In this document: positions 1 through 64,000 of the stretch, piece after piece | Layout of the letters: the number at the start of each line of letters is the position of its first letter | Numbering within the stretch: the first letter of the stretch is position 1 | Assembly: GCA_029262675.1 (NCBI GenBank) | Contig: JAJCYW010000005.1 | Coordinates: 17,402 to 81,401 of the forward strand | DNA: 64,000 nt | Direction: 5' to 3' | Source: Chloroflexota bacterium | GTDB lineage: Bacteria; Chloroflexota; Dehalococcoidia; DSTF01; RBG-16-68-14 | Position numbers and translations under genes: made by a program | The notes under the pieces: generated by a model | What the model saw: the letters and a program-made list of their open reading frames with translations, nothing else | Told to the model about the DNA's origin: nothing | Databases searched by the model: none

Positions 1-429
1 CCCTGCGCGGACGGGGAAGGCGCCGCGCGCTGTATGCAATGGGCACTGGATGACGCCGGCATCGCGCCGGAGGAGATAGACTACGTTAACGCCCACGGCA
101 CGTCCACCTCGCTCAACGACGCTGCGGAGACCAAAGCTCTGAAGACGGTTCTCGGCGAGCACGCCTACCAGATACCCATCAGCTCGACGAAGTCGATGAT
201 CGGTCACGCGCTGGGGGCGTCCGGCGCGCTGGAGTCGGTCGCCTGCGTGAAGACGCTGCAGACCGGCACCATCCATCCGACCATCAACTATGAGTACCCG
301 GACCCCGACTGCGACCTGGACTACGTGCCCAACGAATCGCGCCAGCACGAGGTGAAGACGATTCTCAAGAACAGCTTCGGCTTTGGTGGGCAGAACGCTT
401 GCCTGGTCTTCCGGCGGTTCGAGGAGTAG
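1..429 (+). CDS. fabF: Beta-ketoacyl-ACP synthase II, C-terminal part (5'-truncated by window edge)
   Basis: Frame is open from base 1. Motifs [22 protein letters not shown] and [10 protein letters not shown] are typical of KAS II. Confidence 0.93.
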
Positions 430-433
430 GCAC

Positions 434-1363
434 ATGCGTGTACTCGTCACCGGCGGCGCGGGTTTCATCGGTTCGCACGTCACCCGCGTCCTCGTCGAAG
501 CGGGCCACGGCGTGACGGTGCTGGACAACCTCTCGCGCGGTCGTCGCGACCTCGTGCCGGACGGCGCTAGCTTCGTCGAGGCCGACCTCGCCGACGAAGC
601 AGCGACAGAAGCCGCGCTGCAGGGCCACGATGCCGTCATCCACCTCGCCAGCTTCCTGGAAGTGGGCGTCTCCGTCGAGAAGCCGGTGCTCTTCGCGGAG
701 AACAATATTGTCAATTCGGTGCGGCTGCTGGAGGCGATGCGGCGCGCCGGTGTGGGCAAGATCGTCTTCTCCTCGTCGGCCACGGTCTACGGCGTGCCGG
801 AGAGCCTGCCGCTGCGCGAGGAAGATTCGCTGGGCATGCAGGCCAATCCCTACGGCGCGACCAAGGTCGCCGTCGAGACGTTCCTCGGCGTGTACCATCA
901 GCTCTACGATTTCGATTGCGTGCTGCTGCGTTACTTCAATCCGTATGGCCCGAACGAGCTGTGCGAGCCGGAGACGCACGCCGTGCCGAACATCGTCCGC
1001 GCTGCGCTGGAACGGCGGCCGGTGCCCGTCTACTGGGGCGGTCAGCAGAAGCGCGACTACATCTACGTGGAAGACCTGGCGCGCGCCCACATTGCGGCGT
1101 TGAACGTCGAGGGCTTCGAGGTCTTCAACGTCGGCACCGAAGCCGGGACAAAGGTCATCGACATCATCGATACCGTCTCCGCCATCCTCGGCTACGACGT
1201 CGCCGTTGACGACAAGGGTGAACGGCCGGGAGACGTGGAAGCGAGTTACGCATCGTCGGAGAAGCTGCGCACGCAGCTCGGCTGGCACCTGCAGGTCGAT
1301 CTAGAGGATGGCCTCCGCCGGACGATCGCTCACTACCGCGAGCGTCTGGGGATACCGGAGTAG
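434..1363 (+). CDS. galE: UDP-glucose 4-epimerase-like NAD-dependent epimerase
   Basis: Start moved to ATG 434 (MRVLVTGGAGFIG). YGATK catalytic YxxxK, RYFNPYGP, RDYIYVEDLA. Confidence 0.8.
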   Translation: MRVLVTGGAGFIGSHVTRVLVEAGHGVTVLDNLSRGRRDLVPDGASFVEADLADEAATEAALQGHDAVIHLASFLEVGVSVEKPVLFAENNIVNSVRLLEAMRRAGVGKIVFSSSATVYGVPESLPLREEDSLGMQANPYGATKVAVETFLGVYHQLYDFDCVLLRYFNPYGPNELCEPETHAVPNIVRAALERRPVPVYWGGQQKRDYIYVEDLARAHIAALNVEGFEVFNVGTEAGTKVIDIIDTVSAILGYDVAVDDKGERPGDVEASYASSEKLRTQLGWHLQVDLEDGLRRTIAHYRERLGIPE

Positions 1364-1364
1364 G

Positions 1365-1426
1365 GCTGTTCTGCGGAACAGCTGCGCCGACGTAGTCGGC
1401 AGGCGCGCCTACTTCGTAGGCGCCTG
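1365..1426. terminator. Cluster of three short hairpins between convergent genes
   Basis: GCTGTTC/GAACAGC (1365-1382), GCCGAC/GTCGGC (1386-1400), CGCCTAC/GTAGGCG (1406-1422). Confidence 0.55.
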
Positions 1427-1439
1427 TGTGAGCGCGGGC

Positions 1440-2408
1440 CTAGACCGTATACGTGCGCCTCTGGGGGCCGCGCAACAGTAGCGCGGACGAACCGTCTGGC
1501 CGCCAGAACGGCCCGACGAGGTTGTCGGCCGTTCCGCTCTCCAGCTTCTCGATTATGCCGTCCTCGGTCATCGTCAGCAGCGCGCCGCCTTCGCCGCAGA
1601 GCAGCGCATGCGTGCCGTCCGGATGCCAGGCCGCGCCGAGGAGCGCCCCGCCCGGCGCCGCTGGCGCGACCGTCTGGTACGTGAAACCGCCGCCGTCGTA
1701 AATCACCAGCTTGTTAAGGGCGCTCGCGTCAGCGAGCGCGCCGCCTGCTATCAGCGCGCGGCGGCCGCCGGGATGCCAGGCGACGGCGACGAAGTCGTCC
1801 TCGTCGTCGCTCGTCAGCATGGCTTGCAGGTAGTCGCCGTCGCAGCGGTAGAGCGCGTGCGGGCGCGGGTAGCCGGCCCAGCGGCTGGCGTAGGCGCCGA
1901 CGAGCGCGTAGGCGCCGTCCGGCCGCCAGGCGACGGCACGCAGCGTGTGGGCGCGGTCGCCGGGAACAGGCGTCAGCGTGCCGTCCGCGTAGCGCAGCAC
2001 CGTGCCGCTGTTGCCGATGATGAGGGCCGTGTGGCCGTCGGGATGCCAGGCCGCTCGGCGCAGGTTCTCGCTGGTCGGCGAGGAGAATTCGCGGCAGGCA
2101 CCCCCGGTACGGCCGTCGTACAGCAGTACTGCGCCGCGATTGCCCACGAGCAGCGCCCTGTCGCCGTCCGGCGCGAACGCGACGCCGCGCAGGTTGTGCT
2201 TTGTGCCGGTATCGATCTGCTCCCAGCGCGGGCTCTTATCGCCCGGGACGTAGCGCACGGCCGCCCCGCCGTTGCCGGCCAGCAGGCAGGATGATCCGTC
2301 CGGATGCCAGGCCGCCCATCGCAGCGGCTTCTTCGCGGCGCTCTCCAGCGGTGTCAGGGCGCTGCCTACGGCAGCGTGCGGATCGTAGATGTAGAGCTGC
2401 GTGTCCAT
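1440..2408 (-). CDS. WD40-like 7-bladed beta-propeller protein
   Basis: Seven ~40-45 aa repeats ending in (A/V)AW(H/R)PDG-like motifs. Confidence 0.75.
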   Translation of the reverse strand: MDTQLYIYDPHAAVGSALTPLESAAKKPLRWAAWHPDGSSCLLAGNGGAAVRYVPGDKSPRWEQIDTGTKHNLRGVAFAPDGDRALLVGNRGAVLLYDGRTGGACREFSSPTSENLRRAAWHPDGHTALIIGNSGTVLRYADGTLTPVPGDRAHTLRAVAWRPDGAYALVGAYASRWAGYPRPHALYRCDGDYLQAMLTSDDEDDFVAVAWHPGGRRALIAGGALADASALNKLVIYDGGGFTYQTVAPAAPGGALLGAAWHPDGTHALLCGEGGALLTMTEDGIIEKLESGTADNLVGPFWRPDGSSALLLRGPQRRTYTV

Positions 2409-2475
2409 TCCGCCATTGTAGCCTGCGGCGCGGCCACGTCTAGCGGGCGGTGCGCGGGAACGCTACGATGCAGGC

Positions 2476-3129
2476 GTGACACGCATCGGCTTCATCGGCG
2501 GCACCGGCCCTGAGGGCAAAGGCCTGGCCTATCGTTTCGCGCTCGCGGGGCACGAAGTCATCATTGGCTCGCGCACCGAAGAGCGTGGTGTCGAGGCTGC
2601 GGCCGAAGTCGCCGATCGCGCCGCCAGCGCCACGGTGACCGGCGGCGAGAACGCCCACGCCGCGAGCGAGGCGGAGATCGTCGTGCTGACGGTGCCGTAC
2701 GCCGCCCAGGCCGACACGCTGCCGCCGCTACGCGAGGCCTGCGACGGCAAGCTCGTTATCAGCACCGCCGTCCCGATGACGTTTGAAGGCGGCAAGCCGT
2801 CGATGCCGGCGGTCGAGGAGGGCTCCGCAGCGGAACAGGCACAGGCGCTGCTGCCGGGCGCGAACGTTGTAGGCGCGTTCCAGAACCTCGGCGCGGCGAA
2901 GCTCTGGAAAGGCGACGAGCCGCTGGACCAGGACGTCATCGTCTGCGGCGACGACGACGCGGCGAAGCAGCGGGCGTCTGCATTAGCAAAAGACATCCGC
3001 GGCGTCCGCGCAGTCGATGGCGGGCCGCTGTATTCCGCGAAATTTGTGGAAGGCATTACGGTGATGCTGGTGGGCATCAATAAGCGCTACAAGACCTTAG
3101 CCGGCGTCCGCATCGCGGGGCTGGAATGA
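2476..3129 (+). CDS. npdG: NADPH-dependent F420 reductase
   Basis: IGFIGGTGPEGKGLA Rossmann start, VVLTVPY, VVGAFQN, DVIVCGDD, GVRAVDGGPL; adjacent to cofE. Confidence 0.88.
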   Translation: MTRIGFIGGTGPEGKGLAYRFALAGHEVIIGSRTEERGVEAAAEVADRAASATVTGGENAHAASEAEIVVLTVPYAAQADTLPPLREACDGKLVISTAVPMTFEGGKPSMPAVEEGSAAEQAQALLPGANVVGAFQNLGAAKLWKGDEPLDQDVIVCGDDDAAKQRASALAKDIRGVRAVDGGPLYSAKFVEGITVMLVGINKRYKTLAGVRIAGLE

Positions 3130-3878
3130 CCGAAGTCCGCATTATCGGCCTGGTGGGCTTGCCGGAGGTGCGCCCCGGCGACGACCTGGCCGCCCAGATC
3201 CTGCAGGCCGCGGTCGAACAGCAACTCACGTTAGAGGCGGGCGACGTCCTTGTCGTGACGCAGAAGGTCGTCTCCAAAGCGGAGGGCCGCATCGTCGACC
3301 TCGACGACGTGGAGCCCGGCGATTTCGCCCGCCAGATCGCGGAGCGTTGGGAAAAGGACGCGCGGCTGGTGGAAGTAGTGCTGGGCGAGAGCGCCCGCAT
3401 CGTCCGCATGGACCACGGCGTCGTCATCTGCGAGACGAAGCACGGCCTGATCTGCGCCAACGCCGGCGTGGATTCGTCGAACGTGGAGAAGCTCGGTACC
3501 GTGGCGCTGCTGCCAGACGACCCCGACGCTTCGGCGACCGCCATTCGCGATCGCGCCGCGGCCGAGGCCGGCGTCGATATCGCTGTCGTGATCACGGACA
3601 CCTTCGGGCGCCCGTGGCGCGAGGGCCACGTCAACTTCGCCATTGGCGTCGCGGGCATGGCGCCGCTCTGGGACTACGCGGGCGCCTACGACCCGGCCGG
3701 CCTGGAGCTGAAGGTCACGCAGATGGCGGTCGCCGACGAGCTGGCATCGGCGGCGGAACTGGTGCAGGGCAAGCTGGAGCGCACGCCGGCCGCCGTCGTG
3801 CGGGGCTACGACTACCCGAAGGGTGATGGGTCGCTTGCCGACCTGCTCCGCGACCCTGAGCTGGATCTGTTTCGGTAG
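3126..3878 (+). CDS. cofE: Coenzyme F420-0:L-glutamate ligase
   Basis: LPEVRPGDDL, VVTQKVVSKAEGR, ANAGVDSSN, VITDTFGRPWREG, ADELASAA; ATGA overlap with npdG. Confidence 0.92.
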   Translation: MTEVRIIGLVGLPEVRPGDDLAAQILQAAVEQQLTLEAGDVLVVTQKVVSKAEGRIVDLDDVEPGDFARQIAERWEKDARLVEVVLGESARIVRMDHGVVICETKHGLICANAGVDSSNVEKLGTVALLPDDPDASATAIRDRAAAEAGVDIAVVITDTFGRPWREGHVNFAIGVAGMAPLWDYAGAYDPAGLELKVTQMAVADELASAAELVQGKLERTPAAVVRGYDYPKGDGSLADLLRDPELDLFR

Positions 3879-3932
3879 CGCGCAGGCCAACGCGTTAGCC
3901 CGGCCGCGCCGGGCCGCCCGCAGCCTAGCGCC

Positions 3933-4397
3933 CTAGACGTCTCCTGCCGTCCGCGCCTCTATGTAAGCGTCCAGAACGCCGCGTACGCCGCTGACGAGTT
4001 TCAAGACGATCGGGTCGCGAGCGAGCGCGGCCAATGCATCGTCGCTGAAGTATCGCTCGCGATAGTACTGCACGGTCACCCAGCGCGCGGCGCTGTGCTC
4101 CTCGTTGATGCGCGGCTCGGCGTCCGGGGCGACGTCGCAGACGAACGTGATGCCGACGGCCGGAGTGCCGGCGTCCTGGCGGTAGTCCCAGACGCGGAAG
4201 AGTCGCAGGCCGGCAACCTCAAGCTCCGTCTCTTCGCGGATCTCGCGTCGCACGCCGTCTTCCGGCGTTTCGTTCTCCTCCAGCGAGCCGCCGGGAACGT
4301 ACCAGGCGCCTGTCATCGCGCCCATCGCCCGCTTCATGATTAGGATCTCGTCGCCGCGCCGGACGATGGCGTCGACGTGGACGTGAAACAGCGGCAT
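3933..4397 (-). CDS. NUDIX hydrolase
   Basis: Nudix box GGSLEENETPEDGVRREIREETEL. Confidence 0.85.
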   Translation of the reverse strand: MPLFHVHVDAIVRRGDEILIMKRAMGAMTGAWYVPGGSLEENETPEDGVRREIREETELEVAGLRLFRVWDYRQDAGTPAVGITFVCDVAPDAEPRINEEHSAARWVTVQYYRERYFSDDALAALARDPIVLKLVSGVRGVLDAYIEARTAGDV

Positions 4398-4480
4398 GTT
4401 GCGACTCTCCTTTTCTCACCTGTCGCATCGTCACACGGCGAACAGGCCCGGCCTTCACGCTTGGGCCGCGACGCGGAACG

Positions 4481-5233
4481 TCACAACTCGCGTGTTCCGG
4501 GAACGGGGATCACGGCGCCGCTGATGGTCGCCGCGCGCTCCGAGCAGAGGAACGCGACGACCTCCGCGATGGCCTGCGCTGTACCGGCGACATCGCCCTC
4601 CGGCCCGCGTTCGGCCAACTCACGCGCCTCGTCGAGCGTCACGTAATCAATTGGTCCCGGCGCGACGGCGTTAACCGTCACGCCGCGCTCATGCTCGCGG
4701 CGGCCCAGCGTGCGCGCCAGCCAGTGACGCGCGGCCTTGCCCAGCGGGTAGTCCAGCGGCGCGTCCGGCGGGCCGAAGCGCCAGTCGTCCGCGCCATGCC
4801 CGCCGATCAGGATGATGCGGCCGTGGCCGCGCTCGCGCATGCCGGGCAGCGTGGCGCGGATCAGCGCGTAGGCGGCGTCGATTTCCGCCGCCATGACGGA
4901 GCGCCAGTGCTCCGGCTCGATGTCCGGAAGGTCGGCCGGCTGCCACGAGCCGCCCGCGCTGGCGACGGCAATGTCGAGCGGCCCGAGCTGCGCTTCCGCC
5001 GCACGTACCATATCGAGCACGGCGGCTGCGTCGGCCACGTCGGCCTGGTGGACGAGCGCGCGGCGGCCCAGCGACTCAATCACGGCCGCCATCTCCTCGG
5101 CGCGGTCGCGGCGCTGCTTGAAGTTGACGACGATGTCCGCGCCCTCTCGGGCCAGCGTCAGCGCGATGCTGCGGCCCATGCCGCGGCCGGATGCGCCCGT
5201 GACCAGCGCGATACGTCCTTCGAGAGTCGCCAT
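4481..5233 (-). CDS. SDR family oxidoreductase
   Basis: Start moved to ATG 5233 (MATLEGRIALVTGASGRGMG); YPLGK YxxxK; VNAVAPG. Confidence 0.85.
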   Translation of the reverse strand: MATLEGRIALVTGASGRGMGRSIALTLAREGADIVVNFKQRRDRAEEMAAVIESLGRRALVHQADVADAAAVLDMVRAAEAQLGPLDIAVASAGGSWQPADLPDIEPEHWRSVMAAEIDAAYALIRATLPGMRERGHGRIILIGGHGADDWRFGPPDAPLDYPLGKAARHWLARTLGRREHERGVTVNAVAPGPIDYVTLDEARELAERGPEGDVAGTAQAIAEVVAFLCSERAATISGAVIPVPGTREL

Positions 5234-5420
5234 CACAGGCGGCAGCGTAGCATCTGCGCCGCGAGCATCCAACGGGCTGCTCCTACGGAGCAGCTTCAAC
5301 TTGACTCTGGCACTTCAGGGCTGTGCCTCAACTATGCCGCGAGTAGCCGAAGGCTACTCGAAGCTGCGCCGCAGCGCAGCCGGTTGGACACCGAAACGTC
5401 CGCTCGTCATACTGCGGCTG

Positions 5421-6197
5421 ATGACGGCGAACACGGAGAAGCCATTCGCAGACAAGGTGGCGCTGGTTACCGGCGGCAGCCGCGGCATCGGCCGCGCCTG
5501 CGCGTTGCGATTCGCGTCGTTGGGCGCGGACGTGGTGGTCAACTACTCGCGCAGCGCCGAACACGCAGATGCCACTGCGAACGAAGCGGCGGCGCTAGGC
5601 GTCCGCGGTATCGCCGTGCAGGCCGACATGGGCGACCGGGACGCAATCGTTGCGCTCTTCGAACGCGTCCGCGAGGAGTTCGGCCGGCTGGACGTCCTTG
5701 TGAACAGCGCCGCACGCGGACTGGAGCGTCCGCGCGGCGCGCTCGACTCGCTGCCGCAACACCTCAAGCACTCCATGGACGTCAACCTCTTCGGCCCCTG
5801 GTTCTGCGCGCAGGAAGCGGCGCGGCTGATGGAGGAGGGCGCCAGCATCGTCAACCTGCTGAGCCCCGGCTCGGAGCGCTACTTACCGAAGTACGCGCCG
5901 GTCGGCGTATCGAAGGGCGCGCTCGCCTCACTGACAACCTACCTGGCCGTAGAGCTGGCGCAGCGGGGCATCCGCGTCAACGGCGTGTCCGCCGGGCTGG
6001 TCGACAGCAGCGACGGCGTGCGGATGATGCCAGCAGATCTGATCGAGCGCTACCGGCAGGCCGTGCCCTCAGGCCGGCTGGTGACGCCGGACGAAGTGGC
6101 GAACGCGGTGGCCTACCTCTGCAGCGACCAGGCGGCGATGATCGTCGGCCAGCTGCTGCTCGTCGATGGCGGCTACTCGCTCGTCGGCGTGCCGTAG
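5421..6197 (+). CDS. fabL: FabL-like enoyl-ACP reductase (SDR)
   Basis: Start at ATG 5421. ALVTGGSRGIG, DVLVNSAA, and YAPVGVSK (Y-x6-K) resemble Bacillus FabL. Confidence 0.7.
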   Translation: MTANTEKPFADKVALVTGGSRGIGRACALRFASLGADVVVNYSRSAEHADATANEAAALGVRGIAVQADMGDRDAIVALFERVREEFGRLDVLVNSAARGLERPRGALDSLPQHLKHSMDVNLFGPWFCAQEAARLMEEGASIVNLLSPGSERYLPKYAPVGVSKGALASLTTYLAVELAQRGIRVNGVSAGLVDSSDGVRMMPADLIERYRQAVPSGRLVTPDEVANAVAYLCSDQAAMIVGQLLLVDGGYSLVGVP

Positions 6198-6224
6198 CGA
6201 CTGCGGGCAAGGAGAGGAGACGCA

Positions 6225-6854
6225 ATGGCTGAGCAGCAGCAAGAGCAGGGCCACCGCTGGTTCGCGGCGCTCTGGGACCGGCTCAGCGCGACGGGCGAGC
6301 GGCGATTCGGCAGGAAGATCCGGCCGCGCATCATGGAGGAGATGGCCGGTCGGGTGCTAGAGATCGGCTGCGGTACCGGCGCAAGTTTTTCCTACTACGA
6401 CGAGGGTTCGCAGGTCGTTGCGACGGAGCCGGACCCGCACATGCTCAAGCGCGCCGAGACGAAACTGGCGGAACTGGGCCTGCCGAACATCGAGCTGCGG
6501 CAGGCGCCTGCGGAGTCGCTGCCGTTTGACGACGACACGTTCGATCACATCATCAGCACGCTCGTCTTCTGTTCCGTTCGCGACCAGACCGTGGCCTTTG
6601 CCGAAGCACACCGCGTGCTGAAGCCGGACGGCACGTTCCGGTTCTGGGAGCACGTCCGCAACGATGACAGCCGCTTCTGGGGCACGACGCAGGATCTGAT
6701 CATGCCTATCTGGCGCTGGTTCGGAGCCGGCTGCCACCCGAACCGCCGGACGCAGCAGGCGCTGGAAGATGCCGGCTTCAGCATCGAGTGGGTGGAGCGG
6801 ATCATGGGAGCTCCCGGTACGCCGGAGATCTACGGCCTGGCCCGGGGCGTGTAG
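6225..6854 (+). CDS. Class I SAM-dependent methyltransferase
   Basis: VLEIGCGTG, AESLPFDDDTFD, RVLKPDG. Confidence 0.88.
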   Translation: MAEQQQEQGHRWFAALWDRLSATGERRFGRKIRPRIMEEMAGRVLEIGCGTGASFSYYDEGSQVVATEPDPHMLKRAETKLAELGLPNIELRQAPAESLPFDDDTFDHIISTLVFCSVRDQTVAFAEAHRVLKPDGTFRFWEHVRNDDSRFWGTTQDLIMPIWRWFGAGCHPNRRTQQALEDAGFSIEWVERIMGAPGTPEIYGLARGV

Positions 6855-6857
6855 GAG

Positions 6858-8120
6858 ATGGCCACGCCGAACACCGTCGAACTGCCCGCGGAGCGCGTGC
6901 CCGTCATCGCGGCCTGCGATGTGCTCGTCGTCGGCGGTGGCTCGGCCGGGCTATCGGCCGCCATCGCCGCGCGACGCCAGGGCGCCGACGTGATCCTCGT
7001 CGAGCGCTACGGCTATCTCGGCGGCCTTGCGTCCGGCGGGCTGATCGTGCTGCTGCTGACGCTCGACGACGGCGCGGGCAACCAGGTCGTCGCCGGGCTC
7101 TGCCAGGAGCTCGTCGACCGGCTCCAGGCGCGCGATGCGTGCTTCCATCCTCCGAAGACGGAATGGGGCGATACAGACGACGAACTGATCGAACGCTACC
7201 GGCGTTGGGGGCTGGTCTGGGGCTCTGCGCCGCACAAGGTGCGCTACTCCGTCGCCTACGACCCGGAAGAGTTCAAGCTCGTCGCGAACACCTGGGTCGC
7301 CGAAACCGGCGTCCGGCTGATGTATCATCGCTGGGCGTCGGACGTCGTCCGAGACGGCGACCGTGTGACGCACGTCGTTTTCACGTCGAAGGCCGGCCGC
7401 CAGGCGATCGCCTGCGGCGCCGTCATCGATACCACCGGCGACGGCGACATCTTCGCGCTCGCTGGCGAGCCGTTCGAGCTGGAGGAGATCCACCCCTGGC
7501 TCTGGTTCCGGATGGCAGGCGTCGACGATTCGGAGAGCGCGCCCGGCGGGTCGATTCGGACGATCCGGCCCGGCCAGGCGCTGCTGCCGTGGGGTGCGGC
7601 GGAGCGCATCAGCCGCCGCATCGACGCAACGAACCCGGACGACCTGACGTTCGCGGAGGTGGAGTGCCGGCGAATGGTGATGGAGGAGGTCGACAGGTTA
7701 CGCAGCCAGGTTCCCGGCTTCGAGAACGCCTACCTCACTGACGTGTCGCTGACGCCCGACGTGACGGAATCGCGGCGGCTGACTGGCCGCTACGTTCTCG
7801 CGCGCGATGACATGGACGCGCCGTTCGAGGACGTCATCGCCGTCACCGGCCACTGGACGAAGTACGACTGCACCTACCAGATCCCCTTCCGCAGCCTGCT
7901 GCCGCAGCGCACGGCCAACCTGCTGGCCGCCGGCCGCTGCATCAGCGTTGACCATCGCGTCCACCACGCGACGAAAGAGATCCCGGCCTGTTTCGCTACC
8001 GGGGAGGCGGCCGGCGTCGCCGCGGCCATGTCGCTTGCGAGCAACCAAGCGCCGGCGGATCTGGCGACGGCGGAGCTACAGCGGGCGTTGCGCAAGGCCG
8101 GGGTCTGGCTGCCGAAGTAG
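6858..8120 (+). CDS. FAD-dependent oxidoreductase
   Basis: DVLVVGGGSAG, IDTTGDGD, RESR-like TESRRL, NLLAAGRCIS, ATGEAAGVAAA. Confidence 0.85.
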   Translation: MATPNTVELPAERVPVIAACDVLVVGGGSAGLSAAIAARRQGADVILVERYGYLGGLASGGLIVLLLTLDDGAGNQVVAGLCQELVDRLQARDACFHPPKTEWGDTDDELIERYRRWGLVWGSAPHKVRYSVAYDPEEFKLVANTWVAETGVRLMYHRWASDVVRDGDRVTHVVFTSKAGRQAIACGAVIDTTGDGDIFALAGEPFELEEIHPWLWFRMAGVDDSESAPGGSIRTIRPGQALLPWGAAERISRRIDATNPDDLTFAEVECRRMVMEEVDRLRSQVPGFENAYLTDVSLTPDVTESRRLTGRYVLARDDMDAPFEDVIAVTGHWTKYDCTYQIPFRSLLPQRTANLLAAGRCISVDHRVHHATKEIPACFATGEAAGVAAAMSLASNQAPADLATAELQRALRKAGVWLPK

Positions 8121-8131
8121 GGTACGCCGGC

Positions 8132-8476
8132 GTGACCGAACGGATTGGTCCCCTGCGCTGGCTGGCACGCCTACTGGGCGTCGCGCCTGCCGTGTTCTCC
8201 TGGTTTATGGTGATCGGCTACGCGATCACGGAGCCGGGCCTCAGCGGCGAAGGCGCCGCCGTGTTGGGATCCGTCATCCTCCTCACGCTGGCGGCGCTCG
8301 CGGCGTGGCGCTGGGAGTTCGCAGGCGGTATCGCGGAGATCGCGGTGGCCGTGGGCTTCGCGGTCGTCGTCTACGTAACGGCCGGCCGCAACGAACTGAT
8401 CGTCGCGACGCTGCTGCCGTCGCCGTGGTTCGTCAGCGGCGCGCTGTTCGTCTGGCTGTCGCGGCGCGGCGTCTAG
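8132..8476 (+). CDS. Small membrane protein (about 4 TM)
   Basis: 114-aa ORF with four hydrophobic segments in an intergenic gap. Confidence 0.6.
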   Translation: MTERIGPLRWLARLLGVAPAVFSWFMVIGYAITEPGLSGEGAAVLGSVILLTLAALAAWRWEFAGGIAEIAVAVGFAVVVYVTAGRNELIVATLLPSPWFVSGALFVWLSRRGV

Positions 8477-9123
8477 CCGGTCTCGTCTCCGCTTTCAGCG
8501 GGCGGCGTTGCGGGCGGAACGGCCGCTGTCGCCGGTTCCGGCGCACCTCCGGCATCACCGAGCGTGAACGGCGGGTACTCGTCAACCAGCGAAGCCATGT
8601 AGGCCATGAGGCGCGCCTCCCAGCGCAGGTAGCCGAGGATGAAGTTCTTGGCCCATTCCGGGTAGCTGCCGCCGATCAGGATCGCGATGGCGGCGACGAG
8701 CCAACAAACGGCGAAGACGATCCCCAGCAGCGCGAGGACGATCGCATGAGGGATGGCCAAAATGATCCGCATGAGCGCCGAACCAACCGTTGGTGTACCG
8801 CTCGTTTGCAGCTGTAGGTCGACGACGTCCTCCGGCGCGCTCGTTGGCAGCTTGTCGGTGGCTAGTGCCATGTAGCTGTAGAAGCCCATCAGGTAGCGCA
8901 GCCACTTGGTCGGACCCTGCTCGGCCTCGGCCAGGTACTGGTCTGCACCCTTTTGCGAGACCAGCACGCCTGCCAATACCGGCAGCACGAGATATGCGGC
9001 GCTGAAGACGATGCTTCCGATCTGCAGCACCGAGAGGACGATGACGATGAGGATGCGCAGGAAGACCTGTGCTTTGTCGAACTCCTCTGGCGCTTCAACG
9101 TTAAACGTGGCGGGGTAGGCCAT
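8473..9123 (-). CDS. DUF4389-like membrane protein, copy 1
   Basis: ILAIPHAIVL...GYLRWEARLMAYMASLVDEYPPFTL motif. Confidence 0.78.
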   Translation of the reverse strand: MAYPATFNVEAPEEFDKAQVFLRILIVIVLSVLQIGSIVFSAAYLVLPVLAGVLVSQKGADQYLAEAEQGPTKWLRYLMGFYSYMALATDKLPTSAPEDVVDLQLQTSGTPTVGSALMRIILAIPHAIVLALLGIVFAVCWLVAAIAILIGGSYPEWAKNFILGYLRWEARLMAYMASLVDEYPPFTLGDAGGAPEPATAAVPPATPPAESGDETG

Positions 9124-9257
9124 GGCGGGTCTCCTTTCGCCGCAATGATGTGTGGTTCTAGGCAGAGGATACTCGTCAGTTGAATGCCCTGTCTACGGCC
9201 GGTCGGCCCTTATTCGAACTGGACGGACGCTCCGCCAGCGTGGGCAGACGGCGCCAC

Positions 9258-9346
9258 CTACCCGCAGACCGCGCCTTCCGAAGCGGACGAGACGAGCCGG
9301 GCGTACTTCGCGAGCGCGCCGCTCTCGTAGTTCGGAGGGGGTGGCG
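9258..9346 (-). pseudogene. ilvD: Duplicated 3' end of ilvD (last 28 codons plus stop)
   Basis: Matches 10162-10250 and encodes the identical [28 protein letters not shown]; 4 nt differences, all synonymous. Confidence 0.9.
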
Positions 9347-9356
9347 CGGGACAGGT

Positions 9357-10031
9357 TTAGCCTGTCGGTGTCGTTGCTTGGGCCGGAGCCGCGGGCGATT
9401 CTTCGTCCCCGCCCCTGAGCGTGAACGGCGGGTACTCGTCAACCAGCGAAGCCATGTAGACCATCACCCGCGCGGTCCACTGGAGGTAGCCCTGGATGAA
9501 CCTGGCCACCCAACTCGGGTAGCTGCCGCTGATCAGGATCGCGACTGCGGCCACGAGCCAGCAGAACGCGAAAACGATGCCAAGCACCGCGAGAATAATT
9601 GCGTGCGGGATCGCCAGGATGATGCGCGCCAGCGCCGACCCGACCGTCGGCGTCCCAACGGGCTGCACGTGCAGACCGACGCTTTCCTCCGGGGCGCTCG
9701 TTGGCAGCTTGTCGGTGGCGAGCGCCATGTAGCTGTAGAAGCCCATCAGGTAGCGCAGCCACTTGGTTGGGCCCTGCTCGGAGTCGGCCAGGTATTGATC
9801 CGCACCCTTCTGCGAGACAAGCACGGCCGCCATCATCGGCAATACGAGGTATGCGGCGCTGAAGATCATGCTGTCGATCATCAGAAACGAGGAGGTGAGA
9901 AATGTTGGGTCGATGAAGATGCTGCCGCTCTGGAGCACCACAAGGGCGAAGGTGAGGGTGATACGCAGCGCTACCTGCGTTTTGTCGAACTGTTCCGGCG
10001 GGGTGACGGAGTACGTAGCAGGGTAAGCCAT
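9357..10031 (-). CDS. DUF4389-like membrane protein, copy 2
   Basis: Paralog of 8473-9123, sharing GPTKWLRYLMGFYSYMALATDKLPTSAPE and DEYPPFTL. Confidence 0.78.
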   Translation of the reverse strand: MAYPATYSVTPPEQFDKTQVALRITLTFALVVLQSGSIFIDPTFLTSSFLMIDSMIFSAAYLVLPMMAAVLVSQKGADQYLADSEQGPTKWLRYLMGFYSYMALATDKLPTSAPEESVGLHVQPVGTPTVGSALARIILAIPHAIILAVLGIVFAFCWLVAAVAILISGSYPSWVARFIQGYLQWTARVMVYMASLVDEYPPFTLRGGDEESPAAPAQATTPTG

Positions 10032-10161
10032 CGCCGGTCTCCTTTCACCGCAATGAAGCTTGGCTCTCGGTTGAGGATACTGGTCAGAAAGATGCGCTGT
10101 CTACGGCCAGTCGGCCCCTGTTCGAGCTCGACGAACGCTTCGTTCGGTGGCCAGTAGCTAC

Positions 10162-11856
10162 CTACCCGCAGACCGCGCCTTCCGAGGCGGACGAGACGAG
10201 CCGGGCGTACTTCGCCAGCGCGCCGCTCTCGTAGTTCGGCGGGGGCGGCGTCCAGGCGGCGAGGCGGCGCGTGACCTCGGCCTCGTCCACGTGCAGCTCC
10301 AGCTTCTTGTTCTCTGCGTCAATAGTTATCTCGTCGCCGTCCTGGACGATCGCGATCGGGCCGCCGACGAACGCCTCGGGCGCGGCGTGGCCGACCATCA
10401 GTCCGCGCGTGGCCCCGGAGAACCGGCCGTCTGTGACCATGGCGATCTGGTCGCCGAGGCCCTGGCCGACGAGCGCGGCAGTAACAGCCAGCATCTCGCG
10501 CATGCCGGGGCCGCCCTTCGGCCCTTCGTAGCGGATGACGACGATGTCGCCGGCCTGGATCTCGCGCCGAGCGATCGCATCGAAGCAGGCCTCTTCGCCG
10601 TCGAAGACGCGGGCCGGGCCGCGGCGCGTGAGCTTCTCGACGCTGGCGACCTTAGCGACGGCGCCTTCAGGAGCCAGGTTGCCCCGCAGGACCACAATAG
10701 TACTGCCGCCGGAAAGCGCGGTCTCGAGAGGATGGACAACGTTGCCGTCCGGCGTGGCGGTCACCTCGGCCAGGTTCTCGGCCATCGTCTTGCCGGTCAC
10801 GGTCAGCACGTCGCCGTGGAGCAGGCCGCCGCGCAGCAGCTCCTTCAGCACAACCGGCACGCCGCCGACGCGATTGAGATCGGCCATGACGTAGGTTCCG
10901 CCGGGCGTCAGGTCGCCCAGGTGTGGCGTCCGCTCGCAGACGCGCTCCAGGTCGTCCAACTTCAGATCGACCCGCGCCTCGCGGGCGATCGCGAGGAGGT
11001 GGAGGACGGCGTTCGTAGAGCCGCCGAGCGCGACGGCGATCGCCATGGCGTTCTCGAACGCCTCGCGGGTGAGGATGTCGCGCGGGAGGGTGTTGGCCTC
11101 CAGCAGCGCAAGCTCGGCCTCGCCCGTGCGCCGGCAGATGTCGGTGCGCGCGGGGTCGACGGCCGGGATCGACGCGCTGCCGGGCAGCGCCATGCCCAGC
11201 CCCTCGCTGACGGCGGCCATGGTGTTGGCGGTGAACATGCCGCCGCAGGACCCGGCGCCGGGACAGGCGGCGTGCTCCAGTTCGTTCAGGTCTTCGTCGC
11301 TCATGTTGCCCGCGCTGTGCGCGCCGACGCCCTCGAAGACGGCCTGGACGGTGACGTCCTTGCCGTGAAACTGACCCGGCATGATTGTTCCGCCGTAGAG
11401 GAAGATCGAAGGCAGGTTAACGCGGGCGATGGCCATCAGCATCCCGGGCAGGCTCTTGTCGCACCCGGCGATGGCGGCCAGGCCGTCGTAGGCGTGAGCC
11501 AGCATCATCACCTCGACGGAGTCCGCGATGATCTCGCGGCTGACAAGAGAGGCCTTCATGCCTTCGTGGCCCATCGCCATGCCGTCGCCGACGGCGATCG
11601 TCGCGAACTCGCGCGGCGTTCCGCCGGCGGACTGAACGCCGGCCTTGACGTGCTGGGCCAGGCCGCCGAGATGGATGTTGCACGGCATCGCCTCGTTGCC
11701 GGCGTGGCCAACGGCGACGATGGGCTTCGTCAGGTCGTCGTCGGTGAGACCCATCGCGTAGAAGTAGGAGCGGTTGGGGGCGCGCTCCGCGCCTTCCGTT
11801 ACCTGCCAGCTACGCGGCTTGCCGGTGCGCGCGCGTGCGTCTGTCTCTGCTGTCAT
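10162..11856 (-). CDS. ilvD: Dihydroxy-acid dehydratase
   Basis: [45 protein letters not shown]. Confidence 0.96.
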
Positions 11857-12012
11857 CGGGCGCCCTCCTGTGCAGATCGAATGTAGGCACCAGCGTAGCG
11901 CAGGCCATCACGCGGTCTCAAGGAACCGGCGGACGGTACGCGTGTGGTGGGCTTCCGTGTGGAGGCAACGGCGGCCGTGGCCGGGCAGAAGGTTGCTGAT
12001 ATACTCGCAGCC

Positions 12013-13167
12013 GTGCGCGCTATCACATCTGTCCTGGGATTGTTGCTAGTAGCCGTGGTTGCCGTCGCAATCGGGTGCGGCTCTGATTCTGCCGATCCAA
12101 CGCCGTCTCCTGAATCGACGCGGGAAGTTTCGCTGCGCTACGACCGCCCGCTCCTCACGTCTTTGCCCACCGGGTATCGCCTGGACGTGATGCTGGATGG
12201 CCTATCCCGGCCGACGTCGCTCGCCGCAATGCCCGACGGGCGACTGCTCGTCACGGAGCAAGAGACTGGCAGAGTGCGGGTTGTGCAGGACGGCCGGCTC
12301 CTCGACGAGCCGTGGTATGAGCTGCCGGTGCATTTCGCAACCGGCGAGTTCGCGGTTCAAGAATTGGGGCTCGTCAGCGTCGCTGTCGATCCGCTCTTCG
12401 CAGAAAACGGATTCGTCTACATCTACTTTACGGAGCGAGACGAAGAAAACGGCAGCCGCACTGTGTTCGGGCGCCTGCGAGACGCGGGAGGCCGCGGAAC
12501 GGCCCTGAAACGCCTGCTGACGATCGACCTTGCCGCGGAGCGGCGGCACATCGCCGGGGGAATTGCCTTTGATGGAGAAGACGCGATCCTGCTCGGCGTC
12601 GGAGACCACGAGCGGCCGGACCTGCCGCCCCGCATCGACTCGCTCGCGGGCAAGGTCCTGCGCATCGACCGCGATGGCATCGCCTTGCCTGACAACCCGT
12701 TCGCCGGCCGGTCTGACGCCGACCCGCGCGTCTACGCCTACGGCCTGCGCAACCCATTTGGGGTCGCCGTAGACCAGATCACAGGCCGCGCGTTCATTAC
12801 GGAAAATCGAAACGTCGTTGGCGATGCTGTCTACGAACTGGAAGTCGGCGCTGACTACGGCTGGCCGGCTAGTCAGATCGCCGCAAACGAGCCACTCGTT
12901 GTCTACGATGTTCCGATGGGTATGGCGGGTCTTATCGTATACGGCGGTGACGCCCTGCCGCCGTTCACGGGTGACCTGTTCTACTGCACCTTCAATAGCG
13001 GCGGCGGCCTCCACTGGTCGGAGCCGGAGGAGGTTGTCGGCTTCGATCTCGTTCTGCGCGACCGGCTTATCGCACCAGGCTGCAGCAGCGGGGTAGCCGA
13101 AGGTGCCGACGGTTTCCTCTACCTTCTCGATTACCGGGATGGGAAGCTGATGAGGATTAGCAGATAG
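12013..13167 (+). CDS. PQQ-dependent sugar (glucose/sorbosone) dehydrogenase family lipoprotein
   Basis: Lipobox-like VAIGC, then PTSLAAMPDGRLLVTE, GKVLRIDRDG..PDNPF, VYAYGLRNPFG. Start estimated at GTG 12013. Confidence 0.8.
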   Translation: MRAITSVLGLLLVAVVAVAIGCGSDSADPTPSPESTREVSLRYDRPLLTSLPTGYRLDVMLDGLSRPTSLAAMPDGRLLVTEQETGRVRVVQDGRLLDEPWYELPVHFATGEFAVQELGLVSVAVDPLFAENGFVYIYFTERDEENGSRTVFGRLRDAGGRGTALKRLLTIDLAAERRHIAGGIAFDGEDAILLGVGDHERPDLPPRIDSLAGKVLRIDRDGIALPDNPFAGRSDADPRVYAYGLRNPFGVAVDQITGRAFITENRNVVGDAVYELEVGADYGWPASQIAANEPLVVYDVPMGMAGLIVYGGDALPPFTGDLFYCTFNSGGGLHWSEPEEVVGFDLVLRDRLIAPGCSSGVAEGADGFLYLLDYRDGKLMRISR

Positions 13168-13177
13168 GTTCCGCAAC

Positions 13178-14491
13178 GTGAGCCTGCCCAGTGTGAGAGT
13201 AACTCTGCCTCGCGCCGACGTCTGGTGGATGGCAGCGGCTGTTGCGCTGGCCCTACTGCTCCGGATCGTCTGGGTTCTCTACGCCACGGCGGACCCGCTC
13301 GACGGCCGTTTCAACGATTCGGTCTTCTATCACGTCGTCGCTACGCATCTGGCGGAGGGCGGAAGCTACACCAATCCATTCACGTTCCTTCCGACAGCGC
13401 AGTTCGCCCCCGGCTACCCGTTCTTTCTGACGGGTCTCTACTGGCTCTTCGGGTCGCATCTCACCGTCGCGGAAGTCGCCAATGCCGTGCTGGGGGCGGC
13501 CACCGTTGGCGTCGTGTACCTGCTCGCGCTCCGGCTGTTCGACAGCATCTCGGCCCGGATAGCAGCGTTTCTGCTGGCCGTGTTCCCGGGCCAAGTGTTG
13601 TTCGTCTCTGTCGTCTACTCGGAGACACTGTTCACCTTCCTGTTCGTTCTCGGTCTGCTGCTGGCGCTCGTCGCGCGCCGGCCAGCGACAGATGGAAGAT
13701 GGCACTGGGTCCTCGCGTTTGGTCTCGTCGCGGGCGCGGCTGCGCTCGTGCGGGGGGCGGGCCTTGGGCTGCTTCTCATCGGGCCGGCGTACTGGGCGCT
13801 GACGCGGCTGGACTGGCGGGTGGGCGTGCGGTGGAGCGCGCTTGCTATCGTGGCGGCCGGCCTGCTTGTCGTCCCGTGGACGGTGCGCAACGCGATCACG
13901 ATGGACGCGCCGCTACTCATCTCCAGCAGCGCCGGCGTCAACTTCTGGCAGGGCCATAACGAAGACGCCACCGGCGGCGATGACGCTGCTGTTGGCCGGT
14001 TGCTGGACGAGCACGGTCCGCTCACGGAGCTGGGTGCGGAGGTCAGGGTGAGCGACGCCGGCTTCCGCGGGGGCTTGCGCTTCGCCGCGACGCACCCCGG
14101 CGAAGAGTTGTTGCTCATCGGAAAGAAATTTCGCGCTCTGTATCTAAGCGGAGACCTCGCCGCGCTGGATCTGAACGAGGCCTCCGGCCAGCGGACGTTC
14201 ATGTCATCGGGGCTGAGATCGGCGTTGAAGTATCTGTCCGACAGCTTCTACTACGCGGTCTTCTTCGTTGCGCTGCTGGCGCCGTTGCGATGGGTCGTCC
14301 AACGAGGCGAAGGTCCGCTCTTGCCCTTGATCGCTATCATCGCTCTGACGCTGGGACACGTCGTGTTGTTCTTTGGCAGTCCCCGTTACCACTTCCCAAT
14401 GATGCCGCTGTTCTGCCTCTTGGCCGGTTGGACGTTGGCGTCGCTGCCGCAGCTCTGGGCGCCGCTGGCCGGGCGGCGCGTCGACGTTTGA
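13178..14491 (+). CDS. GT39/ArnT-like (GT-C fold) membrane glycosyltransferase
   Basis: DSVFYH, PGYPFFL, YSETLFTFL, PWTVRN, C-terminal PRYHFP; about 11 TM. Confidence 0.75.
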   Translation: MSLPSVRVTLPRADVWWMAAAVALALLLRIVWVLYATADPLDGRFNDSVFYHVVATHLAEGGSYTNPFTFLPTAQFAPGYPFFLTGLYWLFGSHLTVAEVANAVLGAATVGVVYLLALRLFDSISARIAAFLLAVFPGQVLFVSVVYSETLFTFLFVLGLLLALVARRPATDGRWHWVLAFGLVAGAAALVRGAGLGLLLIGPAYWALTRLDWRVGVRWSALAIVAAGLLVVPWTVRNAITMDAPLLISSSAGVNFWQGHNEDATGGDDAAVGRLLDEHGPLTELGAEVRVSDAGFRGGLRFAATHPGEELLLIGKKFRALYLSGDLAALDLNEASGQRTFMSSGLRSALKYLSDSFYYAVFFVALLAPLRWVVQRGEGPLLPLIAIIALTLGHVVLFFGSPRYHFPMMPLFCLLAGWTLASLPQLWAPLAGRRVDV

Positions 14492-14499
14492 TCCTGTCG

Positions 14500-15342
14500 C
14501 TACACGCGTGACTCGTCGCCGCTGGTGGCTTCTTGGGTAGGCGTAGTGTCTTTAGGCTTACCGCCGGCGCGGTGGATGACGGAGACCACGGCAAGAGCGA
14601 AAAAGGCGAAGAGGATGATCTCGAAGATGCGAACGTTCTTATCGGAATCGTCCAGGCTGAGAATCCCGGCCGCCCCCAGCAGGTAGCCGCCCGTGACGTA
14701 CACGAACACCCAGATGGCAACGCCGACGTAGTCCAGCAGCATCCAACGCGGAAACGGCATGCGCAGAAACCCGGAGGCCGCCGGCCCGATCATGCGTGAG
14801 TAGCCCGCGAAATGGTAGGTGAGGACTAGCCAGATACTGTGATCCAGCAGCGGCTCCCGCATGCGCTCGGCCCAGCGGCCGAAGCGAGAATCCGGCCCGA
14901 ACCGATACCAGGCGTAGCGCCCCATGCCATAGCTAATCGTATCGCCTATCATCGCGCCGATGATGCCTAGGAGGATAGCCGGCCAGAACGAGATCAGGCC
15001 GTCGTTGGCGCCGATGCCGGCCAGTAGCATGACAAGGTTGCCTGGTATCAGCGCGCCGACAAACAGCGTGTTCTCCAGCAAGGGGGCGAAGAAAACCGTG
15101 AGGTAGCCGTACGATTCGAAGAGATCTCTTGTGATATTGAGCGCCTGCTTGGTGAGCCAGCCGAAGCTCCCGAAGAAATCGCTCACGGGCTTGTACGGGC
15201 TGAACTGCCCGGCCATGACGATGCCGACGACGACCAGTACCCAGATCAGGTCTTTCGGCTGCCAGCCGGGCTGGCCGTCCCCGTCGCCGTCGCCGTCCCC
15301 TGTCGCGGGCGCTTGTCGTAGCTCCTGCTCGACCAACGTCAC
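14500..15342 (-). CDS. DedA family membrane protein with N-terminal extension
   Basis: LENTLFVGALIPGNLVM, GAMIGDTISYGMGR; GTG 15342 overlaps the upstream dedA stop (GTGA). Confidence 0.8.
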   Translation of the reverse strand: MTLVEQELRQAPATGDGDGDGDGQPGWQPKDLIWVLVVVGIVMAGQFSPYKPVSDFFGSFGWLTKQALNITRDLFESYGYLTVFFAPLLENTLFVGALIPGNLVMLLAGIGANDGLISFWPAILLGIIGAMIGDTISYGMGRYAWYRFGPDSRFGRWAERMREPLLDHSIWLVLTYHFAGYSRMIGPAASGFLRMPFPRWMLLDYVGVAIWVFVYVTGGYLLGAAGILSLDDSDKNVRIFEIILFAFFALAVVSVIHRAGGKPKDTTPTQEATSGDESRV

Positions 15343-15992
15343 TCTTCTTGCGCGTCGACGGGTTCCGCCCAGGCGCGCTTGACGTGCCGGTAGACGTACC
15401 ATCCGACGAGGATCGCCCCGACGATCAGGATCGGGATGTCGGCGGGACGCATCCAGTGGCGCAGGTCTTCCCAGTTTTCGCCGAGCGCGAAGCCTGCCCA
15501 GGCGAGAGCGAGTGACCAGATGAACGCGCCCACGAATGTATAGAACGTGAACTTCAGCACTGGCATACGGGCGATTCCGGCGGGAAAGCTGATGAACGTG
15601 CGTACGACTGGCATGAGTCTCGAAAAGAAGACGGCCCAATTTCCCCAGCGGTTGAAGAAGCGGTCAGCCAGATCGAGATCATGACGGGAGACTAGTATGT
15701 ACTTGCCGTATTTCTCCGCCAGCGGCCGTCCACCCCAGGCGCCCACGTAGTAGGCGGCGAGCGATCCGATTGTATTGCCCAGGGCCCCGAACAGCCCCGC
15801 CAGCAGCAGCCACTCCTCGCCGTGGCCTCTGTCCTTCACCAGCATCCAACCGGCCAGCGGCATGATGAGTTCGCTGGGTAGCGGGATGCCAGCGCTCTCG
15901 ATCGCCATCATCACCACTACGCCCGGCCATTCGATAAGATCGTACGTGGCGTTGATGAAATCGAGCAGAATCGACTCGATTCCTTCGAGCAG
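15339..15992 (-). CDS. DedA family membrane protein
   Basis: MAIESAGIPLPSELIMP, GSLAAYYVG, VFFSRLMPVVRTFISFPAG. Frame is open to CTG 15992, just after AGGAG. Confidence 0.88.
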   Translation of the reverse strand: MLEGIESILLDFINATYDLIEWPGVVVMMAIESAGIPLPSELIMPLAGWMLVKDRGHGEEWLLLAGLFGALGNTIGSLAAYYVGAWGGRPLAEKYGKYILVSRHDLDLADRFFNRWGNWAVFFSRLMPVVRTFISFPAGIARMPVLKFTFYTFVGAFIWSLALAWAGFALGENWEDLRHWMRPADIPILIVGAILVGWYVYRHVKRAWAEPVDAQEE

Positions 15993-16102
15993 CGGCTCCT
16001 ATCCCTTCCGTAAACACACGCTGAGCGCGTCGTTAGATTCGATTTGTGTCAGTCTAGCACAGGCGGTGAACTGAGTCGTATGAGGGATGTTACGATGGTT
16101 TC

Positions 16103-16747
16103 GTGAGTGAACCGCCCTTCCTCCCTGAGCACTTCCGCCGCCAGGACGAACGCGCTGACGCCCTCTTTTACACGTCCGCGAGGATGGTCACCCATATCGA
16201 TGACGCTGCTATCGAAGCGGCGCGCCGGCTCTACGCGGAGCTGCTGCCGGAGGAAGGAACGATCCTCGACCTGATGTCGAGCTGGAAGTCGCACCTGCCG
16301 GATACGGCCGCGCCTCGCCGCGTCGCCGGCCTCGGCATGAACGAAGCGGAAATGCGTGAGAACGGCCAGTTGGACGAATACCACGTCCACGACGTGAACA
16401 GCGAGCCGCGCCTGCCGTTCGACGACGATACGTTCGACAGCGCGGTGATGACCGTCTCCGTGCAGTACCTGATTAAGCCGGTCGAAGTTTTCGCCGAGGT
16501 AGCGCGGGTGCTGCGCAAGGACGCGCCGTTCGTCGTGACCTACTCCAACCGGCTCTTTCCGGAGAAGGCCGTCGCGTTCTGGTGCGCTGCCAGCGCGGAC
16601 CAGCGGGCACGCTTGATCGGCGCGTACTTCCATTACGCCGGCGGTTGGGGCCAGATCACGGCGCAGGACCGCAGCCCGAAACCCGACGGTACGTCAGGCA
16701 CTCCGGGCGATCCGCTCCACGCCGTGTGGGCGCGCACCGCATCGTAA
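16103..16747 (+). CDS. Methyltransferase type 11 family protein
   Basis: FRRQDERADALFY..PR-like start, ILDLMSSWKSHLP, LPFDDDTFD, VSVQYL, SNRLFPEKA. Confidence 0.8.
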   Translation: MSEPPFLPEHFRRQDERADALFYTSARMVTHIDDAAIEAARRLYAELLPEEGTILDLMSSWKSHLPDTAAPRRVAGLGMNEAEMRENGQLDEYHVHDVNSEPRLPFDDDTFDSAVMTVSVQYLIKPVEVFAEVARVLRKDAPFVVTYSNRLFPEKAVAFWCAASADQRARLIGAYFHYAGGWGQITAQDRSPKPDGTSGTPGDPLHAVWARTAS

Positions 16748-16771
16748 ACCAATGAGTCAACAAGCCTAAGG

Positions 16772-17464
16772 TCACCTGCTGGACAGCGGCGACGTGAGGC
16801 GCGTCAGGCTGCCGCTCAGCGGATACGCCTCGCCCCAGCGCGAACGCTGCTCATCGACCCGCAGCGCGATCAGCTTCTGGTAGACGGACGATCGCAGCGG
16901 CGGTGTGCTCATGAGCACCGCGTCTTCCTGGTTGTCGCTGTAGTAGCGTGCTCGGACGCCGACCTGGGAAAAGCCGTACTTGTCGTAGAGCGCACGCGCG
17001 TCGCGGTTGGAGATTCGGTACTCCAGCGTGACGCCGTCCTGTCCGGCCTCTAGAGCCGCTTCCAGGATCGCCACCAGCAGCAATTCGCCGATGCCGCGAC
17101 GCCTGTTGTCCTGTCGCACCGCGATGGTGACGATGTGGCCTTCGCCCACCATGCACCAGAGGCCGACGAGGCCGAGGATCCGCTCGCGCGGTGGCGACGA
17201 GCGCGTGACGATGCGCTTCAGGGTCTCCCTGATTGTGGCAATGATCCCGGTCTCCGGCGGCGGCGCGTCGTTAGGCAGCGGCAGCGCGCCGCCAGGCAGC
17301 GGCGCGTAGGCGACCAGGTAGCGCGCCAGCTTGTTCTTCAGCTCGCGGTCGTACGTCGTCCGCGACCACATGCTTGGAAAGGACTCGCGTTCAATCTCCA
17401 TCACCTGCTTGATATCGCCCGCCTGCATCGGGCGGATACGGCAGGCCGGCTCGCCTGGTTGCAT
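16772..17464 (-). CDS. rimI: Ribosomal-protein-alanine N-acetyltransferase (GNAT)
   Basis: GHIVTIAV..RRRGIGELLL, TLEYRISN, ALYDKYGF, RARYYSDNQEDA. Confidence 0.88.
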   Translation of the reverse strand: MQPGEPACRIRPMQAGDIKQVMEIERESFPSMWSRTTYDRELKNKLARYLVAYAPLPGGALPLPNDAPPPETGIIATIRETLKRIVTRSSPPRERILGLVGLWCMVGEGHIVTIAVRQDNRRRGIGELLLVAILEAALEAGQDGVTLEYRISNRDARALYDKYGFSQVGVRARYYSDNQEDAVLMSTPPLRSSVYQKLIALRVDEQRSRWGEAYPLSGSLTRLTSPLSSR

Positions 17465-17575
17465 GGATAGCTCCTCGTTGGCGCGACGGCGTCCAAGCGG
17501 GACGGGCCGAATTGTAGCACGGCGTTGGCGCGCCGGTGCCAGGTCGCGGGCAGGAGACCCTCTAGATGCCTAAAC

Positions 17576-17604
17576 TTGACGTTAGCGTTAAGATTAGATA
17601 CGCT
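17576..17604 (+). promoter_or_regulatory. Sigma70-like promoter with overlapping inverted repeat
   Basis: TTGACG-17-TACGCT; CTTGACG/CGTTAAG imperfect inverted repeat over the -35. Confidence 0.5.
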
Positions 17605-17624
17605 ATGCGATCGTAACGAGGGGA

Positions 17625-19469
17625 TTGTTCCAGCCCACCATGCAACGCAAATCGCAGCCGGTACTGATCCGGCTACTTTCATTCACCATTCCGTACTGGC
17701 GCACCGTGATCCTGGCCTGGATCTGCGTCGCCGGGGCGAGCGCGTTCATGCTCCTGATGCCGATCTTCGTCCAGTACGCGATCGACACCGGCATCGACAT
17801 CGACAGCGAAGGCGTCGCCATCGGCGAGAGGCAGACGCTCGTCTGGATCGGCGTCGCGATCGTCGCCATCTCGGGACTGCGCGGCGGCTTCGCCTATGGC
17901 CAGACCTACGTCGGCGAATGGCTCGCCTCCCGCGTCGCCTACGACGTGCGCAACGACGTCTACAACCATCTGCAGCGGTTGAGCTTCGCCTACCACGATA
18001 CGGCGCAGACGGGACAGATCATGTCCCGGGCCACGCAGGACGTGGAAGCCGTTCGGATGTTGATTAGCTTCGGCGTGATGCGCATCGCGTACATGATCAT
18101 CCTCCTGGTTTCCGTGTTCATTTTCATGACGATCACCAGCTGGCAACTTGCGCTGGTTGCTTGGGCATTCGTGCCCATCGTCGGCGGCCGGTCGATTTTC
18201 GTCGCCCTGCGCCTGCGGCCGATCTGGATGCGCATCCAGGACCTGCAAGGCCGCATGGGCGCCGTGCTACAGGAGAACCTCTCCGGCATGCGGGTGGTGA
18301 AGGCGTTCGCTCAAGAGCAGCAAGAGAGCAAGAAGTTCTCCAGGGAGGCCAAGCATCTCTTCGAGACCTCGTTCGCGGCCAACCGCATCCAGGCCTTCAA
18401 CCAGCCGCTCCTGACCGGCATCTGGATGCTGGCGATGGTCGCCGTCGGTTGGTACGGAGCGGTCCTGATCGACCAGGGGTCGCTCACCGGAGGCGAATTG
18501 AGCGCGTTCATGCTCTTCCTCGTCATCCTCCAAATGCCTGTCCGCATGCTGGGCTGGATCGTGATGATGTTCGCGCGCGCGCAGTCGGCCGGCGAACGGA
18601 TCTACGACATCCTGGACGCCGAGTCTGCTGTGCAGGAAAAGCCCGACGCGATCGAGATGAAGGACGCTGTGGGCGATGTGCGATTCGAGAACGTGTCATT
18701 TGCCTACGATGCCATCAGCCCCGTCCTGCGCGGCGTCAACATCGAGGTACGGCCGGGCCAGGTCGTCGCACTGCTCGGGCCTACGGGCTCCGGCAAGAGC
18801 ACCGTCGTCAACCTGATGCCGCGCTTCTACGACGTCACCGACGGCGCGATCACGATCGACGGCGTCGACATCCGCGACATGACGATCGCCTCACTGCGCG
18901 CCAACATCGGTACGGTGCAGCAGGACGTCTTCCTCTTCTCCGCCACGATCCGCGACAACATCGCCTACGGCGCGATCGACGCGACGCAGGAGGACATCGA
19001 ACGGGCGACAAGAGCCGCGCGGCTCCACGACTACATCATGAGCCAGCCGGAAGGCTATGACACCTGGGTGGGCGAGCGAGGCATCACGCTCTCCGGCGGC
19101 CAGCGGCAGCGCATCGTGATGGCGCGGACGCTGCTGACGGACCCGAAGATCCTGATCCTGGACGACTCGACGTCGAGCGTGGATACGGAGACCGAGCACC
19201 TGATCCAGCAGGCGTTAGCAGAAGTGATGAAGGGCCGCACTACGTTCGTCATCGCTCAGCGGCTAAAGACCGTGATATCCGCGGATCAGATTCTGGTGCT
19301 CCAGGACGGCCAGATCGTCGAGCGCGGCACGCACAGCGAACTGATTGAGCAGGAGGGCCTCTACCGCGAGATCTACGACCTGGAGCTGCGCGACCAGGAG
19401 GAAGCCTACGACCAGACGCAGGCCGAGACCGCGACGCAGCCCGCGGCCGTTCAGGGAGAGAGGCGCTAG
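17625..19469 (+). CDS. ABC exporter, fused TMD-NBD (heterodimer subunit 1)
   Basis: GPTGSGKST Walker A, LSGGQRQR signature, ILILDD (degenerate Walker B), AQRL in place of the H-loop. Confidence 0.93.
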   Translation: MFQPTMQRKSQPVLIRLLSFTIPYWRTVILAWICVAGASAFMLLMPIFVQYAIDTGIDIDSEGVAIGERQTLVWIGVAIVAISGLRGGFAYGQTYVGEWLASRVAYDVRNDVYNHLQRLSFAYHDTAQTGQIMSRATQDVEAVRMLISFGVMRIAYMIILLVSVFIFMTITSWQLALVAWAFVPIVGGRSIFVALRLRPIWMRIQDLQGRMGAVLQENLSGMRVVKAFAQEQQESKKFSREAKHLFETSFAANRIQAFNQPLLTGIWMLAMVAVGWYGAVLIDQGSLTGGELSAFMLFLVILQMPVRMLGWIVMMFARAQSAGERIYDILDAESAVQEKPDAIEMKDAVGDVRFENVSFAYDAISPVLRGVNIEVRPGQVVALLGPTGSGKSTVVNLMPRFYDVTDGAITIDGVDIRDMTIASLRANIGTVQQDVFLFSATIRDNIAYGAIDATQEDIERATRAARLHDYIMSQPEGYDTWVGERGITLSGGQRQRIVMARTLLTDPKILILDDSTSSVDTETEHLIQQALAEVMKGRTTFVIAQRLKTVISADQILVLQDGQIVERGTHSELIEQEGLYREIYDLELRDQEEAYDQTQAETATQPAAVQGERR

Positions 19470-21377
19470 ATGGCTCACTTCGGCGGCGGCGGCATGGGCG
19501 GCATCGGCGGCCTCGGAGGCCGCGGCGGCATCAGCGGCTTTCAGCGGCTCAAGGGAGGTTACGACGGCTGGGACGACGAGGAGTTTGGCTCCGTCTACAG
19601 TCACGATGTCGTCATGCGGCTGCTGGGCTACCTGCGGCCGTTCAAGGGCCGCGCTGCCACGGCGGTACTGGCGACTGTTATCTTCATCGTTGCTGGGCGC
19701 TACCAGCCGGTCCTCGTCCGCGACCTGATCGACTCAGCCGCTACCGGTGACATCGGCGATGTGAACCGAACTGGCGTCTTCTTCATCGTGCTGGCGTTAG
19801 CGGCCTGGGCGGCCAACTACGTGCAGTTGCTGAACACGGGCTGGATCGGCCACCGGGTGCTGTTCACGCTCCGCACGCAGATGTTCAACCACTACCAGAA
19901 GCTCTCGCTGCGCTTCTACGACAACAACGAGGTTGGCAAGGTGATGTCGCGCGTGACGAGCGACGTGACGACGCTCCAGGAGCTGCTCAGCAGCGGCCTG
20001 ATCACCATCCTCGCCGATTTCGGCGGCCTCTTCTTCGTGATCGCGCTGATGCTGATGCTGGATGTGCAGCTCACACTGGTCACGCTCGCCGTCGTGCCGT
20101 TCCTCGTCGGCGCCATGTTCGTCTGGCAGTTCTACGCGCGGCGCGCGTTTATACGCGTGCGCCAGGCGATCGCCGTCGTCAACTCCAGCCTGCAGGAGAA
20201 CGTCTCGGGCGTCCGCGTGATCCAGAGCCTCTCCCGCGAATCGGAGAGCAGCCGCCGCTTCGACGACGTCAACCGCAGCAACTTCACAGCCAACGTCGAT
20301 GCCGGCAAGGTCACGGCCGCGGTGCTGCCGATGGTCGAGGTCAGCGTCGCTGTGGCAACGGCAATGGTCGTCATATTCGGCGGCTTTAAGGCGATCAACG
20401 GCGACCTCTCGCCCGGCACGCTCGTCGCGTTCACGCTGTTGGTGCAGGGCTTCTTCGAGCCGGTGCGCACGCTGACGATGCAGTACACGCAGCTCCAGCG
20501 TGCGATGGCCGGCGGCGAGCGGATCTTCGAGGTGCTGGATACGGAGCCGGAGATCCAGGACGCGCCGGACGCGATCGAGCTCGATGACGTGCGTGGCGAG
20601 GTGACCTTCGAACACGTCAGTCACTCCTACGTGGACGACGTCGAGGTGCTGAAGGACTTCAATCTGCACGTCCAGCCGGGTGAGACGATCGCGATTGTCG
20701 GGCCGACGGGCGCGGGCAAAACAACCGTCACGGCTCTTGCCGCCCGTTTTTACGACGCTTCGGAGGGCCGCGTGCTGATCGACGGCCACGACATCCGCAA
20801 GGTGCAACGCCAGTCGCTGGCGCGTCGCATGGGTCTTGTGTTGCAGGAGCCGTTCCTCTTTTCAGGTACCGTGCTGAGCAACATCCGCTACAGCCGTCCC
20901 AACGCCTCGCGAGAGGATGTCGAACAGGCGGCCACGGCAGTTGGCGCGCACGATTTCATCATGCGGATGGAGCACGGCTACGACACTGAGCTGCAGGAAC
21001 GGGGCCAGAACCTTAGCGTCGGTCAGCGACAGCTACTGGCGTTCGCCCGCGCTGTGCTGGCGGACCCGCGCATCTTGATCTTGGACGAGGCGACGGCGAA
21101 CGTCGATACGCGGACCGAGGCCGTGATCCAGCGCGCGTTAGGCCAACTGTTGAAAGGCAGAACATCGTTCGTTATCGCGCACCGCCTATCGACGATCCGC
21201 AACGCGGACCGCGTGATCGTGCTGCAGGACGGCGCCATCGCCGAGCAGGGCACGCACGACGAGCTGTTGGCCTTGGGCGGACTCTACGCGAAGCTCTACC
21301 AGATGACGTACCAGGAGCGGAACGGTGACTCGGCCGCTGCCGCAGAGATTCCGCAGCCTGACGCGAGGGTCACTTGA
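19470..21377 (+). CDS. ABC exporter, fused TMD-NBD (heterodimer subunit 2)
   Basis: GPTGAGKTT, LSVGQRQ, ILILDEAT, IAHRLST; begins immediately after subunit 1. Confidence 0.93.
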   Translation: MAHFGGGGMGGIGGLGGRGGISGFQRLKGGYDGWDDEEFGSVYSHDVVMRLLGYLRPFKGRAATAVLATVIFIVAGRYQPVLVRDLIDSAATGDIGDVNRTGVFFIVLALAAWAANYVQLLNTGWIGHRVLFTLRTQMFNHYQKLSLRFYDNNEVGKVMSRVTSDVTTLQELLSSGLITILADFGGLFFVIALMLMLDVQLTLVTLAVVPFLVGAMFVWQFYARRAFIRVRQAIAVVNSSLQENVSGVRVIQSLSRESESSRRFDDVNRSNFTANVDAGKVTAAVLPMVEVSVAVATAMVVIFGGFKAINGDLSPGTLVAFTLLVQGFFEPVRTLTMQYTQLQRAMAGGERIFEVLDTEPEIQDAPDAIELDDVRGEVTFEHVSHSYVDDVEVLKDFNLHVQPGETIAIVGPTGAGKTTVTALAARFYDASEGRVLIDGHDIRKVQRQSLARRMGLVLQEPFLFSGTVLSNIRYSRPNASREDVEQAATAVGAHDFIMRMEHGYDTELQERGQNLSVGQRQLLAFARAVLADPRILILDEATANVDTRTEAVIQRALGQLLKGRTSFVIAHRLSTIRNADRVIVLQDGAIAEQGTHDELLALGGLYAKLYQMTYQERNGDSAAAAEIPQPDARVT

Positions 21378-21410
21378 GACGGCCGCCCCGCCGACTAGGA
21401 CAAACCCGTA

Positions 21411-21440
21411 TTGACAGTCCTGTCGGCCAATTGATATAGT
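21411..21440 (+). promoter_or_regulatory. Sigma70-like promoter flanked by an inverted repeat
   Basis: TTGACA-18-TATAGT; CCGACTAGGAC ... GTCCT-GTCGG brackets the -35. Confidence 0.55.
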
Positions 21441-21467
21441 GATGGTACGAATGCAGAGGATTCAACC

Positions 21468-21557
21468 ATGATTGCCACGCGTACGCACATGACATGTCCG
21501 GCGGATTCCCGCTCTAGTGGGAATCTGGTGCGGATCGGCGTGGGTTGTAAAACCTGA
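21468..21557 (+). CDS. Putative 29-aa leader peptide/small protein
   Basis: AGAGGA 7 nt before ATG; encodes MIATRTHMTCPADSRSSGNLVRIGVGCKT*; below the ORF-track cutoff. Confidence 0.4.
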   Translation: MIATRTHMTCPADSRSSGNLVRIGVGCKT

Positions 21558-21581
21558 TAGATTGTTCGACTTTGTATCAGC

Positions 21582-21607
21582 AGCCCACTGCCAACAAGCG
21601 GTGGGCT
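21582..21607 (+). terminator. Hairpin in the leader of the cyclase gene
   Basis: AGCCCACTGC-caacaa-GCGGTGGGCT followed by ATTT. Confidence 0.5.
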
Positions 21608-21629
21608 ATTTGCATATAGGGATTGGGAG

Positions 21630-22301
21630 ATGACATTACAGACGACTGAGGCGACGGTAGAGACGCCTCTCGTTGCACCACAGCAGGAGGACGAGGCACG
21701 TTGTCCCACGTGCGACGCCGCCGTTCCCGCGGGCTTCCGGTTCTGCGGGCAGTGCGGTCGCGCGCTGGCGGCTACGCTGGCGCCCTCTCCCGGCGACCTG
21801 CTGACGATCGCATTCATCGACCTCGAGGGCTTCACCACGTTCGCGAGCCGCGTCGACGACGAGGAGGTGCGCGAGCTGATCCGCTCGTTCCACGGCCTTG
21901 TCCGCGATGAGGTCGGCAGCCACGGTGGGTTTGAGGTGAAGCAGATGGGCGATGGCTTCATGCTGGCCTTCTCCAACCCGGCGAAGGCGCTCGATTGCGC
22001 CGTCGGGATCCAGCGGGCGGTGGCGAGCGCCGGCGGTGACGGACTCTCGCCCTCGACCCGCGTCAGCGCCGGACTGAACAGCGGCGGCGCGATTCGGGAC
22101 GGCGACGACTTCTTCGGCCACACCGTCAACGTTGCTTCGCGGATCGCCGGACGCGCGGACGGCGGCCAAGTTCTGATCTCGGAGGCGACGCGGGTGCTCG
22201 TCGGTCAGCCTGAGGGCGTCCGCATCATCGATAGGGGACGGCGCACGCTGCGCGGCATTGCGCCGCGCCACCGCCTCTTCGAGGTGGTCTGGTGGGAGTA
22301 A
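21630..22301 (+). CDS. Zinc-ribbon plus class III adenylate/guanylate cyclase domain protein
   Basis: CPTC...FCGQC, TIAFIDLEGFT, VKQMGDGFM, FFGHTVNVASR. Confidence 0.87.
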   Translation: MTLQTTEATVETPLVAPQQEDEARCPTCDAAVPAGFRFCGQCGRALAATLAPSPGDLLTIAFIDLEGFTTFASRVDDEEVRELIRSFHGLVRDEVGSHGGFEVKQMGDGFMLAFSNPAKALDCAVGIQRAVASAGGDGLSPSTRVSAGLNSGGAIRDGDDFFGHTVNVASRIAGRADGGQVLISEATRVLVGQPEGVRIIDRGRRTLRGIAPRHRLFEVVWWE

Positions 22302-22336
22302 GCTACCCGCCGGTAGCGCGCCAGTAGCCATACATG

Positions 22337-22367
22337 AAGAAGCGCCCGGCATTGCCGGGCGCTTCTT
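22337..22367. terminator. 15-bp-stem hairpin downstream of flexitail gene 1
   Basis: AAGAAGCGCCCGGCA-t-TGCCGGGCGCTTCTT. Confidence 0.75.
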
Positions 22368-22388
22368 GGCATACCAGGCTTCGCTACC

Positions 22389-24791
22389 TCACCGGCAGTC
22401 GTGGTTGTATTGCTGAATCACCCCCAAGATGTCGTTTAGCAGGTCTATCACCCCATCTGGCGGAGTCATGTTCCAGGCGTTGGGGCCTTCGGATGCTCCG
22501 CGGTCGTAGTGCGCGTCGTACGGTGGGTCACCCGTGGGCGAGTAGTGCTGGATGACACTGAGGATGTCGAACAGCAGGTCGACAGTGCCGTCCTGGCCCG
22601 GCCCTGAGATCGTCTCCACATCATAGAAGTCGTACGGGTTGAGGTAGTCACGATGCCCGCCGAACTTCTCGTCCAGACCGTTCTCCTGTTGGTCGGAGCA
22701 GCCATCACCGTCTTTGTCACCATTCGGAAGCTTGGGTGGCGGTCCCAGCTCGACGGCCCGCGTGCAGAACAAGGGTGGGCCAGCGACGAACGCGCCCAGC
22801 TCAAGGCTGAACTGCGTCTGGATGTCAATGGGCGCATTGACGGCGGTGCCGCCAGCAACGAGGTAGCAGGTCAGCACCGGCACTTCCTGCAGCCCCTCTC
22901 CCGCCTTTAGAGATGGCACGCACAGCAAACCCCTGATGTTGGTGAGGTCCAATATCTCAGTGACGAACTGGTTGCTGATGAACGGATCCGGGTCGGTAAT
23001 CACGCCGCCGGTGCTTTCGTAGCAGGCATAGTAGGGCAACGGATCTGGTGTGCCCCCGCCCTTTATCGCCGGCACGCACAGGTTGACGAGCGGCCCGATG
23101 GTGTGTTCAAGCACACCGTACTGGTCCGCTACCTCAACGGTCTGGCCGCCGGCGAACGCGCTGGTGGCGGTGAAGCAGCGTAGCGTGGGCAGGAACGGGT
23201 TTCCGCTCTTGTTCTTCTCGGAAGACGGACACAAGAAGGCTCCTTCTCCGACAGTAACGACCTCGTCCATGTACTGGTTCTGGAGCACTACGCCCACGTC
23301 GACGTCAGCGCCAAGGGCCGAGTAGCACGTGTAGTACGGCCCGTTCGGCGACCCCATGCTGAATACCAGGCTACCGCCACCGGGCGCGGTGCTGAAATCA
23401 GCCACCATGATGTGGTACTGCGTACCGCCCGCGAGCGGTATGTTCTTGGACGACTGGCTATTCGACAGGGTGTCGTCGTCGCAGAAGACCGGCGTGAGCG
23501 CCCCCTTAGAGCCGACGTACACCGTGACCACGGTGTCGTAGTCGGAGCCCTCCGTGGTGATGTTCACCAGCTCGTCACCTACCGGCGTGTACGTGTACCA
23601 GACGGTATTCGAGTCTCCGCCTACCGAGCCGCAGCTTGGTCCCGGGTCGTTCCCCGCGACGGTCGCAACACTCGTGTCCGTGATGTCGCTGAACGGCAGG
23701 CGGCTGACGACGGTGCTGTCCGTGAAGTCGTCGTTCTTGGCGGCCCCAGGGCCGCCGAGCGAGTGCGTCTGGAAGAACGCCCACATCAGGTCGTTGGCGC
23801 TGATTTCATGGGTCGTCTCACCAAAAGTCGGGACATACTGGCCCAAGTCCAATGATAGGCCAGGCCATGTGTGTCCACCTCCTTCAGTTCCGGGGCCTGC
23901 GCCGTCGACGTCCTCAACGACGTACAACTCCACCGTGGCGCCTTCGACGCAGTTTTGATATCGCACCAATCGGACGCCTGCGGTCGCAGGCGCCGGCCCG
24001 TCCTGGGGCACAACACCGCAGCCGTTGTTCGCCGCCAACAGGGCGATGGCATCTTCGATGCTGTTCTTGTAAGTAAAACCCGAGACATCTGACAACCCGC
24101 CTGCGAAAGGAACGTGCAGATCAGCGGTGCCGTGGAATGCGATGATGGGAACCGGGCGAGTTGAAGGGCATCCTGGTGGCTCAGGAAACCCAACCAAATT
24201 CGGCGGGAAGTAGGTTCCCCCCACGGGAGCGACGGCAGCAATGCGATTGGCGAGGCTGCAGGCGAGTCGAACCGACATGAACGCGCCGTTGGATTTGCCG
24301 GTGGCGTAGACTCGGGTAACGTCGATGCAGAGCTGTGACGCGACGGCATCGATCAGGTCGCTGATGAACGCGACGTCGTCGGGCCCACCCGGCTCTACTG
24401 TAGATGCGTTCCAGTGCGGGAGGGCCCAGAATGTCCCTGCAGTCGGCCACCCATCAGGCGACACCAAGACGAATCCAGCCTCCTCGGCCTTGGCGGGCAG
24501 TTCGCTGAAGAAGCGCTGGAACGCTCCGCTGCCGCCGAACCCGTGGAGATTGAAGACCAATGGCACGGCGTCGGCCCCCGTATATGAAGACGGAACGTCG
24601 AGAATGTAGGTTCTCGTAAAACCGCCGGAAACGATGGTTTCATTGAAGGTGCCGTCGGCGTGCGGGCGCGCCGGGTCGCACGTGCTTACAGCTGCAGCGC
24701 GCTCTGGGCTCGCCCCCAACAAGCCGAAAGTAACGACGACCGCAACAGCGAGCAGTCCGATGGTGACGTGCATGATGTCTTGCGTTCGCAT
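22389..24791 (-). CDS. Secreted PHB-depolymerase/LpqC-type esterase + PPC-like domain + Cys-rich repeats + flexitail
   Basis: Signal peptide; LHGFGG, GKSNG nucleophile, FHGTAD, GGGHTWPG; NDDF...VWYTYTP domain; four Cys repeats; C-terminal GDKDGDGCSD...DGVIDLLNDILGVIQQY. Confidence 0.8.
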   Translation of the reverse strand: MRTQDIMHVTIGLLAVAVVVTFGLLGASPERAAAVSTCDPARPHADGTFNETIVSGGFTRTYILDVPSSYTGADAVPLVFNLHGFGGSGAFQRFFSELPAKAEEAGFVLVSPDGWPTAGTFWALPHWNASTVEPGGPDDVAFISDLIDAVASQLCIDVTRVYATGKSNGAFMSVRLACSLANRIAAVAPVGGTYFPPNLVGFPEPPGCPSTRPVPIIAFHGTADLHVPFAGGLSDVSGFTYKNSIEDAIALLAANNGCGVVPQDGPAPATAGVRLVRYQNCVEGATVELYVVEDVDGAGPGTEGGGHTWPGLSLDLGQYVPTFGETTHEISANDLMWAFFQTHSLGGPGAAKNDDFTDSTVVSRLPFSDITDTSVATVAGNDPGPSCGSVGGDSNTVWYTYTPVGDELVNITTEGSDYDTVVTVYVGSKGALTPVFCDDDTLSNSQSSKNIPLAGGTQYHIMVADFSTAPGGGSLVFSMGSPNGPYYTCYSALGADVDVGVVLQNQYMDEVVTVGEGAFLCPSSEKNKSGNPFLPTLRCFTATSAFAGGQTVEVADQYGVLEHTIGPLVNLCVPAIKGGGTPDPLPYYACYESTGGVITDPDPFISNQFVTEILDLTNIRGLLCVPSLKAGEGLQEVPVLTCYLVAGGTAVNAPIDIQTQFSLELGAFVAGPPLFCTRAVELGPPPKLPNGDKDGDGCSDQQENGLDEKFGGHRDYLNPYDFYDVETISGPGQDGTVDLLFDILSVIQHYSPTGDPPYDAHYDRGASEGPNAWNMTPPDGVIDLLNDILGVIQQYNHDCR

Positions 24792-24828
24792 GCCCTACCT
24801 CCTCCTGTGCTGGCGTCTACGCCCGAGT

Positions 24829-24858
24829 CAAGGAGCGCCCCAATTGGGGCGCTCCTTG
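24829..24858. terminator. Perfect 30-bp palindrome downstream of flexitail gene 2
   Basis: CAAGGAGCGCCCCAATTGGGGCGCTCCTTG. Confidence 0.75.
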
Positions 24859-24876
24859 GTCGCGCCCCTCCATTCA

Positions 24877-26232
24877 CTACGCTGGAAGTGTGCAGCCAGT
24901 AGGCTGGTATTGCAGTATCACTCCCAGAATATCGTTCAGCAGGTCGATGACGCCGTCTGGCGCCGTCATGTTCCAGGCGTTGGGCCCTGTTGTCGGCCCG
25001 CGGTCATATGCAACGGCGTACGGCGGGGCGCCACCAGGAGTCGGCTGGTAATGCTGGATCACGCCGAGAATGTCATACAGCAGGTCGATGACACCGTCGC
25101 CGTTGACGTCGTAGTAGTCGTACGGGTCCTCCCAGTCACGGCCCCCGCCGTTGTTGTGCTGGGCCTTCGGCAGGTTCTCGTTCACGTCGGCGCAGCCGTC
25201 GCCGTCGGTGTCGCCCTTGAACGGGAGCTTGAGGGGCGCACAGTTGATCGACAGCGTGGCGGCAACGTCCACGAGCTCCGGTGTGGTGTCGCCATCCACA
25301 TCGACTAACTCCTGGCCGACCGTCCGTGGCAAGGCGTTGAACATGCCTGACTTCACGAAGTGCGTACCCGAAGGATTGGCCACAGAGAGCACTGGCAGCG
25401 CAACCTCAAAGGAACCGCTGGGCGGGCAATTCAAGGCGATTTCCACGATGCTGTCTTCATAGTTGCTCACGGGATACGGAGGCAATGCCAGCGCGTTGGT
25501 CGCTAGATGGTGAACGACCCGTTCCTGGCCCGTAACGGGTCCGATTCGCACCTCGAAGCCCCCAAACGGGGCAACGCCGTCCGGCCAGACCACCTCAGCA
25601 GCCCCGTTATCGCCGGTCGGCTTGTATTTCAGGGAGCCGTAGACGACCTGGGTTTGGAAGCCGATATAGCCCTTCACCGGCGCGTGGTTCACGTCCGCGA
25701 CCAGCGTGAATTGGCTGTCTGGCGGGACGGTGCACTTGGTCGGCTTCTGGGGATGATCGCAGACAGCGCCCGCACTCGTCACGTTGAGCGACATCTCGGG
25801 CTCGGGCGCTGGCGTGGCCGCCGGCGTGGGAGTCGCTTTGGGTGTTCCACCGGGGCCGATAGGGTTGCTCTGGCAAGCCGTTGCCGTGTTGTAGTGCTTT
25901 ATGAGAATGATTATGTCAGAAATGAGAACAGTGCCGTTCCCGTCGAGGTCCGCCTGCAGAGGCGCGGGGGGGACCGTCTGCAAGTAGTATGTGAGCTGAA
26001 TCAGCAGGTCGACGAGCGTCACCATGCCGTCGCCGTTGAGGTCCGCGCAGGCTGCTATCGAATGAAGGGGCGAAAGGGCGTTGGCGTCGACTTCGATTGC
26101 CGCTTCGGCGCTCTGCGGCTCGCCTGAGCCGAAACCGTCCGGGCTGGAAAGGAACACGCCTGCCGCGATCAGCGCGGGCAATACGAGCAGGCCGAATGCC
26201 TTGGCCGTTGACGAGAACACTCGGTAGAACAT
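24877..26232 (-). CDS. Secreted protein: dockerin-like + PT linker + cohesin-like beta-sandwich + flexitail
   Basis: ADLNGDGMVTLVDLL...ADLDGNGTVLISDII; MSLNV..VC..KCTVPPDSQFTL..GYIGFQ; C-terminal GDTDGDGCAD...flexitail. Confidence 0.75.
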   Translation of the reverse strand: MFYRVFSSTAKAFGLLVLPALIAAGVFLSSPDGFGSGEPQSAEAAIEVDANALSPLHSIAACADLNGDGMVTLVDLLIQLTYYLQTVPPAPLQADLDGNGTVLISDIIILIKHYNTATACQSNPIGPGGTPKATPTPAATPAPEPEMSLNVTSAGAVCDHPQKPTKCTVPPDSQFTLVADVNHAPVKGYIGFQTQVVYGSLKYKPTGDNGAAEVVWPDGVAPFGGFEVRIGPVTGQERVVHHLATNALALPPYPVSNYEDSIVEIALNCPPSGSFEVALPVLSVANPSGTHFVKSGMFNALPRTVGQELVDVDGDTTPELVDVAATLSINCAPLKLPFKGDTDGDGCADVNENLPKAQHNNGGGRDWEDPYDYYDVNGDGVIDLLYDILGVIQHYQPTPGGAPPYAVAYDRGPTTGPNAWNMTAPDGVIDLLNDILGVILQYQPTGCTLPA

Positions 26233-26249
26233 CTTGAGCTTCCCCACAG

Positions 26250-26280
26250 AGGAGCGCCCGGCATCTCACCGGGCGCTCCT
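26250..26280. terminator. 12-bp-stem hairpin downstream of flexitail gene 3
   Basis: AGGAGCGCCCGG-catctca-CCGGGCGCTCCT. Confidence 0.75.
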
Positions 26281-26311
26281 TCGTTACCCCATCTCCATCC
26301 ACAGTGCGTGG

Positions 26312-28108
26312 CTATACGCAGCCCAGTGGCTGGTATTGCTGTATCACGCCAAGAATGTCGTTCAGCAGATCGATGACGCCGTCCGGCGCCGTCATGTTCC
26401 ACGAGTTAGGCCCGGTTGTCGGCCCGCGGTCGAAGGCAATTGCGTACGGCGGAGCTCCTCCTGGTGCTGGCTGATAGTGGTTGATGACGCCGAGGATGTC
26501 GTTCAGCAGGTCGATGAAGCCGTCGCCGTTGACGTCGTAGTAGTCCCACGGGTCCATGTAGTCACGACCCCCGCCGTTGTTGGACTGGGCCTTCGGCAGG
26601 TTCTCGTTCACGTCCGCGCAGCCGTCGCCGTCGGTGTCGCCCTTGAAGGGCTGCTTGGTCGGCGTCGGTGTGGGCGTAGCTGTCGGCGTGGCCGTTGGCG
26701 TCGGCGTCGGCGCCAGCTTGACAGCCTCCGTGCAGAAGATATCGAGCGGGCCGACGTCCAGCGGGGTGGCTGGTTCGAACTGCGTAGTCACGGGAACGCC
26801 GATGACGCCTGCGAAGGGGCTAGCGGCGAGGTAGCACGCCAGTGGTGGGAGCCCCAGGTCTCCGGCTCCAAACTTCAGTGAAGGAACGCACACGAAGACC
26901 CGGTCGTCGATGACGGCGATAGGGCCAGTTTCGAACTGGTTGAGGATAATCGGACCCGGGCCAACGGCTACGGCGGCGAAACTATCGTAGCAGGACATGT
27001 AGGGTCCGGGTGGGGGCGGAGAGAAGTCCTTCGTCGCCGGAGCACAGAAGAATAGCAGCGGACCGATAATGTGTGGGGCCACACCGTACTGGTCTGCGAT
27101 GTCAACGCCTACTCCGCCCGGGAACGGGCCAGTGGCGGTATAACAGCGCAGCGTAGGCAGGGGCGCTAGCCCGCCGCCGTCCTTATCGGTGGGTGGACAT
27201 AGGTACGTGGGATCCAAGACGGTGATCGTGCTACTTTCGTATTGATTTTCGATTGCCACGGGCACACCGAGAGTCGGCCCAGGGGCGACGTAGCAGGCGT
27301 AGTTAACTGACGCTGGCGCGGCCGTTGGCGTCGGCGTGACCGTTGCCGTAGCTGTCGGCGTGGCCGTTGGCGTCGGCGGCACCAGCTTGACCGCCTCCGT
27401 GCAGAAGATGTCGAGCGGGCCGACGTCAAGCGGGAAGGCTGGTTCGAACTGCGTAGTCACGGGAACTCCGGGGACGCCTGCGAAGGAGCTGGTGGCGAAG
27501 TAGCAGGTCAGCGGTGGGACCCCTGGGTCTCCGGCTCCAAACTTCAGTGAAGGAACGCACACGAAGGCCCGGTCGTCAATGAGACTGATAGGTCCAGTCT
27601 CGAATTGGTTCGAGATTATCGGACCCGGGCCAACGGCTACAGCGGCGGGACTATCGTAGCAAGCATAGTAGGGAGCGGGTGGGGGCACCGAGAAATCCTT
27701 CGTCGCTGGAACGCAGAAGAATACCAACGGACCGATAATGTGCGGGGCTATCCCGTACTGGTCTACTATGTCAACGCCGATATCTCCGCCCAAAACCGGG
27801 CTAGAGGCGGCGTGGCATCGCAGCGTAGGCAGGGGCGGTGGCCCGCCGCCGTCCTTGCCCGTGGGTGGACATAGGTGCGTGCCATCCAAGACAGTGATAG
27901 TGCTGCTTTCGTATTGGTTGGCGATTATCACTGGCGCGCCGATAGGCGGCGCAGGAGCCAAGTAGCAGGCGTAGTTAATCGATGCCGGCGGGCCTCCAGA
28001 AGGTTCTCCTCCGGGCGCGGCCTCACCCTGGTCTTGCTGAACCAGGGTGAACGCGAAGATAGCGGCTAATGCTATCGCCAATGGCAGAAGCAGAATAGTC
28101 TTCCTCAT
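26312..28108 (-). CDS. Secreted protein with eight Cys-bracketed repeats + flexitail
   Basis: Signal peptide; two 223-aa units (669-bp DNA period), each of four C-Y..Q(Y/F)..CxPxxK repeats; PTPTATPTAT linkers; flexitail. Confidence 0.8.
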   Translation of the reverse strand: MRKTILLLPLAIALAAIFAFTLVQQDQGEAAPGGEPSGGPPASINYACYLAPAPPIGAPVIIANQYESSTITVLDGTHLCPPTGKDGGGPPPLPTLRCHAASSPVLGGDIGVDIVDQYGIAPHIIGPLVFFCVPATKDFSVPPPAPYYACYDSPAAVAVGPGPIISNQFETGPISLIDDRAFVCVPSLKFGAGDPGVPPLTCYFATSSFAGVPGVPVTTQFEPAFPLDVGPLDIFCTEAVKLVPPTPTATPTATATVTPTPTAAPASVNYACYVAPGPTLGVPVAIENQYESSTITVLDPTYLCPPTDKDGGGLAPLPTLRCYTATGPFPGGVGVDIADQYGVAPHIIGPLLFFCAPATKDFSPPPPGPYMSCYDSFAAVAVGPGPIILNQFETGPIAVIDDRVFVCVPSLKFGAGDLGLPPLACYLAASPFAGVIGVPVTTQFEPATPLDVGPLDIFCTEAVKLAPTPTPTATPTATPTPTPTKQPFKGDTDGDGCADVNENLPKAQSNNGGGRDYMDPWDYYDVNGDGFIDLLNDILGVINHYQPAPGGAPPYAIAFDRGPTTGPNSWNMTAPDGVIDLLNDILGVIQQYQPLGCV

Positions 28109-28294
28109 CAGGTTCCTCCTCTCTGTGTCTTGCCGGGTATCGTGCCGAGAGACGGCAGCCGAGTGCTATGTGGGTTGCGCGACGTAGGCGTAGCTCATTC
28201 GCACCTCCTCATGCAGGTGCGACCGGTAGCGAACCTCCGCCTTCTCCTGCCTTACCACCTGGCTCGCCACTGGCCATGGACTCGTGAGGCCCCA

Positions 28295-28322
28295 ATTCTA
28301 GCACCACGGCAGGAATTGTCAA
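28295..28322 (-). promoter_or_regulatory. Sigma70-like promoter for 26312-28108 and downstream genes
   Basis: Minus strand TTGACA-16-TAGAAT with extended -10 TG. Confidence 0.6.
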
Positions 28323-28421
28323 GGCTGAAGGCCTGGCGCGCATGCCTCTCCGCCACCGTCTGCCCTGGCTGGTTTGGCGGAAGCCTCAGCCGGTTCCTGT
28401 GCATGCAGAGGTGCGGCGAAG

Positions 28422-36830: not shown

Positions 36831-36896
36831 GTCGCGCTGGCGATTGACATCGCTACGGCGATCAAATCGCGCTGGCGACTGAATCGCTAGGGTGAA
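36814..36896. repeat. Tandem 17-18-bp mini-palindrome array
   Basis: Units (A/G)TCGC-N4-GCGA(T/C) at 36831, 36849 and 36866, with degenerate units at 36814 and 36883. Confidence 0.65.
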
Positions 36897-36998
36897 TGAC
36901 GCCGGGTTCGCGCGACAGCGCTGCGCGGCGGTGGTATAATCCGCGCAGACAGGCGTCCACACGACACGGGATCCCCGGGGCGGAAGCGAGGGCCAATC

Positions 36999-39029
36999 AT
37001 GCGTTACCACGAAGATACTTCGATACGGAAACCTGCGACCGTCGTCGCGCTGGCCGGCCTCGCGGTTGCGGTCGTCGTCGTCGCGCTGCTGCTGCGCGGC
37101 GGCACCGCCAGCGCCAACCCCCGCACAGACTTCGTCGAGGTGTCGGTCGGTAGCCGCGCGACGTGCGGTCTCACCAGCGCCGGCGCCGTTGAGTGCTGGG
37201 GAGGGTTGCGCGGAACGGACCCACAGAGCCCGCTCGGCGTACGCGAGGCAATGCCAGTGCCGATTGCGGGTCTTGAGTCGAACATCGCGACCATTTCTTT
37301 CGGTGCGCAGGACAGCGCATGCGCAATGACCACTTCTGGTGATGTCGTCTGTTGGGGCCCAGCGTACCTTGACTGGCGGAATCCTGAAGCCGGGCAGGTA
37401 CCCATCAGGGGCATTGAAGCTCCGGCAGTTGCTCTATCAACCGGTGGTGATCGTGCCTGTGCGCTGACGACGAACGGCGATGTCTACTGTTGGAGCCATA
37501 TTGGTTTTACGTCCGCAAGCGCTCGTGTCGCAGCGGCTGTCCCGGCATTAGGCGGAGGAGTCACCGCTATTGCCAGCGGCGGACTGCACGCGTGCGCGCT
37601 CACATCCGGCGGCGCCGTGATGTGTTGGGGCGAAAACGAATATGGCCAGCTCGGCAACGGAACGACCTCAAGCAGCAGCGCCGCGGCACCCGTGGCGGGA
37701 CTGCAATCCGGCGTCGTCGCGGTCACGGCCGGGGCGCTGCATAGCTGCGCGCTTACGCAGGCCGGCGCTGTCTTCTGCTGGGGACATAACCGAGGCGCAG
37801 AACTTGGCAGTGGCGGCGGCGGGTTTTCGGATACACCTGTGTCAGTCGAAGGTTTCTCCTCCAGCGTGACTGAGATACGAGCGGGCTTCGGGCGGACGTG
37901 CGTGCGGCTGGACACCGGTGGATACGAGTGCTGGGGCGGGCAGTTCGGGTCGACGCCCGCGCCGCTGCCCGGCGCGGAGAGCGCCGTTGCCGACGTAACG
38001 CTAGGGTTCGATCACGCCTGTCTCCTCATGGAGGACGGCAGAATCCGTTGTTGGGGGAGTAACGGCATGGGCCAGCTTGGCGACGGCACGACGGACTTCC
38101 GTGTTAGCCCCGTCGACGTCGTCGCTACCGAAGCCAAAGCTGCGCCGACGCCGACGCCATGTCCGGCTGCAGGCTGCCCCGTTCCGACGCCAGCGCCGCC
38201 GTGCGCAGCGGAGACGTGCATGGGGCTGGCCGTGCTGGACGGCGAACGAAACATTGTCTGCCACAGCGCTCGTAGCGCGGACTGCGACTTACCCGTGGGC
38301 AGCGACTTCACGCTCGCCGTTGATGCGTTTGCCGTTCCGGAGGCCGGCTATTTCTTGGTGCAATCGTTCATCCAGTATGGCAGGTACGATCCCGGCGCGA
38401 GCGAGGACGGCGCTGGACCGGGAACGTGTCGCGACTTCCGTGACAACGGCCGCCCCACCATCTTTCCCGCACCTCCCGGGTCCTCAGATGGCTACGATTG
38501 GCTGGATGACGAATGTATGTCTGCCGACCTCGTCTATGAAGCTGCGGTGTCGCCTTACGATGAAGTTGTTTGGCCCGATGTCGCACTGGCCCTGAACTAT
38601 GCACCCTTTGGCTTCATCAGCAACGGGGGGTTCTCCGGCCTGCTCCCACCGCTGACGGTGAGCACGCACACCGGCTTTGTCGTGAAACTGGCCATGAGTT
38701 GCTCGCCGCATGAAAGCGTGTCAAGTGTGGACCTGCTTCCCAAAGACCATTTCATCGCCGGTACGTCCGGCGCGGCATTCGCCGGGCCAGAAGAGGGAGA
38801 TCATTACCGACCGGACGTGAGCGGCCTGCGGGTCGGCTGCTGCGACGAGACCGTGACGAGCGTCGACGCGCTGTTTATCCTCCAGTTCGAGGCGGATCTG
38901 ACGGATAGTGTGTCCTGCGGATTCGATGGCGACGTGGACGCTGACGGTGACGTCGATTCTATCGACGCGGCGCTGACGCTGCAGTTCGTGGCGGGGCTGT
39001 TAGACCAGTTGCCGAGGGATATCAGCTAG
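36999..39029 (+). CDS. Secreted RCC1/BLIP-II-repeat propeller + cohesin-like + dockerin protein
   Basis: HACALTSGGAVMCWGENEYGQLG-type repeats; VC..DCDLPVGSDFTL..GYF domain; GDVDADGDVDSIDAALTLQFVAGLL. Confidence 0.83.
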   Translation: MRYHEDTSIRKPATVVALAGLAVAVVVVALLLRGGTASANPRTDFVEVSVGSRATCGLTSAGAVECWGGLRGTDPQSPLGVREAMPVPIAGLESNIATISFGAQDSACAMTTSGDVVCWGPAYLDWRNPEAGQVPIRGIEAPAVALSTGGDRACALTTNGDVYCWSHIGFTSASARVAAAVPALGGGVTAIASGGLHACALTSGGAVMCWGENEYGQLGNGTTSSSSAAAPVAGLQSGVVAVTAGALHSCALTQAGAVFCWGHNRGAELGSGGGGFSDTPVSVEGFSSSVTEIRAGFGRTCVRLDTGGYECWGGQFGSTPAPLPGAESAVADVTLGFDHACLLMEDGRIRCWGSNGMGQLGDGTTDFRVSPVDVVATEAKAAPTPTPCPAAGCPVPTPAPPCAAETCMGLAVLDGERNIVCHSARSADCDLPVGSDFTLAVDAFAVPEAGYFLVQSFIQYGRYDPGASEDGAGPGTCRDFRDNGRPTIFPAPPGSSDGYDWLDDECMSADLVYEAAVSPYDEVVWPDVALALNYAPFGFISNGGFSGLLPPLTVSTHTGFVVKLAMSCSPHESVSSVDLLPKDHFIAGTSGAAFAGPEEGDHYRPDVSGLRVGCCDETVTSVDALFILQFEADLTDSVSCGFDGDVDADGDVDSIDAALTLQFVAGLLDQLPRDIS

Positions 39030-39113
39030 CGGTTAGTGGCTGGGCGCCCGTCAGGGCGCCCGAACTCCAAGCCAATCGGCTGCGAAGCGCGGTGTTGAAT
39101 GGGCGGCTACCTG

Positions 39114-39165
39114 GGACTTCGCGAAGCGAAGTCCAAGCTAATTGGCTGAGACGCAGCCAATTAGC
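39114..39165. terminator. Two hairpins at a convergent junction
   Basis: GGACTTCGC/GCGAAGTCC and GCTAATTGGCTG/CAGCCAATTAGC. Confidence 0.6.
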
Positions 39166-40318
39166 CGCAGGGCGCCGCGGGCTTTGTCAGGTCAGGCGCG
39201 GCGTTGCCGAGGTCCGAGTTGACCTCGCCTGGCGTGACGGACGTGTTATCCACCAGACCAAAGGCATCGAACGGCCAGTAGATCAGCCAGGCCTGGCCGA
39301 TCAAATTCTCCTTGGGCAGCGCGCCCCAGGAGTGCGAATCGGAGCTGTTGTTGCGGTTGTCGCCCAGCACGAATAGGTGATCCGGCGGGACAACGTCCGG
39401 CCCGTAGCTGTAGACCGGCTTCTCGGAGATGTAGGGCTCGTCCAGCGGCTCGCCGTCGATGAAGACCGTACAGTCGCGTACCTCCACGGTCTCGCCGGGC
39501 AGGCCGATGACGCGCTTGATGAAGTCGCGCTCCGGTCCAGACGTCGGCTGCGTCAGCGAGCGGAAGACGACGACGTCGCCGCGTTTGGGACCGCGGAAGA
39601 GGTACCGCGTAGGATCGTCGCCCGGATCGACGAACGGGACGAACTTGCTCACCGTCTCCATGTTGATCTCCCAGTAGAGCGATTTGTTCACAAGCACGTA
39701 CCACTGGTTCTCGAAGGTGGGCTCCATACTGCGGCCCTCCACCTGGAAATTCTGCACTACGGCGCGCACCAGCAGAAAGATCAGGAGCGCCAGGATGATC
39801 GTCTCCGCCACCTCGCGCAGGCCGCGGCCCAGCGGCCGCCACATGCGACGCTTGTGTCGCGGCTCCGGCTGCCGGAACGACTCGCGCGCGCCCGGAGGCG
39901 GCGCCCACGGCGGCGGCGTCGCCGGCGGCGAGTAGTGCGGCAGACCGGTCGTAGGCGGTGGGGAGATGAGGGCAGGCGCGGCGTGGGGCGGCCCCGGAGC
40001 CGCGGACGGTGCAGGCGGACGTTCCGTCACAATTGCGGCGGGACGGCCTGGCGTCAAGCCGTCGCGCTGCGCGATCGGACTCTCGTCGGAAGCGGGCTGG
40101 CCGTCTCCGGCTGTTGGTGGATTCGGGGCTGCTTCTGCGGGCTCGTGTCGCGGCTGGACCGGGCGAATGCCGGGTGTTGGCTCGCCGGGCGCCGGTGTCG
40201 AGGCGATATCACGGCGAAAAGGCCCAGCGTGAGAGGCCCCCGGTGGGGAGTTCTCGCTGGGCGTATTCGCCGGCTGCTCCAGGTCCGGGTCGCGCTCGTC
40301 GCGGGGAACTTCTGTCAT
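39161..40318 (-). CDS. lepB: Signal peptidase I with Pro-rich N-terminal extension
   Basis: VEGRSMEPT (Ser), DFIKRVIG (Lys), VLGDNRNNSSDSH. Start estimated at ATG 40318. Confidence 0.92.
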   Translation of the reverse strand: MTEVPRDERDPDLEQPANTPSENSPPGASHAGPFRRDIASTPAPGEPTPGIRPVQPRHEPAEAAPNPPTAGDGQPASDESPIAQRDGLTPGRPAAIVTERPPAPSAAPGPPHAAPALISPPPTTGLPHYSPPATPPPWAPPPGARESFRQPEPRHKRRMWRPLGRGLREVAETIILALLIFLLVRAVVQNFQVEGRSMEPTFENQWYVLVNKSLYWEINMETVSKFVPFVDPGDDPTRYLFRGPKRGDVVVFRSLTQPTSGPERDFIKRVIGLPGETVEVRDCTVFIDGEPLDEPYISEKPVYSYGPDVVPPDHLFVLGDNRNNSSDSHSWGALPKENLIGQAWLIYWPFDAFGLVDNTSVTPGEVNSDLGNAAPDLTKPAAPCG

Positions 40319-40444
40319 GATATGTGCGTCTGTACGAGTATAGCATAGGGGCCGGTTCGCTCTTATGCAAAGCAGTCTCAACGAAGTGTCGGCCGCGCGT
40401 GTTTCGGCGGCCAACGCGCAACAGCTACCGGAAAGGGGAACAGA

Positions 40445-41179
40445 ATGTCGAAGATCGTAATCGCCCTGATCGGAATCATGACGCTTGGCTTGCTGGCCGT
40501 GGCATGCAGCGAGACGACGACAATCCAGCCGCAAGGGGAGGCGGCGCCCAACGTCAGCGTCAGCGGCTCCGGCTCCGCGTTCGGCATTCCGGACGTCGCT
40601 GTGTTATCGCTCGGCGTTCAGGCCGAGGCGCCGACGGTGGGCGAGGCGCGCACGGAGGCCGCCGATGCAATGAACGCCATGCTGGACGCGCTGAAGGACG
40701 GCGGTGTGGACGAGGACGACATCCAGACCACGCGCTTCTCCGTCTACCCGCAGTACGACTATCGAAACGAGGGGCCGCCTAAGCTCACGGGGTTTATCGT
40801 CGAGAACCAGGTGACCGTGAAGATCCGGGAGATCGACGACACCGGCGACCTGATCGACGCTGCCGTCGCGGCAGGCGGCGACGTTGCCCGGGTGGATGAC
40901 CTGCGCTTCACCATCGACGACCCGTCCGCGCTGGAGGACGAAGCGCGCATAGCGGCGATGGAGGAGGCGAAGGCCAAGGCGGAGACGCTGGCGGACGCGG
41001 CCGGCGTATCGGTCGGCAAGCCGAGGTCGATCTCCGAGAGCGGTGGTGTCTCGCCCATTGCGTTCGACGAACGGGCCTATGCCCTTGCGGCAGACTTCGC
41101 CGAGGGTGGTTCAACACCTATCGAGACGGGTGAGTTGGAGGTCCGCGTGCAGGTCCACGTGGTGTTCGACCTGGAATAG
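40445..41179 (+). CDS. SIMPL/DUF541 family lipoprotein
   Basis: Lipobox AVAC; VSVSGSG..PDVAVLSLGV, DIQTTRFSVYPQY, AKAETLADAAGV. Confidence 0.85.
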   Translation: MSKIVIALIGIMTLGLLAVACSETTTIQPQGEAAPNVSVSGSGSAFGIPDVAVLSLGVQAEAPTVGEARTEAADAMNAMLDALKDGGVDEDDIQTTRFSVYPQYDYRNEGPPKLTGFIVENQVTVKIREIDDTGDLIDAAVAAGGDVARVDDLRFTIDDPSALEDEARIAAMEEAKAKAETLADAAGVSVGKPRSISESGGVSPIAFDERAYALAADFAEGGSTPIETGELEVRVQVHVVFDLE

Positions 41180-41180
41180 G

Positions 41181-41325
41181 GGTTACGGCTGAGGCCGTAA
41201 CCTTGCAGTCGCCTCCGGCGACTGCGGGCCTTTCAGTGTGGCCGGAAGTCTGGAGTCGCCTCCGACGACTGTAAGGCCGGCAGTTACGCAGCACGAGGCG
41301 GGTAGTCGCCGGAGCCGACTGCAAG
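41181..41325. repeat. REP/BIME-like palindrome cluster
   Basis: GGTTACGGC/GCCGTAACC plus three AGTCG(CC)..CGACT palindromes (41205, 41254, 41304). Confidence 0.6.
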
Positions 41326-41370
41326 GCGGCCGCGAAGCGCCCGACCGGCGGCCTATAGGGAGGTTCCCGC

Positions 41371-41399
41371 TTGCTTCCTGACCGTCGCATCAGTAGAAT
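41371..41399 (+). promoter_or_regulatory. Sigma70-like promoter for rpsU
   Basis: TTGCTT-17-TAGAAT. Confidence 0.6.
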
Positions 41400-41454
41400 G
41401 CAGGAGCTTAGGAACCTGTTCCAACCATAACCATGTGAGTAAGGAGAGGATAGC

Positions 41455-41658
41455 TTGGCGGAAGTATTTGTCGGCGAGCGAGAATCGCTTGAGTCTGCGC
41501 TCAAGCGCTTCACGAAGCGCGTGCAGCAGTACGGTATCCTCTCCGAGGCACGCCGCCGCCGTCACTACGAAAAGCCCAGTGTGAAGCGCAAGCGAAAGGC
41601 CGCGGCAAAACGCCGCAAGTCGGCCCGCAGCGCCAGCGCAGCTATGTCCCGCCAATAA
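41455..41658 (+). CDS. rpsU: 30S ribosomal protein S21
   Basis: [25 protein letters not shown]; AAGGAG RBS. Confidence 0.95.
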
Positions 41659-41682
41659 CGCGGGACTGCTGCTATCCACCGC

Positions 41683-42156
41683 ATGTCCATCCAGACACAG
41701 TTGGCCTCCGACCTCAAGGACGCGATGCGTGATCGCGACGAGCGCCGTCGCGCTACGCTGCGGCTGACGTTGGCGGCGCTGCACAACGCGGAGATCGCGG
41801 CCGGCGAGGAGCTGGACGACGACGCGGGGCTGGCGGTGCTGGCGAAAGAGGCGAACAAGCGGCGCGAGAGCGTTGAGGAGTTCAAGAAGGCCGGCCGCGA
41901 TGAGATGGTTGAGAAGGAGGAGGCGGAGCTCCGAATCCTGGCCGCCTACCTGCCGGAAGCCGTCTCCCGCGACGAGATCGTCGCCGCAGCACGGAAGGTG
42001 ATAGACGAGACCGGAGCGGCCGGCATCAAAGAGATCGGCAAGGTGATGCCGGTGCTGATGCAGGAGCTCCGCGGCCGGGCCGACGGTCGTCTCGTCAACG
42101 AGGTCGTTCGCGAACTGCTGGACGAGACACAGGTTCCCCACGGCTCGACTGAATAG
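41683..42156 (+). CDS. GatB/YqeY domain protein
   Basis: LKDAMRDRD, EANKRRESVEEFKKAGR, GKVMPVLM, GRADG; follows rpsU. Confidence 0.92.
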   Translation: MSIQTQLASDLKDAMRDRDERRRATLRLTLAALHNAEIAAGEELDDDAGLAVLAKEANKRRESVEEFKKAGRDEMVEKEEAELRILAAYLPEAVSRDEIVAAARKVIDETGAAGIKEIGKVMPVLMQELRGRADGRLVNEVVRELLDETQVPHGSTE

Positions 42157-42247
42157 CTCACGGTCCGCGTCCCCATGTCCCCCGTGAACATGCGCAGCGG
42201 CCTGCCGCAGGATATGCCCCGCAATATGCCACGTGATAAGATAGGTC

Positions 42248-44449
42248 GTGGCGTCGCAGCAGATGGATGAGCGAGGTACGCGCGCGCTAAGGCCGGCGCA
42301 GGTCATCCTCTTCGGAGCGATACTGGCAGTCGCCCTCTTCGTCGCGCTCTTCCCGTACTTTCCCCGGCAGCTAGGCGTCAGCGAAGGCAATGTCGCCTCA
42401 CGCGAGATCCGCTCGCCTCGGGACAAGACGTTCGTTAGCCAGACACTCACCGAACAGGCTCGCGAATCGCTGGCGGCCGCAGTGGGCGACGTGCTGGTGC
42501 CGGACGCGAACGTGGCGGCAGATCAGGTCGAACTGCTCGACGAGATCATCGTGAGCATTGGCCAAGTGCGGGAGAGCGCCTCTTTGGACCAGCCTGCCAA
42601 GCGCCAAGAGTTGCTCCGCATCGTCGACCGCGAAAGCACCGACACGATCCTGGCCCTGGAGGACGACCGCTGGCAGCGTGTCGTCGTCGAGTCAGGCCAG
42701 GTCCTGGGCGTCACGTTGAGCGGACCGATTTCGCCTGGCGGCGCGGAGGAGGTGCGCGATGGCCTGATCCAGCAGGTCAGCCCCGACTTCGCCGCGGACG
42801 AGGCGAGGCTCGTCGCCGACCTGCTGCGACCGTACGTCGTGCCGACGCTCGTCATTGATGAAGCGGCGACAGAAGAGGCGCAGGATCTGGCGCGGCAGAG
42901 CGTAGAGCCGCAATTGCAGACAGTGTTCCGTAACCAGGTGATCGTCTCTGAAGGCGAAGCAATTGACGCCACGGCCGTCGAGATGCTGGAGGAGGTCGGC
43001 CTGCTGTCGCCGCGCGTCGAGATCGAGAACCTGGCGTCGGTGGCGCTGATCGCCGCGCTGGCCGCGACGCTGCTGGCGCTCTATCTCTGGGCGTTCCCGG
43101 TGTCGTCGATCAAGTCGAGCCGCAACCTCGTACTGCTGGCCTTGATCGTCGCCGTGCCGGTGCTGCTGGGCAAGCTCCACTTCTCGCTCGTGTTACCGGA
43201 TGAAAGCCGTCGCTTCGTCGCCTACTTCCTGCCGCTGGCGGCCGCGCCGATGCTGATCGCGACGCTGCTGTCGGCGCGTCTGGGCGTCGTGATCGGCCTG
43301 ATTCAGGCGGCGCTGCTGATGTTCGCCGTCGTCAGCCTGCCGGACCTCTCGCTCGTCGAAACGATCGACCCGGTAGATGCCGGCCGGGTGATGCTCGTCT
43401 ACGGTCTGGCCAGCACTATGGGCGTCTTCGCCGTGAGGCGAGCCGAGCGCACTAACCAGTACGCCGCCGCGGGCATCCTCGTCGGCCTCGTCTCGGGTGT
43501 TGGGCTTCTTGCGTTCTGGCTGCTGGAGCCGCAGCGCGAGCTGATCGACCTGGGTTGGATGGCGGCGGCGGCCACGGCTAGCGGGCTGGGCAGCGGGTTG
43601 CTGACGGCAGGCGGCTTCGTCGCCGTCGGCGCGTTGCTCGGCGTGACGACCCGTGTGCAGCTGATGGAGCTGTCGCAACTCAACGCGCCGCTTCTGCGCC
43701 GGCTGCAGGACGAAGCGCCCGGTACGTTCCACCACAGCATCATCGTCGGCAACCTGGCGGAGCGAGCAGCCGACCTGATCGGCGCCGACTCCTTGCTCGT
43801 GCGCGTGGGCTGCTACTACCACGACCTGGGCAAGGTTGCGCAGCCCGGCTTCTACATCGAAAACCAGCTGGCCGGGGACAATCCGCACGATGGCATGGAC
43901 CCCAAGGAGAGCGCCCGCATCATCGCCCGCCACGTGCAGGCCGGCGTCGATCTGGCGCAGCGGCACGGCCTGCCGGAGCGTGTGCAGGACTTCATTCCGC
44001 AGCACCACGGGACGCGGCTCGTCACCTACTTCTACCGCAAGGCCAGCCTGCAGGACCCCAACGCAGACCAGAGCTTCTTCCGCTACCCCGGCCCGAAGCC
44101 GCAGAGCCGGGAGACGGCGTTGGTGATGCTGGCCGACTCCGTCGAGGCAACGACGCGGGCTAGCGAGGACCGCTCGTCGGAGCGAATCGACGAGATCGTC
44201 GAGGAAGTGGTGGGAGATCGGCTGGCGGAGGGCGAGCTGGAGGAGTGCGACCTCACACTGCGCGACATCCGCAGTGTCGCCGCGTCGTTCAAGCGGACGA
44301 TGCGCGCCGTCTACCACCCGCGTATCGCCTATCCGGAGCCGACCGACCAGGAGCGTGGCGCCAGCCTGGGCCGCTTCCGGCCCGGTCGCCGCACGCCCCC
44401 GCCCCTGCCCGAGGCACCCGCGCCAGCGCCGGGCGGCCCGCCTACCTAG
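42248..44449 (+). CDS. 7TM-HD phosphohydrolase (PgpH-like, candidate c-di-AMP phosphodiesterase)
   Basis: Extracellular domain, TM bundle, EAPGTFHHS, YYHDLGK, QHHGT, MLADSVEA. Confidence 0.88.
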   Translation: MASQQMDERGTRALRPAQVILFGAILAVALFVALFPYFPRQLGVSEGNVASREIRSPRDKTFVSQTLTEQARESLAAAVGDVLVPDANVAADQVELLDEIIVSIGQVRESASLDQPAKRQELLRIVDRESTDTILALEDDRWQRVVVESGQVLGVTLSGPISPGGAEEVRDGLIQQVSPDFAADEARLVADLLRPYVVPTLVIDEAATEEAQDLARQSVEPQLQTVFRNQVIVSEGEAIDATAVEMLEEVGLLSPRVEIENLASVALIAALAATLLALYLWAFPVSSIKSSRNLVLLALIVAVPVLLGKLHFSLVLPDESRRFVAYFLPLAAAPMLIATLLSARLGVVIGLIQAALLMFAVVSLPDLSLVETIDPVDAGRVMLVYGLASTMGVFAVRRAERTNQYAAAGILVGLVSGVGLLAFWLLEPQRELIDLGWMAAAATASGLGSGLLTAGGFVAVGALLGVTTRVQLMELSQLNAPLLRRLQDEAPGTFHHSIIVGNLAERAADLIGADSLLVRVGCYYHDLGKVAQPGFYIENQLAGDNPHDGMDPKESARIIARHVQAGVDLAQRHGLPERVQDFIPQHHGTRLVTYFYRKASLQDPNADQSFFRYPGPKPQSRETALVMLADSVEATTRASEDRSSERIDEIVEEVVGDRLAEGELEECDLTLRDIRSVAASFKRTMRAVYHPRIAYPEPTDQERGASLGRFRPGRRTPPPLPEAPAPAPGGPPT

Positions 44450-44542
44450 CAGCGCCGCGCGGCCGTATACTCGAGGTGACAGCGCGGCTTTTGACTCGAG
44501 GTGAATGATGCCACGTCACACCAGTTGCGGATCCGGAGCGTG

Positions 44543-45247
44543 ATGCGTTTCGCCATCGTCGTCTTTCCCGGCACCTGGAGCGACCGCGATTGCCAGTACG
44601 TGCTGCGGGACGTGCTAGGCCAGCAGGCCGACCTCGTCTGGCACCGCGAGTCGAGCCTCGACGGCTACGACTGCATCGTCCTCCCCGGCGGCTTCTCCTA
44701 CGGCGACTACCTGCGGTGCGGCGCCATTGCGCGCTTCTCGCCGGTGATGGCCGCCGTTGCCCGCCACGCGGAGGCCGGCAGGCCGGTGTTCGGAATCTGC
44801 AACGGCTTCCAGATTCTCTGCGAGGCGGGGCTGCTGCCGGGCGTGCTGCGCCGCAATGACAGCCTCCAGTTTCGCTGCGAGGACACGTTCTTGCGCGCCG
44901 AGAACGTGGCGACGCCGTTCACGTCTACGCTCGAATTGGGCCAGGTGATCACGATCCCGATATCGCACGCCGAGGGCAGCTACTACGCCGACGACACCAC
45001 GCTCGACGAACTGGAATCGAACGGCCGCGTCGCGTTCCGCTACTGCAACGCGGACGGCGAGCCGGCGCCGGAGTCCAATCCCAACGGATCGGTGCGTAAC
45101 ATCGCGGGCGTCGTCAACGAGCGCGGGAACGTGCTGGGCATGATGCCGCACCCGGAACGCGCGGGCGAAGAGCTGATGGGCGGCAGCGACGGCCTGCTGC
45201 TCTGGCGCGGCGTGATCGAGAGCGGCGTGGAGGCGGTAGTAGGGTGA
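44543..45247 (+). CDS. purQ: Phosphoribosylformylglycinamidine synthase subunit PurQ
   Basis: [28 protein letters not shown]. Confidence 0.96.
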
Positions 45248-45356
45248 ATCCCCACCTCGGTCATACCTCCCTCGTGTGGGAGTGGCGTGACCGAACTTGG
45301 GGCTAGTGGCCGAGAAGACGGACCCGCGCGGGCGGTAGCAGGCAAGGAGGCCAACA

Positions 45357-45941
45357 ATGGCAGAGGCACCGACAGCGAGCTATCCACTTTCCTATGACGT
45401 TGAGTATCCCGGCGAGTTATCGCGCTGGCTGATCTTCGTCAAGGGACTGCTGGCGATTCCGCACATCATCATCCTCTACGCGCTGAGCATCGCCACCGGC
45501 GTCGTCACGATGATCGCCTGGTTCGCCATCCTCATCACGAAGCGCTATCCGCGGGAGATGTTCTCGTTCGTGGTGAACGTCAATCGCTGGGGCGCAAACG
45601 TGATGAGCTATGTGCTGCTGCTGCGGGATGAGTATCCGCCATTCTCCTGGGAGCCGGGTCAGTACCCAGTCATCTATGATGTTGAGTATCCGGAAGAGCT
45701 ATCGCGCTGGCTGATCTTCGTCAAGTGGATACTCATCATCCCGCACATCATCATCATCTACTTCCTGTACCTGGTCGCGTTCCTGGCGCTCTTCGGTGCG
45801 TGGTTCTCGATTCTATTCACGAAGAAGTTTCCAGAATCCTGGTTCAACTTCATCGTCGGCGTCTTGCGCTGGCAGCTTCGCGTGAACGCCTATGCCAACC
45901 TGATGCTCGACGAGTACCCGCCGTTCAGCACGAATCCGTAG
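45357..45941 (+). CDS. DUF4389-like protein (two internal repeats)
   Basis: Two copies of LSRWLIFVK..LxIPH..DEYPPFS. Confidence 0.85.
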   Translation: MAEAPTASYPLSYDVEYPGELSRWLIFVKGLLAIPHIIILYALSIATGVVTMIAWFAILITKRYPREMFSFVVNVNRWGANVMSYVLLLRDEYPPFSWEPGQYPVIYDVEYPEELSRWLIFVKWILIIPHIIIIYFLYLVAFLALFGAWFSILFTKKFPESWFNFIVGVLRWQLRVNAYANLMLDEYPPFSTNP

Positions 45942-45945
45942 CGCA

Positions 45946-47097
45946 ATGGCTCAAGATCAATTCGGGCAGGGCGGCATGGCGACGGAGACGGCCGCACCCT
46001 ACCCCGTCAAACTAGACATCCAACGCGCGGAGCAGCAGTCGCGCTGGCGGGCGTTCTTCCGGCTGCCGCTCAGTATTCCGATCTTCATCTTCCTCAACTT
46101 GCTGAGCACCGGCGTCGACGGCGCGATCATCGCCGCGATACTCGTCCGTGGCAGCATCCCGCGATGGCTCTTCGACTTCAGAATCGCCTCGTCGCGCTGG
46201 CTCTATCGCGCGGGCGCATACGTCCTGCTGCTCACGGACGAGTACGCGCCGTTCGAGGGCGATTACGCCGTCAGTTACGACGTCACGTATCCCGACAGAC
46301 TCTCGCGATGGAAGCTCGTCTTCTGGAAGTTCCTCACGTCGGTTCCGCACATCATCGTCCTCAGCGTCCTCGCGCTCACGCTCGTCGTCATCGTGCCGAT
46401 TGGCTGGTTCGCGGTGCTGTTTACCGGGAAGTACCCGCAGGGGCTGCACGGGTATGTCACCGGCATCATGCGCTGGAGCGCGCGCGTCGGCGCATACACG
46501 ATCTCCCTGACCGACGAGTTCCCGCCGTTCAGCCTCTCTGCGAACGCAGGGGCGGGCAGTGACAGCGCCCAGGCATTCTCCGCCGTGGCCGGCGTGCTCG
46601 CCACGGGCGGCATCGTCGCCGGCATCGTCGTTGCGGTGATATTTTCCCTTGGTGAGGACGTGGTGACGGATGTCTCGTACGAGAGGCTGGTGGCGGGCGA
46701 GGTACGTGCGGGCGAGGCCGTCGTCGAAGTCAACGGCTGGAAATTGGAGCTAGTCGACGGTCTGGATCCCGCGAACGAGGTCGTCGGGCTGTTGCAGCCG
46801 CTACCGGGCCACCGGCTCGTCATCTTCACGTTCTTCATCACGAATGTCTCGGACAATAGCGATCGCACCGTTGGCTTTCTCCACCGAAATGACTTCGACA
46901 TGGTGGACGCAATGATGCAGGAACGAGCCCCTCTCCTCGTGGTTGTCGGTCGCCGTTCTACGCCTGAACGGGTTCGCCCTCACGAAACTGTCCGTGTCGA
47001 CGCCGTCTTCGAAGTGGGCACCGGCACGCGCCCGGAATCGGTGTCGTTCGGCGGCGGAGGCCCCTTCCTCGACACCGCCGTCTTCGAGTTCCGCTAG
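45946..47097 (+). CDS. DUF4389-like protein with extra C-terminal soluble domain
   Basis: TDEYAPF, LSRWKLVF..SVPH, TDEFPPFSL, then TM and a beta-rich domain. Confidence 0.78.
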   Translation: MAQDQFGQGGMATETAAPYPVKLDIQRAEQQSRWRAFFRLPLSIPIFIFLNLLSTGVDGAIIAAILVRGSIPRWLFDFRIASSRWLYRAGAYVLLLTDEYAPFEGDYAVSYDVTYPDRLSRWKLVFWKFLTSVPHIIVLSVLALTLVVIVPIGWFAVLFTGKYPQGLHGYVTGIMRWSARVGAYTISLTDEFPPFSLSANAGAGSDSAQAFSAVAGVLATGGIVAGIVVAVIFSLGEDVVTDVSYERLVAGEVRAGEAVVEVNGWKLELVDGLDPANEVVGLLQPLPGHRLVIFTFFITNVSDNSDRTVGFLHRNDFDMVDAMMQERAPLLVVVGRRSTPERVRPHETVRVDAVFEVGTGTRPESVSFGGGGPFLDTAVFEFR

Positions 47098-47150
47098 CGT
47101 AGTGCCGCGTTGCTGCGCCATCGCGTGTCAGCTACTCTGAACACGACCGC

Positions 47151-49409
47151 ATGACGCCAGACCAACACACCCTCGACATGATCGCCCTGACGCGGGAGGA
47201 GTACGAACTCGCCTGCGAACGGCTGGACCGCGAGCCGAGCGACGTCGAGTTGGGCATGATCGGCGCGCTCTGGAGCGAGCACTGCGGCTACAAGAACAGC
47301 CGCCCACTGCTGCGGCTCTTCCCCAACAGCGGCCCGCGTGTGCTGACGAAAGCCGGCGAGGAGAACGCCGGCGTCGTCGATATCGGCGATGGCTGGTGCG
47401 TGGCGTTCAAGATAGAGTCGCACAACCACCCGTCCGCCATCGAGCCGTACGAAGGCGCGGCGACCGGCGTCGGCGGCATCGTGCGCGACATCTTCGCGAT
47501 GGGCGCGCGGCCGGTGGCCCTGCTCGATTCGCTGCGCTTCGGACCGCTGACGGACGCGCGCAACCGCTACCTCTTCCAGCACGTCGTCGGCGGCATCGGC
47601 GGCTACGGCAACTGCCTCGGCGTGCCGACCGTCGGCGGCGAGGTGGCGTTCGACGACTCCTACTCCGGCAACCCGCTGGTCAACGCTATGTGCGTCGGCG
47701 TCGCCCGCATCGACAAGCTCCAGAAGTCGAGCGCCGGAGCGGCGGGCAGTCTGCTGCTGCTCGTCGGGGCGGACACGGGCCGTGATGGCATCCACGGCGC
47801 GACGTTCGCCAGCGTTGAGCTGGACGAGAAGTCGGACGAGCGGCGCCCGGCGGTGCAGGTCGGCAACCCGTTTATGGAGAAGCTGCTGATGGAGGCCTGC
47901 GTGGAGTTGGCGGAGGAGCACGGCGATTGGATCGTCGGCATGCAGGACCTCGGCGCTGCCGGCCTCACCAGCGCTGCCGTGGAATCGGCCGCCAAGGCCG
48001 GCGCCGGCATCGACATCGATGTTGCGCACGCGCCGCGGCGCGAAGACGGCATGTCGGCCTACGACCTGATGCTCTCTGAATCGCAGGAGCGGATGCTTAT
48101 CATCGTTTCACCGGAGCACGAGGCCGACGTCCGCGCCCATTTCGAACGTTGGGAGCTGCACTGCGTCGTGATCGGCGTCGTCACCGACGATGGCCGGGCC
48201 ACCGTCCGCGATAGCTCCGGCACTGCGGGGAACGGCAAGGTTGTCGCGCAGTTGCCGGTGGAGCTGCTGAGCGACCCGCCGCAGTACCGTCGCCAGGGCG
48301 AGAAGCCGGCCTGGCTGGACGACCTGCAGGCCTACGACCTCTCGGCGCTGCCGGACACAGAAGACGCTAACGCCGACCTGCTGCGGCTGCTGGGGACGCC
48401 CGAAATCGCATCGAAACGCTGGATCTGGCGTCAGTACGACCACCAGGTGCTGACCAACACCGTCGTCGGGCCCGGCAGTGACGCCAGCGTGCTGCGGATC
48501 AAGGGCACCCGTCGGGCAATTGCGATTGCTACGGACGGCGACGGCCGCATGTGCTATCTCGATCCGTACGCGGGCGGCGTGATGGCTGTGGCGGAGGCGA
48601 CGCGCAACGTCGTCTGCGCGGGCGCGCGGGCGCTGGCCGTGACGGACTGCCTCAACTTCGGCAACCCGGAGAAGCCCGACGTCTACTACCAGATGGAGCA
48701 GTGCATCCGCGGCATGGCGGCCGCGTGCGAGGCGCTGGAGACGCCCGTCGTCTCCGGCAACGTGTCGCTCTACAATGAAACCTCAAGCGACGGCGGTCAA
48801 CCTCGCGCGATCTACCCGACGCCCGTCGTTGGCGCGCTGGGTCTGATGGAAGACGTCGATAGCGTCATTCCAATGAGCTTCCAGAGCGAGGGCGACGACG
48901 TTGTGCTGCTGGGCGCGGACACGCCGCGCGGTGATGTCAACGCTCTGGCCGGCAGCGAATACGTGAAGGTCGCGCATGATGGCCTCATCGCCGGTCAGCC
49001 GCGGATCGATCTCGAGCTAGAAGTGCGGCTGCAGCGGGTTCTCCTGGCCGCAAACGCCGCTGGCCTCGTGCGCTCCGCCCACGATTGCTCGCGCGGCGGT
49101 CTCGCCGTGACTATCGCGGAGATTTGCATCGAGTCGGGCCTTGGACTGGACGCGGCGGGCGTCTCGATTTCGGGCCGTGTCGACGCGGCGCTGTTCGGCG
49201 AGACGCCGTCTCGGATCGTCGTCTCCACGTCCGACGCCGGCGCGCTGCTCTCGCGGGCGCGCGAACATGACGTACCGGCGCTGCGGCTGGGCGTCGTTGG
49301 CGGCGACCGTATCGCGCTTGGCGTGGAGATCGACGTCGCGATCGGCGACGCGCGGCAGCCGTACGAGAACGGCCTGGCGAGCGCGCTGGCCGCAGATGGC
49401 GCAAGCTAA
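47151..49409 (+). CDS. purL: Phosphoribosylformylglycinamidine synthase subunit PurL
   Basis: [43 protein letters not shown]. Confidence 0.97.
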
Positions 49410-49478
49410 CCCTCACGACGGCTGTTCGTCGCCGGCCGCCACGCAGCGGCAAATCCCCTCGTGTTATAGTGCCGCACC

Positions 49479-50342
49479 ATGACTGCGGATGATGTGCGAA
49501 CCTTGCCTCTTCCTTACGCCGACATAGCCTATCGCGAGAGTGGCAGCGGCGAGCCCATCCTCTTCGTTCACGGCTGGCCTATGTGCTCTACGACCTGGCG
49601 AAAGGTCATCCCCGCGCTTCAGCCCTCTTATCGCTGCCTCGCACTCGATCTCATGGGCGCCGGCAATACGGCCTGTGACCTCAACCAGGATCTTGGCATC
49701 GAGGCCCAGGCTCGCATGCTCACCGACTTCCTCGACGGCCTAGAGATCGAGCGCGTCACTCTCGTCGCCCATGACTCCGGCGCCACTATCGCTCGCGCCT
49801 TCGCCATCGACCACCCGCAGCGAGTCGCACGCTTCGTCCTGTTCGATACGGAGGTCGCCGGACACATGCTTCCGCCTGCCGTCCGCTTCCTGCTGCTGTT
49901 GGCGAGGATGCCCGCTTCAGACCGTCTGTTTCGCCCGCTCCTCAGCTCAAGGCGGTTCCGTCGCTCTCGCCACCTGGGCATGGGCAACGTCGCTCATAAT
50001 CACGAGGCAATCGATCTCGACGACTTCTTCGCGACCGCGCTTGGGCCGCCACTCAGTTCTCGCGACAGCCTTCGCGGGTCGCTCAAGTTCATCGCTGGCT
50101 TCGACATGAGCTACCTGGAGATTCTTGCACCGCGCTATGACCGTCTCACCATGCCCAAGCTAGTCATCTGGAGTGAACGCGACTACTTCTTCCCGCCTGC
50201 CTGGGGCCGTGAGATGTTCGACCGTCTCCTTGAGCCCAAGCGCTTCGAGGTCATCCCCGACTGTGGTGTCTTCCCCCACGAGGAGCGCCCCGCCGACTGG
50301 CTCGCCCTCGTCCAGCCCTTCCTTGAGGAGACCGCCGTCTAG
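49479..50342 (+). CDS. Alpha/beta fold hydrolase
   Basis: FVHGWP, LVAHDSGA (Asp nucleophile), GVFPHEE. Confidence 0.85.
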   Translation: MTADDVRTLPLPYADIAYRESGSGEPILFVHGWPMCSTTWRKVIPALQPSYRCLALDLMGAGNTACDLNQDLGIEAQARMLTDFLDGLEIERVTLVAHDSGATIARAFAIDHPQRVARFVLFDTEVAGHMLPPAVRFLLLLARMPASDRLFRPLLSSRRFRRSRHLGMGNVAHNHEAIDLDDFFATALGPPLSSRDSLRGSLKFIAGFDMSYLEILAPRYDRLTMPKLVIWSERDYFFPPAWGREMFDRLLEPKRFEVIPDCGVFPHEERPADWLALVQPFLEETAV

Positions 50343-50426
50343 CAGGCCGCTGGCATTTGGGCCTCGCCGTCGCGCGGCAGCTGTACGAGACCGGCCTGGC
50401 CAGCGCGTCGTCGTCGGCGGCATTAC

Positions 50427-50455
50427 TTGACATACTGTTAGACGTTGCATACATT
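50427..50455 (+). promoter_or_regulatory. Near-consensus sigma70 promoter
   Basis: TTGACA-17-TACATT. Confidence 0.65.
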
Positions 50456-50624
50456 TGTTCTGAGGGTGGCTGGTGGCCGGAAATGCCCGTGTGGAAAGAA
50501 ACCTGCGCCGCCGTGGAAAAGAACTACGCCTGAACCATTGACCGCTGCGGTGACTCTGCCGCTATGATGATCCTGTCGGCCCTCACTCGAGGTGCGGCCT
50601 GACCGGAGAACACGGAGAACATCG

Positions 50625-51251
50625 ATGAAAGTAGTCTTCATGGAGAGCGTCGAAGGCACCGCGCTGGTGGGCGAGGTGAAGGAAGTCAAGAACGGCTTCG
50701 CTCGCAATTACCTGCTGCCTCGCGGTCTGGCCGCGCCCGCGGTTGAGCCGTACCTGTCGCGCGCCGATTCGCGTGCCGTGGTGGAAGTGAAGAAGCAGGA
50801 AGCGCTCGACGGCGACGCCTCGAAGGTCGCCGAACGAATCGAAGGCAGCCGCATCACGATGACGGCCCGCGTCGGCGAGACCGGCCGCCTGTTCGGATCG
50901 ATTACGAGCGTCCACATCGCGGAAGAAGTCACGAAGCTGCTGGACGGCGAGGTCTTCGACCACCGGAAGGTGCTGCTGCCGGAGGCGATTAAGGAAGTCG
51001 GAGTGCAGCCCGTGCGCCTGCGCCTCACGCGGAACGTCGAGGCGGAGATCGAGGTCGAGGTGCTAGCCGAAGGCGTTGAGGAAGAGGACAAGCCGGTCTC
51101 CCTCGATGACGAAGCGCCGTCAGGCGAAACGTCTGATGACACCGCCGCCGAGGCCGTTGCCGAGGCGGACGATGAAGGTGCTGCCGAAGCGGATGCTGGA
51201 AGCGCGGACGCGGCTCCTGACGGAGACGACGAAAGCCAGCCGACGGCATAG
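50625..51251 (+). CDS. rplI: 50S ribosomal protein L9 with acidic C-terminal tail
   Basis: MKVVFMESV..EVKNGFARNYLLPRGLA, GRLFGSIT. Confidence 0.95.
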   Translation: MKVVFMESVEGTALVGEVKEVKNGFARNYLLPRGLAAPAVEPYLSRADSRAVVEVKKQEALDGDASKVAERIEGSRITMTARVGETGRLFGSITSVHIAEEVTKLLDGEVFDHRKVLLPEAIKEVGVQPVRLRLTRNVEAEIEVEVLAEGVEEEDKPVSLDDEAPSGETSDDTAAEAVAEADDEGAAEADAGSADAAPDGDDESQPTA

Positions 51252-51346
51252 CCGAGCGCGCATACCCCTACCGGCCGCGCGGGACGTGGTGCGGCCGGCA
51301 GCACACAACGAGATTTTGATGGGCGTACGCACGGATCGCGGGTCGC

Positions 51347-52732
51347 ATGGTCAACTCTGACATCAAACCCCTCCCATCCGATGTCGACGCCGAAGAGGCC
51401 GTCATCGCGTCGATCCTCGTCGACGATGACGCGATCTTCAAAGCCCAGCCCGACCTGGCGCCCGAAGACTTCTATCGCGAGCAGAACCGCTGGATCTACG
51501 AGGCCTGCCTGCTGCTCTCCGAACAGGGCGAGGCGATTAACCAGGTCACCGTCGCGCACGCGCTGGCGCGCCAGAACCGTCTGGAGGACATCGGCGGGCC
51601 CGGCTACCTCTCCCGCATTGTCACCGACCTGCCGACGCCGATCGGCATCCAGCACTACGCCCGCATCGTCCGCCGCGACTCGATCTACCGCAACCTGATC
51701 GGCATCACGGAGCAGATCAAGAACATGGCGTACGAGGGCGGTCCGAAGCTGGACGGCGTGCTGGACCGGGCACAGGAGCTGATCATGTCGCTCCACAGCA
51801 GCGACAAGGTTGGCGACTTCGTCCAACTGCGCGGCCTGCTGGAGGAGTACCTGGAGACGCCCGGCATCGATTCGCGCGACTCGAACCTGATCGGCAACAT
51901 CCGCACCGGCTTCGTCGACCTCGATACGCTGCTCGGCGGGCTAAAGCGATCGGACTTGGTGATCATCGCCGCGCGGCCCAGCCTGGGCAAGACCAGCCTG
52001 ACCATGAACATCGCCCGCAACGCCGCCGTTGGCCAGGGCGCGCGTGTCGCCGTCTTCAGCCTGGAGATGGCGGCCAGCCAGCTCGCGCAGCGGCTGCTGT
52101 CGGGCGAGTGCGGCATCGATTCGACGCGGCTCCGGCTGGGCGAGCACAACGAAAACGAAGAGCAGCGCATCATGCACGCGATGGGCGTGCTGGCCGAGGC
52201 CGAGGTCTACATCGACGACACGGCGATCCAGCGCGTGTCGGAGATCCGCGCCAAGGCGCACCGCCTCCACCGCGAGCGTCCGCTCGATCTGATCATCGTC
52301 GACTACCTGCAGCTGATCCAGGGCGGCGCCGGTGGCCGCTGGGACAATCGCGTCTCGGAGGTGAGCGAGATCTCGCGTGCACTGAAGGGCCTCGCCCGCG
52401 AGCTGGACGTCGCCGTGATCGCCTGTTCGCAGCTCTCGCGGGCGCCGGAGCAGCGCGTGCCGCACATCCCAATGCTAAGCGACCTGCGAGAGAGCGGCAG
52501 CATCGAGCAGGACGCCGATGTCGTCGCCTTCATCTACCGCGAGGACGTCTATGTCACGGAGGAGGAGTGGGGACGGCTCCACCCTGAGCAGCCGTACAAA
52601 GAAGGCATCGCGCAGGTGATCGTCGCGAAGCACCGAAACGGGCCTACCGGCACCGTGGACTTGCGCTTCCGCAAGAACCTGACGCGTTTCGAAGACCTGG
52701 TGGCGCGGACGCCGGAACCGTCCTACAACTAG
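51347..52732 (+). CDS. dnaB: Replicative DNA helicase
   Basis: AARPSLGKT, FSLEM, IIVDYLQL, SQLSR, SDLRESGSIEQDAD, KHRNGPTG. Confidence 0.97.
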   Translation: MVNSDIKPLPSDVDAEEAVIASILVDDDAIFKAQPDLAPEDFYREQNRWIYEACLLLSEQGEAINQVTVAHALARQNRLEDIGGPGYLSRIVTDLPTPIGIQHYARIVRRDSIYRNLIGITEQIKNMAYEGGPKLDGVLDRAQELIMSLHSSDKVGDFVQLRGLLEEYLETPGIDSRDSNLIGNIRTGFVDLDTLLGGLKRSDLVIIAARPSLGKTSLTMNIARNAAVGQGARVAVFSLEMAASQLAQRLLSGECGIDSTRLRLGEHNENEEQRIMHAMGVLAEAEVYIDDTAIQRVSEIRAKAHRLHRERPLDLIIVDYLQLIQGGAGGRWDNRVSEVSEISRALKGLARELDVAVIACSQLSRAPEQRVPHIPMLSDLRESGSIEQDADVVAFIYREDVYVTEEEWGRLHPEQPYKEGIAQVIVAKHRNGPTGTVDLRFRKNLTRFEDLVARTPEPSYN

Positions 52733-52733
52733 A

Positions 52734-54188
52734 ATGCCCAAGCTGAACGAACTACTGGGCGACCCGCAGCCGGAGCGCAGCGCCGTCCCGCCGGAGTACG
52801 CGGCGGCGCGGCCCGACGTGCCGCAGAAGGATGATGGCGTATGCGAGAGGTGCGGCGGCTTCGGCTTCGTACGCCGGGACCTGCCGGCGGATCACGCGGA
52901 CTTCGGCCGCGCCGTGCCCTGCGATTGCCAGCGGGCGGAGCGCCACGTCGACCGCGCCGAACGGCTGCAGCGCTACAGTAACCTTGGCCCGCTGACGCGG
53001 CTGACGTTTGAGAACCTGATCCGCCGCGGCCGCAGCGCCGATCCGAGAGACCAAGCGCGCTTCAATCGCTGCGTGGACGAAGCCGAGGCGTTCGCGCAGG
53101 ATCCGCAGGGCTGGCTGGTGCTCGCCGGCGCGTCGGGTTGCGGCAAGACGCACATCGCTGCGGCTGTCGCCAACCGCTGCATCGAGCGCGGGCTGCCGGC
53201 GCTCTTCGTCGTCGTGCCCGACCTGCTCGATCACCTTCGTGCCGCCTACCGGCCGGACTCCGAGATCAGCTACGACGAGCTGTTCGAGCAGGTGCGCAGC
53301 GCCCCCGTGTTGGTCCTGGACGATCTGGGCACGCAGAGCGCGACGCCGTGGGCGCAGGAGAAGCTTTTCCAGATCATTAACCATCGCTACAACGCGCGCC
53401 TGCCCACCGTCGTCACGACGAATACGGCGCTCCGGAAGTTCGACGACCGGCTGCGCACGCGGCTGGGCGACCCGTCGCTCTCGCAGCCGCACGCAGACCT
53501 CATCGCGAACGTTCACCACTTGGAAGAACGGCGTCCGTTGGAAGACCTGGGCGTGAACATGCTCCAGCTCCCCATGGTGCGCGACATGACGTTCGAGTCG
53601 TTCGACCTCGCCGACTACCGCTCGCCGCGCGACCAGCAGCAGCGCGAGCAGGCGTATCGCGCGGCGATGAACTTCGCCGACCAGCCGGACGGCTGGATGG
53701 TGCTCTTCGGCGGCCGCGCGCGCGACCGCACGCATTTGGCCGCAGCGATCGCCAACCGGCGTCACGCCTCCGGCGAGCAGCCGGTCTTCGTACAGGTGAC
53801 CGATTTCCTCGACTCGCTCCGGAGCGCGTTGAACGACGACAGCCCCGGCAAGTACGACAGGATCAAGCGCAACACGCGCGACTGCCCGTTCCTGATCCTG
53901 GAGGATCTGGAGATCGGCTCGCGCAGCGACTGGGCCCAAGAGAGGCTAACCCAGCTCCTCAACCCCCGCTGCCTGGGTCGCTTGCCCACGGTGATCACCA
54001 CGCCGCACACGTTGACCCGGCTCGTTACGGACCCCGGCTGGGAGCGCCTGGCGCGGCTGCTCACGGATCCCAAGTTCTGCTCGGAGATCGGCGTCGGCGA
54101 GATCTCCGACGCGGAGCAGGCGGTGGCGAAAGCGCCGCGCCGCGCGCGGTCGCAGGCAAAGACGCAGGCCAACCCGAAGTCGCGCTAA
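52734..54188 (+). CDS. Tandem-AAA DnaC/IstB-like ATPase (putative helicase loader)
   Basis: CERC..PCDC zinc motif; GASGCGKT, LVLDDLG, RLRTRL; second degenerate AAA domain (GGRARDRT, LILEDL). Confidence 0.8.
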   Translation: MPKLNELLGDPQPERSAVPPEYAAARPDVPQKDDGVCERCGGFGFVRRDLPADHADFGRAVPCDCQRAERHVDRAERLQRYSNLGPLTRLTFENLIRRGRSADPRDQARFNRCVDEAEAFAQDPQGWLVLAGASGCGKTHIAAAVANRCIERGLPALFVVVPDLLDHLRAAYRPDSEISYDELFEQVRSAPVLVLDDLGTQSATPWAQEKLFQIINHRYNARLPTVVTTNTALRKFDDRLRTRLGDPSLSQPHADLIANVHHLEERRPLEDLGVNMLQLPMVRDMTFESFDLADYRSPRDQQQREQAYRAAMNFADQPDGWMVLFGGRARDRTHLAAAIANRRHASGEQPVFVQVTDFLDSLRSALNDDSPGKYDRIKRNTRDCPFLILEDLEIGSRSDWAQERLTQLLNPRCLGRLPTVITTPHTLTRLVTDPGWERLARLLTDPKFCSEIGVGEISDAEQAVAKAPRRARSQAKTQANPKSR

Positions 54189-54293
54189 GCCGTCGAAGGC
54201 ACCCCCGCCGCGCCCTCGTGGCGCTCGCGGCAGCCCCATCCCGACCAGCACCGCCGCTATAGCTTGTAGTACGCGGTATCAACGTTCCCGGCC

Positions 54294-54322
54294 TTGACAT
54301 TTCGTGTGGCGTTTCATACACT
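54294..54322 (+). promoter_or_regulatory. Near-consensus sigma70 promoter
   Basis: TTGACA-17-TACACT. Confidence 0.65.
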
Positions 54323-54393
54323 CGCGCCGTGGCGACGGCCGAGCCTGGTGGCAGGTTCTTTCCAGCCCACGTTGAGAGCCAAGGAGGGGCCTG

Positions 54394-54684
54394 ATGGTGT
54401 TTGAGGACAAGACCATCGTCTGCAAGGATTGCAGTGCAGCGTTCCAATTCACGGCGGGAGAGCAGGGCTTCTATGTGGAGAAAGGTCTGCTGAACGAACC
54501 GCAACGTTGCCCGGACTGCCGGGAGCAGCGGCGACAGGAGCGCACCGCCAACGGCCGCCCGGAGACTACCGTCATCTGCGCCGACTGCGGCGCGGAGACG
54601 ACCGTGCCGTTTGTGCCGCACTTGGACAAGCCCGTCTACTGCGACGAGTGCTTCCAGCGCGAACGCGTGCAGACTGCGGTCTAG
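54394..54684 (+). CDS. Double zinc-ribbon (CxxC-x17-CxxC) protein
   Basis: FEDKTIVCKDC..FQFTAGEQ.FY..EPQRCPDCR; CADC..PVYCDEC. Confidence 0.88.
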   Translation: MVFEDKTIVCKDCSAAFQFTAGEQGFYVEKGLLNEPQRCPDCREQRRQERTANGRPETTVICADCGAETTVPFVPHLDKPVYCDECFQRERVQTAV

Positions 54685-54756
54685 CCTGTAGCTGAACGGG
54701 GCGTCGGGTGAGGTGCGCGGCTCGCCGTATAAACGGCGGCCGGCGCTCGCGGCGGC

Positions 54757-55449
54757 CTAGGCGGTCGCGGGTTGCGGTGGCTCGACGGGGTGGCCGGTGA
54801 CCCATGCTCCGCCGCCGTCCTCCCAGATCTCCTTCTTCCAGATCGGCACCGTCTCTTTGATGCGGTCGACGGCGAAGTGGCACGCCTCGAACGCCTGCTT
54901 GCGGTGCGCGGACGAGACGGCAACGAGCAGGCTCGCCTCGCCGATCTCGAGCCGGCCGGTGCGGTGGTGGATGCCGACGCCCGTCACGGCAAACTTAGCC
55001 CGGATTTCCTCGCCGACCTCGCGCAGCTTCTTCTCCGCCAGCGTGTCGTGTGCCTCGTACTCCAGCGCTTGGACGCGGCGGCCTTCGCTGTTGTTGCGCG
55101 CGACGCCGAAGAACAAAGCGACCGCGCCGCTTTCGTCCTTCCGCACGGCCGCGACGAGGCGGTCCGGCTCGAGCGGGTCTGTCGTCAGGAGGAACGTGTC
55201 GTCGCTGCCACCGCTGACGGGCGGGATCAGCGAGATATCGTCGCCGTCCTGCAGGACCTGGTCCGTGGGCACGAATTCGTCGCCGACGGCGCAGACCAGC
55301 GTGGGCAGGAACGGCACGACGGCGGGGTATTGCCGGCCCAGCTCCTGCTGGAGCTCGACGACTGTCGAGCTCTCTCCCAGCTCCAGCGTCACTTCGCGCT
55401 GGCCGACGAGATCGTGGAGTCCGGCAAACAGCCGCAGTCGTACCTTCAT
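54757..55449 (-). CDS. moaE: Molybdopterin synthase MoaD-MoaE fusion
   Basis: LFAGL..IPPVSGG followed in frame by GAVALFFG..HRTGRL..KETVPIWKKE. Confidence 0.9.
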   Translation of the reverse strand: MKVRLRLFAGLHDLVGQREVTLELGESSTVVELQQELGRQYPAVVPFLPTLVCAVGDEFVPTDQVLQDGDDISLIPPVSGGSDDTFLLTTDPLEPDRLVAAVRKDESGAVALFFGVARNNSEGRRVQALEYEAHDTLAEKKLREVGEEIRAKFAVTGVGIHHRTGRLEIGEASLLVAVSSAHRKQAFEACHFAVDRIKETVPIWKKEIWEDGGGAWVTGHPVEPPQPATA

Positions 55450-55586
55450 TTATCGAAGCCTCAATATAGGGGGCAGATGTGTTGTAGTATACAAGGGGGT
55501 TCCCCGCCTGTCCAAATCGCTGCTCCATATCTTAAGCTGGTACGCGCGTTCGGCCGGAGGGCCGTCGGCGGGAGGGATAACGGTCC

Positions 55587-56273
55587 ATGGTGGTCGGAAG
55601 GTTGACGCGGGCGGTCGTCGAACTCGTTTTCCCCGCACAGTGCGTCGGTTGCGGCAGCAGCGGCGTGTTCCTCTGCGCCGAGTGCGCGGCGGCCATGCCG
55701 CGCGCGGACGGCGTTCGCTGCGTCCGCTGCTGGCTGCCGGGTTTGGGCTGCCGCTTGTGCCGGGACGCGCCGCCCGCGTTCGACCAACTGCGCGCGGCGT
55801 ACCGATACGAAGGCGCAGTGCCGGAGTTGGTGCGCGCGCTCAAGTACCGCGGTGCGACTGCGGTCGCGGAGCCGATGGCCGAAGCGATGGTCGCAACTGT
55901 GCCGCGCGAGGAGATCTTGTCGGACGTGATCGTGCCGGTGCCGCTGTCCGGCATGCGGAAGCGGACCCGCGGCTACAACCAGGCGGAGGAGCTGGCCAAC
56001 GCACTCGGCCGCTTCCTCGGCGTCGGCGTACTGCCGCGCGCGATCGAGCGAAGGCGGGGCACGCCGCCGCAGGCCCGTAGCAGGAATGCTATCGAACGGC
56101 TGCACAACGTAGCCGGCGCGTTCCATGCCGGCGAAGCGGACCTGTCAGGAAGGAGCGTCCTCCTCGTCGACGATGTGACGACGACGCGTTCGACGCTCTC
56201 GGCGTGCGCGGAAGCCGCCCGCCGGGCGGGCGCACGTGAGGTGCGCTGCGTCACGTTCGCAACGGAGGACTAG
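55587..56273 (+). CDS. comF: ComF family protein
   Basis: CVGC..CAEC and CVRC..CRLC zinc ribbons, RGYNQA, LLVDDVTTT. Confidence 0.88.
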   Translation: MVVGRLTRAVVELVFPAQCVGCGSSGVFLCAECAAAMPRADGVRCVRCWLPGLGCRLCRDAPPAFDQLRAAYRYEGAVPELVRALKYRGATAVAEPMAEAMVATVPREEILSDVIVPVPLSGMRKRTRGYNQAEELANALGRFLGVGVLPRAIERRRGTPPQARSRNAIERLHNVAGAFHAGEADLSGRSVLLVDDVTTTRSTLSACAEAARRAGAREVRCVTFATED

Positions 56274-56431
56274 AGCAAGATACGCAGCAGGCTTCGATTC
56301 TACGCCAACGGAGCGGGGTCGTGATTCTAAGAAAGTGAAGACAAAACGGCCCTTTCCGAATCTGGTGCTATGTGCTACGTTACGTGTTGCTGGCTGCAAC
56401 GTTATGTCTAACATGAGGTTCGGGTAGGCTG

Positions 56432-58006
56432 ATGAACCGTCATCTGTCTTCGAGTCCGGGAGCCGCAAACGGCTTCCCATCACGCGCGTCCGCGTCACGC
56501 GGCGGCGGTTCGCTGCTGCTCGTCACGGCGCTGGTGGCCGTCGTATTTGCCGTGCTGGGGGCCTTCTGGCACGGCAGTCCCACGTCGGCAGAAACCGAGG
56601 GCGCGCCCGACATGGCGCTGAAGATGTACGCCGATACCGCAAAGACTGACCTGGTTTGTGATGTCGGGGTGTTCGGCCGCAAATGCTTCGTGCCCACCGG
56701 CCGGGACTTCACTGTGGAGATCGTTACCAACCCGGCGCCCAGCATTGGCTTCACTGCCTACAAGATCGTCCTCAATTACACCGGCAATATCAACCTGATA
56801 AAGCAAGGAGCACTGGACGGGTTCGCAGAGAACAAGGCTCCGAAGTGCAACCTGGGCAGCGAAACGAACATTCCGGGCACGTACACTATCATCTGTAAGA
56901 TCACTGCCAGCATCGGGCAGCTCGTGAACTATCATGGTCCCCTGGCGAACATCCACTTCAGTTGCAAGGGCGCCGGCTCTGCCAAAATCGGCCTCGTCGC
57001 CGGACCCACTGGCAGTTCCTACACGCAGCCGGTTTCGGTCTCTCCGGTGGTGATCCGGATCAAGAGCACGGACTCGATGAACATTAACTGCGTGGAGCCG
57101 ACGCCGACGCCCACCAATACGCCGACGGCCACGCCAACGGACACGCCGACCAACACCCCGACGAACACGCCCACGAACACACCGACCAACACTCCCACCA
57201 ACACGCCGCGCGTGACGCCGACGCCGACCGACACGCCAACGAATACACCGACCGATACGCCGACCGGCACGCCGACGAATACGCCGACGCCGACCGACAC
57301 CCCGACGAATACACCGACCAATACGCCAACCAACACGCCGACGCACACGCCGACGCACACGCCGACCAACACGCCGACGAATACGGCGACGCCGACGCCG
57401 CGCGACACTTTCACGCCGACGCCCACCGACACGGCAACACCGACGCCGCCGTCCACGCCCACGCCTTCGCCCACGGCGACGCCGCGCGTCACCGACACGC
57501 CAACCTTCACGCCGCCGCCGACCTTCACACCGGAGCCGACGTGGACACCGGAGCCGACCTGGACGCCGCCGAGCTCGCCGACCTCCACGCCGACGAACGT
57601 GGTGCCGACGCCAACGATGACGCCGACGCCGCGGTCGAGCACCAGCACGCCTGTGCCCCCGACCGCGACGCCCACGAACACGCCGACGTTCCCACCGACG
57701 CTCACGCCCACAAGCACATCGACGCCGTTTTCGCAGGTCTCACCCACGCAGCAGCCGCCGGCTACGCCGACGCTGTTCTCGCAAGTGTTGAGCTTGCCGG
57801 ACAGCGGCACCGGCGACGGGCCTTCCAGCGGGTACTTGGTGCTGGTCTCGCTCCTCGGCCTCGGCGTGATGTTCGCCGGCGTGCTGGTCTGGCGCTCTCA
57901 CGGGTTCGAGCTGTTCGCCGTGACGCTCCGCAGCGGCAACCAGAATAACTTCGTCCCGGGCTGGAAGCGTGCGCCCTCGCCGCGCCGCCACCCGCGCCTA
58001 CATTAG
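56432..58006 (+). CDS. Cohesin-like domain + long Pro/Thr stalk + LPDSG + TM surface protein
   Basis: Signal peptide; [20 protein letters not shown] domain; ~225-aa PT-rich stalk; LPDSG-x9[20 protein letters not shown]. Confidence 0.8.
57098..57770 (+). repeat. Low-complexity (TPTN/TPTD) coding repeat
   Basis: Degenerate 12-bp ACGCCGACNAAC-type units inside the CDS. Confidence 0.85.
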
Positions 58007-58144
58007 ACGGCCGCCGTTCCCCAGTTTCTCGCCATCGGCATTCTTCGGAGGAGTTGCCGTCGCAGCCGCGTTGCCTTAGAATCGGTTGCGGTACAGTCGG
58101 GTGGCGGTCGCGGCCACGCGCGACATTAGAGTGGGGGTAGGCGC

Positions 58145-58696
58145 ATGGAAATCAGGGTTAGAGGTAAGCATTTCGATGTGCCGGAGCACGTAGAGGAACG
58201 TGCCCGCGAAAAGTTCGCGCATCTTGAGCATTACCTGCCGCTGCTGGACGAAGGCACCTGCGACGTCGATATCGCGCACGAGAAATCGAAGGACCCCAAC
58301 AGGCGCTTCGTTCTCCACGCCAACGTCAATGCCCATGGTCTTCACCTCCAGGTGGAGGCTCACGCGATGGAGCCGGAGTTGGCCATCGACCAGGCGGCGC
58401 ACGTGCTGAGCCGTCAGGCCCGGCGGCACAAGGATCGGTTGCACAAGAGCCGCCGCCGGGGCGCCAAGGAAGGTGCGGCCATGGCTGTGCCGTCCGCGCC
58501 GGCCGACGAACCGGAGCACATCGGCGAGGTACGACACGTCGCGCTCAAGCCGATGACGGAGCAGGAGGCCCGCGAACAGATGGAGGCCTTGGGCCGCGAC
58601 TTCTACGTCTTCCATCACGTGGACGAAGAGAAGATCACCATTCTCTATCGCCGGCCAAACGATAGCTACGGCCTGATCATTCCGGAGACCTCATGA
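58145..58696 (+). CDS. hpf: Ribosome hibernation promoting factor (long HPF/RaiA)
   Basis: MEIRVRGKH, AIDQAA..L.RQ, KPMTEQEA..QM..LGRDFYVF, YRRPNDSYGLI. Confidence 0.9.
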   Translation: MEIRVRGKHFDVPEHVEERAREKFAHLEHYLPLLDEGTCDVDIAHEKSKDPNRRFVLHANVNAHGLHLQVEAHAMEPELAIDQAAHVLSRQARRHKDRLHKSRRRGAKEGAAMAVPSAPADEPEHIGEVRHVALKPMTEQEAREQMEALGRDFYVFHHVDEEKITILYRRPNDSYGLIIPETS

Positions 58697-58857
58697 TCGT
58701 CACCGTCACCCTCAACCCGGCCGTCGACCACACGCTCGACCTCGAACGCTTCGTGCCCGGCGACACGTACAGTGTCCGCGAGAGCCGGATCGACCCCGGT
58801 GGGAAGGGCATCAACGTCTCGCGCGTGCTGCGCGTGCTCAACAGCGAGGGTTCCTAA
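58693..58857 (+). pseudogene. Truncated 1-phosphofructokinase/PfkB-family gene (first ~50 codons)
   Basis: MIVTVTLNPAVDHTL...DPGGKGINVSRVL then stop at codon 55; ATGA-coupled to hpf. Confidence 0.85.
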
Positions 58858-58892
58858 CCCGTTCATCACAGAAGACGGGAGCGAACGCCCCT

Positions 58893-60017
58893 GTGGCCGA
58901 AGCGCCTGCGCTAATCGTCTTCCTGGGAGGGCTGCACGGCGGCGACGTCGAGTCGCTGCTGGCGGAGGCGCTGGCTGAGGCCGCGCTCGACCTGCTGGAA
59001 GAGGCCGCGGCGACGGGCTCCTTCGCGCGCTACTTCCTGGTGACCGATGGCGACGCTCTCTCCGACCGGCTCCCGGAGGGCGTCATCGTCGACCGCGACC
59101 GCGAAGGCGGGCCGTTTCACTTCGGCCGCCGCCTGGCCGGCCTGATCCGCGAGCACGAGATCGAACGCCCGGTGTACGCCGGCGCCGGCGCGGCGCCGCT
59201 GCTGCGCGGCTCCGATCTTGCCGGCATCGCCCGCCACCTGTCTGCGGCGGCGAGCACCGTCGTCTCCAACAACTACTTCTCGGCCGACCTCGTCGCCTTC
59301 ACGCCCGGCGAGGTAATTCACGAAATCGACCCGCCCGATTCCGACAACCTGCTGCCGCGTCTGCTGCACGATCAGGCCGGCCTGGAGAGCCAGGCGCTGC
59401 CGCGATCGACGGCGACTCAGTTCAATATCGATTCGCCGGCGGACCTGGCGATCCTTAAGCTGGCCGGCGGCGCCGGGCCGCGGCTATCGACCTGGCTGGC
59501 GGATCGCGACCTCGACGTCGCCGCCTACGAAGCGCTGATGTCGTCAATAGTCGACCCGGCGGCAGAGGTGATCCTGGCCGGTCGCGTCGGCAGCCAGGTC
59601 TGGTCGCACCTCGAGAAGGAGACCGCCTGTCGGCTGCGCGTCTTCTCGGAGGAGCGCGGCATGCGGGCGGCCGGCCGCGACGCGTCGGGAGACGCCCGTT
59701 CGCTGCTGGCGTTCCACTTGCGCGAGGTGGGCTGCGAGCGCTTCTTCCGTGAGCTGGCGGAGCTGGGCGACGCCGCCTGCATCGATACGCGGCCACTGCT
59801 CGCCCACCTCGGCGTGCGGCCGTCGCGCGCCGACCGCTTCTGGTCGGACCTGGGACGCGCGGACAAGGTTGAGGAGCCGCTCCTGCGTGAGTTGACCGAA
59901 GCGGCCGCCGCCGCGCCGATCCCCGTGGTGCTCGGCGGCCACTCGCTGATCGCCGGCGGCCTGATGCTGCTGACGGACGCCGCCTGGCGCGCCGAGGACC
60001 GGCGGTTGCAGACCTAA
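58893..60017 (+). CDS. Hypothetical protein, possible CofC/MobA-like NTP-transferase fold
   Basis: Weak motif match: PLLRGSDL, QFNIDSPADL (compare DxDTPxDL of CofC-like enzymes). Confidence 0.5.
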   Translation: MAEAPALIVFLGGLHGGDVESLLAEALAEAALDLLEEAAATGSFARYFLVTDGDALSDRLPEGVIVDRDREGGPFHFGRRLAGLIREHEIERPVYAGAGAAPLLRGSDLAGIARHLSAAASTVVSNNYFSADLVAFTPGEVIHEIDPPDSDNLLPRLLHDQAGLESQALPRSTATQFNIDSPADLAILKLAGGAGPRLSTWLADRDLDVAAYEALMSSIVDPAAEVILAGRVGSQVWSHLEKETACRLRVFSEERGMRAAGRDASGDARSLLAFHLREVGCERFFRELAELGDAACIDTRPLLAHLGVRPSRADRFWSDLGRADKVEEPLLRELTEAAAAAPIPVVLGGHSLIAGGLMLLTDAAWRAEDRRLQT

Positions 60018-60082
60018 CAGCCGCATTTGCGTGGAATCAACAGGCGGGTATACTAGCGCTGCACTGTCGTCCTGCCTCCAGG

Positions 60083-61519
60083 ATGTTGGCAGAGAGGATC
60101 CCGGTCTTGCGATATGCGCTGACGCTCATCATTGTTGTGGCGGCTCTGGCTGTCGCCAACTCCGCGTCGGCCTTTCCGACGCAGCCGAGAACCGGCGTAA
60201 CGATCCTCGATCAGGACGCAGTGGAGCCGGGCTACGTGCTGTTCACCCCGCTGCTCGGCGACTCCAGCCAGGGTACGGGCGGCGTCGTCTACCTGCTCAA
60301 CATCTTCGGCCAGCCGGTACACACCTGGGCGATCGAGACTGGTCCCGGCCAGTACGCGCAGTTGCTGCCGGACGGCAGCCTGCTGCTGGGCAGCCAAGCC
60401 GAACGCGAGATCGAGATTCCGCCCGGCGGCGGCGGTAGGCTCTCGATTGTCGACTGGGACGGAGACGAGATCTGGAGCTATCGGAACGACCTCCTCCATC
60501 ATGACTTCGAGATGCTGCCGAACGGCAACATCGCCGCACTCCTCTACAACAAGATCCCGCAAGAGTTGAATGAGGAAGTGCAGGGCGGCATTCCAGAAAC
60601 AGAATTGGAGGACGGCTCGATCTGGTCCGACTCGATAATCGAGATCGACGCCAGCGGCGAGACCGTGTGGCAGTGGGACGCCTGGGAGCACATCGACCCG
60701 GCGAACCACGTGATCAACGCCGACCTCAATCGCAACGAATGGACGCATGCGAACTCGTTGCGCCACGTGGAGTCCAACCCGGTAACCGGCTCCGAGGCAT
60801 ATCTTGTGAGCTTCCGCCAGACCAGCAGCATGGTCCTCATCGACCGCGCAACAGGCGACGTGATCTGGCACGCCGGGCCGGAGCTCCTCTCTCAGCAGCA
60901 CGACGCGCGGATGCTGGAGAACGGCAACGTGCTAGTCTACAGCAACGGTGAGGACCCCGCCGATACGCCCACCGGCCATCGCGTTCCAAGCTCCACCGTG
61001 CTGGAGATCGACCCGCGGGCCGCGGACGACCCGGTCGTCTGGTCGTACCGCGACCAGTCGCTAACTGGCTGGCGCTTCTTCTCGCCGCTGATCAGCGGCG
61101 CACAGCGTTTGGCCAACGGCAATACGCTGATCACGGAGGGCATGGCCGGCCGCATCTTCGAGGTGACGTCGGCCGGTGAGATCGTCTGGGAGTACGTCAG
61201 CCCCTACGGCGATCCGGCAGAAGAGGGTCCGGCCATCGAGTCGTGGATCTTCAAGGCCCTCAAGTACACCCCCGATGACGTTGACTTCCCGGCCTCGCTG
61301 CCGAGCCCGATCATTGTGCTCACAGGCGATGAAGCGCCAGAGGGGCAGTCCATCGTCATCGGCAGCGACGATGGAGACGGCACTGCCGATGACATTGGCG
61401 GCGATGACGACGGCGTGGCCATCGAGTGGTGGCATGTGCTGCTGAGCGCGATAGGCGCTGGCATCGCCTTCTTCGCGGTAGGTTTCGGCGTCGCTCGGCG
61501 GACGGCCCGCGCGGCCTGA
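60083..61519 (+). CDS. Aryl-sulfate sulfotransferase (ASST)-like exported protein with C-terminal TM
   Basis: LHHDFEMLPNGN, WTHANSL, QQHDARML, SGAQRLANGNTLITEG, GEIVWEY. Confidence 0.82.
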   Translation: MLAERIPVLRYALTLIIVVAALAVANSASAFPTQPRTGVTILDQDAVEPGYVLFTPLLGDSSQGTGGVVYLLNIFGQPVHTWAIETGPGQYAQLLPDGSLLLGSQAEREIEIPPGGGGRLSIVDWDGDEIWSYRNDLLHHDFEMLPNGNIAALLYNKIPQELNEEVQGGIPETELEDGSIWSDSIIEIDASGETVWQWDAWEHIDPANHVINADLNRNEWTHANSLRHVESNPVTGSEAYLVSFRQTSSMVLIDRATGDVIWHAGPELLSQQHDARMLENGNVLVYSNGEDPADTPTGHRVPSSTVLEIDPRAADDPVVWSYRDQSLTGWRFFSPLISGAQRLANGNTLITEGMAGRIFEVTSAGEIVWEYVSPYGDPAEEGPAIESWIFKALKYTPDDVDFPASLPSPIIVLTGDEAPEGQSIVIGSDDGDGTADDIGGDDDGVAIEWWHVLLSAIGAGIAFFAVGFGVARRTARAA

Positions 61520-61568
61520 TACCGAAGCCAGGCCCGGCACGGTAGGCGCCGCCGCTAGCGCCGATTCG

Positions 61569-61758
61569 TTGACGTCTGTTTGGGCCTCGGCTAGACTGGA
61601 ATCGACGAGGACAGCGCGGACGAAGTCGTCCCCGCCAACGCCGATCTGGGAGTCAGATCACGTCCCTCACAGTGACGGCACATGGTTCGCGTACGCCGCC
61701 GCGTTGGCAATCGGCGCGGATGCAGTGATCGCCGCGAACCCGCCAGGAAGGAGCTGCC
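61569..61758 (+). promoter_or_regulatory. Promoter plus ~155-nt structured leader of glyA
   Basis: TTGACG-17-TAGACT (61569-61597); stem GGTTCGCG/CGCGAACC; competing complementary segments. Confidence 0.5.
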
Positions 61759-63027
61759 ATGCTGGATATTGCTGAAGAGAAAGTAGCGCTGAAACAGGCC
61801 GATCCGGAGATCTTCCGCCTGATCGAGGAGGAGGAGGTCTACCAGAAGGAGTCGATCCGCCTGATCCCATCAGAGAACTACGTCTCGCAGGCCGTGCTGG
61901 AGGCCAGCGGCTCGGTCCTGACGAACAAGTACTCGGAGGGCTACCCCGGCAAGCGTTACTACGAAGGGCAGCGCTTCATCGATGAGCTTGAGACGCTGGT
62001 GCAGGACCGCGCGAAGGCGCTCTTCGGCGTGGAGCATGCCAACGTTCAGCCGTACTCCGGTTCGCCGGCGAACCTGGAGGCCTACTACGCGCTGCTGGAG
62101 CCCGGCGACAAGATCATGGGCATGAGCCTGCCGGACGGCGGCCACCTGACCCACGGCTGGCAGGTCAACTTCTCCGCTCGTTTCTACAGCGCGGTTCAGT
62201 ACGGCGTCGATCCCGTCACGCACCTGATCGACTACGACAAGGTCCGCGAGCTGGCGAAGAAGGAGCGCCCGAAGATCGTCGTCGCCGGCGCGACGGCCTA
62301 CCCCCGCCAGTTCGACTTCGCGGCGCTGAGCGAGATCGCGCGCGAGGTGGACGCCTACTTCCTGGCCGATGTCTCGCACATCGCCGGGCTGATCGTCGCC
62401 GGCGCCCACCCGGACCCGGCGCCGCACGCGGACGTGATCACGACGACGACGCACAAGACGCTTCGCGGCCCGCGCGGCGCGATGATCCTCTGCCGCGAGG
62501 AGCACGCGAAGGCAATCGATCGCGCGGTCTTCCCGGCGTTGCAGGGCGGTCCGCACAACCACACCACTGCGGCGATCGGCGTCGCGCTGCGCGAGGCGGC
62601 GACGGACGAGTTCCGAGCCTACGGCCACCAGATCGTTACGAACGCGAAGGCGCTGGCCGGCGAGCTACTGGAGCGCGGCTTCAGCCTGGTCGCCGGCGGC
62701 ACGGACAACCACCTGATCCTGATCGACCTGACGAATAAGGAAGTCTTCGGCAAGAAGTGCGCCAAGGCGCTGGACCGCGCGGGCATCGTCTGCAACTACA
62801 ATACGATTCCGAACGATCCGCGCAAGCCGTTCAGCCCCAGCGGCATCCGCATCGGCACGCCGGCCATCACATCGCGTGGCATGGCGGAGCCGGAGATGCG
62901 TCAGATTGCGGAGTGGATGGACCAGGTGGTATCCGCGCCGGAGGACGAGGCCGTGACCGATCGCGTTCGCGCCGAGGTGGCTGAGCTCTGCGCCTCGTTT
63001 CCCGTGCCCGGCCTCCCCAACGCGTAG
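61759..63027 (+). CDS. glyA: Serine hydroxymethyltransferase
   Basis: LIPSENY, NKYSEGYPGKRYY, GGHLTHG, TTTTHKTLRGPRG. Confidence 0.97.
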   Translation: MLDIAEEKVALKQADPEIFRLIEEEEVYQKESIRLIPSENYVSQAVLEASGSVLTNKYSEGYPGKRYYEGQRFIDELETLVQDRAKALFGVEHANVQPYSGSPANLEAYYALLEPGDKIMGMSLPDGGHLTHGWQVNFSARFYSAVQYGVDPVTHLIDYDKVRELAKKERPKIVVAGATAYPRQFDFAALSEIAREVDAYFLADVSHIAGLIVAGAHPDPAPHADVITTTTHKTLRGPRGAMILCREEHAKAIDRAVFPALQGGPHNHTTAAIGVALREAATDEFRAYGHQIVTNAKALAGELLERGFSLVAGGTDNHLILIDLTNKEVFGKKCAKALDRAGIVCNYNTIPNDPRKPFSPSGIRIGTPAITSRGMAEPEMRQIAEWMDQVVSAPEDEAVTDRVRAEVAELCASFPVPGLPNA

Positions 63028-63030
63028 CGG

Positions 63031-63059
63031 TTGACGGGGATGGGGGCCGTACCTATACT
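63031..63059 (+). promoter_or_regulatory. Sigma70-like promoter for rpsF-ssb
   Basis: TTGACG-17-TATACT. Confidence 0.7.
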
Positions 63060-63142
63060 GAAGGTCACCGGTACGTTGCATAATGTTGATTTGGGCAGCG
63101 CCAACGGCCGGGTAGCGCTGTGTTTCGCCAAAGGAGGCCCGG

Positions 63143-63433
63143 TTGCGGCGATATGAACTAGTCGTTGTCGTCAGTCCTGAGATCGCGGATGACGACGTAC
63201 CAGATGCCGTCGATCGCCTGGTTCGGAAGCCAGTCGAAAGCGAGGGCGGTGAGTTGCAGGAGATCGATACGTGGGGCCGCAGGAAGCTGGCCTACCCGAT
63301 CGAGAAGTTCCGGGAAGGAAACTACGTACTCAACCAGCTCAACATGGATCCGCAGAAAACGGGCGAACTTGAGCGCGGTCTCCAGATTTCGGAAGACGTG
63401 CTCCGACACCTGCTGATCCGTCTCGAGGAATAG
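63143..63433 (+). CDS. rpsF: 30S ribosomal protein S6
   Basis: MRRYELVVVVSP, WGRRKLAYPI, EDVLRHLLIR; AAGGAGG RBS. Confidence 0.95.
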   Translation: MRRYELVVVVSPEIADDDVPDAVDRLVRKPVESEGGELQEIDTWGRRKLAYPIEKFREGNYVLNQLNMDPQKTGELERGLQISEDVLRHLLIRLEE

Positions 63434-63490
63434 GCGAGTCTCGGTGCATGCGCCGCGTGAAGACGCGGCGCGACGAAAGGAATTTGTCTT

Positions 63491-63901
63491 ATGGCGGGGC
63501 TAAACAAGGTAATGCTGATCGGCAACCTCGGGACGGATCCCGAGATGCGCTACACCGCGAACGGTACGGCCGTCACGGAGTTTCGTATGGCCGTGAGTAG
63601 GAACTACACGGGCCAGGACGGAGAGCGCCAGGAAGAGACGGAGTGGTTCACGGTGGTCTGCTGGAATAAGCTGGCCGAAACGGTGAGCCAGTACCTCCAG
63701 AAGGGCCGCAAGGCCTATGTGGAAGGCCGCCTGAAGACGCGCTCATGGGAGGGTCAAGACGGCCAAACGCGCTACAAGACCGAGGTAGTAGCCCAGACGG
63801 TGCAGTTCCTGGACCGCGCGCAGGCAGCGCCGGTGGGCTCCGCTGACGATGAACAGGCGGCGCCGATGCCGGAACAGTCCCCGGCGGAGCCCAGAGACTA
63901 G
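63491..63901 (+). CDS. ssb: Single-stranded DNA-binding protein
   Basis: LNKVMLIGNLGTDPEMRYT, EETEWF, KGRKAYVEGRLKTRSW. Confidence 0.95.
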   Translation: MAGLNKVMLIGNLGTDPEMRYTANGTAVTEFRMAVSRNYTGQDGERQEETEWFTVVCWNKLAETVSQYLQKGRKAYVEGRLKTRSWEGQDGQTRYKTEVVAQTVQFLDRAQAAPVGSADDEQAAPMPEQSPAEPRD

Positions 63902-63932
63902 CCCAGACACTTACCAATAAAGGAACATTCGC

Positions 63933-64000
63933 GTGAACCATCCAGACGAAGAAGAACAGACGACATCCGGCGCGGAAGCGCCGGCCACGGCGGATGCCGA
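63933..64000 (+). CDS. 5' end of a gene cut by the window edge; possibly rpsR (S18) with an acidic N-extension
   Basis: AAGGA RBS then GTG, open frame; identity inferred only from rpsF-ssb-rpsR synteny. Confidence 0.35.
   Translation, partial: MNHPDEEEQTTSGAEAPATADA

Follow-up and report, generated by a model that had tools for sequence, protein, structure and literature searches.

Genes and domain organization of the locus

The window, i.e., the whole 64,000-nucleotide stretch of DNA that was analysed, carries an array of eight genes, H to A, on the minus strand, and a gene M and a second anchor gene on the plus strand. A preliminary description of this DNA had listed five kinds of parts, namely an anchor, an adaptor, branching modules, cargo proteins with dockerin-like flexitails and a second stalked anchor, and all of them were found in the sequence with coordinates that were exact or a few codons off. 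The domain identities given there, i.e., cohesin folds, dockerins, flexitails and sortase-type anchors, also held in HMM searches and fold comparison.

Gene H (32499-33335, minus strand) encodes a wall or membrane anchor with all the elements that had been ascribed to it: a hydrophobic N-terminal segment, a cohesin at about aa 66-210 (nt 32706-33140) which falls in clade I ("D/H-type") of the tree, and a sorting signal at nt 32502-32633 made up of LPDSG, a TM segment and the basic RGRGRSP. The real start of H probably lies downstream of 33335, and its cohesin received no Pfam call. The second anchor (56432-58006, plus strand), likewise as described, begins with a TM/signal segment, followed by a cohesin-like domain at aa 59-189 (nt 56606-56998; clade IV in the tree) which Pfam Cohesin matches only at E 0.0125, a PT-rich stalk that runs for about 270 aa, and LPDSG, TM segment and basic tail at nt 57794-58003.

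In the adaptor D (28654-29667, minus strand), which is 44% identical to H, a signal segment precedes a cohesin of clade I that covers aa 45-190 (nt 29098-29535), and a PT linker connects this cohesin to the canonical dockerin at aa 260-323 (nt 28699-28890; Dockerin_1 27.6 bits, cut-off 22.9). The AF2 model of its cohesin (m88dd4ab35a87) has a pLDDT >90, and the top 50 Foldseek matches of the model in the PDB were all cohesins, with E values of about 3e-10 to 4e-10 and TMt up to 0.80, the A. fulgidus cohesin 2xdh being among the top fold matches; the earlier reading of D as cohesin, linker and dockerin is borne out by these results. The D start codon is 1 nt from the stop codon of E (29669-31315, minus strand), a cargo protein that combines a signal segment and Ca-binding repeats of thrombospondin type 3 (TSP_3 40.2 bits) with a flexitail at aa 441-544 (nt 29684-29995; 129.6 bits). 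The two remaining genes near H, G (31957-32382) and F (31472-31885), both on the minus strand, encode secreted proteins of 141 and 137 aa that have no match in Pfam or NCBIfam. G has two conserved Cys and a Pro-rich C-terminus and no paralogue elsewhere in the genome, apart from F, which is a distant paralogue of G.

Gene C (26312-28108, minus strand) encodes a cargo protein in which PT linkers accompany two Cys-containing DUF7450 blocks; its flexitail, at aa 491-594 (nt 26327-26638; 128.8 bits), is about 87% identical in DNA to those of B and E. The cargo enzyme encoded by gene A (22389-24791, minus strand) has, besides its signal segment, an alpha/beta-hydrolase that is an esterase of the extracellular PHA/PHB-depolymerase type (NF050058 at E 2e-34, under the curated cut-off; Abhydrolase_2 also matches). 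DUF7450-like Cys repeats are present as well, and the flexitail covers aa 692-799 (nt 22395-22718; 145.5 bits); the flexitails reported for the esterase, the Cys-repeat protein and the TSP3 protein were all recovered. The bivalent connector B (24877-26247, minus strand) has a signal segment at its front and a dockerin of the "PPAP-linker, Cys-clasped" type at aa 65-123 (nt 25879-26055; Dockerin_1 29.2 bits). It continues with a cohesin-fold domain of a second family, which occupies aa 150-336 (nt 25240-25800), and ends in a flexitail (aa 346-449, nt 24901-25212; 127.8 bits). In the AF2 model of the B middle domain the pLDDT was mostly 71-96 and about 55 across aa 231-240, and 49 of its top 50 PDB matches were cohesins (E 1e-5, TMt 0.5-0.65), the sole exception being an integrin at rank 44. 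Protein M (36999-39029, plus strand) combines an RCC1 beta-propeller at aa 43-375 (152.8 bits) with a middle domain that shares its family with the one in B (about aa 396-612; nt 38184-38834) and, at the C-terminus, a dockerin at aa 615-671 (nt 38841-39011), which scored 18.5 bits singly and 24.2 bits when summed with neighbouring in-frame matches. The two proposed branching modules therefore each contain a dockerin and a cohesin-fold domain, with a flexitail in B and RCC1 in M. M lies on the opposite strand from the array, with thyX, a prepilin peptidase gene and a UbiA gene in between; in L001, the M ortholog adjoins thyX.

Cohesin families

The D/H profile matched cohesins in the PDB at E 1.2e-11, and dockerins at E 4e-8. 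Judged from profiles and models, the D and H domains are genuine classical cohesins of a rare clade, this type being present in only 4 of 61 relatives and absent from the same-genus genome. By the same kinds of evidence, the B and M domains are assigned to a second cohesin-fold family which is absent from Pfam, is restricted to the taxonomic family of the source genome, and aligned with classical cohesins by hhalign at 95.5% (E 1.4e-8). None of the window cohesins reaches the Pfam gathering score (best 15.4 bits), and the divergent cohesin-fold domains of B, M and the second anchor were missed by both Pfam and NCBIfam. The second family was considered as a universal flexitail receptor and rejected, since the flexitail also occurs in four other genera which do not have this family, and two cohesin-plug pairing hypotheses tested by phyletic profile both failed.

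Probable relationship of the flexitail to dockerins

Three kinds of plug occur in the window: the canonical dockerin (D, M), the PPAP-linker, Cys-clasped dockerin (B) and the flexitail (A, B, C, E). The flexitail corresponds to NCBIfam NF041520 (cut-off 40 bits), which A, B, C and E match along the full model with 128-146 bits, and its internal repeat is detectable in the DNA. No matches were found in 14 control genomes and 200 other genomes sampled phylum-wide, which places the parts list far above chance.

The direct comparison of the flexitail with the canonical dockerin was not significant (hhalign 2%; Pfam E 0.02-0.1, one loop only), and the homology thus hangs on one intermediate family and on alignments built in this analysis. 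The profile of that intermediate, the PPAP-type dockerin, matched the dockerin at 97.5% (E 6e-12) and the flexitail at 96% (E 5e-9, 54-57 columns), in an alignment spanning both loop-helix repeats and the terminal Cys; a PPAP profile from flexitail-free genomes only matched the flexitail at 74%, and reversed decoys stayed at <5%. Since the PPAP-type dockerin bridges the other two, the flexitail is probably a derived dockerin, in which the inter-repeat loop would have become larger and an N-terminal Ca loop would have been added, and the label "dockerin-like" in the preliminary description gains profile-profile support by this route. Our search found no bacterial paper on the flexitail.

Conservation in relatives

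The gene order H-G-F-E-D was kept on the metagenome contig L133 with identities of 66%, 41%, 34%, 58% and 51%, respectively, the LPDSG of H and the position of E being retained, and G also matches the L133 ORF that is orthologous to F. On L142 the H ortholog is followed straight by a G ortholog (49% identity), as it is on L133, and another D ortholog showed 79% identity. H-G-F-E-D is the only conserved operon of the array, which argues that the anchor, the adaptor and one flexitail cargo are functionally linked. The eight-gene array as a whole occupies a variable slot that in a close relative contains just one gene, and the array bears signs of recent duplication or gene conversion; conservation together with the core was not observed for A, B and C.

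The proposed genome-wide network

The span 22389-39029 is one of many such loci across the genome. Above cut-off, 62 Dockerin_1, about 50 flexitail and 16 Pfam cohesin matches were counted in 3.4 Mb, and a census with our own HMMs gave 30 cohesin, 74 dockerin and 52 flexitail ORFs and about 46 second-family domains. A hydrophobic N-terminal segment was present in 127 of 133 module ORFs in comparison to 23% of background ORFs. The flexitail was strictly C-terminal in 49 of 52 copies and the dockerin C-terminal in 64 of 75. About 17 LPxTG-like tails occur in the genome, five of them on cohesin proteins, and the genome has a single sortase (85 bits) and penicillin-binding proteins, which, along with the anchor, adaptor and branching modules, fits the multi-tier architecture proposed before. 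The proposal of an assembly locus at 22389-39029 stood as far as the parts are concerned, but not as a self-contained system, since the main scaffoldin (1888 aa, 8 cohesins, LPDTG, no CBM) and the sortase are on a contig other than that of the window. The sortase cluster on C10 consists nearly entirely of small cohesin-like proteins with tails, and seven gene pairs elsewhere in the genome have a large dockerin protein followed by a small TM-anchored cohesin.

The expectation that the cargo would be other than glycoside hydrolases agreed with the census, in which the 25 commonest Pfam families contained no GH family, for the 73 dockerin ORFs and for the 52 flexitail ORFs alike. Families on the tail-bearing ORFs include RCC1, arylsulfotransferase, beta-helix, FG-GAP, PD40, subtilase, penicillin amidase, M28/M23, RHS and VWA.

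Proposed assembly and alternative explanations

We infer, with a probability of roughly 65%, that the genome of this uncultured Dehalococcoidia-class bacterium encodes a cellulosome-style but non-cellulolytic docking network of cohesins and dockerins, which lacks recognised cellulose-degrading enzymes and of which the window holds one locus; the binding, the pairings and the assembly of the modules are all putative. The module proteins would first be exported by Sec, and the single sortase would join H and the second anchor to the wall via LPDSG, or these two may remain tethered via their C-terminal helix. The anchor cohesins would then catch plug-bearing proteins in a Ca-dependent manner, with D (cohesin and dockerin) and B (dockerin, cohesin-like domain and flexitail) serving as putative adaptors that add tiers or link cohesin classes, and the esterase A, the Cys-repeat protein C, the TSP3 protein E and the RCC1 propeller M as the displayed clients. 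The H-G-F-E-D core would supply, besides two small secreted proteins, an anchor, an adaptor and a single flexitail client; A, B and C, with near-identical flexitails, may be lineage-specific additions.

An unlikely alternative, compatible with the display of clients, is that proteins with both a cohesin and a plug link up head to tail and build a Ca-dependent lattice or sheath on the cell, for which D, B, M and the many second-family proteins of 320-430 aa with a dockerin or flexitail would be the builders, and propellers, TSP3 and Cys repeats the coat fabric rather than catalytic enzymes. Many module proteins indeed have no catalytic domain, the small cohesin-like proteins with tails are numerous, belong to a widespread family architecture and almost entirely make up the C10 sortase cluster, and D could in principle bind other D copies, given the 44% identity of the D and H cohesins. 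Tails are nevertheless found on clear enzymes, i.e., the esterase A, subtilases, penicillin amidases, M28/M23 peptidases and arylsulfotransferases, and the seven pairs of a dockerin protein and a membrane cohesin resemble one-to-one tethering. It is also rather improbable that the flexitail is no cohesin ligand and acts as a C-terminal sorting or attachment domain for other machinery, such as a secretion or processing signal or a direct binder of wall, lipid or Ca-mineral, in which case the cohesins would serve canonical dockerins only and A, C and E would stand outside the scaffold. The C-terminal position with a conserved terminal Cys, the lack of an assigned receptor, the presence of the flexitail in genomes without the second cohesin family, the sub-threshold direct similarity to dockerins and the NCBIfam entry, which names only a "putative surface protein" tail, are in line with such a role. 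Dockerins, however, are mostly C-terminal too, the PPAP-type subtype links the flexitail to them across both repeats, cohesins were present in all 21 flexitail-positive relatives (Fisher p 5e-4, phylogeny ignored), a flexitail gene lies 1 nt upstream of a cohesin gene in the conserved operon, and one copy lies inside an RHS-type protein, a position that would be incompatible with a terminal sorting signal.

That nothing assembles at all, the modules being independent stabilising, spacer or carbohydrate/ligand-binding domains brought together by domain shuffling in a fast-evolving secretome, is very improbable. Non-cellulosomal modules are widespread and mostly without shown function (Peer et al. 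2009, as cited in PMC9012536), and the array, as a variable island, bears marks of recent duplication or gene conversion. Against this, the set of parts is complete and stoichiometrically sensible, with a multi-cohesin scaffoldin, anchors, adaptors and about 125 plug-bearing proteins, plug genes repeatedly adjoin anchored cohesin genes, the H-G-F-E-D operon is conserved, and the archaeal non-cellulosomal pairs that were tested did bind, as cited in PMC9012536.

Comparison with known systems

One of the closest known counterparts of the proposed docking network is the cellulosome of Ruminococcus flavefaciens (PMC2930009, PMC3821032), where ScaE is a sortase-anchored single-cohesin protein, comparable to H and the second anchor with their LPXTG-type signals, and ScaC and ScaH are adaptor scaffoldins, small proteins with cohesin and dockerin like D. 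Both genomes have a very large repertoire (>200 dockerin proteins in R. flavefaciens, including non-glycosidases) in which cohesins and dockerins fall into several specificity groups and an intramolecular clasp occurs in dockerins, and the R. flavefaciens structures 5lxv and 2zf9 were among the best fold matches. In contrast to R. flavefaciens, the leading cargo families here include no glycoside hydrolase, the scaffoldin carries no CBM, the host is a Dehalococcoidia-class Chloroflexota and not a Firmicute, and two extra kinds of module are present, namely the flexitail and the cohesin-fold family absent from Pfam. The Ruminococcus bromii amylosome (PMC4611034) is a precedent for a cohesin-dockerin arrangement of non-cellulase surface enzymes, but it is a small Firmicutes system with GH13 glycoside hydrolases as cargo.

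Non-cellulosomal cohesin-dockerin systems are a known kind, and we class the locus as a variant of it; no description of such a system in the Dehalococcoidia lineage was found in the searchable literature. The archaeal modules (the Archaeoglobus fulgidus pair; ANME-1/-2, PMC9012536) and the bacterial ones (Peer et al. 2009) occur in hosts that, like this one, are not known cellulose degraders, their clients are binding proteins, proteases and surface proteins, and their content varies strongly among close relatives, as was also observed here. That literature stresses that scaffoldins are absent or small, with up to 5 cohesins in ANME. The present genome differs from these systems in having an 8-cohesin scaffoldin with a sortase signal, a third type of plug and, within 3.4 Mb, about 125 proteins that bear plugs. 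The catalogue entry NF041520 names this tail without a function, and the present analysis goes beyond it by tying the flexitail to a dockerin subtype through profile comparison and by placing it in a conserved operon with two cohesins.

Organization of the array and its neighbourhood

The array occupies positions 22389-33335 on the minus strand and consists of eight co-directional ORFs transcribed in the order H, G, F, E, D, C, B, A, each of which begins with a hydrophobic N-terminal segment. It lies downstream of thyX (33389-34210), which adjoins it, and its other edge is marked by two plus-strand genes, one encoding a zinc-ribbon and adenylate/guanylate cyclase protein (21630-22301) and the other an ABC exporter (19470-21377). 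The genes for thyX, a prepilin peptidase and a UbiA prenyltransferase separate the array from the plus-strand ORF M (36999-39029), and a signal peptidase I gene follows M.

The cohesins, dockerins, flexitails and LPDSG tails named in the preliminary description were all confirmed in the sequence. The flexitail model (NCBIfam NF041520, cut-off 40 bits), whose use had been proposed there, matched the C-termini of A, B, C and E over its full length, with scores of 145.5, 127.8, 128.8 and 129.6 bits, respectively. Pfam searches further identified TSP_3 in E, DUF7450 repeats in both C and A, and an alpha/beta-hydrolase domain in A that is nearest to the extracellular PHA/PHB depolymerase esterases of NCBIfam (E of 2e-34, a match below the curated cut-off), while M combines an RCC1 propeller with a C-terminal dockerin. 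F and G (31472-32382) are paralogues, and each encodes a secreted protein about 140 aa long in which two Cys are conserved; no Pfam or NCBIfam match and no further paralogue in the genome were found for them, and they could be small subunits of the assembly.

Cohesins of the window

The cohesin fold is a nine-stranded beta-sandwich of the jelly-roll type, and cohesins bind dockerins, usually in a Ca2+-dependent manner. The gathering threshold of the Pfam Cohesin model (PF00963) is 24.1 bits, and it was missed by every copy in the window: the best score was that of D (15.4 bits, E of 0.02), the second anchor, a stalked plus-strand ORF at 56432-58006, was matched at an E of 0.0125, and H, B and M obtained no score at all. 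The Cohesin HMM search proposed in the preliminary description was therefore negative at the Pfam threshold, while an HMM seeded with D and H alone and iterated on the six-frame ORFs of the genome converged on the cohesins that Pfam recognizes in this genome, the eight modules of an 1888-aa protein among them. When a profile built from D, H and their homologues was compared with PDB, it matched the cohesins of A. cellulolyticus ScaB (E of 1.2e-11) and C. thermocellum CipA (E of 3e-7). From this convergence and these PDB matches, membership of the D and H domains in the cohesin family by homology holds despite the failure of the curated model.

The fold prediction pointed in the same direction. 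The AlphaFold2 model of D has pLDDT values above 90 over aa 45-190, and its best 50 matches in PDB were all cohesins, with E values of 3e-10 to 2e-7 and TMt up to 0.80, among them the non-cellulosomal cohesin of A. fulgidus. The cohesin domains of H and D share 44% identity, and the fold of H, M and the second anchor was assigned by homology to the modelled domains of D and B. Three independent lines, namely the iterated HMM, the PDB profile and the predicted fold, thus identify the cohesin-like domains of the window as cohesins at the level of sequence and model. The domain of the second anchor was matched both by the profile of the classical cohesins and by that of the second family described below, and it forms a clade of its own with three flexitail-bearing proteins.

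The middle domains of B and M belong to a paralogous family distinct from the D and H cohesins, which is absent from the domain databases. About 46 such domains are present in the genome, always paired with a dockerin, a flexitail or an LPDTG/TM anchor. A profile-profile alignment with the classical cohesins (hhalign) gave a probability of 95.5% and an E of 1.4e-8 over 100 columns. The model of the B domain, with pLDDT mostly between 71 and 96 and about 55 over aa 231-240, retrieved cohesins of types I, II and III as 49 of its 50 best PDB matches (E of 1e-5, TMt of 0.5-0.65), the one exception being an integrin at rank 44. A full scan of 1.84 billion representatives yielded 822 clusters (about 800, defined at 50% identity), 480 of them at E values of 1e-10 or below, and this low number indicates that the second family is small and lineage-restricted.

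Dockerins and their relation to the flexitail

Type I dockerins consist of two tandem segments of about 22 residues, each with a Ca loop of the DxNxDGxxxxxD type followed by a helix. The Dockerin_1 search (PF00404, gathering threshold 22.9 bits), another check named in the preliminary description, was positive for the N-terminal domain of B (29.2 bits) and the C-terminal domain of D (27.6 bits), while the dockerin of M reached 18.5 bits by itself and 24.2 bits with the adjacent in-frame matches added. The two Ca-loop/helix segments are visible in the sequences of D (GDVNCDRTVNAVDATLILQ and DTNADGIVNPLDAALILQ) and B, and the corresponding helices appear in the AlphaFold2 models at residues 272-282 and 305-315 of D and 78-90 and 109-119 of B. 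The profile of D, H and their homologues matched dockerins in PDB as well, at an E of 4e-8.

The N-terminal dockerin of B represents a distinct subtype, hereafter the PPAP type, with a Cys at both ends and a conserved Q-T-V/I-P-P-A-P linker, which is frequent elsewhere in the order, in other families. In this genome, at least four proteins join a dockerin of this type with a flexitail, an arrangement that, judged from sequence, fits two plugs (dockerin or flexitail) of different specificity carried on one connector.

The flexitail is C-terminal in 49 of the 52 copies in the genome. In the model of B it contains two helices (389-398 and 436-446), each preceded by a D-x-N/x-x-D-G-x-I-D loop; the two repeats are recognizable as a duplication even at the DNA level, and Cys352 and Cys452 are near-invariant in the alignment. 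A direct hhalign comparison with canonical dockerins gave a probability of only 2%, Dockerin_1 matched the flexitail only at E values of 0.02-0.1 and over the first Ca loop alone, and a profile of the B middle domain and flexitail returned only weak EF-hand matches from the PDB sequences (E of 0.1-1). A probable link is the PPAP-type dockerin. Its profile (n=23) aligned with canonical dockerins at 97.5% (E of 6e-12) and with the flexitail at 96.0% (E of 5e-9) over 54-57 columns, which span both loop-helix repeats, the PP-containing linker and the terminal Cys. The match to the flexitail was 74% (E of 3e-5) for a profile made from 16 copies of flexitail-free genomes and 88% after removal of the two most flexitail-like copies; among the controls, reversed-sequence decoys remained below 5% and cohesin at 0.2%. 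These comparisons provide good, though not conclusive, grounds for regarding the flexitail as derived from a dockerin, with about 20 residues inserted between its repeats and a TSP3-like Ca loop at the N-terminus.

The flexitail DNA of B, C and E (24901-25212, 26327-26638 and 29684-29995) is about 87% identical over about 330 bp, and the three genes are unrelated outside it, which suggests recent duplication or gene conversion of the tail inside the array. The flexitail DNA of A is about 72-75% identical to these over about 183 bp. Among the three non-terminal copies of the genome is an internal flexitail (aa 1588-1704) in a 2109-aa RHS-repeat protein (C17:111455-117784).

A genome-wide set of modules and their predicted anchors

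The source assembly, in which the window corresponds to C5:17402-81401, has 3.42 Mb and is 92% complete; single-contig genomes of 1.4-1.9 Mb belong to its class as well. The locus in the window is part of a genome-wide system. Above the curated cut-offs we found about 50 flexitail ORFs, 62 dockerins and 16 cohesin modules, and our own HMM census gave 30 ORFs with 40 classical cohesins, 74 dockerin ORFs and 52 flexitail ORFs. A hydrophobic start is present in 127 of the 133 complete module ORFs in comparison to 23% of the other long ORFs.

Wall attachment is predicted for H and the second anchor, both of which the preliminary description had listed as anchors. The C-terminus of H consists of LPDSG, some 20 hydrophobic residues and RGRGRSP; the second anchor has a PT-rich stalk about 270 aa long and, after it, LPDSG, a hydrophobic/TM segment of about 20 residues and R/K residues. 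The genome has one sortase gene (C10:173203-173622, 85 bits), which is separated by 17 kb from ten clustered module genes, the last of them encoding the 1888-aa scaffoldin with its eight cohesins (Pfam Cohesin, 142.8 bits) and an LPDTG motif. LPxTG-like tails, often LPD[ST]G, occur on about 17 ORFs, five of which are cohesin proteins, and the presence of transpeptidase-type PBPs in the genome makes wall anchoring plausible. In addition, seven gene pairs on contigs C2, C7, C10 and C11 place a large dockerin protein (about 800-1200 aa) directly upstream, by 100-450 bp, of a small cohesin protein (213-706 aa) whose C-terminus carries a TM anchor or LPDSG; these look like dedicated tethering pairs. 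Several of the pair anchors share P-x-V/T-G-T-G before the helix in place of LPXTG.

Candidate cargo

A comparison with Pfam, made ORF by ORF for the 73 dockerin-only and the 52 flexitail ORFs, yielded 38 families for the dockerin set and 31 for the flexitail set. No glycoside hydrolase family was among the 25 most frequent of either set, a result that agrees with the cargo other than glycoside hydrolases envisaged in the preliminary description and that leaves room for a single such enzyme. The families found were RCC1, arylsulfotransferase, beta-helix, TSP3, FG-GAP, PD40/DPP-IV, subtilase, BsuPI, CARDB, GSDH, CAP, penicillin amidase, M28, M23, NHL, RHS and VWA. A multi-cohesin scaffoldin, as expected of a cellulosome, is encoded outside the window; Cohesin is its sole Pfam domain, with no CBM detected, and, judged by these most frequent families, glycoside hydrolases and other enzymes acting on plant cell walls were not the main dockerin cargo. 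The architecture is accordingly cellulosome-like, with two defining features of cellulosomes missing.

Conservation and distribution

The synteny of the whole array beside thyX is not conserved in the relatives, which were located through ThyX; a search for the identical ThyX sequence gave no match. At locus L002, where ThyX is 84% identical, a single gene for an SGNH-type hydrolase with a flexitail lies between thyX and the orthologs of the cyclase and ABC exporter genes, which stand directly beyond it and mark the edges of a variable slot; with one gene there and eight here, the array as a whole appears as a variable island. An ortholog of M is found beside thyX in the closest relative (L001). 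One part of the array is more widely kept. The ENA metagenome contig L133 carries H, G, F, E and D in the same order and orientation, with identities of 66%, 41%, 34%, 58% and 51%, respectively, LPDSG on the ortholog of H, TSP3 and a flexitail on that of E, and a cohesin and a dockerin on that of D, and the JGI contig L142 keeps H followed by G. The metagenome scan added only two short contigs, and the D/H-like anchors in G206 and G253 were found without G, F, E or D. In the tree, the H and D proteins of the window and of L133 form orthologous pairs, so that the H-D duplication is older than their split. The E ortholog on L133 carries another, commoner flexitail subtype.

The clade of the D and H cohesins is rare (4 of 61 relatives). 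Pfam cohesins occur in 45 of the 61, in all families of the order but one and often in ORFs of 1000-1700 aa with several cohesins; of 200 other genomes from a phylum-wide sample, only 14 contained them. The flexitail is present in all 16 genomes of the window's own family, with 14-53 copies each, is patchy in three other families and was found in none of the 200 other genomes sampled. All 21 flexitail-positive genomes have cohesins (Fisher p of 5e-4, uncorrected for phylogeny).

Two simple pairings of cohesin and plug were weighed against this phyletic profile. The first was the second cohesin-fold family as a dedicated flexitail receptor. This family is present in all 16 genomes of the window's own taxonomic family and gave one match elsewhere among the 61 relatives, a count in which divergent versions may be missed; the flexitail occurs in five genomes of other families with 3-51 copies each, so that the idea was rejected as a general rule. 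A pairing of the PPAP-type dockerin with the D/H-type cohesin came from the flanking genes of G253, and it failed the same kind of comparison: the dockerin is found in 40 of 61 relatives and the cohesin in 4 of 61, the cohesin of G206 occurs in the absence of the dockerin, and the dockerin match in G204 is only marginal (E of 1e-3). In G253, an other-family genome without flexitail, the locus concerned (L141, G253:C69:1-14000) contains two D/H-like cohesins with TM anchors, arranged in tandem, and the two flanking proteins each end in a PPAP-linker, Cys-clasped dockerin; some genomes of its family have 17-40 copies of this dockerin.

Proposed assembly and relation to known systems

The preliminary description had interpreted these genes as a multi-tier, Ca-dependent, cell-anchored complex, and this interpretation was partly supported overall, in the identities of the modules, the export and anchor signals and the type of cargo. 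In such an assembly, H and the stalked second anchor would be fixed to the wall, cohesin-type modules would capture plug-bearing proteins in a Ca-dependent manner, D and B would add tiers, and A, C, E and M would be the clients. We further put forward, with a probability of about 0.4, a joint reading in which the flexitail is a third, enlarged dockerin class derived from the PPAP-linker, Cys-clasped subtype and in which flexitails, canonical dockerins and at least five cohesin clades jointly form several orthogonal docking channels, by which over 120 secreted proteins would be brought to a sortase-anchored scaffold, with H-G-F-E-D as a portable "mini-scaffold" cassette. Two of the cohesin clades are invisible to current domain databases, the clients would be proteases, esterases, sulfotransferases, propellers and RHS toxins, and the cassette would supply an anchor, an adaptor, one client and two small subunits (G and F). 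For a genome of about 3,000 genes, the docked proteins would amount to about 4-5% of the genes, an estimate and not a count.

To our knowledge, nearly all that is understood of cohesin-dockerin assembly concerns the degradation of plant fibre by Firmicutes, and outside this group the modules have been treated as scattered and of unknown use. Dehalococcoidia are best known for small genomes and organohalide respiration. In architecture, the present system comes closest to the cellulosome of R. flavefaciens, which has a sortase-anchored ScaE and adaptor scaffoldins. According to the account given in PMC9012536 of Peer et al. (2009), non-cellulosomal cohesin and dockerin modules occur in all three domains of life; ANME archaea have large repertoires, with up to five cohesins per protein (PMC9012536), and R. 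bromii uses a cohesin-dockerin pair for amylases (PMC4611034). Our literature search found no paper on a system of this kind in Dehalococcoidia, where co-mention of "dockerin" and "Dehalococcoidia" returned unrelated passages only, and none on a bacterial flexitail domain, the term yielding only unrelated antibody engineering.

An uncultured Dehalococcoidia lineage here devotes a few percent of its genes to a full scaffold kit, which comprises a scaffoldin with several cohesins, sortase anchors, adaptors and about 125 plug-bearing proteins and in which no polysaccharide-degrading cargo was detected. If the parts bind as their folds suggest, the kit would serve to organise proteases, esterases, sulfotransferases and adhesin-like domains on the cell surface in a general way, and it could supply protein engineering with new cohesin-plug pairs that may be orthogonal. 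It would also give a testable function to two unstudied families, the flexitail and the second cohesin-fold family. The conserved five-gene H-G-F-E-D cassette is a small and tractable entry to binding work.

The window contains one more protein of a type found among the clients. The plus-strand ORF at 60083-61519 encodes a beta-propeller of the arylsulfotransferase type (Arylsulfotran_2, 92.9 bits) that ends in a TM helix and a basic tail, and five other ASST propellers of the genome carry dockerins in place of this TM anchor, so that the same type of client seems to be tethered either directly or via docking.
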